UHGV virus genome: UHGV-0229283
Length of the DNA: 64,000 nucleotides
Direction: 5' to 3' (one strand)
From: a virus
The position numbers and the translations under genes are program-made. Shown here one piece after another: positions 1 through 64,000 of the stretch. The first letter of the stretch is position 1; each line of letters begins with the position of its first letter. The notes under the pieces are model-generated. The model was not told the DNA's origin and made no database searches. It saw nothing but the letters and a program-made list of their open reading frames with translations.

Positions 1-699
1 CGTCGAACTTGTTATACTCTTCCATCTCATCCCAAGCCTCGGGGTTACCTTTCAAGCACTCATCCCACAGTAGGTGTCCTGGGAATTTGGTGTGCTTAGA
101 CTTCTTGTATTTCGTACACAGGCGATCGGTCAGATATTCCAGCTTGTTGGAGGTGAATCCAAACAGGGCTTTGGCGATAAGCATGGTATCGATAATACGG
201 AAGGTTGATGGCTTATCCATTCCATTCAATAGGAAACGAGCATTGACCTTCTTAATGTCGAACTTACGGACATTATGCCCAACAACAAAATCCGCTTCAT
301 CAAGCAAGTCCCACAGGTCTTGAAGGATAGATGCATCACTTTCCTTATCGTAGTTATCACGGATATCGCGATAAATGACCTCGTCCTGGTCAGCCCATTT
401 GGCTACGAAAGATAGCATGTACCAGTCAGAAACCATCTGGTTAAGCCCAATTCCATTCTGCCATAGACTCCAGAGATGCCCCTTCAGCGGTGCAGTCTCG
501 ATATCTAAGAACAGGATCTTGGCTTTCTTATAGTCCGATACTAAGGCCTTTGTTAAAGGCGTAGACTCTGCGCTATGACGCTTAAGAACCAAACGGATGT
601 ATGACTCTCTCGACTCTTTTCCAAGGAATGTGCGAGCAATTTCACGGTTACTCATTCCGCTTTCATGAAGTTCTATAATCTTTTTATCTACAGGTAGCA
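1..699 (-). CDS. DEDDh-type 3'-5' exonuclease domain protein with N-terminal helix-turn-helix (partial, C-terminus lies beyond window start)
   Basis: Minus-strand ORF absent from track because it runs off the window edge; ATG at 697-699 (complement). Translation MLPVDKKIIELHESGMSNREIARTF...KAKILFLDIETAPLKGHLW...VVGHNVRKFD shows a DnaQ/RNase T-like Exo I motif (DIE) and an HTH-like N-terminus. Confidence 0.5.
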
Positions 700-903
700 T
701 TACACCTCTCGGACGAATTCAATGATATCATTCACAGCGAAATCTCTAAAGTCTTGTTTATCGAGGTCATAACCTCTAATAAACCATTGAGAGTTCTTGT
801 GATACTGGGTAGACCCATACCACATGACGGGTTCTTCTACAGTACGATATCCGCACTTACCTCGCCAATTTCTGTAAAAGAATTTAAGTGGTTTCTTTGG
901 CAT
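700..903 (-). CDS. hypothetical protein
   Basis: 67-aa ORF; stop/start overlaps the upstream gene, placing it in the same minus-strand operon. Confidence 0.35.
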   Translation of the reverse strand: MPKKPLKFFYRNWRGKCGYRTVEEPVMWYGSTQYHKNSQWFIRGYDLDKQDFRDFAVNDIIEFVREV

Positions 904-1378
904 GTTTTTCCTCCGTCTGCTTGACGAACTCTGTAAGGTATAGCAAGAGGCTGTCTTGTTTCTGAGTACCTTCGGGGATAATTATGCCAAGGTCCGCCTT
1001 AGCTCTTTCAATTATCTTCTCGTTGGTGCATCTTCTCAAAAACTTCAACATATCGTTCTTAAACCCGCCGTGAAGCGGATAGCCACTGAAGTCTTGCTCT
1101 AAGTAATCTGCCAAATTTCTAAGAGCGGTGGATAACGACGTCTGAGTATTCTCTGAAACGTACTTCATCCAAGCCTTCAGGACATATCCCTCAAAAGTAT
1201 TCACGCACTGACTAAGGACACCTCTGCATTTACCTTCGAAATGGTCATGATCCAAGCACGGCTTACGAAGTGGCTCGCCGAGTATAGGATCTAACCCTTG
1301 CTGCTCCAGAATCAATTTGTTTCTGAAAGCAGCAATCTGCTTTGCATCTTTCACCCAAAGTTCCGGTGTTAATGGCAC
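884..1378 (-). CDS. endonuclease VII-like Holliday-junction resolvase
   Basis: Motif PCLDHDHFEGKCRGVLSQCVNTFEG matches the Endonuclease_7 (T4 gp49-type) signature DHDH..G.RG.LC..CN..G. Confidence 0.65.
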   Translation of the reverse strand: MPLTPELWVKDAKQIAAFRNKLILEQQGLDPILGEPLRKPCLDHDHFEGKCRGVLSQCVNTFEGYVLKAWMKYVSENTQTSLSTALRNLADYLEQDFSGYPLHGGFKNDMLKFLRRCTNEKIIERAKADLGIIIPEGTQKQDSLLLYLTEFVKQTEEKHAKETT

Positions 1379-1422
1379 AACTACTGGCTTCTTCCTTGCT
1401 TTTGGTTTGGATGCTCGACTCT

Positions 1423-2037
1423 TTATTCTTTTCCTACGGATATATCCTCCAAGAACTTCTTCCCTATCAAATATGCATCTGCGTAGTCAGCCTTTCCGGC
1501 GGCAAGAGTCATTCCGTCAAGCCAACCTGGGAAATCACAATCTACGGCTCTCACCATGTGCGATTTTTCCATTTTAACCTGACCTGTGGAGTATACCTTT
1601 TTCCCGGTCTTTTTGTCAACCTTTTCTTTAACAACTGTGCGTTCTGATTCAGGCAAAAGTGCTCTGGCATAAGCCTTCACAGAGGTAGGGGCTACAGTAT
1701 GGATCGCTTGATACCCCAAAATTGCTGACTGATACAACCCGTACACAATACAGTAGAACAGACCAGCCAAATCCCGAGTGGCGCTGCCGATAGAACTAAG
1801 GCTAAGGGCCTCCATAACATATTTGTCAATCCGATGTTCTTCAGCCAAAGTAAGGATTCTGCCAACAATGAACCTAATCTGTTCATGAACATTGTCAAAA
1901 TAAATAACATCCTTGTTTTTCTTGCTCTTGCTATTGTTTGAGCCTGTTCTGATCATTTCCCGGTAAACAGGCACTCCATCATCGAATATGACAACAGCAC
2001 AATGGCTAAGACTCTGATCAACCGACATCAGCTTCAT
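1423..2037 (-). CDS. hypothetical protein (possible RuvC-fold nuclease)
   Basis: 204-aa ORF with weak resemblance to RuvC-type resolvases (acidic residues near the N-terminus VVIFDDG; IGSATRDLAGL; C-terminal acidic cluster). Not diagnostic. Confidence 0.3.
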   Translation of the reverse strand: MKLMSVDQSLSHCAVVIFDDGVPVYREMIRTGSNNSKSKKNKDVIYFDNVHEQIRFIVGRILTLAEEHRIDKYVMEALSLSSIGSATRDLAGLFYCIVYGLYQSAILGYQAIHTVAPTSVKAYARALLPESERTVVKEKVDKKTGKKVYSTGQVKMEKSHMVRAVDCDFPGWLDGMTLAAGKADYADAYLIGKKFLEDISVGKE

Positions 2038-2338
2038 CGGTTACCTCCGAGTCATTTTGGTCCTTGAAGACAACAAGCGAGAATTCTTGAGTGTCTAGCA
2101 AAACGCTTGTTAACATCAACAGCTTCTCACCTTCTACCAGCTCGCAATCATCCAGAAGCAATACGGTGAATGCAACATTCGGATCAGTATAGTCATCAGT
2201 GAAAATCACATAGCAATCATCACCAGACTCAACCATGCGCCACAATCCTGTGGCGACTAAGAATTTACCCTTGACGCTGGGAACAGCCAGCGCCTCAGCA
2301 TCCCTCATAACTGCCTGCATGATTAAGTTATCAATCAT
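2018..2338 (-). CDS. hypothetical protein
   Basis: 106-aa ORF overlapping neighbours by a few nt in the operon. Confidence 0.35.
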   Translation of the reverse strand: MIDNLIMQAVMRDAEALAVPSVKGKFLVATGLWRMVESGDDCYVIFTDDYTDPNVAFTVLLLDDCELVEGEKLLMLTSVLLDTQEFSLVVFKDQNDSEVTDEADVG

Positions 2339-3480
2339 ATAACCCCCACACGACGTAACTCGCTTGAAAGGGTTGTCTTATCATTTGCAGAACGTTTCAT
2401 GTAGACCATCTGGAAAATGATAGATGCCCACTGACCTGCACTCATTTTCCGTTGTGTGCCGTCCCACGAAGTGAACTCAACACCGTTCGGGAACCAGGTT
2501 TTATACTGGTTAATGATCGCTTGCCACATGGATTTCTCATCCTGAAGGTGTCCGATCAGGTTGAATGCAGCCGTATCACCGAAACGTCCAGCGATATCGA
2601 AACACTGGTAAGGCTTGATGTTATCTGAGCTATCACCGCAAAGCATCTGGTAACCGAAGAACTTACGTCCCCATCCCTTGACCTTGCTACCTTCCATCCA
2701 GATCTCACCCATAGAATCATCGATTAACATAGGGATCGGGTGCTTCCATGTCTTCTCTTCTGAATCGCGCATAGTATCGAAGATAAGTCCAGGATTTCCT
2801 TTCTGGTCTTTATCAAATGATGCCACGATGTAGTTGAACTTCCCGGTCTTCTGGTAATTCTCCCACCCCATGTAGGCAAGAACAGACAAATAATCATCTG
2901 CTTCAACACCATTGATCACCTTAGCGTTATACTTCCGGGTAACATAATCCCTTGTTTCTTGAAGAAGGAGTGGGCGTAATGTATCCTCACGATTACCCTT
3001 GTAACGCTCTGGAGCTGGGAGCATAAGGCGGAAGTTACCCTCACCACCAAGTACACCCATCCCTGTATTGCTTTCCATCTCAAGGTGTTCAAAGATAGCA
3101 TTGATCTTTGTCTTCAGGATATGAAGACAGTTTTCTACAGGCTCAGGCGTTTGAATGTCCTCGATGAGGAAATCATCACGACCCCAAGGAGTAAACTCCC
3201 TGCCTTCAGCTTTTGCCTTCACCTCCATATTGGCGTTCTGGTCTTTCAACCAACCACCAACCACCCTTTTGGTGGAACCCCAGAATTCTGTTCTGTTGCG
3301 GAAGATTTTAGTCCTGCCTGTTTTGATATGTGTTGCTTTTATCGTCCTCTTTTCGGCACCCGCCGCTGAAACAAAGCAGGTCTGATCCAAGTCCAAAGCC
3401 AAAACACAATCAGGTGTAACTAAGGATTTCCAATCCTTGCAATACGGATAAGCCAACATTCCTCCTACTATAAACCACAA
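2335..3480 (-). CDS. 5'-3' exonuclease / flap endonuclease (T4 RNase H / T5 D15 family)
   Basis: Motifs GEGNFRL, EADD and CGDSSDNI (GD.SDNIPG-like) typical of the 53EXO/FEN family. Confidence 0.7.
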   Translation of the reverse strand: MWFIVGGMLAYPYCKDWKSLVTPDCVLALDLDQTCFVSAAGAEKRTIKATHIKTGRTKIFRNRTEFWGSTKRVVGGWLKDQNANMEVKAKAEGREFTPWGRDDFLIEDIQTPEPVENCLHILKTKINAIFEHLEMESNTGMGVLGGEGNFRLMLPAPERYKGNREDTLRPLLLQETRDYVTRKYNAKVINGVEADDYLSVLAYMGWENYQKTGKFNYIVASFDKDQKGNPGLIFDTMRDSEEKTWKHPIPMLIDDSMGEIWMEGSKVKGWGRKFFGYQMLCGDSSDNIKPYQCFDIAGRFGDTAAFNLIGHLQDEKSMWQAIINQYKTWFPNGVEFTSWDGTQRKMSAGQWASIIFQMVYMKRSANDKTTLSSELRRVGVI

Positions 3481-3956
3481 TTCTCGTGAAAATCATACTC
3501 TATCTCAGCAGCCTTACGTGCATTAATTGCAGAGTCCTTATCCTTGAAGTTCCCGAGATGGACTAGCGTCCCATCGACTCCTATAGACGCCACCCAACAG
3601 TCGTCCCTTTTATGATAATGCACACCAGAAACGCCTGATAGGTTGTTTTTCATCTTGGATTTGTTTTTACAATTGTCCTTTTTGGTTACCAAACGTAGAT
3701 TCTCAAATCTGTTGTCCCACCGCACATGATTTACGTGGTCTATTTCAAATCCGGCAGGTATTTCTCCTTTATGGATCATCCAGGCCACCCTGTGTGCCAG
3801 GTCCTTTATGCCATTGGCAGAAACTGAGATGTACCCTTTCTTGGTTTTGTAACCTGCTGGAGATCCAATTTTAGATCTTTTTCCAGACCTGATTTTCCAC
3901 AAAAGTTCGCCAGTTGAGGGATTGTAATCAAAATAACGCTTCCAATGGTCAATCAT
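3468..3956 (-). CDS. HNH homing endonuclease with AP2-type DNA-binding domain
   Basis: IDHVNHVRWDNRFENLRLVTKKDN (HNH_3) followed by SGVSGVHYHKRDDCWVASIGVDGTLVHLGNFKDKDSAINARK (AP2 domain). Confidence 0.75.
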   Translation of the reverse strand: MIDHWKRYFDYNPSTGELLWKIRSGKRSKIGSPAGYKTKKGYISVSANGIKDLAHRVAWMIHKGEIPAGFEIDHVNHVRWDNRFENLRLVTKKDNCKNKSKMKNNLSGVSGVHYHKRDDCWVASIGVDGTLVHLGNFKDKDSAINARKAAEIEYDFHENCGL

Positions 3957-4383
3957 CTAAATACTCGTCCAAATACCGGACATCCAATTCCCACTTTTCG
4001 CGCTTGCTTCGCTCATGATACAAATCAAACGCTTCCTTAACATATTTCTCTGCCACAGGGCGACTAACTTCATTCACTCTCATAAAGTGACGAAGGGCAA
4101 TTTCACCACGCCCACGGATCCCTGCCAAACCAATATGCTTGACTTCATGACAGGAAGGACATAGCGCGATTAAACCTATCAGAGTTATCTTACCGTCTCC
4201 GAAATTCCACTTCTCATGGCATTCAACAGGGTGTTTTGTTCCTTTACCCCCGCAGATTTCACATCGATAATTGGCCTTCGCATAACACTTCTTTCTGACA
4301 ACATCCCACTGGGCTTTGGGGAGACGGGATCGGAGATTAGTAAACCACGCGGTCTTTGGAACTAGTTCAATCTCTAATTTCAA
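3949..4383 (-). CDS. HNH-type zinc-binding nuclease
   Basis: YRCEICGG...HPVECHEKWNF...LIALCPSCHEVKH shows the C-x2-C...H...C-x2-C-H HNH pattern. Likely TTG start at 4381-4383 (complement) preceded by GGAGGTG; track start at 4437 lacks an RBS. Confidence 0.5.
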   Translation of the reverse strand: MKLEIELVPKTAWFTNLRSRLPKAQWDVVRKKCYAKANYRCEICGGKGTKHPVECHEKWNFGDGKITLIGLIALCPSCHEVKHIGLAGIRGRGEIALRHFMRVNEVSRPVAEKYVKEAFDLYHERSKREKWELDVRYLDEYLDD

Positions 4384-4384
4384 A

Positions 4385-4936
4385 TCACCTCCACGTTGCA
4401 GCAACAACAATATCAATAGCTCGTTCCCAGCACTCACCGAGAAGATTCAAACCACGCCAGTTGGTTGGGTCATCGATACGTGTGTCATATTCGTTTAATT
4501 TAACACCCCAGATGGCATCATAAGGGGAGGCTTCCACAAACTTACGACCAGCATCCCGATGCCCAAGCGCCGCTTCTAGAACAGACCTGTTGGCCTTCAT
4601 TTTCAATACAAGGCCTGAAGTCACAATATCCATTCTATTCTCTTCCCAGACGCTGTTGTCGAAACCTTTTACCTGACGACCAAGAGCTTTGGCCTCATTC
4701 GGGTTATCAACCGTAGCGATGCGGGAAGCAATTTCTTTGTCATCGAAGAGCATTGCCTTCTGGAACATCATGTAATGTTCTACAGTGAAAAACTCGTAAC
4801 CACCACAACGAATAGGAATAACCTGGCGGTAGTGATTACTGAACATATCTCGGTATGTGAAGAAGAAGACGTATTTATCAGTTACTCGCATCATTGCCTC
4901 AATGAAATGTTTTCTTACTTGGACAAGAACCAGCAC
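4385..4936 (-). CDS. NADAR domain protein (YbiA/DUF1768 family)
   Basis: FSNHYRQVIPIRCGGYEFFTVEHYMMFQKAMLFDDKEIASRI matches the NADAR core (SNF..., GxxYxxxEHxxQxxK). Confidence 0.6.
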   Translation of the reverse strand: MLVLVQVRKHFIEAMMRVTDKYVFFFTYRDMFSNHYRQVIPIRCGGYEFFTVEHYMMFQKAMLFDDKEIASRIATVDNPNEAKALGRQVKGFDNSVWEENRMDIVTSGLVLKMKANRSVLEAALGHRDAGRKFVEASPYDAIWGVKLNEYDTRIDDPTNWRGLNLLGECWERAIDIVVAATWR

Positions 4937-5123
4937 CTTCTTTCAGAACAGATTCTGTGCGATTACCGTCGCTGTAGATGCATACTTTAGAGCTTCCATC
5001 GGTGTATTCATCCACCAAAGAAAGTGTGTTGACTGTGGCAAATGCTGGGGAAGAGATTAATAAGAGACACATCACAACCACACCTGTGAGAACTCCAAAA
5101 AGATAGCTGCGAATACTCATCAT
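4899..5123 (-). CDS. small secreted/membrane protein
   Basis: 74-aa ORF with N-terminal hydrophobic signal-like segment (VLTGVVVMCLLLISSPAFA). Confidence 0.3.
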   Translation of the reverse strand: MMSIRSYLFGVLTGVVVMCLLLISSPAFATVNTLSLVDEYTDGSSKVCIYSDGNRTESVLKEGAGSCPSKKTFH

Positions 5124-5182
5124 GAGACTCCTTTATTAAGTTGAGACCCGATGATACTAATCACCGGGCCTTTTGTCAACCT

Positions 5183-6073
5183 TTACTTACCTGCTGGCAG
5201 ATTTACGAAAGGTACTGCACCGTTGCCACCCATAATGGTCGGGGTTTTACCGTCCCACTTGTTGATCGCTTCCAGTTGCATGATTTCAGGGTTCTTACGG
5301 AGAGCATCACCACGCAGTTGGATGGATTCTGCTTCACCTTTTGCCAGTGCTACTTTAGCATCTGCTTCACCCTGAGCTTGCAGTCGCTTAGATTCAGCTT
5401 CACCGCGAGCGGCTTCGATCTGTTTCTGAGCTTCAGCCTTGGTCTGCTGAATTTCGTTTTCACGCAGCAGCGCTTTCTGAGTCGCTTCGATCTTAGCGTT
5501 GATGGACGCAGTTACCTGAGGAGGATAACCAAGGTCATCGGTGTAAGACAGTTTCACAATAACGATGCCTACCGGATCAAGTTTCTGCTTCAGCGTCTTT
5601 GTCACTCGGTCCAGAAGCTGAGATTTACCATCACCAGCCAGAGTACCAATGTCCATTGTACCCGCTTCCTTGATCAACGCATCAGAGATATTCTGACGAA
5701 TGTTGACATCGGTAATCTCCTGGACGCCTTTACGGTAGGTCTGGAAGATCTTGGTAACCTTAGAGCGGTCAACGTAATACTCAACACCGATCTTCGCAGT
5801 AACCGTCATAGAATCTTTGGTCTGGAAGTTGAACGGCTGCTCGTAGTTGTTCAACTGGTTAAACGTCGGGAACTGATAGATCTCTTCGTTCCAGGTTAAC
5901 CAATACTTACCAACGCCAACTTCTTGCTGCTGAACGCCTTTCTCATCACCATACAGGTCAACCTTAACGCCCACATAACCCGCCGGAACAGTTGCACGTT
6001 CACAACCAGTCAGACCAATTGCACCCAGGGCGATCAGGCCAGCAAATACTACGCGTTTGATATTCTTAAGCAT
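5183..6073 (-). CDS. SPFH/band-7 (stomatin/prohibitin/HflC-like) lipoprotein
   Basis: N-terminal lipobox (LTGC), central band-7 region, C-terminal Ala/Glu/Gln/Lys-rich coiled coil (QKQIEAARGEAESKRLQAQGEADAK). Confidence 0.65.
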   Translation of the reverse strand: MLKNIKRVVFAGLIALGAIGLTGCERATVPAGYVGVKVDLYGDEKGVQQQEVGVGKYWLTWNEEIYQFPTFNQLNNYEQPFNFQTKDSMTVTAKIGVEYYVDRSKVTKIFQTYRKGVQEITDVNIRQNISDALIKEAGTMDIGTLAGDGKSQLLDRVTKTLKQKLDPVGIVIVKLSYTDDLGYPPQVTASINAKIEATQKALLRENEIQQTKAEAQKQIEAARGEAESKRLQAQGEADAKVALAKGEAESIQLRGDALRKNPEIMQLEAINKWDGKTPTIMGGNGAVPFVNLPAGK

Positions 6074-6230
6074 TAGTTTGTTTCTCCTCTTTGATTTTAT
6101 ACTCAGTCTTTACGTTTTCATCAACGTGGTCATCTACGATTTTTGCAACATAAGATGCCGCAGACTTACCTTTGGACTTTGCCAAGTGCTGCAACTTTTC
6201 CCAAGTTGCCGCCTTCAGATTTAGCAACAT
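6063..6230 (-). CDS. small ribbon-helix-helix-like DNA-binding protein
   Basis: 56-codon ORF below the track size cutoff: MLLNLKAATWEKLQHLAKSKGKSAASYVAKIVDDHVDEN... resembles Arc/CopG RHH proteins. ATG overlaps the upstream stop (TAATG) and its end overlaps the SPFH gene start. Confidence 0.35.
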
Positions 6231-6430
6231 TATCGATCTCCTTCAGCGCTTGTCTTCGGAATGAAGACCTTACGCAACCAGTACCATACGACAACCGGGG
6301 CAGTGAAGACTAAGGCAAACCCGCCAATAACACTGATTGTATCTTTGGCAGAAACCAGAGTTGGGACACCAAACCCGAATACGACGCAGATGAAGACAAA
6401 TAGGCCAACACCATTAAGGTAGTATTTCAT
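6230..6430 (-). CDS. small membrane protein
   Basis: 66-aa ORF with two hydrophobic helices. Confidence 0.35.
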   Translation of the reverse strand: MKYYLNGVGLFVFICVVFGFGVPTLVSAKDTISVIGGFALVFTAPVVVWYWLRKVFIPKTSAEGDR

Positions 6431-6789
6431 TATTCAGTGTCCTCAGCACCATCATCGGCTTCAGTCTGTGCAACATTGGGTGTTCCACGACCAAACAGAA
6501 TATCTGCCTCGGTGAAGACTTCTTTTTCTGCCTCTAATGCAGCAGTTTTCTTTTCGGCTTCGAAGCGAACATCATACTCGCGCTTCACCAGACTATTGAA
6601 GAATTTTGGAGAGATATTATGCGTTTCTTTCTCCACAGAGCGAATATCTTTGATCTGGTCTTTCAGATCAGCGATTTGACGCTGGAGATCAACCACTTCA
6701 GTTACGCTATCTTTTAGGCGTTTACGCTGAACTGGGTCAGACGGCAGGGAGGTGATCAGTTCGATTTTGATTTTTGGCATACGTGGCAT
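6430..6789 (-). CDS. hypothetical protein
   Basis: 119-aa acidic ORF in the operon. Confidence 0.4.
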   Translation of the reverse strand: MPRMPKIKIELITSLPSDPVQRKRLKDSVTEVVDLQRQIADLKDQIKDIRSVEKETHNISPKFFNSLVKREYDVRFEAEKKTAALEAEKEVFTEADILFGRGTPNVAQTEADDGAEDTE

Positions 6790-6851
6790 ATATTGCTCCT
6801 TTGTTTGGTTTAGTGTGGTCAGTATAACCGTTCAGTTTTATTTGTCAAGCT

Positions 6852-7076
6852 TCAATTGTCAATGCCGACAATTTTTCCGCCCATTCTCTCGATCTGGTTG
6901 ACATGAGATACCAGTGTGCCGAGTGTGCATTCATAAGCGTATTTCTTTACGCCACCCCAACGACGCTTCATCGTGAAGCGGATAACATGACGGGAAGATG
7001 CCCCGCGATTCATGATGGTCATTTTAAGGCGTTTAGCCAAGGCAACAATTTCAGAATAATCAATATTTTCTTCCAC
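6852..7076 (-). CDS. hypothetical protein
   Basis: 74-aa ORF. Confidence 0.3.
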   Translation of the reverse strand: MEENIDYSEIVALAKRLKMTIMNRGASSRHVIRFTMKRRWGGVKKYAYECTLGTLVSHVNQIERMGGKIVGIDN

Positions 7077-7137
7077 TTCGTTCTCCTTTTGTCTTGATGG
7101 GGGTCATTATACAGACCCCATGTTCTTTGTCAAACGT

Positions 7138-7497
7138 TTATTTATCAGTTTCGAGGATACTTCTTTCTTTCACAAGGTCACGGTTCTCTGCCAAATCCTT
7201 TTCAAATTTGCTCGGGTAACGGGCCTTCAGCTTGCGAATGACACGGTTCTGCTCTGCATCGAAATCAGTATCGAGAGCATCCATCGCGATAGCCATATAC
7301 CACAGAAGGTCACCAAGCTCCTCTTTCAGATTAGTTGTGTCTAGGGATTTACCGTAGAACAGCGACTTTTTCAAAGCATCCTGAAACTCCGCTGCCTCCG
7401 TAACCAGCCCCATAGAAGCGTGGATCAGACGAGCGCCCACATTTTCCAGATAAAAATTGTCAGATTCGGTACGGATGGCATCTTTAATAAAGCTCAT
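7138..7497 (-). CDS. MazG-like nucleoside triphosphate pyrophosphohydrolase
   Basis: Signature EELGDLLWY and upstream metal-binding glutamates (EAAEFQD), typical of the all-alpha NTP-PPase family. Confidence 0.7.
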   Translation of the reverse strand: MSFIKDAIRTESDNFYLENVGARLIHASMGLVTEAAEFQDALKKSLFYGKSLDTTNLKEELGDLLWYMAIAMDALDTDFDAEQNRVIRKLKARYPSKFEKDLAENRDLVKERSILETDK

Positions 7498-7528
7498 TAT
7501 TTCTCCTTCAATTAGTTTTGAGAATTAT

Positions 7529-7765
7529 TCACTTGGACTTCAAAGAGTCGATGAATTGATCGTAGTCTGGCCTATCCCGTGCTGTAAAGTCAGCACTCAG
7601 TGATTTGGCTAGCTTAGAAATTAAAATAGTCGTAAAGTCATAGTCTGCCATATGTGCGTCCAACTCGATGATGAAGTCGATTAACTCATCGTAGGACCCA
7701 CCTGTCCTCATGAAATTGCAGGCTACATCTCCAGCATCTAGTTTAACGGGTAAGGTTACATTCAT
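7529..7765 (-). CDS. hypothetical protein
   Basis: 78-aa ORF. Confidence 0.35.
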   Translation of the reverse strand: MNVTLPVKLDAGDVACNFMRTGGSYDELIDFIIELDAHMADYDFTTILISKLAKSLSADFTARDRPDYDQFIDSLKSK

Positions 7766-7771
7766 AATACC

Positions 7772-8050
7772 TCAGATTGTTTTTTCAAAAACACCATCGA
7801 TGGCGTATTTAATTTTTTCCCAGGTTTCTTTATCGAAACCTACCATACCCCGCTGTTCATAACCTTGGCGAGAACGGTTGTCATAATGAGCTAACTCATT
7901 GTAAGAAAGGTTAACTGAACCTGGCAGATCAGGATCTGGACGAATTGACCATCTGTAGTTGTCGTTCATCGCAGAATCGTAGATATGCGCTTCAAAATCT
8001 ACAGTATTTTCTTTAATTTGATGCATCACCATCTCCTTGCGGTTGATCAC
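7772..8050 (-). CDS. hypothetical protein
   Basis: 92-aa ORF. Confidence 0.35.
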   Translation of the reverse strand: MINRKEMVMHQIKENTVDFEAHIYDSAMNDNYRWSIRPDPDLPGSVNLSYNELAHYDNRSRQGYEQRGMVGFDKETWEKIKYAIDGVFEKTI

Positions 8051-8363
8051 GACTGATACCTAAAGGTAGCCATGCCCCTGTTTTGCTTTTATACAGGCAG
8101 GTTGATTTGTACCATGAATAACTGGTCTCTGTATTCGCGGCCCAGCCGTCGAACTGACAAGTCATGGTATGCCATAATGGGACAGTAAGGGCCAGCGTAA
8201 CAAGGCCCATAACAAATACCCAGATGATCAGCAGACGTTTAACCTTTCCAGCAACCCAGTTAAAGAAATCATCCAGCTTATCTTTTCGGAATCTGTAAGC
8301 GGCATAAATGCCGCCTCCTGTTACAAATGATGCGCCTAGTAGCGCTAGCCAATACCAGATCAT
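8013..8363 (-). CDS. membrane protein
   Basis: 116-aa ORF with two predicted TM helices. Confidence 0.35.
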   Translation of the reverse strand: MIWYWLALLGASFVTGGGIYAAYRFRKDKLDDFFNWVAGKVKRLLIIWVFVMGLVTLALTVPLWHTMTCQFDGWAANTETSYSWYKSTCLYKSKTGAWLPLGISRDQPQGDGDASN

Positions 8364-8364
8364 T

Positions 8365-8844
8365 TTACTGTGCCTTTGTTACGATAATTTGAGTATCAGG
8401 GCGCACAGGGATTTGGGAACCATCGCCGAGAGTCAGGATAACATCCTCCCCCATCGCACCAGTATTCGTTACGGTATAAACCTTTCCGCAAAACATGATC
8501 TCATCACCCTTACGGATTGCTTTAGCTGGGTAGTTCCCAGGTTCCCGATCAGTGTCTTCCAGCGGGTCATATGTTGCATGGAAAATTTCTGATTTGCAAG
8601 GATAGAATTCTCCAGCCACCCCTTTAATTACATAATCCCCAGCAGAGGCTACGACCACCCCCTCTGGGGTTTTTATCTCTACAGTACGACCACAATCACG
8701 AGTGTGGATTTCGGAATCCTTCCACACACCAGTTTCCATCCAATTATGGATCTGCCCTGCGCTGGTTGACGACCCGTCAAACTTATGTGCTTCAACCTCT
8801 ACAGGTTTTTTACGATAAAATCCCATTAGTATACAGGCTCCCAT
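8365..8844 (-). CDS. hypothetical protein
   Basis: 159-aa ORF. Confidence 0.4.
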   Translation of the reverse strand: MGACILMGFYRKKPVEVEAHKFDGSSTSAGQIHNWMETGVWKDSEIHTRDCGRTVEIKTPEGVVVASAGDYVIKGVAGEFYPCKSEIFHATYDPLEDTDREPGNYPAKAIRKGDEIMFCGKVYTVTNTGAMGEDVILTLGDGSQIPVRPDTQIIVTKAQ

Positions 8845-10139
8845 GTTAATGTATCGAGTTCACGAACGCTTTGGCCGACAGGGAACTGAGGAACACCATC
8901 ATCAGTTCTAGCTTGGAACGTGAAGTTAATAAACTTACCCACCAGAAGGAGCATTCGTTCCTGAGATCTCTCTGCGTGGGTTCCCTTCATTTTACAGTTG
9001 AAACGTGTACCATCTTTCTCTTCGCAGAGTAATACACCCTCACCGTTCTTATCTTCCACAGAATCAAGGACTTTAGCCTCGCCGTCTTGGAAAAGTTTCC
9101 ATTTCTGGAGATCAGAAGATCGCTGACCAAATTCATAGACACCTTTGAAATTTCGGATGATAGCACCCTCAAAGCCTTGCTGCATAAAATGTCCGATTGA
9201 TTGCTTAACCTCATCCTCAGTGTCAAAGACATTCCCTTGGACCACATTTATTTTATCTGCTTTAATAACAGAGGTGAAGTGGTCAGTGTCCATAAGGTCT
9301 TTGTATCGACACTCCTTATCTGTATAGTCTGAAATCCCATCGTTAATCATCCAGGGTTTATTTGAACACGGAATGTCAAAGATATGGTACTCTAGGTCAA
9401 GGCTTGAATAGCCGCCATAACGATCAACATCTTTAACTGGTTCGATCGCGACAGAGTAAACATCACCATCGAAATCTTTCCAACTGTCTTCCCCATTGTC
9501 AATAGCTTTCTGATGGCGCTTCAGGTCAGACTGATAATCCTTTTCAATCTCTTCCTCGATCTGCTCTGGTGTACGCCACTTCTTAGCAAGAGCGACAATC
9601 TTTTGCAGACTCAGACCATGAATGTACAGCTCCCCATCGAATTTGTCAAACCCTGAATGCTCAGAAAGGGATTTAACCTGTTCAGACAACTCAGAATCAA
9701 GCGGTACAGGATACAGTTTGTTACCACGGCTATTGAATTGTGGGAAGCCATCTGCATAAAGAGTAACCAGAGCACGTACACCATCGAGCTTTGGCTGCAC
9801 GTATGCAGGATAAACTATTGATTTTGAACGTTTAGTTGCATCATGGGCCAGCATTGGGGAGAAGTTCTCTTCCTGCTCAAGCTTGCTTGTATCGTCACGA
9901 TATCCAAGGCGAACCTGTTTCTCCCATTTGGAAACCGCCTCAGCCAATGCCTGCTGTTCTGCGGTGGTTTCGTTAGAACGTCCAACGTTCTTCGGTTCAC
10001 AGGTGGTAACCTTTTGTTGCTTCTTACCACCAACCTTGCCAAACTCTACAACTACCTGATTACCAGCAATAAACACCTTCCAACACTGGAAAGAACCATC
10101 TTTATTAAGGGCGTACAGTGTACTGTTTACTTGTTGCAT
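8826..10139 (-). CDS. ATP-dependent DNA ligase with N-terminal WGR-like domain
   Basis: Adenylation motif PKLDGVRAL (KxDG), motif EGAIIR, OB-fold C-terminus; N-terminus has a WGR-like segment. Confidence 0.8.
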   Translation of the reverse strand: MQQVNSTLYALNKDGSFQCWKVFIAGNQVVVEFGKVGGKKQQKVTTCEPKNVGRSNETTAEQQALAEAVSKWEKQVRLGYRDDTSKLEQEENFSPMLAHDATKRSKSIVYPAYVQPKLDGVRALVTLYADGFPQFNSRGNKLYPVPLDSELSEQVKSLSEHSGFDKFDGELYIHGLSLQKIVALAKKWRTPEQIEEEIEKDYQSDLKRHQKAIDNGEDSWKDFDGDVYSVAIEPVKDVDRYGGYSSLDLEYHIFDIPCSNKPWMINDGISDYTDKECRYKDLMDTDHFTSVIKADKINVVQGNVFDTEDEVKQSIGHFMQQGFEGAIIRNFKGVYEFGQRSSDLQKWKLFQDGEAKVLDSVEDKNGEGVLLCEEKDGTRFNCKMKGTHAERSQERMLLLVGKFINFTFQARTDDGVPQFPVGQSVRELDTLTWEPVY

Positions 10140-10915
10140 TATTTCTCCTTGCTTTGCAATGGTGTCTTACCTTCAAGGTGATTCTCAACTATCTTGATAA
10201 GGCCGGGATTATTAAAGGCATCAACAGCTCCGGTACGATATACAAGAACACCCGCATTCTCATACATCATTTGTTCATCATACCTAATAGCAGGATTAAC
10301 AACAACAACTTTGGTCCCCCGCATAACCGCAGGGAACAACTCCCAGTTGAAGTTGATTACCGTGTTTGAGCACCCAACAACAATTACAAGATCTTGGCTT
10401 CCTAAAGACTCCAGGGTATCAGACATAGGTCCATACGCCGGAGCATTTTCACCAAAGAAAATTACGTTTGGTTTACACCAATCATAATCATCAGGATCAA
10501 TTTGGTCGTAGCCAATATCGACAACCTTTATCTTCTTGGTGAAAGCATCTTTAACAAGGATCTCTTTCAGATAACCATGTATGTACAGAGTATCTTCTTT
10601 AGGGACACCCGCACGTTCCAACAAATCATCGACGTTAGTCGTCATGTTGATAACTTGTCCAGGATAACGTTTGTACCACTCAGCCACGCGAAGATGCGCC
10701 GCATTCGGGTGTACAGTGGGTAACTCTGCACGACGCTTGTTATAAAACATGTGCGTTTTATGGTAGAAGTTACCACGGAAAGCGTGGATATTACATACCT
10801 CTTCAAGATCGTATTCATCCCACAAGGCCTTCCCAGAGTCCGTATCGGTGCGGAATGTACGGACACCACTCTCAGCAGAAAAACCAGCACCACTAATAAC
10901 TATTAAGCGTCTCAA
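10139..10915 (-). CDS. Sir2-family NAD-dependent protein deacylase/ADP-ribosyltransferase (sirtuin)
   Basis: ISGAGFSAESGVRTFR (GAGxSxxSGIPxFR), TTNVDDL (TQNVD-like), catalytic HG (LYIHG), VVGCS. Confidence 0.7.
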   Translation of the reverse strand: MRRLIVISGAGFSAESGVRTFRTDTDSGKALWDEYDLEEVCNIHAFRGNFYHKTHMFYNKRRAELPTVHPNAAHLRVAEWYKRYPGQVINMTTNVDDLLERAGVPKEDTLYIHGYLKEILVKDAFTKKIKVVDIGYDQIDPDDYDWCKPNVIFFGENAPAYGPMSDTLESLGSQDLVIVVGCSNTVINFNWELFPAVMRGTKVVVVNPAIRYDEQMMYENAGVLVYRTGAVDAFNNPGLIKIVENHLEGKTPLQSKEK

Positions 10916-10925
10916 CTATTTCTCC

Positions 10926-11333
10926 TTATTGTAATTTCAACGAGTTGCGTAAACGAGACTCTTGGGCGTCACGGATTTCCTGTGGGACATTATGCACAGA
11001 GTCATTACCATGCCGATTTTCAAGTACAATACTGACCACTTGATAACCATATAACGTAGCCATTACAAGATATGGCTGCAACTCTTTTTCAGAAGTGCTT
11101 GTGTTGGAAACGATGATCTTTTCAAGATTGATTTCCATAGCATCACGAACCATGTCTTGGCACCATTTGTGGGCCTTATTCATGTTCTCTGGCTTCCAGT
11201 CATAAACACCGTCTTCAGTGTAATGATACTGGTCAGCTTCGCAAACAGGCCAGTACCCGTCAGAAGACAAAGTTTGTGCTAGTGTTGACTTACCTGCGCC
11301 TGAAACTCCACGGACAATATAAAGTGTTTTCAC
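10926..11333 (-). CDS. P-loop nucleotide/polynucleotide kinase-like protein
   Basis: Walker A GVSGAGKST near the N-terminus; small AAA_33/zeta-kinase-like size. Confidence 0.5.
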   Translation of the reverse strand: MKTLYIVRGVSGAGKSTLAQTLSSDGYWPVCEADQYHYTEDGVYDWKPENMNKAHKWCQDMVRDAMEINLEKIIVSNTSTSEKELQPYLVMATLYGYQVVSIVLENRHGNDSVHNVPQEIRDAQESRLRNSLKLQ

Positions 11334-11342
11334 TTTGCCTCC

Positions 11343-11687
11343 TCAGTAATTGTTTCTTAGAATCGTCACACCATACCTGGCCATGCTCTCTTTTGCAAGC
11401 ATAAATTTGTGTCCTGCCGATGGGTTAGATGTATGCACGAAGAGTTTTACAGGACCAAACAACATCTTACCAAAGACAATCTTCTCCTCAAGATTAAGGA
11501 AGCACCAATACCCATCGTGGTCTGAGATCTCACCAAGATCATTATCGAAATGCCACTCAGTGACACGACGATATGGCTTACTACGATCTTCAAGGAACTC
11601 CATGAAATCTTCAGAGTTCTTCAACCATAAAGCATCAGGATGACCATAGTCTTTTGGGTCACGAAGGTCATCAAGCCATATTTTCAC
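11343..11687 (-). CDS. hypothetical protein
   Basis: 114-aa ORF. Confidence 0.4.
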   Translation of the reverse strand: MKIWLDDLRDPKDYGHPDALWLKNSEDFMEFLEDRSKPYRRVTEWHFDNDLGEISDHDGYWCFLNLEEKIVFGKMLFGPVKLFVHTSNPSAGHKFMLAKESMARYGVTILRNNY

Positions 11688-12604
11688 TTTTTATCCTCAA
11701 AGTATTTTTCAATAATCTTGCGACGATGCTGAGAGTCCTGCATCGCCCACTCCTCTTTTTCCCAAGCCCAGCGCAGCCAGTCAATAAGGCCATAATACTC
11801 TTCGTCAACACGCTTCTTGGCCTCTTCTGGGTTATCCCAGATCATGTCCCACTTATTCTGGCTGCCACGCATCAGGAACTTCTTCGCCAGGTAGTGTGGG
11901 GACTTGATTTTCAGAAGCAGTTCGCTGTTTTCGTCATCTGTTCCGACATTACGGATAACGTAGCCCTCATGTCCCACATGCTTAACATTATGAACAACAT
12001 CACCAAATGGAACAACATCCCATTGAGGACGTTTTGCACCGATCACTTCAGCTATGCGATCAAGACGATATTCTTCAAGCATTTTCCCATTTAAAGCTAA
12101 GTCGCGCATACCGATCAAGTATGCACCTTCTTTCTCCTCAACAATGTGAGGGTCGCTACTGTCACAAATTTCAAAGATGAAAGTATAGTCCTCTGGAAAT
12201 GCAACAAGATCTAATTTCATCTTTTCAAGATATTTTCGCGCCAGATCAGAGAACTCAGAGTCAAGCGTCCCTGTTGTTGAAACAAGAAGCTTACCTTTAT
12301 GAATAGCTGCTGTCGCCATAAAACCGTTTACTTTACGGATACACACAACCTGCTGATCGAGGGGTAAGTCAGTTCCATTCTCGAAGCGGTTGAAAATCTT
12401 AGTGAAAGGCCAGATAACAACGTTGTCCTCTGCATCAACAACCATGCCACGGCATTCAAGAAGACGTGGGTCAGTATGCCACAGGTTATCCCAGAACACA
12501 TTGTTCTTATACTTCAGAACAGACAGACCCGCGAATGGGCCGTCGGTGTAAGTCTTTTTGGATACTAGGTTTTTAGCAACCATGTCGTCTACGCAGAATT
12601 TCAT
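11684..12604 (-). CDS. RNA ligase-like nucleotidyltransferase (Rnl family)
   Basis: Putative lysine-adenylation motif IRKVNGFMA (K-x-[DN]-G) in a 306-aa protein of typical Rnl size. Confidence 0.5.
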   Translation of the reverse strand: MKFCVDDMVAKNLVSKKTYTDGPFAGLSVLKYKNNVFWDNLWHTDPRLLECRGMVVDAEDNVVIWPFTKIFNRFENGTDLPLDQQVVCIRKVNGFMATAAIHKGKLLVSTTGTLDSEFSDLARKYLEKMKLDLVAFPEDYTFIFEICDSSDPHIVEEKEGAYLIGMRDLALNGKMLEEYRLDRIAEVIGAKRPQWDVVPFGDVVHNVKHVGHEGYVIRNVGTDDENSELLLKIKSPHYLAKKFLMRGSQNKWDMIWDNPEEAKKRVDEEYYGLIDWLRWAWEKEEWAMQDSQHRRKIIEKYFEDKK

Positions 12605-12770
12605 GTTCTCTCCTTCGTCTGAGATTTTTCAATAGTTTGAGCACTTCTTTTTGTGCTGATTTCATTTCGCTGTAGTCATCATAGATGCTCAGATCTAGTT
12701 CGTCAACATATTCTTCAAGCTCGCTAATCAAAAAGGCCACGTTATGGATAAGATCAAGATCTTTTTTCAT
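12573..12770 (-). CDS. hypothetical protein
   Basis: 65-aa ORF. Confidence 0.3.
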   Translation of the reverse strand: MKKDLDLIHNVAFLISELEEYVDELDLSIYDDYSEMKSAQKEVLKLLKNLRRRREHEILRRRHGC

Positions 12771-13110
12771 AACCTTCCGCCTGATAATATGTTGTATTAT
12801 AAGGGGTTTCGATACTGAAGCTTATCTGGCACATCTCCTGAGCAAGATATTTTCCAAGTTCGACAGCCATTGATAATATCTCATGCTCCTGACGCTGGAA
12901 ACGTGGATACTGCATCAACCGCACAGTCATACCATCTTCGACACCACCTGTGTAAACATAGGTGCATGGAGCAATCTGCACACAAGCACCTTGCATAACC
13001 CACTGGCGACACAAATTCTCGGCCTGAGCATAATCCCCGGCAATGTGAATAGTAGCGAAGAAAGACTTCGCCGTGTTACGTGCTATGAAATTTCGTTCTT
13101 TGTTATGCAT
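12754..13110 (-). CDS. hypothetical protein
   Basis: 118-aa ORF. Confidence 0.35.
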   Translation of the reverse strand: MHNKERNFIARNTAKSFFATIHIAGDYAQAENLCRQWVMQGACVQIAPCTYVYTGGVEDGMTVRLMQYPRFQRQEHEILSMAVELGKYLAQEMCQISFSIETPYNTTYYQAEGYEKRS

Positions 13111-13111
13111 C

Positions 13112-13705
13112 TTATTCTCCGTGGTCAGCAGTGTAGATTGGTTTTTTGAGGCACATCAGGACGGCCTCACGCATCGTCAGAGGACGACCATGAACATCCC
13201 AACCTACATCGAGAATACGTCCACCGGGGGCTGTATAGGAGCCGTGGCTATGCCCGTGCAACATGACTGACCCGTGGTGTGCTTTGTTCCACGATGCGAA
13301 CGGATAGTGAGACATACACACATGCACCTTCTCTTTTCCAGTGCTGAAGTTAATCTCTTTATAATCAACAACTTCATGACCTAATTCACGGAAGATACGT
13401 TTCGTATCTCGGTTGTCATGGTTACCACCAACAAGAATGATCTTTCCGTTGATCTTTTCCAGAATATCACGAGTGCGTGGCTCAACGTAGCGACCGTAAG
13501 CGATCACGAAGTCACCAAGGTGTGCTACGACATCATCTGGTTTGACGTGCTTATTCCAGATTTCAATCATACCTGCATTCATGGCATACAGACTTTCACG
13601 GTCTTCTTTTTGACCGTACAGATTCTTACGGAATTTATCACACGATGGGAAACCAAGGATGTTGGTATGCCACCAGTGAGTGTCTGACGTAACATGGTCA
13701 ATCAT
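13112..13705 (-). CDS. calcineurin-like metallophosphoesterase
   Basis: Motifs GDFV...GNHD...HGHSH of the metallophosphatase superfamily. Confidence 0.7.
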   Translation of the reverse strand: MIDHVTSDTHWWHTNILGFPSCDKFRKNLYGQKEDRESLYAMNAGMIEIWNKHVKPDDVVAHLGDFVIAYGRYVEPRTRDILEKINGKIILVGGNHDNRDTKRIFRELGHEVVDYKEINFSTGKEKVHVCMSHYPFASWNKAHHGSVMLHGHSHGSYTAPGGRILDVGWDVHGRPLTMREAVLMCLKKPIYTADHGE

Positions 13706-13941
13706 GTATTCTCCTGATATCTTTTTACAAGTTCCTCTTGAATATGAAGTGTAACATCACGAACTTCACCTTCAAGGTCGTGGAGCACAGGACGAAGAAT
13801 ATCACGGATCAACTGTCTCTGCGAAGGTGTTATCCGATTTGCCTTCATAGCCTCTCGGCATACTTGGAAAGTAGCCGTGATGTTTTTCTGCTTTTCTTTC
13901 AACATTTTCTTTCTTCTGTTTAGTTTTGCAAGTCTGCTCAT
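13702..13941 (-). CDS. hypothetical protein
   Basis: 79-aa basic ORF. Confidence 0.35.
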   Translation of the reverse strand: MSRLAKLNRRKKMLKEKQKNITATFQVCREAMKANRITPSQRQLIRDILRPVLHDLEGEVRDVTLHIQEELVKRYQENT

Positions 13942-14222
13942 TTTTTCTTCCTCTTCGTAGTTTTCTTATACAGACCCAGTGCAGCATTTTCCTGAGCACA
14001 TGTCAATACCCGTGTTAATCCGCGACGATCAACCTCCGGCATGTTAAGCTCCCACCAACCCATCCAATAGATCTGATCCTTTGTCAGTGGTTCCGCTTCA
14101 GGATCTGCCTCCTGTTCATTCAGTCGCTGTAGAGCATCTTTAATCACACCCACATCGGTTGTGAACACAAATGCAGAGGTATCAAACTTTTCCTTGACAG
14201 GTTTCCTGATATCTTTCTTCAT
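13938..14222 (-). CDS. hypothetical protein
   Basis: 94-aa ORF. Confidence 0.35.
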   Translation of the reverse strand: MKKDIRKPVKEKFDTSAFVFTTDVGVIKDALQRLNEQEADPEAEPLTKDQIYWMGWWELNMPEVDRRGLTRVLTCAQENAALGLYKKTTKRKKK

Positions 14223-14509
14223 TTCATATCCTCAGCCGGGTAGGCGAACAGAATCCCATCCCTGATTTTCTGGTAATGTTGCCACACAATAAGTTTCATG
14301 CACACCAAGTTAACGATATGCCTATCACCATGAATGTAAACTGAAGCATCCATCCATGTCTTTCCCCAGTCTACCCGGCTATCTAAGTACAGTTTCACAC
14401 CATACTTTTTCTCCATAGACTTCATGATGTCTCTCAGAGCTAGATAAGCACCTTTATAGATGGAGTCATCACGGGTAATGCTCTTCATATCCAAAATAAT
14501 CCTCCACAA
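14219..14509 (-). CDS. hypothetical protein
   Basis: 96-aa ORF. Confidence 0.35.
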   Translation of the reverse strand: MWRIILDMKSITRDDSIYKGAYLALRDIMKSMEKKYGVKLYLDSRVDWGKTWMDASVYIHGDRHIVNLVCMKLIVWQHYQKIRDGILFAYPAEDMK

Positions 14510-14605
14510 TACCTCTCAGAGCCTCTGGGAGGCCCTGTATTTAATTTAATATGGGTTGGTAACCCAAGTGTACTACCACACCATTAAAACGCCTTAGAAC
14601 ACGTT

Positions 14606-14947
14606 CTAGAGCGTTACATGGATTTCACTTAGATCCACCACAACATTGTTGTTCTCGATGTGTTCCACAGTCAAGTCCTTTGCATATGTTACACACACAT
14701 TACGTCGAGCTAGTCTCGACTTTATCGAAGCATAGAAGTTATCGAAGACCTTGTCAACTGGTATACCATCTGGTAATACCACGCACACATTGTGGTCTTC
14801 ACCACATTCATGATACACTTCACGTAACATCATCAACTTGGTCTTCTCTTCATCGGTCTGCTCCGGTTTCCGTCGTGGCTTACCACAGACCATTTCACCG
14901 ATAATTTTTGTTTCTTTACTTGAAAACATAGCAATCTCCTTTAACAT
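14606..14947 (-). CDS. hypothetical early protein
   Basis: First ORF downstream of the minus-strand sigma70-like promoter at 14955-14982. Confidence 0.4.
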   Translation of the reverse strand: MLKEIAMFSSKETKIIGEMVCGKPRRKPEQTDEEKTKLMMLREVYHECGEDHNVCVVLPDGIPVDKVFDNFYASIKSRLARRNVCVTYAKDLTVEHIENNNVVVDLSEIHVTL

Positions 14948-14954
14948 TAACTAG

Positions 14955-14982
14955 ATTCTACACGTTAAAAAGTTCATGTCAA
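14955..14982 (-). promoter_or_regulatory. sigma70-like promoter for leftward early operon
   Basis: On complement: TTGACA (14977-14982) - 16 nt - TAGAAT (14955-14960); first gene starts at 14947. Confidence 0.55.
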
Positions 14983-14985
14983 CAC

Positions 14986-15014
14986 TTGACATCATCTTTT
15001 CTTCATACGATAAT
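14986..15014 (+). promoter_or_regulatory. sigma70-like promoter for rightward transcription
   Basis: TTGACA (14986-14991) - 17 nt - GATAAT (15009-15014). Its -35 is the other half of the palindrome ATGTCAACACTTGACAT shared with the leftward promoter. Confidence 0.55.
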
Positions 15015-15111
15015 CCAACTCATCGAGTCACCGACTCTAGGATATAGAGTATTTATACTCTGTAGTAAAAGATCTTGTTTTAGATCTTATGTTTTATTGT
15101 TTTTTAAAGAT

Positions 15112-15250
15112 CATAAGTTAGTTTAAATGATAAGTTAGTATTGTATTCCTGTTCGGGAATAATTAGATATTCCTAATCTGGAATAATTAGAGTTGACAGT
15201 ATTGGGTTAGTGGTGTAGCCTCTAATTATACCTATCGTGGAATAAACAGG
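15112..15250. repeat. nested inverted/direct repeat cluster in the divergent intergenic region
   Basis: Direct repeats ATAAGTTAGT (x2); alternating inverted repeats GGAATA-ATTAGA-TATTCC-TAATCT-GGAATA-ATTAGA; the whole block is bracketed by CCTGTT...AACAGG. Confidence 0.5.
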
Positions 15251-15252
15251 AG

Positions 15253-15627
15253 ATGGTGGTGGAGATAAAGATTGGTGACAACACTGTGAATATCAGAGAT
15301 GGGGCATATGTCACCATTCCGACACAGTGGCTTTTTGATGACCGTCTCTCACCCCAAGATTTGCAAAGATTAATCAAGCTTTGGTGGAGGTATGATTACT
15401 TCAAGAGTCTAAACCCAGATGGTGGCGATGAAGTTTTTTACCCATCTCAGAAATCTTTGTGCCATCTGTTTGGGTTGAGCGAGAAGTCACAACCGAAAGT
15501 ATCAGAGTTCTTGACAAAGATGGAGTCTCTTGGATACATTAGAAGGATACGTTCTGGTTTTCAGGATTCAAATGGGAATGCAAAACCTAGACATTACATA
15601 ATTGTTAATAGAGGATATATGAAATGA
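15253..15627 (+). CDS. hypothetical protein (possible winged-helix DNA-binding)
   Basis: First plus-strand gene after the divergent promoter region; good RBS (aaacaggagatggtg). Confidence 0.35.
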   Translation: MVVEIKIGDNTVNIRDGAYVTIPTQWLFDDRLSPQDLQRLIKLWWRYDYFKSLNPDGGDEVFYPSQKSLCHLFGLSEKSQPKVSEFLTKMESLGYIRRIRSGFQDSNGNAKPRHYIIVNRGYMK

Positions 15628-16424
15628 GTTTAGAACTTCGTCTGAACAAACTTGTAGTACCTGTCGATCACTTTACGTTCAAAGGTGGTGAAGAACAGGT
15701 TAAAATTGACATGGCGCATACCCCAAAAGGTGGTATTGGTTTCGTAGACATCACTGCGAAAATCAAAAACTCTACTGATGTTATGGCTCTTGCCATGTTG
15801 GTGGATGCATGTTCTCGCCTTGAAGGCCTTCATCATACTGCACAGTTCACTTTGCATCTACCGTACATCCCATATGCACGACAGGACCGCGTAATGCAAC
15901 CTGGTGAAGCGTTATCCATCAAAGTTTTCGCAAATATCGTCAACTCTCTTGGGTTTGACAAGGTCATTGTCGATGATCCGCACAGCGATGTCTCCGCCGC
16001 GTTGCTTAACAACGTTAAAATCCGTGGTCAGGACGCTCTTATTGCGGAATTCCATGAAGGTCTTGCCGGAAAAGATGTTGTTATCGTTGCCCCTGACGCC
16101 GGAGCACGTAAAAAAGCTCAGAAAGTTTCCGATCGACTTCGCCTTCCTCTGGTGGAAGCTGGAAAAGTGCGCGACCTGAAGACAAATGAAATTACCGGGA
16201 CTGCTGTTTTCGGTGATGTTGAAGGACGTGAGTGTGTTATTGTCGATGATATCTGCGATGGTGGTCGCACATTCATCGCCCTGGCACAAGCATTGAAGGC
16301 AAAAGGAGCAAAACGTGTTATTCTTTACGTAACTCACGGTATCTTTTCCTTCGGTAAAGAAGTTATCTACGAAGGCGGCGTTGATGAAATCTACGCGTAC
16401 CACGACTGGACCGAAAACTTTTAA
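15624..16424 (+). CDS. prs: ribose-phosphate pyrophosphokinase (PRPP synthetase)
   Basis: YARQDR motif, PRPP-binding loop (VIVDDICDGGRT), typical length 266 aa. Confidence 0.85.
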   Translation: MSLELRLNKLVVPVDHFTFKGGEEQVKIDMAHTPKGGIGFVDITAKIKNSTDVMALAMLVDACSRLEGLHHTAQFTLHLPYIPYARQDRVMQPGEALSIKVFANIVNSLGFDKVIVDDPHSDVSAALLNNVKIRGQDALIAEFHEGLAGKDVVIVAPDAGARKKAQKVSDRLRLPLVEAGKVRDLKTNEITGTAVFGDVEGRECVIVDDICDGGRTFIALAQALKAKGAKRVILYVTHGIFSFGKEVIYEGGVDEIYAYHDWTENF

Positions 16425-16485
16425 TTGACAAATGAATAAGTGGGCGTACAATCGCCCTATTAAACAAACAAAGGAGAAACAAAAC

Positions 16486-30563: not shown

Positions 30564-32111
30564 GTGTCAAATCGCAGAAACAGAAAAAGAAAGAATGCGG
30601 TGGCAAAAGCAGGGAATGAAAACCTTGCTGTGAGTCGTGTCCGTACTGGAGAACTGGGTAGTGGAGCATTGTCTCAGATTCGTGCTGAATCTGAGATTAT
30701 GAAGGTTGAAGAACTCCGCTGGCCTATGTTCCTCGCAACAGTGGATTCCATGAAGCAAGACCATACTGTTGCCACAGCGCTGGATACGAAATATGTTTTT
30801 GTCACCAAGGCTTTCAATGATTTTAAAATTCTTTTCAACCGAGATAGTGAAGAGTCTAAAAAAGCGGCAGATTTCGTCGAGTATGCTCTGAAGAATCTTG
30901 CTAACCAACAGACGCTTCGCGATGTGGCGAGAAGTGCTGCGACATTTAACGAGTATGGTTTCTCTGTATTCGAAAAGGTCTACAGAACAGAATCCGCGCC
31001 ATCTAAGTACGCAGGCTATATGACGATCGACAAAATTGCTTTCCGTCCTCAGTCAAGCCTCTCTCGTACAAAACCTTTTGTCTTCAGCGATGATGGAAGG
31101 ACAATCACAGGTGTTTATCAAAGCGCACTAGCTTTTGCTAATTTCCAGAACGGGATGAACCAGATTGCTGGGGCCATGAGTCTCGTCACAAATCTGTCAG
31201 GAAGTGCGGATGAGAAATTCATTCCTGTGAATAAGTTGATGATAATGTCTCTTGGTGGGACAGAATCAAACCCTACAGGTGTATCACCTCTTGTTGGTTG
31301 TTACCGTGCATTCCGTGAAAAAATCCTGATCGAAAACCTCGAAGTTATAGGGGCATCTAAGGACCTCGGCGGTATCATTGAATTAAAGATCCCTTCTTCA
31401 ATTCTGAATAAGGCATCTATGGACCCGAGATCACCTGAAGCAGATATGGTTCGTGGCCTGATGGCTGACGCTGCAAACGCACATTCAGGTGAACAATCTT
31501 ACTTCATCTTACCTTCAGATATGAATGATAAGGGCGGTGAGCAGTATAAGATGACCCTTAAGGGAATCGATGGGGTTGGTAAACAGTACAGTACCAAGGA
31601 CCTAATACAAGAGCGTAAGAAGGCGATCTTGGACAGATTTGGTGCGGGATTCATCAACTTAGGGAATGATGGTCAAGGGTCTTACAACCTGTCGGAATCA
31701 AAACAAACAATCCACGGACATTTTGTTCAACGAGATATCGATATTATTTGTGAATCATTCAACAAGAACTTGATTCCTCAACTACTCGCTCTTAATAATA
31801 TCCGTTTGTCTGATGAAGACATGCCAAGACTTAAGCCTGGAGCTATCCAGGAAGTTGATATGGAAAGCTTCTCCAAATTTGTTCAGAGAATTGGTGCTGT
31901 TGGTTATCTGCCGAAGACACCTACAGTTATCAACAAGATCCTTGAGGTTGGTGGGTTTGATGAAGAGATTCCTGAAAACACATCTCAAGAGGAACTACTC
32001 AAGATCCTTGGGGAAGATACCAGTCGCTCCGGTGATGGAATGAAGCAAGGTACTTCTGGTAATGGGACGTCTAAAGTAAGAGATAATTCTGTCTCTAACT
32101 TGGATAACTAA
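30564..32111 (+). CDS. portal protein
   Basis: 515-aa ORF immediately after terL; size and position typical of a portal. Confidence 0.65.
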   Translation: MSNRRNRKRKNAVAKAGNENLAVSRVRTGELGSGALSQIRAESEIMKVEELRWPMFLATVDSMKQDHTVATALDTKYVFVTKAFNDFKILFNRDSEESKKAADFVEYALKNLANQQTLRDVARSAATFNEYGFSVFEKVYRTESAPSKYAGYMTIDKIAFRPQSSLSRTKPFVFSDDGRTITGVYQSALAFANFQNGMNQIAGAMSLVTNLSGSADEKFIPVNKLMIMSLGGTESNPTGVSPLVGCYRAFREKILIENLEVIGASKDLGGIIELKIPSSILNKASMDPRSPEADMVRGLMADAANAHSGEQSYFILPSDMNDKGGEQYKMTLKGIDGVGKQYSTKDLIQERKKAILDRFGAGFINLGNDGQGSYNLSESKQTIHGHFVQRDIDIICESFNKNLIPQLLALNNIRLSDEDMPRLKPGAIQEVDMESFSKFVQRIGAVGYLPKTPTVINKILEVGGFDEEIPENTSQEELLKILGEDTSRSGDGMKQGTSGNGTSKVRDNSVSNLDN

Positions 32112-32175
32112 GCAACTCACTGAAATAACTTGCAAAAGAAAATAAACGGTGTTAAAATAACTATCAACGGGGAAA

Positions 32176-32805
32176 ATGATGAAATACTCAAGTATTGCTG
32201 ACCTTCCTGCATCAGTATCGAATCTGTCTCTCATTCAGAAGAGCAAGGTGCTGGTTCTCGCAAATGGCCTGATTGATTCAGGCCTATCTCCTGAAGCCGC
32301 TATTGAGAAAGCATCTAAAGATGTACTCCATGTAGGGCTGAAGAAGACAGCAATTCAAAAGAATGCCAAGCCTGTATCTGTTGTCAAAGATGCTGGAGAA
32401 CAAATGATTTCTTACGAAGTCATTTATGAACCAAACACTAGGGATGCCCACGGTGAATGGATGTCTCCAGAGACAATCGTCAAAGGTAAGGAAAGTTTCG
32501 ATGCTGCGCGAGCGGCTGGTCTTGTTAAAGAGAACCTGTTCCACATTGTCGAGACTGATGCCTTTACCATCGAGAAGACTTGGATTCAAGAAGAGTTTGA
32601 TGTCGTGGTTATCGGTAGCGAGCAAATCATTAAAGCTGGCACCTGGGTAGCTAAGGTTAAATACAATGATCCTGAACTGTGGCTCTTGAAAAAGGCCAAC
32701 GCTGTCGGTGGACTGAGCATTCAATGCTCTGGCTACACAGACAAGGAGACTGGTGAAATCACCGGACTCGATTTCGGGATTGAGATTGCCGAGGAAAACG
32801 AATGA
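32176..32805 (+). CDS. putative prohead protease
   Basis: 209-aa ORF between portal and scaffold. Candidate catalytic His (DAHGEW) and Ser (GGLSIQ) in HK97-like spacing. Confidence 0.4.
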   Translation: MMKYSSIADLPASVSNLSLIQKSKVLVLANGLIDSGLSPEAAIEKASKDVLHVGLKKTAIQKNAKPVSVVKDAGEQMISYEVIYEPNTRDAHGEWMSPETIVKGKESFDAARAAGLVKENLFHIVETDAFTIEKTWIQEEFDVVVIGSEQIIKAGTWVAKVKYNDPELWLLKKANAVGGLSIQCSGYTDKETGEITGLDFGIEIAEENE

Positions 32806-33797
32806 GCGCACTCGTAGTCAAGGCCAAAACTATTAAGGATAAGGGTATCGCACTCTGCCACGAGAGTCAAGGTTATTCTGCAAATATGCGTCCGGTTAGT
32901 CTTCTGATGAAGTCTGACCTTGCACCTGAACAGATTACCAAAGACGTGGTTAAGGCACTTCGCCAAGTTACTGTCGATATGAGCTTTGAAGAATTCCTTC
33001 GTCGCTTCTTCGATATGTGGAGTAGTGATGCTGAACTCCTTGCCAAACTTTTGGGCTTCGAAACAGAACTGGAAAACGCTGCTGCTGAAAATCCTGATGA
33101 TGAATGGCTGCAACGTTGGAATGATGATAACCAAGAATGGTTAGAATCGAAGATGGAGTCCATCTCTATCGCCAAAGCTGCAAATGCAGGTGAAGAGCTG
33201 GACCTTGTGAAGCAATATGAACTAATCAAACTCCAACAGATGTTTGAGAAGGGTGTTGCAGAGCACGGTGTCATTTTTGATGCCAAAGACACTCAGGAGA
33301 CTGAGGTCATCAAGGACGCTGCTAAACCAGACGTACCTGTTCAAAATACAATTGAAAACAAGGAGACCTCTGTGTCCGATACTGTTGATGTAACCAAATC
33401 CCAGGAGTACCTGGACCTGGTTAAAAAGCTTGAAGAAGCTAATGCAAAAAATGCCCAAGCAGAACTGATTATCAAGGCTGCTGTTGAAGCAGAAAAGAAA
33501 AATGCTCTTACAAAAGCCAAAGGTTTTACTTTTGCCGCTGAAGAAGACCATGAATCTCTTGCTGACTTCATCATTGAAAAAGCTAACGCCCCAGTGGTAG
33601 CTCTTCTGGAAAAAGCCCAAGCTCGTATTAGCGAACTGGAAACAGAAGTTGAAACTGTGAAGAAAGAGTTCGGTACTCAGGAAAATGGTATCAACCAAGA
33701 GGTTGTTACTGAAGACCTAGCTAAGTCCGCCGAAGATGTTCTTAAAGCTAACGTGCAGAAAGCTCTAGAAGCTGCTCGCGCTCGCAAAACTGCCTAA
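32802..33797 (+). CDS. scaffolding protein
   Basis: Highly acidic, Ala/Glu/Lys-rich coiled coil located before the capsid genes. Confidence 0.55.
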   Translation: MSALVVKAKTIKDKGIALCHESQGYSANMRPVSLLMKSDLAPEQITKDVVKALRQVTVDMSFEEFLRRFFDMWSSDAELLAKLLGFETELENAAAENPDDEWLQRWNDDNQEWLESKMESISIAKAANAGEELDLVKQYELIKLQQMFEKGVAEHGVIFDAKDTQETEVIKDAAKPDVPVQNTIENKETSVSDTVDVTKSQEYLDLVKKLEEANAKNAQAELIIKAAVEAEKKNALTKAKGFTFAAEEDHESLADFIIEKANAPVVALLEKAQARISELETEVETVKKEFGTQENGINQEVVTEDLAKSAEDVLKANVQKALEAARARKTA

Positions 33798-33816
33798 TAT
33801 CGAGGAGATAATATAA

Positions 33817-34239
33817 ATGGCTAATCCGATTCAAGGGTTCTACTCTGACATCGTCCTGGGTAAAGTTGATTCTTCTGATCAGGGCTACAGCTTCCTGGAA
33901 ATGGAAATCACTTATTCCGCAGGGCTGAAGGCCGGTATGATCGTTAAGTCTGATGGTACTCTGGCTGCAACTGCCGACGCTGCAAGCGCATTTGGTGTAA
34001 TCACCGACCGCGACCTGGTGACTTCTTCTTACACCATGCCACGTCCTTTCGTAGTTGGTCAAAAATACAATTTCGTGGTTGCTGTTCGTGGTCTGACCCT
34101 GAACAAATCCAAACTGTTCTTTGCTGACGGTACTACTGCTATCAACGCTGCTGCTATCGCTGCTCTTGAGGCCAAAGGTCTGAAGATCACTGATAAATAT
34201 TACGACGGCTCCGTTGAGATCCCAGTAACGTCTATCTAA
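33817..34239 (+). CDS. head protein (possible decoration/auxiliary capsid protein)
   Basis: 140-aa ORF with strong RBS directly upstream of the major capsid gene. Confidence 0.35.
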   Translation: MANPIQGFYSDIVLGKVDSSDQGYSFLEMEITYSAGLKAGMIVKSDGTLAATADAASAFGVITDRDLVTSSYTMPRPFVVGQKYNFVVAVRGLTLNKSKLFFADGTTAINAAAIAALEAKGLKITDKYYDGSVEIPVTSI

Positions 34240-34259
34240 TCTACACCAAGGAGAAAATA

Positions 34260-35273
34260 ATGGCAGTAGTACGCACTAATGATTTCCAGATCGTTGACCT
34301 AGGCGCAACTCTGGAAATTGTACCTCGTCAGTACCGTATGATCACCAACATGAACCTTTTCGAGGCTTATCACGGTGTCTCTACTATCGCCCAGATCGAG
34401 CGTGTTGACGAAGTTGTAACCGACTTCCCAGCTCGTCGTCGTCAGGGTGAACGTAACTACGTTGGTACTGAAAAGGCCCAACTGAAAAACTTCAACATCC
34501 CGTTCTTCCCGCTGGATCGTCAGATCACTCCGGCAGACGTACAGAACTTCCGTAAATATTTCACTGCGGACGCTCCTAAATCTGTACAGGATGTAGTTGA
34601 ACGCGTTGTTCGTCGTATCCGTATTTCTCATGAACAGCTTAAAGAAAAAGCAATGCTTCAGGCAATCATGGGTAAATCTTGGGCACCGCAGGACCCGACC
34701 GCTCAGTATAACTACTTCACCGAATGGGGTGTTACCCAGGAAGTTGTTAACGTAGATTTCACTGACGTTGCAGTTGACCCGTCTGACCTGCTCGAAAACG
34801 ATGGTCGTGCATTCATCATCGACAACGCGGGTGACAACGGAAACAACTACGACATCGTAGTCCTGGCTTCTCGTAAATGGTTCTCTGCTTTCGTAGGTCA
34901 CCCGCTGATCATGAACGCATACCAATACTACAGTTCCACTCAAGAACCGCTGCGCCGTCGTCTTGGTGACGGACAAGAGAACGCTAACAACCGTTCCTTC
35001 GTTCATAAGAACGTTCTGTACATCGAAGATATCTCCGGCTACATCCCGGACGGTGAAGCTTACATGCTGCCACGCGGTATCGACAACATGTTCCAGATCC
35101 ACTACGCGCCAGCAGACGATGTTCGTGAAGCGAACACTCCGGCACAAGAACTGTACCTGTGGTACAAATCTTCTGCTTACCTGCGTGAAGAGAAGGTTGA
35201 ATCTGAAACCTCCTTCCTGACAGTTAACTGCCGCCCAGAGCTGGTTGTTAAACTGACTGGTACTTTCGCGTAA
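34260..35273 (+). CDS. major capsid protein
   Basis: 337-aa ORF with strong RBS (aaggagaaaataatg), followed by a strong terminator; position after protease/scaffold. Confidence 0.7.
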   Translation: MAVVRTNDFQIVDLGATLEIVPRQYRMITNMNLFEAYHGVSTIAQIERVDEVVTDFPARRRQGERNYVGTEKAQLKNFNIPFFPLDRQITPADVQNFRKYFTADAPKSVQDVVERVVRRIRISHEQLKEKAMLQAIMGKSWAPQDPTAQYNYFTEWGVTQEVVNVDFTDVAVDPSDLLENDGRAFIIDNAGDNGNNYDIVVLASRKWFSAFVGHPLIMNAYQYYSSTQEPLRRRLGDGQENANNRSFVHKNVLYIEDISGYIPDGEAYMLPRGIDNMFQIHYAPADDVREANTPAQELYLWYKSSAYLREEKVESETSFLTVNCRPELVVKLTGTFA

Positions 35274-35297
35274 TATAGCTTAAAGCTACCTCTAAGA

Positions 35298-35330
35298 GGG
35301 GGAGGTGTTAATCACCTCTCCCTTTTTTCA
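35298..35330 (+). terminator. strong rho-independent terminator after major capsid gene
   Basis: GGGGGAGGTG-TTAA-TCACCTCTCCC followed by TTTTTT. Confidence 0.7.
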
Positions 35331-35391
35331 TTTTAAGATTAGCATGGTGATCTTATATGTCAAGAGGTTTATGAGGACCAAAGGAGATTCT

Positions 35392-35922
35392 ATGGCAAAT
35401 CAAAATTATCGCATTTTCCCGAACAAGGTAGAGCTTTTCAAGTTCTTTGGGGCATACATTCCCGAATTGAACATTAGCGCTTCAAGCCGCTTACCCCTAA
35501 ATGGCTTCGTCCTTGGTAAGCAAATGAAGGCTTTTCGTTCTTTCATGGAGTTTTTCCAGGAACTTGCAGACCTATCCGGTCTTCCTGTAGACGCCAAGAC
35601 CTCTACTCTGAGGATGGGCAACTTCATCGTGTTCTTTAACGGGGACATTACACCTCCGTCTGAAGTTAAACCTGTTACGGTTAGACCAAAAGCGGAAGAA
35701 ACCGTTGTTGAACAGGTTGTAGAAGATAATACAGAAATCATTGAGACAGACTCTGTGGACGTAAAGGCACTTCTTGCTGAAGCATCTGCACTGCTTGATG
35801 AAGCCGACAAAAAAGGTAGTAAAGACAAACTTGCTGAATTCGCAGCAAACAAGGGTGTTACCCTGTCGAAGAGCAAGACATTTGAAAATATGTTAGCTGA
35901 CTTCGAATCCGCACTGAAGTAA
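35392..35922 (+). CDS. hypothetical structural protein
   Basis: Start moved to ATG 35392 (RBS aaaggagattctatg); acidic C-terminus. Confidence 0.35.
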   Translation: MANQNYRIFPNKVELFKFFGAYIPELNISASSRLPLNGFVLGKQMKAFRSFMEFFQELADLSGLPVDAKTSTLRMGNFIVFFNGDITPPSEVKPVTVRPKAEETVVEQVVEDNTEIIETDSVDVKALLAEASALLDEADKKGSKDKLAEFAANKGVTLSKSKTFENMLADFESALK

Positions 35923-35941
35923 TAATCTTAGGAGATTTAAA

Positions 35942-36241
35942 ATGGCAACATCTGGTGTAGCTGGACTGGTCTACGGTACAAAACTGATTGACATTGCAAC
36001 TGGCGGAGTTATTTCCTTCGCTGATGTTATTGCTGCCGCTGGCAGTGGCGGATCTGTGGCATGGGCCGATATTACTGGTAAGCCTACCACTTTTGCTCCC
36101 GTAGCTGCAACCACTTCTGTGGTTGGCGGTGTTAAAATGGCGGCAACACAGGCCAATACGGTTGCGACTGACCTAGCTGGACTGGTTACCGACTTTAATG
36201 CCCTTCTTTCCAAGCTGAAGGCTGCTGGCATTATGGCGTAA
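35942..36241 (+). CDS. hypothetical Gly/Ala-rich protein
   Basis: 99-aa ORF followed by a terminator. Confidence 0.35.
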   Translation: MATSGVAGLVYGTKLIDIATGGVISFADVIAAAGSGGSVAWADITGKPTTFAPVAATTSVVGGVKMAATQANTVATDLAGLVTDFNALLSKLKAAGIMA

Positions 36242-36245
36242 TATA

Positions 36246-36271
36246 AAGGCCCTCCGGGGCCTTATTTTTTT
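36246..36271. terminator. bidirectional rho-independent terminator
   Basis: GGCCC-TCCG-GGGCC followed by TTATTTTTTT; sits between a plus-strand gene and a convergent minus-strand gene. Confidence 0.65.
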
Positions 36272-36660
36272 AGTAGCGGTCTCGCCTCTGGTTTCAAAGA
36301 TACCTGAAGATAAGGTTGTCGGCCATCCTTATAATATTTACAGATGTAAGTTCCTGTTGCAAGAACAGTACCGTTCACTATCCCCATATTTCTCATTACT
36401 TGGAAACTATCTTCTTGTTCTTCCATCTCATCTAACATACCTGTCTGCGTCGTCAGAGTGCCGGGAATGAATGCCTTTCTGAATTCTGTATCGCATTTCA
36501 TCCCAGCAATCCGATGAATGGCCTCTGTTTTTTCTTCAGCCGACAACCAGCTTGAAGAAACATCGTCGAATTTGTTCATATTGGGGTTGGTTTTCATAAA
36601 GTAGATAAGTCCACCCGAGACAACGATGGCTGTGATAACACCTGCTATTACTGCTTTCAT
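36262..36660 (-). CDS. membrane-anchored hypothetical protein (moron-like, opposite strand)
   Basis: Minus-strand ORF with RBS gaggag; N-terminal TM (MKAVIAGVITAIVVSGGLIYF); its 3' end overlaps the bidirectional terminator 36246-36271. Confidence 0.45.
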   Translation of the reverse strand: MKAVIAGVITAIVVSGGLIYFMKTNPNMNKFDDVSSSWLSAEEKTEAIHRIAGMKCDTEFRKAFIPGTLTTQTGMLDEMEEQEDSFQVMRNMGIVNGTVLATGTYICKYYKDGRQPYLQVSLKPEARPLLKK

Positions 36661-36784
36661 GGGATTCTCCTCAATAATTTTCTTTGAGAATAGCATCCTG
36701 TCACATGATGTCAAGTGTTTTTGATGACAAAATCGACGTTCTATGATAAGATATTGATAAATAGAAGAGCTTGAAGGAGCGAAA

Positions 36785-37303
36785 ATGACAGACCAAGAAA
36801 TTGTTGCTTATATCCGCCTGCTCCTTGGGTCCATTTCCCCGGAAGTCTTACCCGACGAGATTATCCTTGCCTTTTTGGCAATAGAGAAATCAAAGGCTAA
36901 TTACCCCGGTGATGATAACACGCCATGCACTGTTTACTACGTTATTTACAATACTCTTGTTGACGTGGTACGTTGGTTGATTCTTCAGGAAGTGAACACA
37001 GGAGAGGCATCGATCACGGATCGCCTTGAAAAGATTGGTGATGAAACTATCCAGATCAAAGGTGGATCTCCTTATCAGAATTGGAAAGACTTCCTCGACT
37101 GGCTGCTTGAAAACCCTGACTATGTCAATGATTGCTTAAGTGCGGTCAGAGGCCTTGTTATCGTTGGGGGAGTTCGTGAAGACGAGTTCAACCGTGTTAA
37201 ATACGACAGAAACTCCCGTGGACCTTTCGATGTTGGAGGTATAATTCCACAGACTGGTGTTCCAGGAATTCCTCGTCGATACCCTCGCCGTTGGCCTTGC
37301 TAA
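36785..37303 (+). CDS. hypothetical structural protein (possible head-tail adaptor)
   Basis: Position between the head and tail modules. Confidence 0.3.
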   Translation: MTDQEIVAYIRLLLGSISPEVLPDEIILAFLAIEKSKANYPGDDNTPCTVYYVIYNTLVDVVRWLILQEVNTGEASITDRLEKIGDETIQIKGGSPYQNWKDFLDWLLENPDYVNDCLSAVRGLVIVGGVREDEFNRVKYDRNSRGPFDVGGIIPQTGVPGIPRRYPRRWPC

Positions 37304-37368
37304 CTATCCAAACCTTTATCGTTGATTTTGCTAAGATAATGTGGTAAAATACCTAAACGGATGCAGTC

Positions 37369-37842
37369 ATGAGACCAAATTTCACAAGTACGCAAGATCT
37401 TAGCCAGCTGATGAACTTCTTTAATGTGGTTAAGAAGCTGGAGGATCGTCAGGTAAGCTATGGCTTTTTCGACGATCCTCACTATTCCGGCCTGAATACT
37501 GCAACTCTTGCAGCGATTCATCAAGAGGGTTGGAATAACCTCCCGGCTCGTACTTTCATGACCAGCGCGGGTGTTCTTTTCCAGAAAGAACTTAAAAAAT
37601 TTCAGATCGACCTCTTTGGTCAATTGGCTGCGGGAGCGCAAGACCCGACTCCAGTCCTGAAACAAATCGGTCAAGCAGGTGCAGAAAAGATTCGGTATGT
37701 CATCGAAGGTGGTCTGTTCCCTAATAACATCGTATCTGATGCATGGGCTGATGTCAAAGGATTTAAAGAGGCCATGTTCCACTACGGCGACCTGAAGTCA
37801 TCTGCAACCTATAAGATTTCCACTGGGAAGGGGACTAAATGA
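37369..37842 (+). CDS. hypothetical structural protein
   Basis: Plus-strand ORF preferred over the overlapping antisense ORF 37300-37782. Confidence 0.35.
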   Translation: MRPNFTSTQDLSQLMNFFNVVKKLEDRQVSYGFFDDPHYSGLNTATLAAIHQEGWNNLPARTFMTSAGVLFQKELKKFQIDLFGQLAAGAQDPTPVLKQIGQAGAEKIRYVIEGGLFPNNIVSDAWADVKGFKEAMFHYGDLKSSATYKISTGKGTK

Positions 37843-38276
37843 CACCAGGCTACAGATTAATAGGCAGGAATAAGCTGATTCCGAGAAAGACTTTCATCGG
37901 GAGACATCGTACTTTTTCCCAGCCAGACCCAAGCAATCCATTCGAAAACCAAGAGATCGCTATTCAGTATGAAGAGTTCGATGTCTTGGAATGCGTTGTT
38001 CAGCCTCTGACAGGCAAGGCAGCAAGAGACTACACTTCTCAGTTGACCGAGGCTGGCGGCAGACAGTATGATTCATTCACTGTATATTCGTCAACTCTTC
38101 TTAAAGGTCCTGTCGAAGGTTCTTTCCTGCTAGCAGACCAAATCCAGCTCATGAATTCCCGTGGGGAAATGGAATGGTTTACTGTTATCAAGTCTGATCC
38201 GTATCAGACGACAGGGGTTAGCCGTTACAGAGCGTATGTGATCTCTACGCCTGCGGGGACAGAAGGAGGCCTATGA
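37839..38276 (+). CDS. hypothetical structural protein
   Basis: Translationally coupled (ATGA) to the upstream gene. Confidence 0.35.
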   Translation: MTPGYRLIGRNKLIPRKTFIGRHRTFSQPDPSNPFENQEIAIQYEEFDVLECVVQPLTGKAARDYTSQLTEAGGRQYDSFTVYSSTLLKGPVEGSFLLADQIQLMNSRGEMEWFTVIKSDPYQTTGVSRYRAYVISTPAGTEGGL

Positions 38277-38818
38277 TGGCAGACTTCGTAACAAACTCCG
38301 ATGATATTTTTGACGCCCTCGCAGTTACGCTCGCCAGATTTTGCAAAGAAGTCACGGGGAGAAAAATAATTGACGGGGACGGAGACGTCATATCCAAGGT
38401 AGAGGGTGAGTTCATCATGCTCAACCAAGTTACCGCTGACCAGATGGACTGGGCTGCGAACGAGTGGGTAGATGAGAGCGGTAACGCTGTAATAACTCAC
38501 AACTACGAGGTGGTTTACAACCTGACAGCATTTCGAGGAAAAGCATCAAATGCATTAACTCGGATTCTACAGGCCTTGAGCCTCCCCTACATCTGCGACA
38601 AGTATTTTCCAACCAATTCCCCATTTGCATATTCTTCTTCCTCAACGGTATCGCGCCAGAGAGTTCCGTTGAACATGCAAACCTTCGAAAACCGTGCAAC
38701 TGTACTTATCACTTTTAACGTCTGCGTTGGAGTGACAGATACAGGAGCTTTCGAGGATATCGAGAGGGTGAATGCAGAGATGGTTTATTACTATCCGGCT
38801 CCAGATGATCAACAATAA
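38273..38818 (+). CDS. hypothetical structural protein
   Basis: Translationally coupled to the upstream gene. Confidence 0.35.
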   Translation: MMADFVTNSDDIFDALAVTLARFCKEVTGRKIIDGDGDVISKVEGEFIMLNQVTADQMDWAANEWVDESGNAVITHNYEVVYNLTAFRGKASNALTRILQALSLPYICDKYFPTNSPFAYSSSSTVSRQRVPLNMQTFENRATVLITFNVCVGVTDTGAFEDIERVNAEMVYYYPAPDDQQ

Positions 38819-38850
38819 CTTTATGAAAGAAATAGAAGAAGAGGAAATCA

Positions 38851-40347
38851 ATGGCTTATAATGATAAGGTTGTTGACGTAACGGTTGTTCTCGGGACACA
38901 ACCAATCGACACCGTAGGGTTTGAAACCCCTCTATTTATCGCAATTCACAACGTTTTCCCAGAACGAGTACGTACATATACAGATCTGGATGAACTCGCT
39001 GCTGATGGTTTCGCTGTAGGTTCCCCTGCGTATACTTTTGCGACAAAAGCCTTTGCTGGGACTTTCCGCCCCCAAGCGCTTATGATCGGAAGGCAAGCAT
39101 GGGAATCAACAGTTATCGATTTCACAGGGCAGACTAACGTAGATCCTAATAACCCAGTAAGTTTCAACGTTGCAGCAGGTGCGTATACTAAAAGCATCGT
39201 TATTCCTGTTACTACCGCATCTACACCAGAGAGTATTGCAACAGCCCTGGCATCTGCAATCAACTCCGATACCACGCTTAATGTAATTGTCGGTGCAGTA
39301 GCTACAACTGGTGTTGTAACAATCACTCCGAAAGGTGATGGCTCTCTGCTAGCTACTAACAATGATGAGGTGGTTACAACCGAATCTGACCAAGGCATCA
39401 TGGCAACATCTTCTGATGTTATCGGCGAGCCGTTTAGCATCGGTGTTGACTCCGGTGATTGCACACTGACTAACAACTCAACTGAGACTGTAAGCGGTGT
39501 TCTACCACAGGTAGAAACTGCAAACAGCAACTGGTACTTCCTGAGCACAGAACAACATGTTTCTTCTGCAATTCTGGGAGCTGCCGCTTATGCTGCTGCT
39601 AACTATAAGCTTCACGTCTATTCAACATCCGATCCGCTGTCAAAAGTTGTCGACGGAGATTCTATTGCTAATCAACTGAAAGCACTTCAGTATGATACTA
39701 GCATTGGTATGTATGACCCGCTTGCTGATAGTGCATTCCCTGAAGGTGGTATCATCGGTGCAATGGCATCTAATGACCCATCCTATGGTGACTCAATCCA
39801 CCTGAAGACAATGCCGGGTGTTATTGCTCCGACCCTGAGTTCTTCTGAGCGTCCAGCTATCTGGGGCCAGAACCTGAACTTCTATCGTATGATTAATGGT
39901 GTCGGCGCATTCTGGGAAGGTAAGTGTGCCTCCGGTCAGTATGTCGATGTTGTCCGTTTTGGTCACTGGCTGAAGTTCAGAAGTGAAGAAAGTATCTTCG
40001 CCTACATGTCTCGCCGTTCTAATCTTGGCCTGTCCATGAAAATGAGCGATGATGATCTGCCGAACCTGAAGTCAGTCCTGATGAACAGTCCTCTGAATGT
40101 CGGTATTACCAACGGCTCTATTCTGACCGGGTATGATTCCGTCAACAAAGTGTTCTACGATCCGGTTGTAACAATCCCGCTTCGTGCAAACATACCATCT
40201 AATGATCTGGCATCTCGTACTCTTAACAACGTTAAGGTAGAGCTAGTCTACAACAGCGCCCTGCATTTCGTCAAGATCCGCATCTCTGTTCTGCTAGACA
40301 AAACCGGGTCTACTTCTTCCAGCGGACAAGTAACAGCAGGAGTGTAA
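38851..40347 (+). CDS. tail sheath protein
   Basis: 498-aa ORF followed directly by a 157-aa tube-sized ORF, a chaperone and a tape measure (myovirus order). Confidence 0.55.
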   Translation: MAYNDKVVDVTVVLGTQPIDTVGFETPLFIAIHNVFPERVRTYTDLDELAADGFAVGSPAYTFATKAFAGTFRPQALMIGRQAWESTVIDFTGQTNVDPNNPVSFNVAAGAYTKSIVIPVTTASTPESIATALASAINSDTTLNVIVGAVATTGVVTITPKGDGSLLATNNDEVVTTESDQGIMATSSDVIGEPFSIGVDSGDCTLTNNSTETVSGVLPQVETANSNWYFLSTEQHVSSAILGAAAYAAANYKLHVYSTSDPLSKVVDGDSIANQLKALQYDTSIGMYDPLADSAFPEGGIIGAMASNDPSYGDSIHLKTMPGVIAPTLSSSERPAIWGQNLNFYRMINGVGAFWEGKCASGQYVDVVRFGHWLKFRSEESIFAYMSRRSNLGLSMKMSDDDLPNLKSVLMNSPLNVGITNGSILTGYDSVNKVFYDPVVTIPLRANIPSNDLASRTLNNVKVELVYNSALHFVKIRISVLLDKTGSTSSSGQVTAGV

Positions 40348-40350
40348 TAA

Positions 40351-40824
40351 ATGGATACTAGAATTTTAACCCCGTATGCTTACGACCCACAGAAAGCGCG
40401 TCTCTATATGATGACTCAGCGCGTCACTGGGTTCGCAGCAGATACCAAGATCGTCGTTGCTCGCAACGAAGATAACATCATCCCCCACATGGGGGTTGAT
40501 GGTGAACTGTCAGCAGCGCTGTCTCGTAACCAATCTGGTGTCCTGACGGTCTCTCTACAGAACACTTCGGTATGGAACGGATACTTGGCTAACTGGCAGA
40601 AACAAGCTTCCATCACTGGCCTGATTTTCTTCCCTGTCCTTCTTGAAGGCTCCCAAGGTATGGGTCTGAGCACAGTTGGTTGGATTCAGAAACAGCCTGA
40701 CCTGACCTACGGTACTGAAGTGGGCCAGATGGATTGGGAAATCGGAATCCTGGATGCATGGTTAAGCCCAGATACTCTGTACGCTACAGGCTTCGGTCTG
40801 GCTGGCCTTGCAGGTATCGTCTAA
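40351..40824 (+). CDS. tail tube protein
   Basis: 157-aa ORF between the sheath and the chaperone. Confidence 0.5.
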   Translation: MDTRILTPYAYDPQKARLYMMTQRVTGFAADTKIVVARNEDNIIPHMGVDGELSAALSRNQSGVLTVSLQNTSVWNGYLANWQKQASITGLIFFPVLLEGSQGMGLSTVGWIQKQPDLTYGTEVGQMDWEIGILDAWLSPDTLYATGFGLAGLAGIV

Positions 40825-40905
40825 TAGCGTTTCGTGTGCCACAAGGATGTGGCCTTTTCAAACACGCATGGATATAACAACCTTAAAAGACGCAGGAGCG
40901 TACAC

Positions 40906-41385
40906 ATGATGAATTTTAGACCTACCACAGAAATAGATCTGGCTGGTAAGAACTTTGTAATCACACACTGGTCTCCGTCCAAGGTTATGAAAAACCTTCC
41001 GAAGATTGGTCGTTATATCGCAGTTCCAATGGCTACTATTAGTGGTGCATTGTTTACCGGAGGGTCTAACCTCTCTGAAGCACTACCTACCGCAATTCTA
41101 TACCTGTTTGAGCAGATGGAGCAAGATGATATCGAAAAACTATTCGAACTCATCCTTGAAGATGTGTCTGTGAACGGAATGGCTGGCAAGATTGATATTG
41201 ATACGGTCTTCCAGGATAAGATGTTGGACCTGATCAAATTGGTAGCGGAGGTTCTGAAGATTAACTACGGCTGTTTTTTCACGAAAGACGGTTTCGCAGA
41301 CCTTCAGGGACTTCTGGGCAACTTCGGGATGGTTCACCAAGTGGCGACGGTGGATCAGGAACCGACGGAAGTGGCAGCGGAGTAA
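40906..41385 (+). CDS. tail assembly chaperone (gpG-like)
   Basis: Position between tube and tape measure; contains slippery heptamer T_TTT_TTC at 41274-41280 with an open -1 frame downstream. Confidence 0.55.
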   Translation: MMNFRPTTEIDLAGKNFVITHWSPSKVMKNLPKIGRYIAVPMATISGALFTGGSNLSEALPTAILYLFEQMEQDDIEKLFELILEDVSVNGMAGKIDIDTVFQDKMLDLIKLVAEVLKINYGCFFTKDGFADLQGLLGNFGMVHQVATVDQEPTEVAAE

Positions 41386-41660
41386 CACCGTCCAAAATTT
41401 CTAAAGTCGTCCAAAGAGCTATTGATTATGCAAGAAAAAATAGTTCCCTGACGTGGTTCGACTATCTCTGGTGCCGTGCTCTGAAGAACTTTAAGGGAGA
41501 GTCTTATATCTCCCTTGAGTCTGCCGATATGGAATATTTGCTCAAGCTCAATGAGTATCTCGATGTCGAAGATTTCATAAACGATGTCCATGAGAAAGAA
41601 GAGAAATCGAGAGCAGACGCCGAAGCAGCTAAACCCCGAAGCAAAGGCAGAAGAGGTTAA
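41280..41660 (+). CDS. tail assembly chaperone -1 frameshift extension (gpGT-like fusion product)
   Basis: Frame -1 relative to the chaperone is open from 41265 to stop 41658-41660; no ATG start of its own; slippery site TTTTTTC at 41274-41280. Confidence 0.45.
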   Translation, partial: HERRFRRPSGTSGQLRDGSPSGDGGSGTDGSGSGVTPSKISKVVQRAIDYARKNSSLTWFDYLWCRALKNFKGESYISLESADMEYLLKLNEYLDVEDFINDVHEKEEKSRADAEAAKPRSKGRRG

Positions 41661-41710
41661 TCTCAAGCCAGGTTCCTTTTCAGGAGCCTGGCTTTTTTAT
41701 TGAGGAAATT

Positions 41711-44116
41711 ATGGCAAATATTATAGTGACTTCTACAGTCAACAAGGTAACATGGGACGTTGACAAAACGTCCTTTGGACGCGCCTTGAAAGCTGTAAAG
41801 CAAATTCGTTCCGAATGGGAAAAGACCGGGAAGGCTTTTTCTTCTGCTAAGGCCGACCCTGCTGCTGCCCTGAAACGTTCCGCCATGCAGGCGAGAATGG
41901 TTAATAAACGACTCAATCAAACTGAACGTGCAGAGGCGGCTAAGACCACAGCTCACAATATCGCAATGGCAAAGAAAGAAGCTCGTGCTCGTGAAGCCAT
42001 TGATAAGATTGAAAAGGCACGTCGTAAGGCTGCTGTCTCCAGACTAACTGCTGGTCGATCTCCAGAGTCGCAGGCAAACTATAATGCCCTGAAGGCACAG
42101 CTCCGTCAACAAGAAAAACTTGCTGCTAAGAACGGTGCTTATGGAACTAACCCTTCCATTTCTGCTGCACGTATGGCAGCATATGAAGCAAGTCTGAAAA
42201 ATAAGGGTGCTGGCGGCGGTGGTTCACCAATACTGAACGCTAATGCAACACCTTACGATCCTCGTCTTGCAGCACAACAACGTAAGGCAATGGAGCGTGA
42301 TCACGCACGTATGCGTCGTGAACAAGTCAAGCAGGATAAAGCTGACAATAAAGCCAGAGAGAAAATGGCCCGCGACGCAGAGCGGGAAGCTGGTAGAAGA
42401 GCAAGAGCACGGGAAGCGAAGATTAGCACAATATCTAACGCCAACATTCGTCTTCGTGCCAAGTATGGTGATAAATATGCAAGGAAATTGCCAGGTTATG
42501 ATTCCTTAGTTAACCGCTACATGAAGAGCGGGAACATGAAGGCATCAAATTTCCGTGCAGAACTTGCCTCTATGGAAACCGGACTCCGTAAGGCCAGCGC
42601 TAATACTCTTTCTTTGAATGATGGCTTGAGAAATCTACGCAGCACATTAATCAGTGTTACAGCAGCATACGGAGCGTTCAATGCCGCTGCAAGCGTTCTG
42701 AAAACTGGGCAGTTCTTCCAAGGTATGGAAGCAACAATGCTGATGGTCTCCGATGATTCTGCTGAGGCTGGTAAGCGTATTGAATTTGTGAGAAGCCAAG
42801 CGTATCGTTTAGGTCTCGACCTTAAGGTTGCAGCACAGGGTTATACCCAGATGTCTATCGCAGCAAACGGTGTACTTACTAAATCACAAAACGACCAACT
42901 CTTCAAGTCATTCTCTGAATATGCAACTGCCCTCCAGGTTGACCCTGTAAAATACCAACGCGGTATTACAGCTATTCAACAGATGATGGGTAAAGGCCAG
43001 ATCATGGCTGAAGAACTTAAGCAACAGCTTGCTGAAGGTATCCCAGGATCATTACAGGTGTTCATAAAGGCATCGCAAGAAGCTTTTAACGACTCCACCA
43101 TCGACGTTACCAAGTTGATGGATATGATGAAGAACGGGGAATTGAAGGCTGCTAAAGTGCTTCCGTTTGTTGCTAAATATTATGCAGAAGCTGCTAACAA
43201 GGGTGGCGCACTACAGAAAGCTTTACAAGGTAACCGGGTTGCTATGCAACGCCTTACCCAGACTTGGATGAACTTCCAGAACAAGATCTTCGAATCTGGA
43301 TTCGGTGATAAGATGACAGAGACATTTAATACCCTTGCCAAGATCTTGGATTCTAATGGTCCACTCGCCGCCGCCGTGGGTCAGTTTGTCGCTGGATTCA
43401 TAGACGGGTTCATGAAGATACCTTACGAATTATATAACTCTTTCATACTTGTAAAGGCCCTCCTTGAAGAGTACATCCCAATCTTCCGCGATAAGGGTGA
43501 TGAAATATCCAAAGCATGGAACTGGGTAGGTTGGGGAATAGGCGCTCTCTTCTTTGCAACATCCCTGATCCGTGTATTCAACATCTTAGCTAAGATCGCA
43601 GGCCTCGCCGGGGCTATCAAGGCCATTGGTAAGGTTTTTGGTGCAGGTGGCGATGCTGATGGCGACAGAGATACAAGGCGTAGAGGCCCCCGCTTAGGCA
43701 ATGTTGGTAAGGTTGCTCGTTGGGCTGGTCTGTATGGGTTGATAGCTGGGGAGAGTATGATCGGGGGTGACTATGTCTTCGACATGGCTCAAGATTTCAG
43801 CGATAACAGGTACGGGAAAGAAACCACGGCAGGCGGGAATTTGAAGAAAAATTCAGCGCTAGGAAGAGCCTGGGATTTCTTTTCAAACGCATGGAGTACC
43901 AAAGAAAGCAACAGATTAAATTATCTTCAAAACCAGAGCATGATGCCTGGTACAACAACTTCAGCGTCAACCCCTCCAATGGTTATCCCTACTGAGCCTG
44001 TCTCTGGTGAGATAACTATCAAACTGGATGCCGGAGAGCTGAAGGATATGATTGACCAACAGATCGAAGCATCGAATATGGGTAACATCAATTTGATCCT
44101 TGGTGTCCCAGATTAA
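41711..44116 (+). CDS. tail tape measure protein
   Basis: 801 aa; Ala/Lys/Arg/Glu-rich helical N-terminus; hydrophobic Gly-rich segments mid-protein; followed by a strong terminator. Confidence 0.8.
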   Translation: MANIIVTSTVNKVTWDVDKTSFGRALKAVKQIRSEWEKTGKAFSSAKADPAAALKRSAMQARMVNKRLNQTERAEAAKTTAHNIAMAKKEARAREAIDKIEKARRKAAVSRLTAGRSPESQANYNALKAQLRQQEKLAAKNGAYGTNPSISAARMAAYEASLKNKGAGGGGSPILNANATPYDPRLAAQQRKAMERDHARMRREQVKQDKADNKAREKMARDAEREAGRRARAREAKISTISNANIRLRAKYGDKYARKLPGYDSLVNRYMKSGNMKASNFRAELASMETGLRKASANTLSLNDGLRNLRSTLISVTAAYGAFNAAASVLKTGQFFQGMEATMLMVSDDSAEAGKRIEFVRSQAYRLGLDLKVAAQGYTQMSIAANGVLTKSQNDQLFKSFSEYATALQVDPVKYQRGITAIQQMMGKGQIMAEELKQQLAEGIPGSLQVFIKASQEAFNDSTIDVTKLMDMMKNGELKAAKVLPFVAKYYAEAANKGGALQKALQGNRVAMQRLTQTWMNFQNKIFESGFGDKMTETFNTLAKILDSNGPLAAAVGQFVAGFIDGFMKIPYELYNSFILVKALLEEYIPIFRDKGDEISKAWNWVGWGIGALFFATSLIRVFNILAKIAGLAGAIKAIGKVFGAGGDADGDRDTRRRGPRLGNVGKVARWAGLYGLIAGESMIGGDYVFDMAQDFSDNRYGKETTAGGNLKKNSALGRAWDFFSNAWSTKESNRLNYLQNQSMMPGTTTSASTPPMVIPTEPVSGEITIKLDAGELKDMIDQQIEASNMGNINLILGVPD

Positions 44117-44121
44117 TACAA

Positions 44122-44153
44122 GGGGCTTCGGCCCCTTTTTCGTTGTTTTATTT
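44122..44153 (+). terminator. rho-independent terminator after tape measure gene
   Basis: GGGGC-TTCG-GCCCC followed by TTTTTCGTTGTTTTATTT. Confidence 0.7.
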
Positions 44154-44197
44154 GAAGATTTATGATAAAATCATAACAAGCTTATTGAGGAGGCTTT

Positions 44198-45070
44198 ATG
44201 GCAGTTGTAGCAAGCAATCAGTCCAAACCGCAACAAGGTAAGGCTACAGCAAACGTTGAGCAAAAAGTCTCTACGGCTCAGAATGCCAGTAGTGAAGTTC
44301 AATATACATTGTTTGCGAGCGGACTTAATAACGGTGGCAGAAACGTTGAACTAAAGAATAAAAACTATACGGATAACATTGCAATCCTTTTTGATGTTGT
44401 TGAGGATCACTCTTATACCCGGACAGTTGACAAGACATCATACGCTGTTGAAAACAAAGTAAAATATAGTGACCACGGCGTTATTGAGGATGGGAAATTC
44501 TCTTTCAGTGCGAGAATCAATAGCTCGCCACTCTACATGATCGAGAACAACTACATCGACAAAGACACCGATCCTAACAACCCGGTAGAATCCCGACGCC
44601 CAGAAAAGGCCTTGGAGGTTTTGGAAAGGCTCATCACTGACCGCCAAATCGTTACGCTTGTAACGGAAGACCGCATCATTGAAAATTATATCCTTACCTC
44701 TTTGGAAGCAAGCCGCAGCAATTCAGATGGGGCAGCGCTGGTGTTTCAACTTGAGTTTACTGAGTTCCGTACTTTTACTCTTGGGAAGACAGCCTTAGCC
44801 ACGGTATATACCGACCCTAAAAAATCTGGGGGAAAAACAAAGCAGAAAGGCTCTGTTCAGTCTTCGGCTACAGATGACGAAGTAGACGTCACTGCAAGGA
44901 GAACAAAGTTTGCTGGGCCTAATCAAGATAGTTGGCAAGAAAGGGCTAAAAAATTAGGTGTTACAGGCAGGACTATGCAAGATGAGAAAGTGGGTACACT
45001 AACCCCGGATGGCAAGTTAAAGGACCTCAGCGGTAATGTTGTTGATTATGGCAAGGTGGTAGGTAACTAA
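44198..45070 (+). CDS. tail/baseplate protein
   Basis: First gene after the tape measure protein. Confidence 0.35.
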   Translation: MAVVASNQSKPQQGKATANVEQKVSTAQNASSEVQYTLFASGLNNGGRNVELKNKNYTDNIAILFDVVEDHSYTRTVDKTSYAVENKVKYSDHGVIEDGKFSFSARINSSPLYMIENNYIDKDTDPNNPVESRRPEKALEVLERLITDRQIVTLVTEDRIIENYILTSLEASRSNSDGAALVFQLEFTEFRTFTLGKTALATVYTDPKKSGGKTKQKGSVQSSATDDEVDVTARRTKFAGPNQDSWQERAKKLGVTGRTMQDEKVGTLTPDGKLKDLSGNVVDYGKVVGN

Positions 45071-45423
45071 TGGCAAAAATAACATTCACTTGGGACATAG
45101 ATGGGTTTGCGGACCAGACCATGCGTGTGGTTCTGGACAGTCAAACTTATGAAATGCGTTTTCAATGGAACGAGAGAGACGAGTCTTGGTTAGTATACTT
45201 TGGTGATGTCGGTTCCACACCTACAATTTCCTTTAAACTGACAACAATTTTTAATCTTTTGCAGCCATTCCAATACTTGGACAATATACCGGCAGGAGAC
45301 CTCTGTGTATTTTCTTTTACTCAATCCACTAAACGTGTAGGGAGATACAATATTGGATTTTTGTCAGACTTGCAACTACTTTACTCGTCTCCTGATGATG
45401 AGGTAACAACCGATGAGGAGTAA
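45070..45423 (+). CDS. baseplate-associated small protein
   Basis: TAATG coupling to the upstream gene. Confidence 0.3.
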   Translation: MAKITFTWDIDGFADQTMRVVLDSQTYEMRFQWNERDESWLVYFGDVGSTPTISFKLTTIFNLLQPFQYLDNIPAGDLCVFSFTQSTKRVGRYNIGFLSDLQLLYSSPDDEVTTDEE

Positions 45424-45426
45424 ACA

Positions 45427-46416
45427 ATGCCTGCTTACAGAACAAGAACCTATAAGCTGACGATAGGTAAACCAGTGTATGTTGGTGAAAAGCCTACCAA
45501 TATATCGGACTATACCAACCAGAATGCTAAAGATGCGTATTATATCAGTAATGAAACTGGTGCCGCAAACATCGAGTTTGAGGTCAAGAAGGACAATTCG
45601 AAGGAGCCCAATAAAGGGTATGTTACCATCTACAACCTCTCCGATGAGACGGTGAGCTACCTCGATGCTAACCAACGAGAGTCCATTGCTATCGTTCTTG
45701 AGGCCGGATTTGATGGTGAGAACCAGACTATCTTTTCTGGGACCGTAGAGTTTGTTCAGGATAAGTGGGACGGCAATACTCGTCAGACAAAGATGATCCT
45801 TGGTGATGCGACCGTAAATATTAAAACGGCAAAGACCTCTCGCTCTTATAAGAAAGGTACGCCAATAGACACGGTAGTCAGTGACCTTGCTTCTGATATG
45901 AAGCTCCCCATTGGGAAGATCGTCAAGTTTGGCGACCAAACTCTTCAGCACTCTATGTCCTTTACGGGTCTCGCCGCAAATAACTTGGAGAGATTAGCCA
46001 AGAATACAGGATCTACTTTCAGTGTTCAAGATGGTGCTGTATATTGGACCACGCAAGGGAAAAGATTTCAAAGGGCAGTTTTTGAGATCAGTGCTGAATC
46101 TGGTATGCATGATTCACCAACGCCACAGAACCCTGAGCCTGCAAAGAGGAGAAAGGAAAAAAGGGCCAAGTCTAAGAGAAAATCATCTAAGCCCCACGTA
46201 CCCACTTCCGCAGAGATAAAAGAAGACGCTGGGTTGGTGGTGGTAACAGAAATGAATGGCGCTATCATACCAGAATCAACGGTATTTTTAAAGAGCCAGA
46301 AATATACAGGTTTTTACAAGGTTGTTTACTTAACTCATAAAGGTCAGCTCGAAGGTGGGGATTGGATCACAGAGTTAGGACTTGCAGAAACCCGTGGTGG
46401 AATTGTGGAGGCCTAA
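45427..46416 (+). CDS. baseplate hub-like protein
   Basis: 329-aa ORF with basic Lys/Arg-rich internal segment; position before the spike protein. Confidence 0.4.
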   Translation: MPAYRTRTYKLTIGKPVYVGEKPTNISDYTNQNAKDAYYISNETGAANIEFEVKKDNSKEPNKGYVTIYNLSDETVSYLDANQRESIAIVLEAGFDGENQTIFSGTVEFVQDKWDGNTRQTKMILGDATVNIKTAKTSRSYKKGTPIDTVVSDLASDMKLPIGKIVKFGDQTLQHSMSFTGLAANNLERLAKNTGSTFSVQDGAVYWTTQGKRFQRAVFEISAESGMHDSPTPQNPEPAKRRKEKRAKSKRKSSKPHVPTSAEIKEDAGLVVVTEMNGAIIPESTVFLKSQKYTGFYKVVYLTHKGQLEGGDWITELGLAETRGGIVEA

Positions 46417-47117
46417 TGGCAGCAATAACCCGTATGGATGCAGCCCTTAATCAATGGTTTGCAAAACAGGCCAGAGATATTCACACAGGGCTAAGGGCAA
46501 CGGTAGTTGATGTAGACTATAGCATCCCGTCTGCAACAGTTCAACCTCTTGCGAGTACAAACTTCCCAGATGGGACTGTGGATGCCTATGGCTCTGTTTT
46601 TGATGTTCCCCTATCAATGCCTTCAGGTAATGGAGGAAAAGCCCGCCTAACGATTCCTGTGAAACCTGGTGATATTGTGGGTCTGAGCTTCTCAGAAAGG
46701 AATGAGAATGATAATAATGACCAGACAACTCATAATATGTTTCCTGGGTGGGCGATAATTGGTGTTCACAGCGATGGGAATGCCATGACGATCGATCCAG
46801 ACAATGTTGAACTTTGGAACGACAAGGTGCATTTCTCAATGACGCCTGCGGGTGATTTCACGCTGGAGACGCCAGTAGGAAAATTAGTGGTTGACCAATC
46901 TGGGAATTTCAAGTTCGATAATGGTGCGGCAAACCTGACAGCAGAATCTGGTGGTACGATTAAGATGAATGGTGCTCAAGTTACCCCTGATGGCAATATT
47001 ATTACTGCGCGGGGTGTAAACATGAATGATTTTTATGATTATTTTATTCGCCATACACATCACTACACTTGGACAGATGATGGTGGTCAGAACAATACCG
47101 ATGCTCCAAATGCATGA
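46416..47117 (+). CDS. baseplate central spike protein (gpV/gp5-like)
   Basis: C-terminal apex motif FIRHTHHYTW (HxH metal-binding tip typical of spike proteins); start ATG overlaps upstream stop. Confidence 0.5.
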   Translation: MAAITRMDAALNQWFAKQARDIHTGLRATVVDVDYSIPSATVQPLASTNFPDGTVDAYGSVFDVPLSMPSGNGGKARLTIPVKPGDIVGLSFSERNENDNNDQTTHNMFPGWAIIGVHSDGNAMTIDPDNVELWNDKVHFSMTPAGDFTLETPVGKLVVDQSGNFKFDNGAANLTAESGGTIKMNGAQVTPDGNIITARGVNMNDFYDYFIRHTHHYTWTDDGGQNNTDAPNA

Positions 47118-47126
47118 GGGGAATAG

Positions 47127-47741
47127 ATGGCAACTCTTTATTCTGACTTCTTGATGGACCCTGTTACTGGAGATCTTGATGTTTCTACAGGTCTTCAGTT
47201 GATAGAATCCAATCAAGTAAGTCTACGACAGCGCTTATGGCTAAGGTTTAATGTGTGGGCAGGGGATTGGTATTTTGATGAGACCTTTGGATTTCCATAC
47301 AGAACCTACATAAGTAAAAAAGTTATGAAGACGGTCCTTGATAATAAGATAAAGGAAATAACCCGTCTTGAACCGGATGTTTTAGAAATTGCAGATTTCC
47401 AGTCTGTAATGGACCATACAACAAGAAGCTATTCTGCCTTTTTTGAAGTTTTAACAAAAGAGCAGGAGATTGTAAGAATAGCCTTCGTGGGTGCTGATGA
47501 TTACTACTACCCGACGCCAAACCCTGAAACAACAACACTTTGCGGAGATGAGGGCTGGATACCTTGGGGAAATAAGTTATACTACCTTATCAACTTTAGA
47601 TTACCTAAGACTGGTGATGCAACTTGGTGGAATACTTGGGCGGGTGATATGGAAAACCCTGTACCACCAGGGACCCTTCTGACCAGAAAAAGTGACCCAG
47701 TAGCCACTCCAGGTGATAAGACTATAAACACTATAAAATAA
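47127..47741 (+). CDS. baseplate protein
   Basis: 204-aa ORF in the baseplate block. Confidence 0.35.
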   Translation: MATLYSDFLMDPVTGDLDVSTGLQLIESNQVSLRQRLWLRFNVWAGDWYFDETFGFPYRTYISKKVMKTVLDNKIKEITRLEPDVLEIADFQSVMDHTTRSYSAFFEVLTKEQEIVRIAFVGADDYYYPTPNPETTTLCGDEGWIPWGNKLYYLINFRLPKTGDATWWNTWAGDMENPVPPGTLLTRKSDPVATPGDKTINTIK

Positions 47742-47862
47742 AAATCACCACAATTCAAGATTTCTTTTAGGTCTGTGCTCCCATAAGGCAGACCATTGTT
47801 CTTTTAAATCTTTGAACTTTGTGGTAAAATGTACTAATGTTAAGAAGAGGGGTAAATATAAG

Positions 47863-49902
47863 ATGCTACAGAGTGTTAAAATATCTGAGTTGCCAAGTGC
47901 AGACACTTTAACAGAAGATGACCTGATCGTTATCGACCAACCAGACTATACAAAGAAGGCGACTTTATTTCAAGTATTAAATCATCTTAAAGACTCAGTT
48001 GAGCAGTCAACGCTGGTGGTTTTGGAACAACCAGATGGATTGAAGCACATAGGACGTTGCCAGGATATTGCCACTCTAAGAACGATCGAGCCTACGGAGC
48101 AAGGTCAAAAAATTGAAGTGGTTAGCTACTACAATGACTGGTCTGCTACTGCCGCCGGCCCTATTGGTGGGGGGGAATTTTACTATGACAGCAGCGATAC
48201 CACCACTGATGATGATGGCATATTCACCTTCGTCACCGCCGGTGGAGCAAGGTGGAAAAGGGTTATAAATACCGGGGAGTACAGCATAGAGTTTGGTGGA
48301 TGCAGGCCAGGTGATGATATAGTTAGCGTTGTACATACTCTGCGGGACAGAATCCTGCAAGACTTTTTAGACAAGCAAACGACTGCAACTGTTCCGGTTG
48401 ATTATGATCTAGCCTCTATAATTATCCCGGCTGGTAACTACATTGTGAGTGAGTGCATCACTCTTTACACTATGACTCCTATTTTTTGCAATGGTCGGGT
48501 TACTTTTGATGGGAGGCAAGTGACACAAAAAGCCATTTTTTGCGTATCACATGATACTCTGGCTGGGGTTACTTTTCCAAAATACCTACCAGAAGGGCCA
48601 GTAATTGGAGGTACTCAGCAATTTGCTATAATTGGTTCTCAAACCGTCCCAGGATTCATGTATGGTAACACCGTAGAGAAACGCCCAGTCCTTGTGGGAC
48701 GCATGCTGGAAAACGCCAGCATACGTTACGTTTCAAAATTCATTGAATGCAATGGTGAGTATGACACTTACCTGTGCACCTTTAAAAAGGTTAGCTGCTA
48801 TCTTTCAACTAGCCACGGAATCCATTTCTCAGCTACAAACTCAGTCAATTCAGGTGAGCGCAACTCGTTTGAAGAAGTAAACATCGGAGGGTGCGGTGGC
48901 AACTCTGTTCATATTAAGCAATCAGGGCTGCAACTATCCCTAATCAGCACATCCATTGATTTTGCTTCAGGCGATGGAATTCATATCGAAGACACGGCAT
49001 CCTTTGTCTCTGTGGACGTGTCTGGAGGTAGCCACGCAGAAGCGATAGACGGTTATTTCATTTACAACACAAGTTTCAGGAACCTTGTTACCTGGAATGG
49101 TGGGCAATGGTTGCCAACGAATAGGACTGGCGCGGCAAGAACAAACTATCAGGGTAGGCAGCTTGTATATGGTGACTTAAATACCATCAAGTTAAGAGAT
49201 GTACTTATCCTAAATACCGCAGTTGCCGATGGGGAGAGTGTTTATATTGGAAAGTCATCATCATCTAGCTATCTGGATGCGACTGGGTGTAGAGATCAAT
49301 ACGGACTTGTTGGCAGCTCTGAGTCTATAGCTAACGCAGGCTCAGACATGTCTAAGGAGTTAGAGGGATTTACTTTCTCAAGTACAAATATGAAAGCAGT
49401 GTCGTTTCAAAAACCAGACGATATTACTTTTTGGTACGCAGGGCTCACCGCTAAAATAGCAAAAGATGATGATAATAATTTGGTTCTTCAATTAGTGCCC
49501 AATACAGAGGGGCTTGTGAGCAACTATCTAAACATCACTACGGTTGATTATATGCCTGTTATTCCAGGTAAGAGCTTGATGAAGGTTTGGGGCGTGGGTC
49601 AAAAATTGAGTGCTGACCTGCGATTTAGAATCCAATGCAATGTTAAGTGGTATGATTCAAATAAAACGCTCATATCGACAACAACTAGCGGCGGGATAAC
49701 CGATATTGTTACTAACTCAAAAATAACTACATCGCCATCCTATTCAACTGATGCTACTGTGAATGGGAAAAGAAAGCTGGCGACCTATGTGACATCACTT
49801 AGAGCGCCGGCCGGGGCTGTGTTTGCGAAACCTTACTGGCTAATCAGCGGTGTAGATAAAACGGTGAATGTAACCCGCCTGGCATGTGCAATAGAGGGAT
49901 GA
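47863..49902 (+). CDS. tailspike/receptor-binding protein 1
   Basis: N-terminus KISELPSADTLTEDDLIVIDQPDYTKKATLFQV is shared with ORFs at 50291 and 54303; long C-terminal domain with beta-helix-like repeats. Confidence 0.5.
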   Translation: MLQSVKISELPSADTLTEDDLIVIDQPDYTKKATLFQVLNHLKDSVEQSTLVVLEQPDGLKHIGRCQDIATLRTIEPTEQGQKIEVVSYYNDWSATAAGPIGGGEFYYDSSDTTTDDDGIFTFVTAGGARWKRVINTGEYSIEFGGCRPGDDIVSVVHTLRDRILQDFLDKQTTATVPVDYDLASIIIPAGNYIVSECITLYTMTPIFCNGRVTFDGRQVTQKAIFCVSHDTLAGVTFPKYLPEGPVIGGTQQFAIIGSQTVPGFMYGNTVEKRPVLVGRMLENASIRYVSKFIECNGEYDTYLCTFKKVSCYLSTSHGIHFSATNSVNSGERNSFEEVNIGGCGGNSVHIKQSGLQLSLISTSIDFASGDGIHIEDTASFVSVDVSGGSHAEAIDGYFIYNTSFRNLVTWNGGQWLPTNRTGAARTNYQGRQLVYGDLNTIKLRDVLILNTAVADGESVYIGKSSSSSYLDATGCRDQYGLVGSSESIANAGSDMSKELEGFTFSSTNMKAVSFQKPDDITFWYAGLTAKIAKDDDNNLVLQLVPNTEGLVSNYLNITTVDYMPVIPGKSLMKVWGVGQKLSADLRFRIQCNVKWYDSNKTLISTTTSGGITDIVTNSKITTSPSYSTDATVNGKRKLATYVTSLRAPAGAVFAKPYWLISGVDKTVNVTRLACAIEG

Positions 49903-49907
49903 TAAAG

Positions 49908-50135
49908 ATGAATATCATATTGAAGTTTGATAGCGAGGAAGTGGCCTCATCGACCATGGAAGCGGCAGGGCTTTCTATAGGATCGGATGCTGTTAAGTTT
50001 TCAGGTTACAAGTCTGAACGTCCTGATATGAGTGCTAAATTTTTTATCATGTTAAGTGCCGATGAAATACCTGATTCACTATACGACCATGAGTATGACT
50101 ATAGCGAACCGGTACTGGCTCATGATTCATTTTAG
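49908..50135 (+). CDS. small hypothetical protein (possible fibre chaperone)
   Basis: 75-aa ORF between two receptor-binding-protein genes. Confidence 0.3.
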   Translation: MNIILKFDSEEVASSTMEAAGLSIGSDAVKFSGYKSERPDMSAKFFIMLSADEIPDSLYDHEYDYSEPVLAHDSF

Positions 50136-50290
50136 TCTTAAATTTCACACTAACTACGGCCTGCAACGGTTAGTGAAAAAAAAAATCTGTCGTGGCGCAT
50201 GTAGTCGTTCCCCCTTCGCTATGCAAGGCCTTAACAATTATATGACAGTCACCATGTACTGTTTCAGACTAATTTCTTGGAGGACAAAAG

Positions 50291-53200
50291 ATGGCCTTAG
50301 AAACAATTAAAATTGCGGAGCTACCCTCTGCAACCCAAGTGGTCGGAGACGACTACCTTGTTGTAGAACAACCAGATAAGACCAAAAAGGCCACTGCCTT
50401 TCAGGTTATCTCAGACCTTGACTTGGCAAATAAATCATCCTTGACAGGACCTGGTGGGGCTGGTATTATCGGCACAGAGGATGGAGAGGGAGTTCAGAAA
50501 AGTCTTGATATCGATCGCGCAAATACAAGAGAACTTTGGAGAAGAGCACTGCACGACCTTGGTTTGACACTTGTGGATGGTTCTTTTGAGGAAGGGGCGA
50601 CCCTTACCTACACAACCGATGCTATTTGGCATATGGCTGGAGCACAATGTTACACTTGGTCGGGTACTTTTCCAAAATCTGTGCCTGCTGGGTTAACACC
50701 ATCCACTACAGGATCTGGATGGATTACGGTTGGCGGACTAAGTCTGCTAGATGAAGTAACCGAGATCAAAAATGAAGCAGTTGAGGCAAAAGACCAAGCA
50801 GAGGATGCGAGAGATGAGGCTCAGGCATATGTATTGCAGGCCTCTGAGCTGGGAAACTTATATGCCTCTGTTAGTGAAGGTCTTGCTGCAACTACGGATG
50901 GGCAATATTTCCAAGTCCCTCAGGGAAGTGGTAGTTCTGTAGCGTTCAAAGTTTACAAGAATAATGCAGGGGTTGCTCAAGAAGTTGCGGCTGTACCTAG
51001 TGCCGGGGCGATTATAAAGACTATCCGGGGATATGAAACATTAGAGGCAGCGCAGGCTGATGCGGACGCTGGAAATATTCTGGTTGGCTCTACTGCATTT
51101 TACCGTAGCACCGATGATAACGTGCTCTCTGTAGAGGTGATAAACGCCTCAGGAACGATGAAAGAAACGGGAGCAAGAATACCGTCGGAAGCAGGTGTTG
51201 AAAACAGAGTAAATAAATCTTATAGTGAGCTGGATGGTAAGATTAGTGGAACCAATGCTTTACTTGGAGAATTTTCCTCACTCCCGTTGACTTCCTTTAC
51301 AAGCATTACCGCGCCTGGTGACACTGTAGTCAATGTCGGTAAAGAATCCGTTTTACGCATTAACTCCCTGTCCGCTGCTGAAACGTCAAACGCCCGTAAC
51401 CAGAAAAATACTTTGAAAGTTACAGAGCTGCAAAGTGGTGTAACCACTGTTGTAGCTGAATTGCTTCCTGCGGAATATTTCGCTGACAACGTTCTGAATT
51501 CACCTTATCACTCAGTACAGTTGGCAAAAATAAGACCTGCAACCGTGCTGCTTGATGAGACAAAATCAGTTGCCAGAGCGATATTCACCAACGTAGCACT
51601 TATTAATACTTACAGCTCGATCACTTCTTATGCTGTTATTGATAAGTCTGGTGCATTTATTTCAGCGGCACCTGGTGAATATGGAACTGACGGCAACTAC
51701 TGCGCATTATATGGTAGTAGTACCCCGAGCGAAACGGCGATTGCGTTGACATTCCCGTATTCTGCTATCACTGGGGCCGGGTACGACCTTACAGAGGAAG
51801 GGGTGAAATCCTACTTCTATGATTCTTTTGATGATGTCAATCTGTATTACAGAAGTACAGATGTTTCACAATATAAAACAACTTTCCTGGCAAAATTAGG
51901 TGCTGAACCTGTAACCATTTCTGTAAATGCGTATCTGACTATTGATGCAGATATCCTTTATTACAATGGGATCTCTCGTTTAGAGTCCGATAACAATCCA
52001 TTTACTCGTTTTGTTACGGATGCAGCAAATGACACCTCAGTTGACTATAGTGGACTTATTGAATTAAAAGTAAGTTTCCCTGAAGGCTTGGTTTATGGTC
52101 ATAACTGCATTAAGGTATCTGATTCAGATGGAAATGTGTTCGATGCTCAGTTCTCTGCTGATGACTTCGTTAACCTTCGCTTTCAGTCAAATGAAGGTTA
52201 TCACCCTGATGGATCGTTCAAAACTGGCTCAGTGTGGATCGTTGACTCTGTAGCAGCAGGTCAAAAGAAATATTATAACGTTGATATTTATGGTTATCGT
52301 TACGACGATACTGTTTATACAGAGGGGCTTGAATATTATGCACCTACTGATGCCTTGAAGCGTTATAACATTAAAGTAGGCGATTTGTATTATCGCTTTG
52401 CTTTTGCCGGTGGAGCTTATGGCCTTACATCCATTGATGCTGCTAAAAATGATGATACTAACCGTATCAGATGCACACTTAGCCCACAGCATCGCTATGT
52501 GAATGCAGGTGCTCAGGTTATCGAGTATTTCACCGATAACGTTACGCTGAAGGTCATCAATTCCGGTCCACTTTTTACCGAGGTTGAACGTATTGGTTAC
52601 AATGCTGCCAGTGCCATTTATGAGGCTGGTATTCTTAAAGCCACTACACGGTATCGTATCTTTAAGAACGGTGTGGTCATCGTTAAGAATACGGTTACAG
52701 CGCTTCAGGAAATCCCTGTTGGTAAAATGTATGGCGAAACCATTAGCTCAAATATTGCATATCAGTCCGGGACAACCCCTGTCTATGCAGGATCAGCAGC
52801 AGCAGCGATTACCAATGGTAATACTGCTGGTGGTGGTAAATTCTCTTATGTACCTACCATTGTAAATGGTGACTTACATAGGGATGGTACAGCTGGGGGG
52901 CCAACAAGAACTGCTGGTATATCCATGACCAATAATTCACAGACTTTGACACTAGGTGTCACAACTGGGTGGCAATTCTACTCCTTTACTGACTACTCTT
53001 TACTGAACTGGCCAGTAGAGAAAAACTGGACGTGGCCAATCGAGATTTGGCTGAATGCCAATGAAACAGAAACTGATCCACTGGCACTTGCGAAGAAAGT
53101 TTATAACCGTCCTGTTGGTTTTGCTCGTGAGGGTAAACTTCCAAACTTTGCAGTTAAAGAAGCAGAGCGTAAACTTCGTGAATTGCTTGAAGGTGTGGCT

Positions 53201-54220
53201 GACTTCTGGATGAATGGTGATTCAGCCGGGATCGGTGGTATGGATGTGAATGCTGGACAGTATGATGCGAAGACCCCGTGGGGATATCTTGCGTATCGTG
53301 AACTGCAAAAGCCGTCTCCTAATATTTCGGCAGTATGGGCAAGATTTAAACGGTGCTGGGATGATAACTGGCGTAGCACAAATATCGGAACGCGATATTT
53401 AGAAGGTGTACTGCATGTCGCTGATTTAGTGGCCACTGTATTCAAGCCTTGTGTTTCTATATATCGTGCGGCAGAGTTCGTGGGTGACACTACAACGATG
53501 ACAGCCATGCAACCGTATATTAAATCTTGGGCTGATGCGATGGTGACGGCAGTCGCAGCAAAAGGGGGTGTGCCAAATACGTATACGTCAGCTTCTGTCA
53601 GTGATGCAGTAAACATCAACATATACAGTATGATGCTTGTAGCACTAGCAATTCACGCTGAAATGGACACTGATGGTTCATACCAGTCATGCTATAACAC
53701 AGTGATGACTAACTTGACTAATAGCAGTACCGTTGGTCGTTATCTGCCATCTATGTTGGATTCAATGCCAGTTAGTACGTCATTGGCTCGTAGCCGTTGG
53801 TACAACTACGATATAGATTTGGCACCTGAATATCTCATGATGACAGAGCTGCTCGGTGGGACTCCCTTGTTTAACAATGTTAACTACGGACTCCAGGGTT
53901 TGTGTGGTGATGGGCGCATTCGCACCATTGACTTCATTCTTTCTGAAAGCCGTAGAGGTATCATCTCAACTCCAGTCAGTGTGGCGTTGACAATGATGCT
54001 GGTTCGCCGAGTATCTACCGGGAATGCCCTGCTTGCATGTATTCAGGCATACGATAAGGACTTCTTGGCTAATCCTTATTCATCAGGACGTTTCTATGAC
54101 CACTCTCCACGTCTTGCGACGGGTATGCCAACAACTGTCTCAAGCCATAACAGAGTGATGATTGAGATGCTGTCGTCTTACTTTGTGCATCAGATAGTGA
54201 GAGGGAGGGTTATATCGTAA
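50291..54220 (+). CDS. large tail fibre/tailspike receptor-binding protein 2
   Basis: 1309 aa; N-terminus IKIAELPSATQVVGDDYLVVEQPDKTKKATAFQV homologous to 47863 ORF N-terminus; followed by a terminator. Confidence 0.5.
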   Translation: MALETIKIAELPSATQVVGDDYLVVEQPDKTKKATAFQVISDLDLANKSSLTGPGGAGIIGTEDGEGVQKSLDIDRANTRELWRRALHDLGLTLVDGSFEEGATLTYTTDAIWHMAGAQCYTWSGTFPKSVPAGLTPSTTGSGWITVGGLSLLDEVTEIKNEAVEAKDQAEDARDEAQAYVLQASELGNLYASVSEGLAATTDGQYFQVPQGSGSSVAFKVYKNNAGVAQEVAAVPSAGAIIKTIRGYETLEAAQADADAGNILVGSTAFYRSTDDNVLSVEVINASGTMKETGARIPSEAGVENRVNKSYSELDGKISGTNALLGEFSSLPLTSFTSITAPGDTVVNVGKESVLRINSLSAAETSNARNQKNTLKVTELQSGVTTVVAELLPAEYFADNVLNSPYHSVQLAKIRPATVLLDETKSVARAIFTNVALINTYSSITSYAVIDKSGAFISAAPGEYGTDGNYCALYGSSTPSETAIALTFPYSAITGAGYDLTEEGVKSYFYDSFDDVNLYYRSTDVSQYKTTFLAKLGAEPVTISVNAYLTIDADILYYNGISRLESDNNPFTRFVTDAANDTSVDYSGLIELKVSFPEGLVYGHNCIKVSDSDGNVFDAQFSADDFVNLRFQSNEGYHPDGSFKTGSVWIVDSVAAGQKKYYNVDIYGYRYDDTVYTEGLEYYAPTDALKRYNIKVGDLYYRFAFAGGAYGLTSIDAAKNDDTNRIRCTLSPQHRYVNAGAQVIEYFTDNVTLKVINSGPLFTEVERIGYNAASAIYEAGILKATTRYRIFKNGVVIVKNTVTALQEIPVGKMYGETISSNIAYQSGTTPVYAGSAAAAITNGNTAGGGKFSYVPTIVNGDLHRDGTAGGPTRTAGISMTNNSQTLTLGVTTGWQFYSFTDYSLLNWPVEKNWTWPIEIWLNANETETDPLALAKKVYNRPVGFAREGKLPNFAVKEAERKLRELLEGVADFWMNGDSAGIGGMDVNAGQYDAKTPWGYLAYRELQKPSPNISAVWARFKRCWDDNWRSTNIGTRYLEGVLHVADLVATVFKPCVSIYRAAEFVGDTTTMTAMQPYIKSWADAMVTAVAAKGGVPNTYTSASVSDAVNINIYSMMLVALAIHAEMDTDGSYQSCYNTVMTNLTNSSTVGRYLPSMLDSMPVSTSLARSRWYNYDIDLAPEYLMMTELLGGTPLFNNVNYGLQGLCGDGRIRTIDFILSESRRGIISTPVSVALTMMLVRRVSTGNALLACIQAYDKDFLANPYSSGRFYDHSPRLATGMPTTVSSHNRVMIEMLSSYFVHQIVRGRVIS

Positions 54221-54235
54221 ATGTTTTTTTTTCAA

Positions 54236-54256
54236 GGGGCAGAGATGCCCCTTTTA
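54236..54256 (+). terminator. rho-independent terminator
   Basis: GGGGCA-GAGA-TGCCCC followed by TTTT, preceded by a T9 run. Confidence 0.55.
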
Positions 54257-54302
54257 CGCCCCGCCTACTAACACTTCTTGGGAGTGATTTGGAGATTGAA
54301 AA

Positions 54303-55130
54303 ATGGCCACTACTGATATACCAATCATTAAGATAAAAAACCTTAATGATAAAGAATTAGTTTCCGAAACGGATGAGATAATAATCCAATCATCTTTGGA
54401 CACAGAGAAAACAACTATACGAAAATTTATTACAGACATCGGCATCCTGAAAAGGGGTGAGGTGACTGGGATCACCGGTGCATCTCTTATCGGAACCCAC
54501 TCAGGGGCCACTGTCCAGCAAGTTTTGGACAGTCTTTCTAATAGTTGGCAGAATTTATACTATTTCTCCACCACCGGGAATGAGATTGGGTCACATGTTG
54601 ACACCATCTCTATAAGTCCTGTGCAAAGAACTTATGGAGTTCAGATATCAACTCCTTCAGCATCCTTTTCTCCCAAGACAGATAATGTACTGTCCAACGG
54701 TACAACATCCCTGCGTTGGAGTCAAGTGTATGCAGTTAACAGTGTGATCTCCACCTCAAATAAAAAGAAGAAAACAAATCTTCGACAAATTACACCTACA
54801 GAAGCAAAAGCTTTTTATGAAATTGGGAAGCTAGACTCTGTATGGCAATGGTTGTCTAAGTATTCTTCTGAGAAGGGTGCTGCCAGGCTTCACTCAGGAC
54901 CTACTGTGCAGGATGCTATTAAGGTCATGCTCAAGTACGGTCTTGATTGGACAAAGTATTCAGCTTTCTGCTACGATAGCTGGGAGGCGAATGGGAATAC
55001 CCCGGCAGGTGAGGAGTTCGCTTTTAGAAAAGAAGAGCTTTTATTTTGGATACTTAGAGCAACCATTGTAATTCAGGAGGACTTGGACAAGCGCCTTTCA
55101 GTCTTGGAAGATTCTTTGTCCGGCAACTAA
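54303..55130 (+). CDS. tail fibre/receptor-binding protein 3 (short)
   Basis: N-terminus IIKIKNLNDKELVSETDEIIIQSSLDTEKTTIRKFI resembles the shared anchor domain; terminator follows. Confidence 0.4.
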   Translation: MATTDIPIIKIKNLNDKELVSETDEIIIQSSLDTEKTTIRKFITDIGILKRGEVTGITGASLIGTHSGATVQQVLDSLSNSWQNLYYFSTTGNEIGSHVDTISISPVQRTYGVQISTPSASFSPKTDNVLSNGTTSLRWSQVYAVNSVISTSNKKKKTNLRQITPTEAKAFYEIGKLDSVWQWLSKYSSEKGAARLHSGPTVQDAIKVMLKYGLDWTKYSAFCYDSWEANGNTPAGEEFAFRKEELLFWILRATIVIQEDLDKRLSVLEDSLSGN

Positions 55131-55153
55131 CCACCCTCCGGGGTGGTTTTTTC
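55131..55153 (+). terminator. rho-independent terminator
   Basis: CCACCC-TCCG-GGGTGG followed by TTTTTTC. Confidence 0.65.
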
Positions 55154-55240
55154 ATTTATGCCCTTCCTCCGTTTATTTGCAAAACACTGTCACGTATGGT
55201 AAAATATACAAAAGAATCATGGTCCTGAAAGGAGGACGAA

Positions 55241-56734
55241 TTGGCAACTCAATATGGATTGAGCGATTACGGTTTCACTATCCCCTCTCTTGATGACCTT
55301 ATCGCAGACACAAAACAGACCCTTATCAGAACTTTTGGTGAAAATTTCAACACACAAGCTAACACAATTGCTGACAAGTTGACAACAATTTTTAACGAAA
55401 GGGAATACCAGATTATCCTTCTGGCAGCTTCCGTCTATTCTGCTCAGACCCTTGCGGGGGCTGAGGGTATTTATCTTGACGAACTTCTTTCCCGAAGGGG
55501 TGTTTATCGTCGAGGAAAGACAAAAAGTTCAGGTTCTGTTGAGATGGCAGTTAACAACACTGTCCCTTACAACATGGTATATGCCCAAAACACATATACA
55601 CTTGATAGTGGTACATTTGTATTAAATGACGACACCGCCCTTGCTGGTAACATACTGGCACAAAAAATTCTCAATAAGGACTGGGTTGTAGGCACTTATA
55701 GTTTCCAGATCAATAATCAAAACACCGGAACAACAAGTCAAACAACCATTCAACTGACCAATAAAACCCCTAATAGCTCTCAGCTTAACACTTTCATGGC
55801 ATCTGTCAAGAGCTTTATTGTCAACAATACCTCCGAGCTTAATAATGATAGAATCATCATTGACTCTCAAAACGGGGCATTGTACATTGGGTATGATACT
55901 AATCTTGAAATGATCGGCCTTAATAGCCGTGTTGATTTCAGAACATCGCCGATTGTTGGTGAGCGTACAATCACAATGGATGTTGTTGCTGTCGAGGCAG
56001 GTGAACTGTCGCGAGAGAAAAATACAGTAACTTCGATCTCCCCAACCCCTAGTGGGTTCGTCAGCCTTAACAACATGAATGCCTTCACGGAGGGCACAGA
56101 TGTTGAGACCGACACCGAATACAAGGTCAGGGCTTCTAACACAACAGCATCGAGTGCTGCTGCGACCAGACCTGCGGTGGTGAGTGCTGTCCTTGGCGTG
56201 AGTGGTGTAAGTAAGGTTAAAATCTTCTCAAATAACACAGGGGTTACAGACCAGAACGGGATACCCCCGTACAAGTTTGAGACAGTGGTGTATGGTGGGT
56301 CTACTGAGGACATCAGTAAGGCACTTTATAATTCAATTGCTTTGTCTAACGCTACCTATGGTAATGTTTTTTATGATGTCCCCACTGAGGATAATCAGAC
56401 AGAACGAATTTATCACAGCAAGGCACAGGCAAGGGATTTGGCTATCCGTGTCCGTTATAAGGGAAAGGTCCTCTCAACCACTGAACAGGATACTATAAAG
56501 TCCGCTCTCAAAGGGGTTATTGACCCGCTTAACATTGCTGACACCTTATACAACATCCAGCTTGTATCTGCTGTAGGTTCTTCTATCTCTGCGGGTAGAT
56601 TTACACAACTTTATGTGGATGTCAAGAACGTCGGGGATCCTGATACTTCTTATACAACCTCTGATGTTGTTGCAGGGATGGATGAAGTATTCTCTATCGA
56701 TACTGATAATATAACATTCCTACAGATAATCTAA
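55241..56734 (+). CDS. baseplate wedge protein (gpJ/gp6-like)
   Basis: 497-aa ORF in the baseplate-wedge block preceding fibre genes. Confidence 0.4.
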   Translation: MATQYGLSDYGFTIPSLDDLIADTKQTLIRTFGENFNTQANTIADKLTTIFNEREYQIILLAASVYSAQTLAGAEGIYLDELLSRRGVYRRGKTKSSGSVEMAVNNTVPYNMVYAQNTYTLDSGTFVLNDDTALAGNILAQKILNKDWVVGTYSFQINNQNTGTTSQTTIQLTNKTPNSSQLNTFMASVKSFIVNNTSELNNDRIIIDSQNGALYIGYDTNLEMIGLNSRVDFRTSPIVGERTITMDVVAVEAGELSREKNTVTSISPTPSGFVSLNNMNAFTEGTDVETDTEYKVRASNTTASSAAATRPAVVSAVLGVSGVSKVKIFSNNTGVTDQNGIPPYKFETVVYGGSTEDISKALYNSIALSNATYGNVFYDVPTEDNQTERIYHSKAQARDLAIRVRYKGKVLSTTEQDTIKSALKGVIDPLNIADTLYNIQLVSAVGSSISAGRFTQLYVDVKNVGDPDTSYTTSDVVAGMDEVFSIDTDNITFLQII

Positions 56735-56742
56735 GAGGGATT

Positions 56743-57372
56743 ATGGCAGATACAGTAAAAGATGTCAACCACATCCATCCCTTGGATAATTTCGTTTCAG
56801 ACGGTATCGACTACCTGCCTGGGGATTTTTTACGAGAAAAAGAAAACCTTGTAAAATTTTTATCCGTGTATTTGGAACGAATGAAGGCTGTAGATGAGAT
56901 GATGGTCAATCTTGCAGAAGGGCGTCTCCTCCAGAATGCTGGGGGGGTAAACTTGGATGAGATTGGTGCTCAAGTAGGGATTGACAGAAATGGCTTGAGT
57001 GATATGAATTATCGTGCCATTATCACAATCCTTCTCTCAAGCACAGCTAAACACGGGACCAGACCTGAGGTAATTGGTACGCTGAAGCAACTCTTCGGGG
57101 CAGAGAATTTTACCACTTACAAAGGTGATAATTATCGTTTTGATATCAATATATTTAATAGCTGTTTCGAGATAGAAACCGCTATACAAGAAATAAAAGA
57201 TATGCTCCCTATGCCTACGTACCTTCGACTGGTAAAATCAGAAGGACTACCTTTTGGGTTTAAAAACGATTCCTATGCAATTGGTTTTGGGTCTGTAAGC
57301 ACATCGCGAACAGGGCCTGGTGGCCTATCCAGTCTTATCTATACCTCCGAAGAAGAGAACACACTATTATAA
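56743..57372 (+). CDS. baseplate protein (gpI-like)
   Basis: 209-aa ORF following the J-like gene. Confidence 0.3.
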   Translation: MADTVKDVNHIHPLDNFVSDGIDYLPGDFLREKENLVKFLSVYLERMKAVDEMMVNLAEGRLLQNAGGVNLDEIGAQVGIDRNGLSDMNYRAIITILLSSTAKHGTRPEVIGTLKQLFGAENFTTYKGDNYRFDINIFNSCFEIETAIQEIKDMLPMPTYLRLVKSEGLPFGFKNDSYAIGFGSVSTSRTGPGGLSSLIYTSEEENTLL

Positions 57373-57381
57373 GGGAGAATC

Positions 57382-58428
57382 ATGGCAATTCCTACTATTC
57401 CTCTTCAGATATGGGCTGAAAGTGACGTCGTGTTACCTAATGCTCACACTGCAAATAAAATCTCCCCTATCGCTGATCTTTGGGATAAGGGTTGGGATTT
57501 GGGTGAGAAGCCCGCTTGTGAAGAACTTAACTATGTTCTTAACATGATGACCTGGTGGATGACGTACATCTCAGAAGAGCAGATCCCAGGACTCTCTAAT
57601 GATTATCTGAGAAAAGATCAAAACCTTAGCGATGTATCTGATATCCCAACGGCAAGAAGCACTCTGGATGTTTACAGCAAGGGGGAAAGTGATACCCGGT
57701 ATGTAAATGCTTCTGGTGATACAATGACTGGCGCGCTAACAGTACCCAGAATAACATTCCCCTCTGATTCTAGCGATACTGCTCATATCACCACCACAAC
57801 GGGTACGGATCAAGTCTATTTAGACTTCGTTATTGGTGATAATGTAGGAACAGCGGGGCAACCAACTGTAGATGTCATGAGGTTCCGCTTTGTTCCTGTA
57901 AACAACTCTGGTACAGTTTCACCATTCAACATGATGGAACTGAATGCAACGTCTAATGGCGTGGCGCTGCTAAAGGTGCAAGGGAATATTACGGCAACAG
58001 GAACTACCACGACAGGTACAGTTTCTTCCACAACCATTAATAATGGTGGTAATATCCAGACAACCAGCCTTGGTGTTGGTGGTACAGCTACGTTACAAAA
58101 CCTCGTAGTAAACTCCAACAACGCAACAATTGGTGGAAGATCCGTTGTTCGTGCAGTAAATAGTACCGCTGCAAACGCCAATGGTGACGTTTCCATCAGT
58201 ATTGGTGTTTCTGACATTCGCTGGAGCGGGGAGCAAAACAAAGTTCAAGTTGACTTTGAAAATTATGGTTCAAGCGGACGTTTGGCGCGTGGACCTGACG
58301 GTTCTGTATTGACTGGTCTGATTGATGCAAACGCCAGTGGAGACCTTTATCTGCACGATATTGATGAGATAAGATTCCGATTTTTACAGAAAGCTCTTGA
58401 TGGCATTTGGTATACAGTGGGGCTTTAA
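57382..58428 (+). CDS. tail fibre protein
   Basis: Motif KGESDTRYVNASGDTMTGALT (D.RYV...GDTMTG.L), a conserved tail-fibre signature. Confidence 0.55.
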   Translation: MAIPTIPLQIWAESDVVLPNAHTANKISPIADLWDKGWDLGEKPACEELNYVLNMMTWWMTYISEEQIPGLSNDYLRKDQNLSDVSDIPTARSTLDVYSKGESDTRYVNASGDTMTGALTVPRITFPSDSSDTAHITTTTGTDQVYLDFVIGDNVGTAGQPTVDVMRFRFVPVNNSGTVSPFNMMELNATSNGVALLKVQGNITATGTTTTGTVSSTTINNGGNIQTTSLGVGGTATLQNLVVNSNNATIGGRSVVRAVNSTAANANGDVSISIGVSDIRWSGEQNKVQVDFENYGSSGRLARGPDGSVLTGLIDANASGDLYLHDIDEIRFRFLQKALDGIWYTVGL

Positions 58429-58907
58429 TGAAAATAACTGATATGAAATGGGTTAGATATTCTCCAGAAAAGGTTGCAGTTCCTGGTGCCTTATATCTAA
58501 AAGATGAGAAAGGCCAAGATTGGTACGATTTCGTATCTCAACTGAAAGAAATACAAAAAGGCCTATATATTCAATACGATTCTAACGGCCAGGTCTATAT
58601 GGTAGATACTGACCCAACTAAATTCTTCCCCGAAGATTGTTACTTTCGTTTTGTAGATTCTCTTCCAAGTGATTTCTCTAATAGAACTCATATCTTTAAC
58701 GGTGAAGAGTTCGAAAAAGTTGATTGGATGGAAGACAGAATATTTGAAAATAAGAAACAAGGACTTTTCCAAAGGGCCGCGATACTGCTATCAACTTATG
58801 CTGCACTGGGTGAAGAAGATAAGGTTGAGACAATGAAGAAATATATCATCGATCTCAGAGGATGGACCAAGGGAGACCCTCAACCAGAGCTTCCGCAGAC
58901 AGCCTAA
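58428..58907 (+). CDS. tail fibre assembly chaperone-like protein
   Basis: TAATG-coupled directly behind the tail-fibre gene; start moved to ATG 58428. Confidence 0.45.
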   Translation: MKITDMKWVRYSPEKVAVPGALYLKDEKGQDWYDFVSQLKEIQKGLYIQYDSNGQVYMVDTDPTKFFPEDCYFRFVDSLPSDFSNRTHIFNGEEFEKVDWMEDRIFENKKQGLFQRAAILLSTYAALGEEDKVETMKKYIIDLRGWTKGDPQPELPQTA

Positions 58908-58916
58908 GGGGGCACT

Positions 58917-59231
58917 ATGTCTATTGACCTGTTTGCTATCCTGAAGGCGGTCTGGGGGGTTATTACCTTTGTCCTGATCGGAGTCCTAAGAATAACGTAC
59001 TCGGATTACAAAAAGACTCAAGAGCGCCTTGATGAGCTTGACAAAGATATCATCCGTATAAGGGCCGAAATGGTCACTAAAGAAAAGCTGGATGATATCT
59101 TGGATAAAAAGTTAAAAGCGATTAGGGATGATGTTTCAGATCTTAGAAGAGATATCAAGGGAGATGTTGGTGATTTAAGAACAGATCTCACCAAACAGTT
59201 CCAGATGTTAATGGAGAGATCCGCAAAATGA
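58917..59231 (+). CDS. membrane protein with coiled coil
   Basis: N-terminal TM helix then Asp/Lys/Arg-rich coiled coil. Confidence 0.35.
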   Translation: MSIDLFAILKAVWGVITFVLIGVLRITYSDYKKTQERLDELDKDIIRIRAEMVTKEKLDDILDKKLKAIRDDVSDLRRDIKGDVGDLRTDLTKQFQMLMERSAK

Positions 59232-59701
59232 TAAGCTCAGTATTCTATTTCCTGTGCTTTATTATTTTGTTGTTTCATTCCGATAAAGGTATAAGGATCA
59301 TGTCTGTTCTTGGCATGGTCCATATCTTTCTTGAGAATACCCTTCTATGGTGGTTTTCTTCAAACACCCAGTTTTTCGATCTATCTCTTTACCTCAATCT
59401 TTGTTGGTTCCTGGATATCTCTTTTATCTTTGGTGCTGCGTGTATATTATCGGGATGGAAGAAAAAGCTAACACTCTCTGTAGCAGTACCAATTCTCTTC
59501 TGCCAGATAATATCCATGCAGTTTCCGTTAATAATCCCCGGACTCTTTGACTTTGTAATAAATTCTTCCTACCAAACTTGGATGGAAATTATCATACTTT
59601 GTGCAAATTTTAAAGACACGACGATAAAGGAATGGATAAAAACTGCAACTGTCATAAGCCTGTTGGTGCTTGCCAGGGCATTATCATTCTTCACTTATTG
59701 A
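59228..59701 (+). CDS. polytopic membrane protein (AT-rich moron)
   Basis: About 4 predicted TM helices; markedly AT-rich codon usage relative to flanking genes. Confidence 0.4.
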   Translation: MISSVFYFLCFIILLFHSDKGIRIMSVLGMVHIFLENTLLWWFSSNTQFFDLSLYLNLCWFLDISFIFGAACILSGWKKKLTLSVAVPILFCQIISMQFPLIIPGLFDFVINSSYQTWMEIIILCANFKDTTIKEWIKTATVISLLVLARALSFFTY

Positions 59702-59713
59702 CCCCCGAGGTAA

Positions 59714-59990
59714 AATGCCAACTCGAATAATGAAGTTCCTAAAGGACTTAGTCAGGTCCCCTATAGACCCTGATAAGGCCTCACATACCAAGTTTTGGAG
59801 CAATATAGGACTGGCATCCATGACGGCTGTTTTCCTGTACTGGGGATTTAAAGGGACCCTTACAGAATGGTACATGTGGGTATATGCACCTACTGTAGCA
59901 GCTCCACAACTTATAAGCAAGCTAATCTCACTTCGCTGGGGTTTAGCTATAAAGGCAGCGGAAGATGAAGATAAACAAGAAATTAAATAA
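59714..59990 (+). CDS. small membrane protein (holin-like)
   Basis: RBS GAGGT then ATG 59714; one to two hydrophobic helices, charged C-terminus. Confidence 0.3.
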
Positions 59991-60001
59991 GGAGACCTTA
60001 A

Positions 60002-61762
60002 ATGGCTGATACAACACAATTTGAACAGGCTGTGGATCAGGTTATCGAGGATTCTGAGCGTCTCCATAAGGTGGTCAACGGATCGGCGATCGACACTGTT
60101 ATTGTAGAAGATGGTAGCACGATTCCAACATTACGTAAAGCGCTTCTTGACAATGTGTATTTTAAAACACCACCACAACCTTGGGTGGCTGGTACACAGG
60201 CGACAGTTTTTAATCAACTGTATTCCTTCACCAATTCAGCAGGGACTTTCTGGTGGTATGCCCCAGGAGCGTCACCATCTACACCTATCACTTTACCTGC
60301 CGATCCGTCCACAAGTACCGCTTGGAAAGTTTACAATGACTCCGTTGTAGTTTCTGAAAAATTTGCACCTCTTAACACACCCGTATTTGTCGGTTCTCCG
60401 ACAGCGCCTACCCCTGCTCAGGGAAGTAATAGTGGTGCAATAGCGACAACTGCATTTGTCAACTTGGCTGTCGCAGCAGCGATCAATTCTCTTGCTGGGT
60501 CTTCTCCAAGTTATGCTGCTCTTACGGTGGTTGGTGCTTCAACCCTTAACACATTGGTTGTTTCTGGGACATCCCAATTTGGTGGGACGCTTGATGCCTC
60601 TGGTGTGCTTGGTAAATTCCAGAAAATTTCGTTATCTGGACAAACTGCCACTCTTTCTTTTGACTACACCGCTGCCTCTAACTATCTGAAGACTATCATA
60701 TCTCCTAACTCTGTTCAAACCAATAATCTGACTTCCGCAGTTATTGTGAATGGGACAGCTAGTGCAGATAACACCACAATGTCATTAACTGGTGCCGGTA
60801 ATAACACCTTCGACTATGTGTACATCAGAGGGAACTCTTCCAAGGCCTCTACGGAACCAAGACTTAAGGTAACCGGAACGACAGAACTTGAAAACGTAAG
60901 AGTAACTGGTTCATTGTCCGGTGTCAATGTGGGGGTTGATGGTTTAGACATTCTCCCCAACTCCATTGTCACAACGACAACAGCCGAGATAGGTTCTGAT
61001 CTGACTGTGAATGGTATAACAACTCTCGGAAGTACCACTATTCAGGATCTGGGTGTAGTAAGCTCATTAACAGTCGATGGAAACAGCACATTAACTGGAG
61101 GATTTACAGCCGGTAGTGCCAGCTCTGTTGCAGGAAATCTATCCATCACAGGCCTGCTTGCAGTCACTGGGGAAGCTACGGTAAGCACCAACCTTACAGT
61201 TACTGGAAACGCTAACCTGAATAATGGTGGGACAGGCACAACAACCGTAAACAACCTTAACGTACTTGGGACTCTGACAGGTGTCTCCATTGATGTCAAC
61301 GGGAAGGACATTAACCCTAACTCCGTTCTGGCAACCACCACAATAGAGGCATACGGATCTCTAAAAGGTGCCTCCCTCGTTATTACAGGTGAAGCGACGG
61401 CTCCGAAGGTCACTGCGAATTTCGTAGGAACAACCCCCGGTTCTGTTACCACACCTTCCGCAGGGACAACTTGGACACCAGGAGGGACAGGTTCTGATCT
61501 GACGAAGATGAATAACATCTACAACGTAGATGTGACAAATACTTTAACTATCGGGCCTTGGGCAAATCTTGGTAGTGCTTTTACTGCCACGATCTATCTG
61601 TTCCAGGATGCAACTGGCGGACACGCCGTCACCCTTGATGCATCTTATAAAATCATAAATGGTGGTGCGATCAGCACTACTGCAAATTCAGTTACAATTC
61701 TACAAGTAACCTATTGTGGAAGAGGGACTGTATATGATGTAGCTGTCTATCAAAGACCGTAA
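60002..61762 (+). CDS. tail fibre protein (beta-helical repeat)
   Basis: 586 aa with repetitive T/G/S/V-rich segments (TVNGITTLGSTTIQDLGVVSSLTVDGNSTLTGG); strong terminator follows. Confidence 0.5.
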   Translation: MADTTQFEQAVDQVIEDSERLHKVVNGSAIDTVIVEDGSTIPTLRKALLDNVYFKTPPQPWVAGTQATVFNQLYSFTNSAGTFWWYAPGASPSTPITLPADPSTSTAWKVYNDSVVVSEKFAPLNTPVFVGSPTAPTPAQGSNSGAIATTAFVNLAVAAAINSLAGSSPSYAALTVVGASTLNTLVVSGTSQFGGTLDASGVLGKFQKISLSGQTATLSFDYTAASNYLKTIISPNSVQTNNLTSAVIVNGTASADNTTMSLTGAGNNTFDYVYIRGNSSKASTEPRLKVTGTTELENVRVTGSLSGVNVGVDGLDILPNSIVTTTTAEIGSDLTVNGITTLGSTTIQDLGVVSSLTVDGNSTLTGGFTAGSASSVAGNLSITGLLAVTGEATVSTNLTVTGNANLNNGGTGTTTVNNLNVLGTLTGVSIDVNGKDINPNSVLATTTIEAYGSLKGASLVITGEATAPKVTANFVGTTPGSVTTPSAGTTWTPGGTGSDLTKMNNIYNVDVTNTLTIGPWANLGSAFTATIYLFQDATGGHAVTLDASYKIINGGAISTTANSVTILQVTYCGRGTVYDVAVYQRP

Positions 61763-61763
61763 T

Positions 61764-61798
61764 AAAAAAGGCTCCCAAAAGGGAGCCTTTTCTTTTTA
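61764..61798. terminator. bidirectional rho-independent terminator at the strand switch
   Basis: AAAAAAGGCTCCC-AAAA-GGGAGCCTTTTCTTTTT between convergent genes 60002-61762 (+) and 61809-63026 (-). Confidence 0.7.
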
Positions 61799-61808
61799 AA
61801 ATCACATC

Positions 61809-63026
61809 TTAGATGCAGTGGATGAAGTTACGACCATACGGCAGTCCGATTGGAGCAAAGGGGATATCATCATCGAAGTCCATCGGAGGTTCATCAAAAT
61901 CCATAGCCGGAGCCTCTTGAGCAGGAGGTGTCGTTAAACGCTCCTGAATGGGCTGTGACGGCTTCTGCGACTCTTCCTGTGCCGTTGCACTGGCATAGCT
62001 GTAGAACGTCGCTGCAAGCGCATACGCTTCGCGTGTGGCCTTCTCAAGCTCGTCTGCATCGATGGTCTTTCCTTTGACAGCAATGTTCGTCACCGCATAT
62101 TTTACAGCGTTACCCACGGTCTGACCAACATCTTTACCTTCAGCTTCTGAAAGTTCCTTGATCAGTTTGGTGGTAACATCATGCACTATCTTGCCTGCCG
62201 CTTCCACATCGCCCTTAAAGCCTGACAGCTTCAGGTTTACCAGAGCATTCATGGCATGACCAGCAGATACACCAACAGGATCGTAATTGCTACGTTTGCC
62301 TTTGGCACCAGAACCGCCGTTGTTCTGACCTGCGGGGCCGTAAGCTTTGAATCCATTCAGGATGTTACCGTTAGACATATCCACAAAGGCAGTCATTCGT
62401 CCACCAACAGATACCTGTGCCAATTGTTCATCGGAAAGAACTACACCGCCGGGGCCGTTCTTCTCGTCATTAACAGTCGCCAGATTACCTACGATTTCGG
62501 TAATCTCACCGTAGATCTTAACACCACCGCCTGACTGTGCTGCTGGGGCAGAAGATTGCTGTTGACGAGGGGCAGGTTGTCCCGCTTTGCTTTCATCCAG
62601 AATGTTGAATGTCTTACCGCTTAAAGTACCGTTGATATAGGTTTTATCCCCATTCTTAGATACTTTCAGCGGGAAAGATACAACCATGCCAGCCAGAATA
62701 TCTTTATAACCGGAATCAAACTTGACCTGAACTTTATCAGTGTGGCTGGCGTGAAGCTTCTTCTCACCCATACCGATCCAATCGCCTTGGCTCTGTGGAT
62801 CTACCACGTTATTATCTGCATCAACTTCCTGCATTAAAAAGCTGATAGTGTGGGTGGCTTCAATCACCTTAGCAGGTTGGCCGTTACGTGCAGGGATATG
62901 GGTACGCTTAATGCCATCTTGATCAGCATTCTTCACAGGTTTGATGCTGACAAATTTGATGCTGCCCTTTGCGAAGTGGTTTACTTTGCCAGACATCGGG
63001 TCTTTGTATTCGTTTACTACGCTCAT
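61809..63026 (-). CDS. single-stranded DNA-binding-like protein with SSB-type acidic C-terminal tip
   Basis: C-terminus ...MDFDEPPMDFDDDIPF reproduces the bacterial SSB tail motif DFDDDIPF. Start set at ATG 63024-63026 (complement) with RBS aaggagag; Gly/Gln-rich linker typical of SSB. Confidence 0.5.
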   Translation of the reverse strand: MSVVNEYKDPMSGKVNHFAKGSIKFVSIKPVKNADQDGIKRTHIPARNGQPAKVIEATHTISFLMQEVDADNNVVDPQSQGDWIGMGEKKLHASHTDKVQVKFDSGYKDILAGMVVSFPLKVSKNGDKTYINGTLSGKTFNILDESKAGQPAPRQQQSSAPAAQSGGGVKIYGEITEIVGNLATVNDEKNGPGGVVLSDEQLAQVSVGGRMTAFVDMSNGNILNGFKAYGPAGQNNGGSGAKGKRSNYDPVGVSAGHAMNALVNLKLSGFKGDVEAAGKIVHDVTTKLIKELSEAEGKDVGQTVGNAVKYAVTNIAVKGKTIDADELEKATREAYALAATFYSYASATAQEESQKPSQPIQERLTTPPAQEAPAMDFDEPPMDFDDDIPFAPIGLPYGRNFIHCI

Positions 63027-63039
63027 CTTCTCTCCTTTA

Positions 63040-63378
63040 TTACTCAGATTTTTCTTCAACGACTTGTGTAACTGGTACAGCAAGAAGTTGATCAACCAAC
63101 ATATCTTCAACTTGCGCCAAAAGGTTTTGCGCGAAGGTTGAAGCTCCACTCAGTTGCATCACAGCATTACGCTGACCACGAATCCAGGCCAACGCCGTTT
63201 CGATAGTTTCGTGTTTGCCTTCACTGATCAAACGTTCCATTTCTTTTCTGACGGGTTCAGAATTTATATGGTCAGCCATCTGAACGCTGGCACTTGAGAG
63301 GAAAATCACAGTTCCGAACTGATTGGGGTCTAGTCCCAGGAATCGTGCTTCGTTGGTAGGGGTTACTTCTTCAGTCAT
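63040..63378 (-). CDS. hypothetical protein
   Basis: 112-aa acidic ORF with RBS GGAGGA. Confidence 0.4.
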   Translation of the reverse strand: MTEEVTPTNEARFLGLDPNQFGTVIFLSSASVQMADHINSEPVRKEMERLISEGKHETIETALAWIRGQRNAVMQLSGASTFAQNLLAQVEDMLVDQLLAVPVTQVVEEKSE

Positions 63379-63434
63379 CAATCCTCCATTTATTAGTGAA
63401 GGGGTATCTTACCCCTTTACACTTGTTATGTCAA

Positions 63435-63653
63435 TTACTTTCTTTTCTTTTTTGAATTTGACATCATTTCAGCCACACGGCCTACACTTGCCAGGCCGAG
63501 CCAACCGACGATCGCCATCAGAAAGAAGAAAAGAAGAACGGCGACACCAAAGTAGAGCGGCAGTAAAACAAGCCACCATGACCAAGCGATCACGCCACAA
63601 AGTTTAAGCGTGATGAGTATCAGCGCCAAAAAACCGAAGAAACCAATTTTCAT
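63435..63653 (-). CDS. small membrane protein
   Basis: 72 aa with two TM helices and a Lys-rich C-terminus. Confidence 0.35.
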   Translation of the reverse strand: MKIGFFGFLALILITLKLCGVIAWSWWLVLLPLYFGVAVLLFFFLMAIVGWLGLASVGRVAEMMSNSKKKRK

Positions 63654-63662
63654 TTTATCTCC

Positions 63663-63971
63663 TTAATCACAAGAACTTGAGCTGGAACCACAGTCCCCGC
63701 TACTATAACTACCGCCATCATCCGAGGATGAAGAATAATGCACCGAACTCATCGCGACATACGCCATAGTGTCATCATCGTTAGATGACGTTGTCCGGGA
63801 AGACTGCACGTTCCGAGAGTGAGATCGAGCCGCTGGCGAAGTATTTTTAACAATCTCCGCAATCCGGCGTTCTTTTTCCTTGTTAATTTCACTGAGCCTT
63901 TTCATCGCTTCCGCATCGAAATGGTTAGGAAATTTAGGTAACACAGCAGTGACCTTAGTGGTTTGACTCAC
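63663..63971 (-). CDS. hypothetical Ser-rich protein
   Basis: 102-aa ORF with Ser/Asp-rich N-terminal tail. Confidence 0.3.
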   Translation of the reverse strand: MSQTTKVTAVLPKFPNHFDAEAMKRLSEINKEKERRIAEIVKNTSPAARSHSRNVQSSRTTSSNDDDTMAYVAMSSVHYSSSSDDGGSYSSGDCGSSSSSCD

Positions 63972-64000
63972 AATGGTATTGTTGTTATTGCCTACGGTTA

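Follow-up and report, generated by a model that had tools for sequence, protein, structure and literature searches.

Organization of the locus

The locus analyzed here raises the question whether three neighbouring phage genes, encoding a P-loop kinase, an RNA ligase-like protein and a calcineurin-type metallophosphoesterase, form a pathway for the repair of broken RNA, and which of the adjacent genes take part in it. A common way in which bacteria halt phages is to cleave the tRNAs of their own cell; a phage that is able both to replace and to repair tRNAs evades this defence. The window, i.e. the whole stretch of 64,000 nucleotides under analysis, is 99.9% identical to Klebsiella phage KP12 (Vequintavirinae), and its repair region is 93% identical to Proteus phage Mydo. 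The three ORFs noticed in a first-pass annotation were all present at exactly the positions given there, each on the minus strand (Table 1). They belong to a co-oriented minus-strand block extending from 14947 down to approximately 7772, in which neighbouring reading frames overlap or are separated by gaps of at most 10 nt throughout the repair genes. The latter are tightly packed with overlapping stop and start codons, and a strong promoter-like site lies upstream. It is probable that the repair genes are co-transcribed, and early. The large tRNA cluster remarked upon in the annotation comprises 25 tRNA genes located 6 kb from the repair genes. A search of the ORFs from 8365 to 14947 for a Hen1 methyltransferase gave no match to a methyltransferase family in Pfam or NCBIfam.

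Table 1. Genes and promoter-like sites at the repair locus (positions in the window)
Feature	Position	Strand	Evidence or remark
MazG-like nucleotide pyrophosphohydrolase candidate, 159 aa	8365..8844	-	phrog_419 (E 1e-44); phrog_4159 (E 2e-7)
ATP-dependent DNA ligase	8826..10139		two genes downstream
Sirtuin (Sir2)	10139..10915	-	PF02146 (E 3.5e-22); phrog_2162
Minimal polynucleotide 5'-kinase-type P-loop protein, 135 aa	10926..11333	-	AAA_33; PDB profile; hhalign; Foldseek
cREC (cyclic-phosphate-processing receiver-like) protein, 114 aa	11343..11687	-	PF20274 (E 9e-14)
ATP-dependent RNA ligase, Rnl1/Trl1 clade, 306 aa	11684..12604	-	PF09511; AF2 model; Foldseek; hhalign
Conserved ORF of unknown function, 65 aa	12573..12770	-	phrog_32298 (E 9e-42)
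ORF of unknown function, 118 aa	12754..13110	-	phrog_4848 (E 5e-51); between phosphoesterase and ligase
Binuclear metallophosphoesterase, 197 aa, Aq_1665 branch	13112..13705	-	Metallophos; phrog_547; 1XM7
Sigma-70-like promoter	14955..14982	-	consensus scan, 11/12 matches; heads the minus-strand gene block
Divergent promoter paired with the preceding site	14986..15014	+	consensus scan

Kinase, ligase and phosphoesterase

The kinase gene starts with GTG, and its product carries the Walker A motif GVSGAGKST at residues 9-17 with an invariant K15. Matches were obtained to Pfam AAA_33 (E 5e-9), to phrog_2071 and to the polynucleotide kinase family phrog_505. A PDB search with the single sequence yielded only P-loop-level matches to gluconokinases, and a profile was needed to rank T4 Pnk (1LY1), Pnkp1 (4XRP) and CthPnk (4GP7) first. 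By hhalign, the protein was aligned with residues 1-149 of T4 Pnk (probability 97.5%, E 6e-12), which is the kinase domain only; a phosphatase domain is missing. K15 corresponds to K15 of T4 Pnk in this alignment, and HMMER and hhalign agree that the invariant D34 is the equivalent of T4 D35 (D38 in Cth), the catalytic aspartate serving as general base. With the AF2 model (pLDDT 88), the top 19 Foldseek matches were all T4 Pnk or CthPnk (TM 0.74-0.80) while adenylate kinases reached a TM of only about 0.5. Profile and fold thus bear out the earlier view that the closest relatives are polynucleotide kinases and not adenylate or dNMP kinases. In T4 Pnk, R38 and R126 touch the 3'-phosphate of the polynucleotide and the beta-phosphate of the NTP and are important for polynucleotide binding or catalysis. 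By alignment, their equivalents are not conserved: hhalign paired R38 with H37 and R126 with D110, and R107, opposite T4 R122, is the sole arginine aligned. Judged from the sequence, this mismatch weakens but does not exclude strict membership in the polynucleotide kinases since the lid alignment could be a few residues off. That the protein phosphorylates the 5'-OH of polynucleotides is indirectly suggested by fusions to an RNA ligase in 12 contigs and by the adjacent ligase gene in 73 of 84 loci.

The relationship of the ligase became visible only through Pfam, a comparison with T4 Rnl1 by hhalign and a fold search; single-sequence and HMMER profile searches of the PDB found nothing relevant. 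Pfam assigned the protein to RNA_lig_T4_1 (E 5e-13), and it matched phrog_562, the T4 gp63/Rnl1 family (E 1e-63). Motif I reads KVNG (K91 to G94), with K91 as the predicted adenylylation site. In the hhalign comparison (probability 96.9%) motifs I, III, IV and V of T4 Rnl1 were aligned, K91 corresponding to K99, E145 to E159, E213/G214 to E227/G228 and K232/K234 to K240/K242, and the residues of these four motifs are invariant in 24 homologues. Furthermore, R52, K69 and F71 match R54, K75 and F77 of T4 Rnl1, whose K119 position is occupied by an invariant T111 within STTG. The AF2 model (pLDDT 90.6) revealed the nucleotidyltransferase fold that had been expected for this protein, followed by helices from residue 236 to 305, and its top Foldseek matches were Trl1-LIG (6N0T) and T4 Rnl1 (5TT6/9DO4/2C5U; E approximately 1e-11, TM 0.60-0.65). 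The helical C-terminal domain of about 70 residues is shorter than that of T4 Rnl1 and does not align past T4 residue 264. Two invariant basic residues, K242 and R246, lie in its first helix. Because of these conserved residues at the start of the C-terminal domain and the Trl1-type KxNG motif, the ligase might depend on a 2'-phosphate end, in which case the role of the phosphoesterase would change.

For the phosphoesterase, matches to Metallophos (E 1e-6) and phrog_547 (E 9e-50) were found. D8, H10, D65, N95, H133, H152 and H154 do not vary among 27 homologues, and at least 90% of these conserve H96, so that the motifs DxH, GD, GNH[DE], H, GH and GHxH are kept (G64-D65, G94-N95-(H96)-D97, G151-H152, H154). 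The best PDB match of the profile was aq_1665 (1XM7, E 2e-22), followed by GpdQ and Rv0805, and no lambda-phosphatase or Pnkp phosphatase chain appeared at E values up to 0.1. The proposed calcineurin type holds only at superfamily level, with all metal ligands kept, and the nearest solved structure is Aq_1665 and neither Pnkp nor lambda phosphatase. According to these profiles the enzyme belongs to the uncharacterised Aq_1665 branch and not to the lambda-phosphatase/Pnkp branch. It is a stand-alone protein, fused neither to the kinase nor to the ligase, and is proposed as the 3'-end healing enzyme which would remove a 2',3'-cyclic or 3'-phosphate. NCBIfam gave only weak matches to YfcE and PdeM for this protein, and no useful family for the kinase, the ligase or cREC.

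Accessory genes

The first-pass annotation had been made without the cREC gene between kinase and ligase, without the two small ORFs separating the ligase from the phosphoesterase and without the adjacent sirtuin, MazG-like gene and NARP1-like NAD+ pair. In the literature, the cREC, sirtuin and MazG-like partners are treated as one system with the repair genes (Iyer et al. 2022, PMC9503650). There, cREC is predicted to open 2',3'-cyclic phosphates, the sirtuin is hypothesised to remove 2'-phosphates like KptA/Tpt1, and a MazG-superfamily gene is listed in the neighbourhood of phages V5 and Mydo. The cREC start overlaps the ligase stop (GTGA), and the receiver-like acidic motifs WxDDxRDP, HFDNDLGE and VH[ST]SNPSA are kept in 10 homologues. 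One of the two families matched by the MazG-like candidate, phrog_4159, is annotated as nucleotide pyrophosphohydrolase. The Prs-like protein shares 38-41% identity with its Felixounavirus homologues. It was also considered whether the phosphoesterase might be the "phage phosphatase" extending NARP1; this was rejected as that enzyme is a Macro-domain ADPR-1''-phosphatase and not a metallophosphoesterase.

The 118-aa ORF has no match in Pfam or NCBIfam. It occurs in 7 of 85 loci (the 84 independent loci described below plus the KP12 duplicate, L001) and, being present only in close relatives, is probably not core. Within the same 85 loci the 65-aa ORF was found six times. Its reading frame shares 32 nt with the start of the ligase gene and has no entry in the feature table of KP12.

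Linkage of the genes in other phages

To this ligase type, 84 independent sources contributed, in which partners were counted within 6 kb. The same type of kinase accompanied the ligase in 73 loci, sharing its strand in 72 and lying no more than 150 nt from it in 46. For the same type of phosphoesterase the corresponding numbers were 63, 62 and 34. Several gene orders occurred, including MPE-LIG-KIN and KIN-LIG-MPE. When the ligases were collapsed at 55% identity, 19 of 29 lineages possessed kinase and phosphoesterase in one locus, and the phosphoesterase accompanied the ligase in 23. Clustering of the three genes is thus not due to chance. Sirtuin and cREC were near the ligase in only two lineages; the phosphoesterase belongs with ligase and kinase to the core whereas sirtuin and cREC are rare accessories. 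Homologues of Prs/NadV were detected in 13 of the 29 lineages within 6 kb, and a DNA ligase homologue at this distance in 30 of the 85 loci (KP12 duplicate included). In 12 viral contigs the kinase is fused to the N-terminus of the ligase. As to what might replace the phosphoesterase in the fusion lineages, these share a conserved upstream ORF of about 236 aa for which neither a Pfam match nor even a weak match to the phosphoesterase profile was obtained. On a 160-kb phage contig, the kinase adjoins a ligase of the Rnl2 type, and upstream of them lie two metallophosphoesterases and a ligase of the Rnl1 type. Among large enterobacterial and metagenomic phages, the split kinase/phosphoesterase/ligase kit is widespread. 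Among 185,579 bacterial and archaeal genomes, stringent peptide patterns detected this ligase type on a single contig of 554 bp.

Possible modes of repair

It is rather likely that this Vequintavirinae phage encodes a three-enzyme module for the healing and sealing of RNA ends as separate genes. From the observed folds, motif conservation, synteny and kinase-ligase fusions we infer enzymatic activities as follows. The phosphoesterase would hydrolyse the cyclic or 3'-phosphate to a ligatable 3'-OH, perhaps helped by cREC, which may open the cyclic phosphate. The kinase would transfer a phosphate from NTP onto the 5'-OH, with D34 as general base and K15/S16 holding the NTP. Finally, the ligase, adenylylated on K91, would pass AMP to the 5'-phosphate and seal the break. 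The substrate is probably tRNA cut by bacterial defence nucleases, the responsible host nuclease being presumed, and the module would act beside the 25 tRNA genes and the genes for NAD+ reconstitution next to it, as one part of a counter-defence block. Neither the type of the kinase nor the fold of the ligase nor the phosphoesterase speaks against the RNA repair proposed at first, and all three lend it support. The locus presents the split repair kit in a clean and compact form. Since genes for NAD+ reconstitution and a large array of tRNA genes belong to the same block, the locus is relevant to Klebsiella therapeutic phages, which might be chosen or engineered for resistance to abortive-infection defences.

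A different course of events has been published for phages V5 and Mydo (PMC9503650). Here, cREC or the phosphoesterase would open the cyclic phosphate to a 2'-phosphate/3'-OH end, the junction would be sealed with its 2'-phosphate retained, and the sirtuin would strip the latter at the expense of NAD+ in the manner of KptA/Tpt1. ADP-ribose by-products would be cleared by the MazG-like protein, by the phosphoesterase or by both, and the neighbouring NARP1-like genes would keep NAD+ available. This NAD+-dependent route is consistent with the position of sirtuin, cREC and MazG-like gene in one co-oriented block, with the frequency of Prs/NadV homologues near the ligase and with the Trl1-like features of the ligase, namely motif I and the match to Trl1-LIG. 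Moreover, K242 and R246 fall within the region in which Trl1 of Chaetomium has its 2'-phosphate-binding residues R334 and R337. On the other hand, T4 Rnl1 is an equally good fold match and does not ligate 2'-phosphate ends, the trio is widespread without sirtuin and cREC, and we know of no sirtuin shown to act as RNA 2'-phosphotransferase. As a whole, the NAD+-dependent route is unlikely. Quite unlikely, too, is that the ligase is a phage counterpart of Trl1 which seals 2'-phosphate/3'-OH ends and that the 2'-phosphate of the junction is then stripped by the phage sirtuin or by host KptA with NAD+ supplied by the adjacent NARP1-like genes. If true, this would be the first case of RNA repair by an NAD+-dependent pathway in a bacterial virus, and the first of a sirtuin with RNA 2'-phosphotransferase activity.

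It is also conceivable that the phosphoesterase is not an RNA-end enzyme but serves elsewhere in counter-defence or metabolism, for instance in the breakdown of cyclic-nucleotide immune signals or as a protein phosphatase or nuclease, and that 3'-ends are healed by cREC or a host enzyme. Its weaker PDB relatives, the glycerophosphodiesterase GpdQ and the cyclic-nucleotide phosphodiesterase Rv0805, the weak NCBIfam matches, the two unrelated small ORFs parting it from the ligase in the window and the distant relatives in phages without an RNA ligase nearby would fit such a role. However, the gene keeps to the strand and vicinity of the ligase through rearrangements of gene order, a linkage for which chance or membership in a generic island provides no explanation, and as cREC is absent from most loci with ligase and phosphoesterase, another enzyme for 3'-end healing would be needed there. 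Altogether, a role apart from RNA ends is improbable. Most improbable is that kinase and phosphoesterase prepare DNA breaks with 5'-OH and 3'-phosphate ends for sealing by the ATP-dependent DNA ligase nearby: though T4 Pnk is active on both DNA and RNA, PdeM is associated with a DNA ligase, and the position of the DNA ligase gene two genes away would allow some DNA-end healing, the kinase is fused to the RNA and not the DNA ligase in 12 contigs, the RNA ligase is accompanied by kinase and phosphoesterase far more regularly than by the DNA ligase, and it falls into the RNA-specific Rnl1/Trl1 clade.

Comparison with known systems

[quoted passage not shown] In T4, this tRNA repair counters the anticodon nuclease PrrC. 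The 3'-phosphatase of T4 Pnk is a fused HAD (DxDxT) domain, while the phage studied here has a separate metallophosphoesterase and a kinase of only 135 aa. Similarly, T4 Rnl1 (374 aa) has KEDG and K119 where the shorter ligase of this phage has KxNG and a threonine.

With bacterial Pnkp (Pnkp-Hen1 of Clostridium thermocellum, Pnkp1-Rnl-Hen1 of Capnocytophaga) the locus shares a P-loop polynucleotide kinase, a binuclear metallophosphoesterase and an ATP-dependent ligase, and the kinase domains of CthPnk and Pnkp1 are among the best kinase matches. Bacterial Pnkp is however one polypeptide instead of three, its phosphatase is lambda-phosphatase-like and not of the Aq_1665 type, and its ligase is of the Pnkp ligase type and not of the Rnl1/Trl1 type. 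The analogy to Pnkp/Hen1 drawn in the first-pass annotation thus stands for the three activities and is only partial, as Hen1, the partner of the bacterial enzyme, has no counterpart among the ORFs of the cluster.

Fungal and plant Trl1 (LIG-KIN-CPD) has the KxNG motif I and a matching fold in common with the ligase, and a single polypeptide of kinase and ligase with some of its relatives. The domain order is ligase then kinase in Trl1, but kinase then ligase in the phage fusions, and the cyclic phosphate is processed by a 2H phosphodiesterase in Trl1 but would be processed by the metallophosphoesterase and/or cREC in the phage.

The closest system is the sirtuin-centred RNA-repair neighbourhood of V5 and Mydo (Iyer, Burroughs, Anantharaman, Aravind 2022, Viruses 14:1977, section 3.7.3, PMC9503650), which comprises the same genes: sirtuin, T4-like tRNA ligase, cREC, nucleotide kinase, MazG-like protein and calcineurin-like phosphoesterase. 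The window has all six genes of this type (type 2 in that paper) in one orientation between 8365 and 13705, the phage group is the same, and there is no material difference between the loci. The neighbourhood has already been described for near-identical phages by comparative genomics, with its role as a prediction, and the remaining value is biochemical, the dependence on 2'-phosphate and sirtuin being directly testable. What separates the two studies is the weight given to single members: the phosphoesterase, regarded as occasional by Iyer et al., proved to be core in our survey, whereas sirtuin and cREC proved to be rare.

Results

The kinase, RNA ligase and metallophosphoesterase genes were found exactly where the first-pass annotation had placed them, all on the minus strand, and its interpretation of them as an RNA-repair set is supported by evidence from sequence, fold and context. 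Klebsiella phage KP12 (Vequintavirinae) shares 99.9% identity with the region; for Klebsiella phage BIS47 and Proteus phage Mydo the figure is 93%. The three genes are part of a co-oriented, tightly packed minus-strand block, in which the ligase stop codon overlaps the start of the next gene (GTGA), the gaps flanking the kinase gene do not exceed 10 nt and the sirtuin and DNA-ligase genes overlap by 1 nt. While the three repair ORFs of the initial gene list stood, the list had overlooked a cyclic-phosphate-processing receiver-like protein (cREC), the sirtuin, the DNA ligase and a MazG-like ORF. Back-to-back sigma-70-like promoters (14955-15014) form the boundary between the minus-strand repair block and a plus-strand NAD+/tRNA block, in which the Prs-like and NAMPT-like genes are followed by 25 tRNA genes. 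Inside this tRNA array, ARAGORN assigned an abnormal two-base 'anticodon', but no tRNA identity, to a tRNA-like gene (24122-24191, plus strand).

Genes and putative promoters of the repair block and the adjoining NAD+ genes
Feature	Position	Strand	Remarks
MazG-like ORF	8365-8844	minus	downstream of kinase, same co-oriented block
ATP-dependent DNA ligase	8826-10139	minus	downstream of kinase, same co-oriented block
Sirtuin	10139-10915	minus	downstream of kinase, same co-oriented block
Kinase	10926-11333	minus	135 aa; Pfam AAA_33; phrog_2071
cREC	11343-11687	minus	114 aa; between kinase and ligase; PF20274, E 9e-14
RNA ligase	11684-12604	minus	Pfam RNA_lig_T4_1, E 5e-13; phrog_562 (T4 gp63/Rnl1 family), E 1e-63
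Small ORF	12573-12770	minus	65 aa; phrog_32298; overlaps ligase start by 32 nt; absent from KP12 annotation
Small ORF	12754-13110	minus	phrog_4848; conserved
Phosphoesterase	13112-13705	minus	Pfam Metallophos; phrog_547
Sigma-70-like promoter	14955-14982		strong; head of minus-strand repair block; 11/12 consensus matches
Divergent sigma-70-like promoter	14986-15014		faces plus-strand block; 11/12 consensus matches
Prs-like gene	15624-16424	plus	adjoins NAMPT-like gene
NAMPT-like gene	16432-18186	plus	adjoins Prs-like gene

The strongest new evidence of this analysis came from a linkage survey. Eighty loci with ligase relatives (33-85% identity) were fetched from IMG/VR and each of their ORFs was searched with profiles of the kinase, ligase and phosphoesterase, counts being taken from 84 non-duplicate sources. 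The kinase type was present in 73 of the 84 ligase sources, on the same strand in 72 and within 150 nt in 46 of these 73; for the phosphoesterase type, detected in 63 of the 84, the corresponding values were 62 and 34. When the ligases were collapsed at 55% identity into 29 lineages, 22 lineages were accompanied by the kinase and 23 by the phosphoesterase, and 19 had both in one locus. On unrelated contigs with distant homologues, phosphoesterase, ligase and kinase genes were contiguous, and at least two gene orders occurred (phosphoesterase-ligase-kinase and kinase-ligase-phosphoesterase). On 12 metagenomic viral contigs (L047, L048, L054-L056, L059, L061, L063, L065, L069-L071; for example L048:5560-6825), the kinase is fused to the N-terminus of the ligase in a single protein of ~430 aa, which is a classical indication that both act on the same substrate. 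Upstream of the fusions lies a conserved ORF of ~236 aa, for which no family match was obtained. A further 160-kb phage contig (L004, 2068-7442) carries an Rnl1-type ligase, two metallophosphoesterases, the kinase type of the window and an Rnl2-type ligase (PF09414) in one row. The sirtuin and cREC accompany the ligase type in only two of the 29 lineages, as against 23 for the phosphoesterase. Compared with the published prediction for this neighbourhood, the survey thus shifts the weight: kinase, ligase and phosphoesterase are the core, and sirtuin and cREC are lineage-specific additions. The two conserved small ORFs between ligase and phosphoesterase were confined to close relatives in the surveyed loci.

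For the kinase, PHROGs also gave secondary matches, one a polynucleotide kinase (phrog_505), the other the N-terminal part of an 'RNA ligase' family of 737 aa. When the PDB was searched with a profile built from 21 homologues, the seven top-ranking sequences were those of T4 Pnk (1LY1/1LTQ), the kinase domain of Clostridium thermocellum Pnkp (4GP7 and others) and Capnocytophaga Pnkp1 (4XRP). Lower scores, based on the P-loop alone, went to adenylate kinases, gluconokinases and nicotinamide riboside kinase. The AF2 model (pLDDT 88.4) had T4 Pnk and CthPnk as nearest folds (TM 0.74-0.80), followed by O-phosphoseryl-tRNA kinase (TM ~0.7) and adenylate kinases (~0.5), so that the protein is not a dNMP/adenylate kinase by either search. 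In hhalign (97.5% probability, E 6e-12), the alignment took in the entire kinase, against no more of T4 Pnk than residues 1-149. It thus lacks the phosphatase domain, and the GenBank label of the identical KP12 protein ('3'-phosphatase, 5'-polynucleotide kinase') overstates its content. Of the T4 Pnk residues, K15 and the general base D35 pair with K15 and with D34, which is invariant, and R122 pairs with R107, while R38 and R126 are unmatched in this alignment (H37 and D110, respectively).

HMMER searches of the PDB with the ligase were unsuccessful, whereas hhalign matched it to T4 Rnl1 (96.9% probability, E 2e-10), pairing R52 with R54, K69/F71 with K75/F77, K91 with the adenylylated K99, E145 with E159, E213/G214 with E227/G228 and K232/K234 with K240/K242. 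All of these ligase residues are invariant among 24 homologues; the position of T4 Rnl1 K119 is taken by an invariant Thr within an STTG motif. The nucleotidyltransferase fold, whose absence would have spoken against a ligase, is seen in the AF2 model (pLDDT 90.6, pTM 0.86), which comprises an adenylyltransferase fold and a helical C-terminal domain of ~70 residues. Its best Foldseek matches were fungal Trl1-LIG (6N0T, 8RBJ, 9QW7, 6N67) and T4 Rnl1 (5TT6, 9DO4, 2C5U), followed by archaeal Rnl3, Rnl5 and Rnl2. The K-x-N-G motif noticed at first is indeed present and is the Trl1 form of motif I (PMC10946426), which reads KEDG in T4 Rnl1. As representative genomes of bacteria and archaea yielded essentially no close homologue when scanned, the clade appears to be phage-restricted at the stringency used. 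A tail-fibre attachment activity in the style of T4 gp63, which the PHROG name suggests, would be compatible with RNA ligation.

The phosphoesterase looks catalytically competent, judging from its binuclear-centre ligands (D8, H10, D65, N95, H133, H152, H154), which are all invariant among 27 homologues, and from H96 of the GNHD motif, which is at least 90% conserved in the same set. It had been likened to the calcineurin-like enzyme of bacterial Pnkp. The common superfamily holds, but the branch is a different one, because the closest relative of solved structure is Aq_1665 of Aquifex (1XM7, E 2e-22), itself uncharacterised, followed by weaker matches to GpdQ and Rv0805, and no lambda-phosphatase or CthPnkp phosphatase chain was retrieved from the PDB at E values up to 0.1. 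Within 6 kb of the kinase-ligase fusions on the 12 contigs, no Aq_1665-type phosphoesterase was found.

Discussion

The most economical reading of these sequences and models is a T4/Pnkp-like pathway split over three separate proteins. The metallophosphoesterase would strip a 2',3'-cyclic or 3'-phosphate, the kinase would add a phosphate to the 5'-OH, and the ligase would seal the ends via K91-AMP. From the folds, motifs, synteny and fusions observed for the repair genes, we infer these activities, an RNA (tRNA) substrate and a host nuclease as trigger. The cREC protein, with its conserved receiver-like acidic motifs (WxDDxRDP, HFDNDLGE, VH[ST]SNPSA), belongs to a family defined as predicted cyclic-phosphate-opening enzymes linked to RNA ligases (Iyer et al. 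2021, PMC7824862).

The main uncertainty in the mechanism is whether the ligase depends on a 2'-phosphate, as Trl1 does. Pointing that way are the KxNG motif I and, on helix one of the C-terminal domain, the residues K242/R246, both invariant. In Chaetomium Trl1, the 2'-phosphate is bound by R334/R337 and the C-terminal domain begins at E328 (PMC12440814); K242/R246 lie in the equivalent region, but a match to R334/R337 is a lead rather than a result. On the other hand, 2'-phosphate ends are rejected by T4 Rnl1, whose fold matches equally well. A route involving the sirtuin and NAD+ is unlikely, even though Iyer et al. (2022) proposed the sirtuin as a KptA-like 2'-phosphate remover and NAD+ genes lie nearby. 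The Prs-like/NAMPT-like pair matches the two-gene architecture (Adps-Namat) of NARP1, which rebuilds NAD+, as demonstrated in phage Bas63. Homologues of the Prs-like protein were present in 1,571 phage records, the identity of the protein to those of Felixounaviruses being 38-41%, and homologues of the pair lay within 6 kb of the ligase type in 13 of the 29 lineages. This proximity fits a shared early counter-defence block; a functional NAD+ link to the repair genes is less likely.

An unrelated role of the phosphoesterase is improbable in view of its linkage to the ligase; distant members of its family (<40% identity) do occur in phage contexts devoid of an RNA ligase, so the family is broader than RNA repair. 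That the module heals DNA ends for the nearby DNA ligase is very improbable, the fusion partner of the kinase on other contigs being the RNA ligase.

The split three-protein pathway is of low novelty, since an RNA-repair role of the same neighbourhood, including the sirtuin and the MazG-like gene, is already published as a prediction for the same phage group (Iyer et al. 2022, PMC9503650). The remaining interest lies in the biochemistry, especially in the dependence on 2'-phosphate and sirtuin. In T4 Pnk, a phosphatase domain stands alongside the kinase, whereas the phage kinase matches the kinase domain only.
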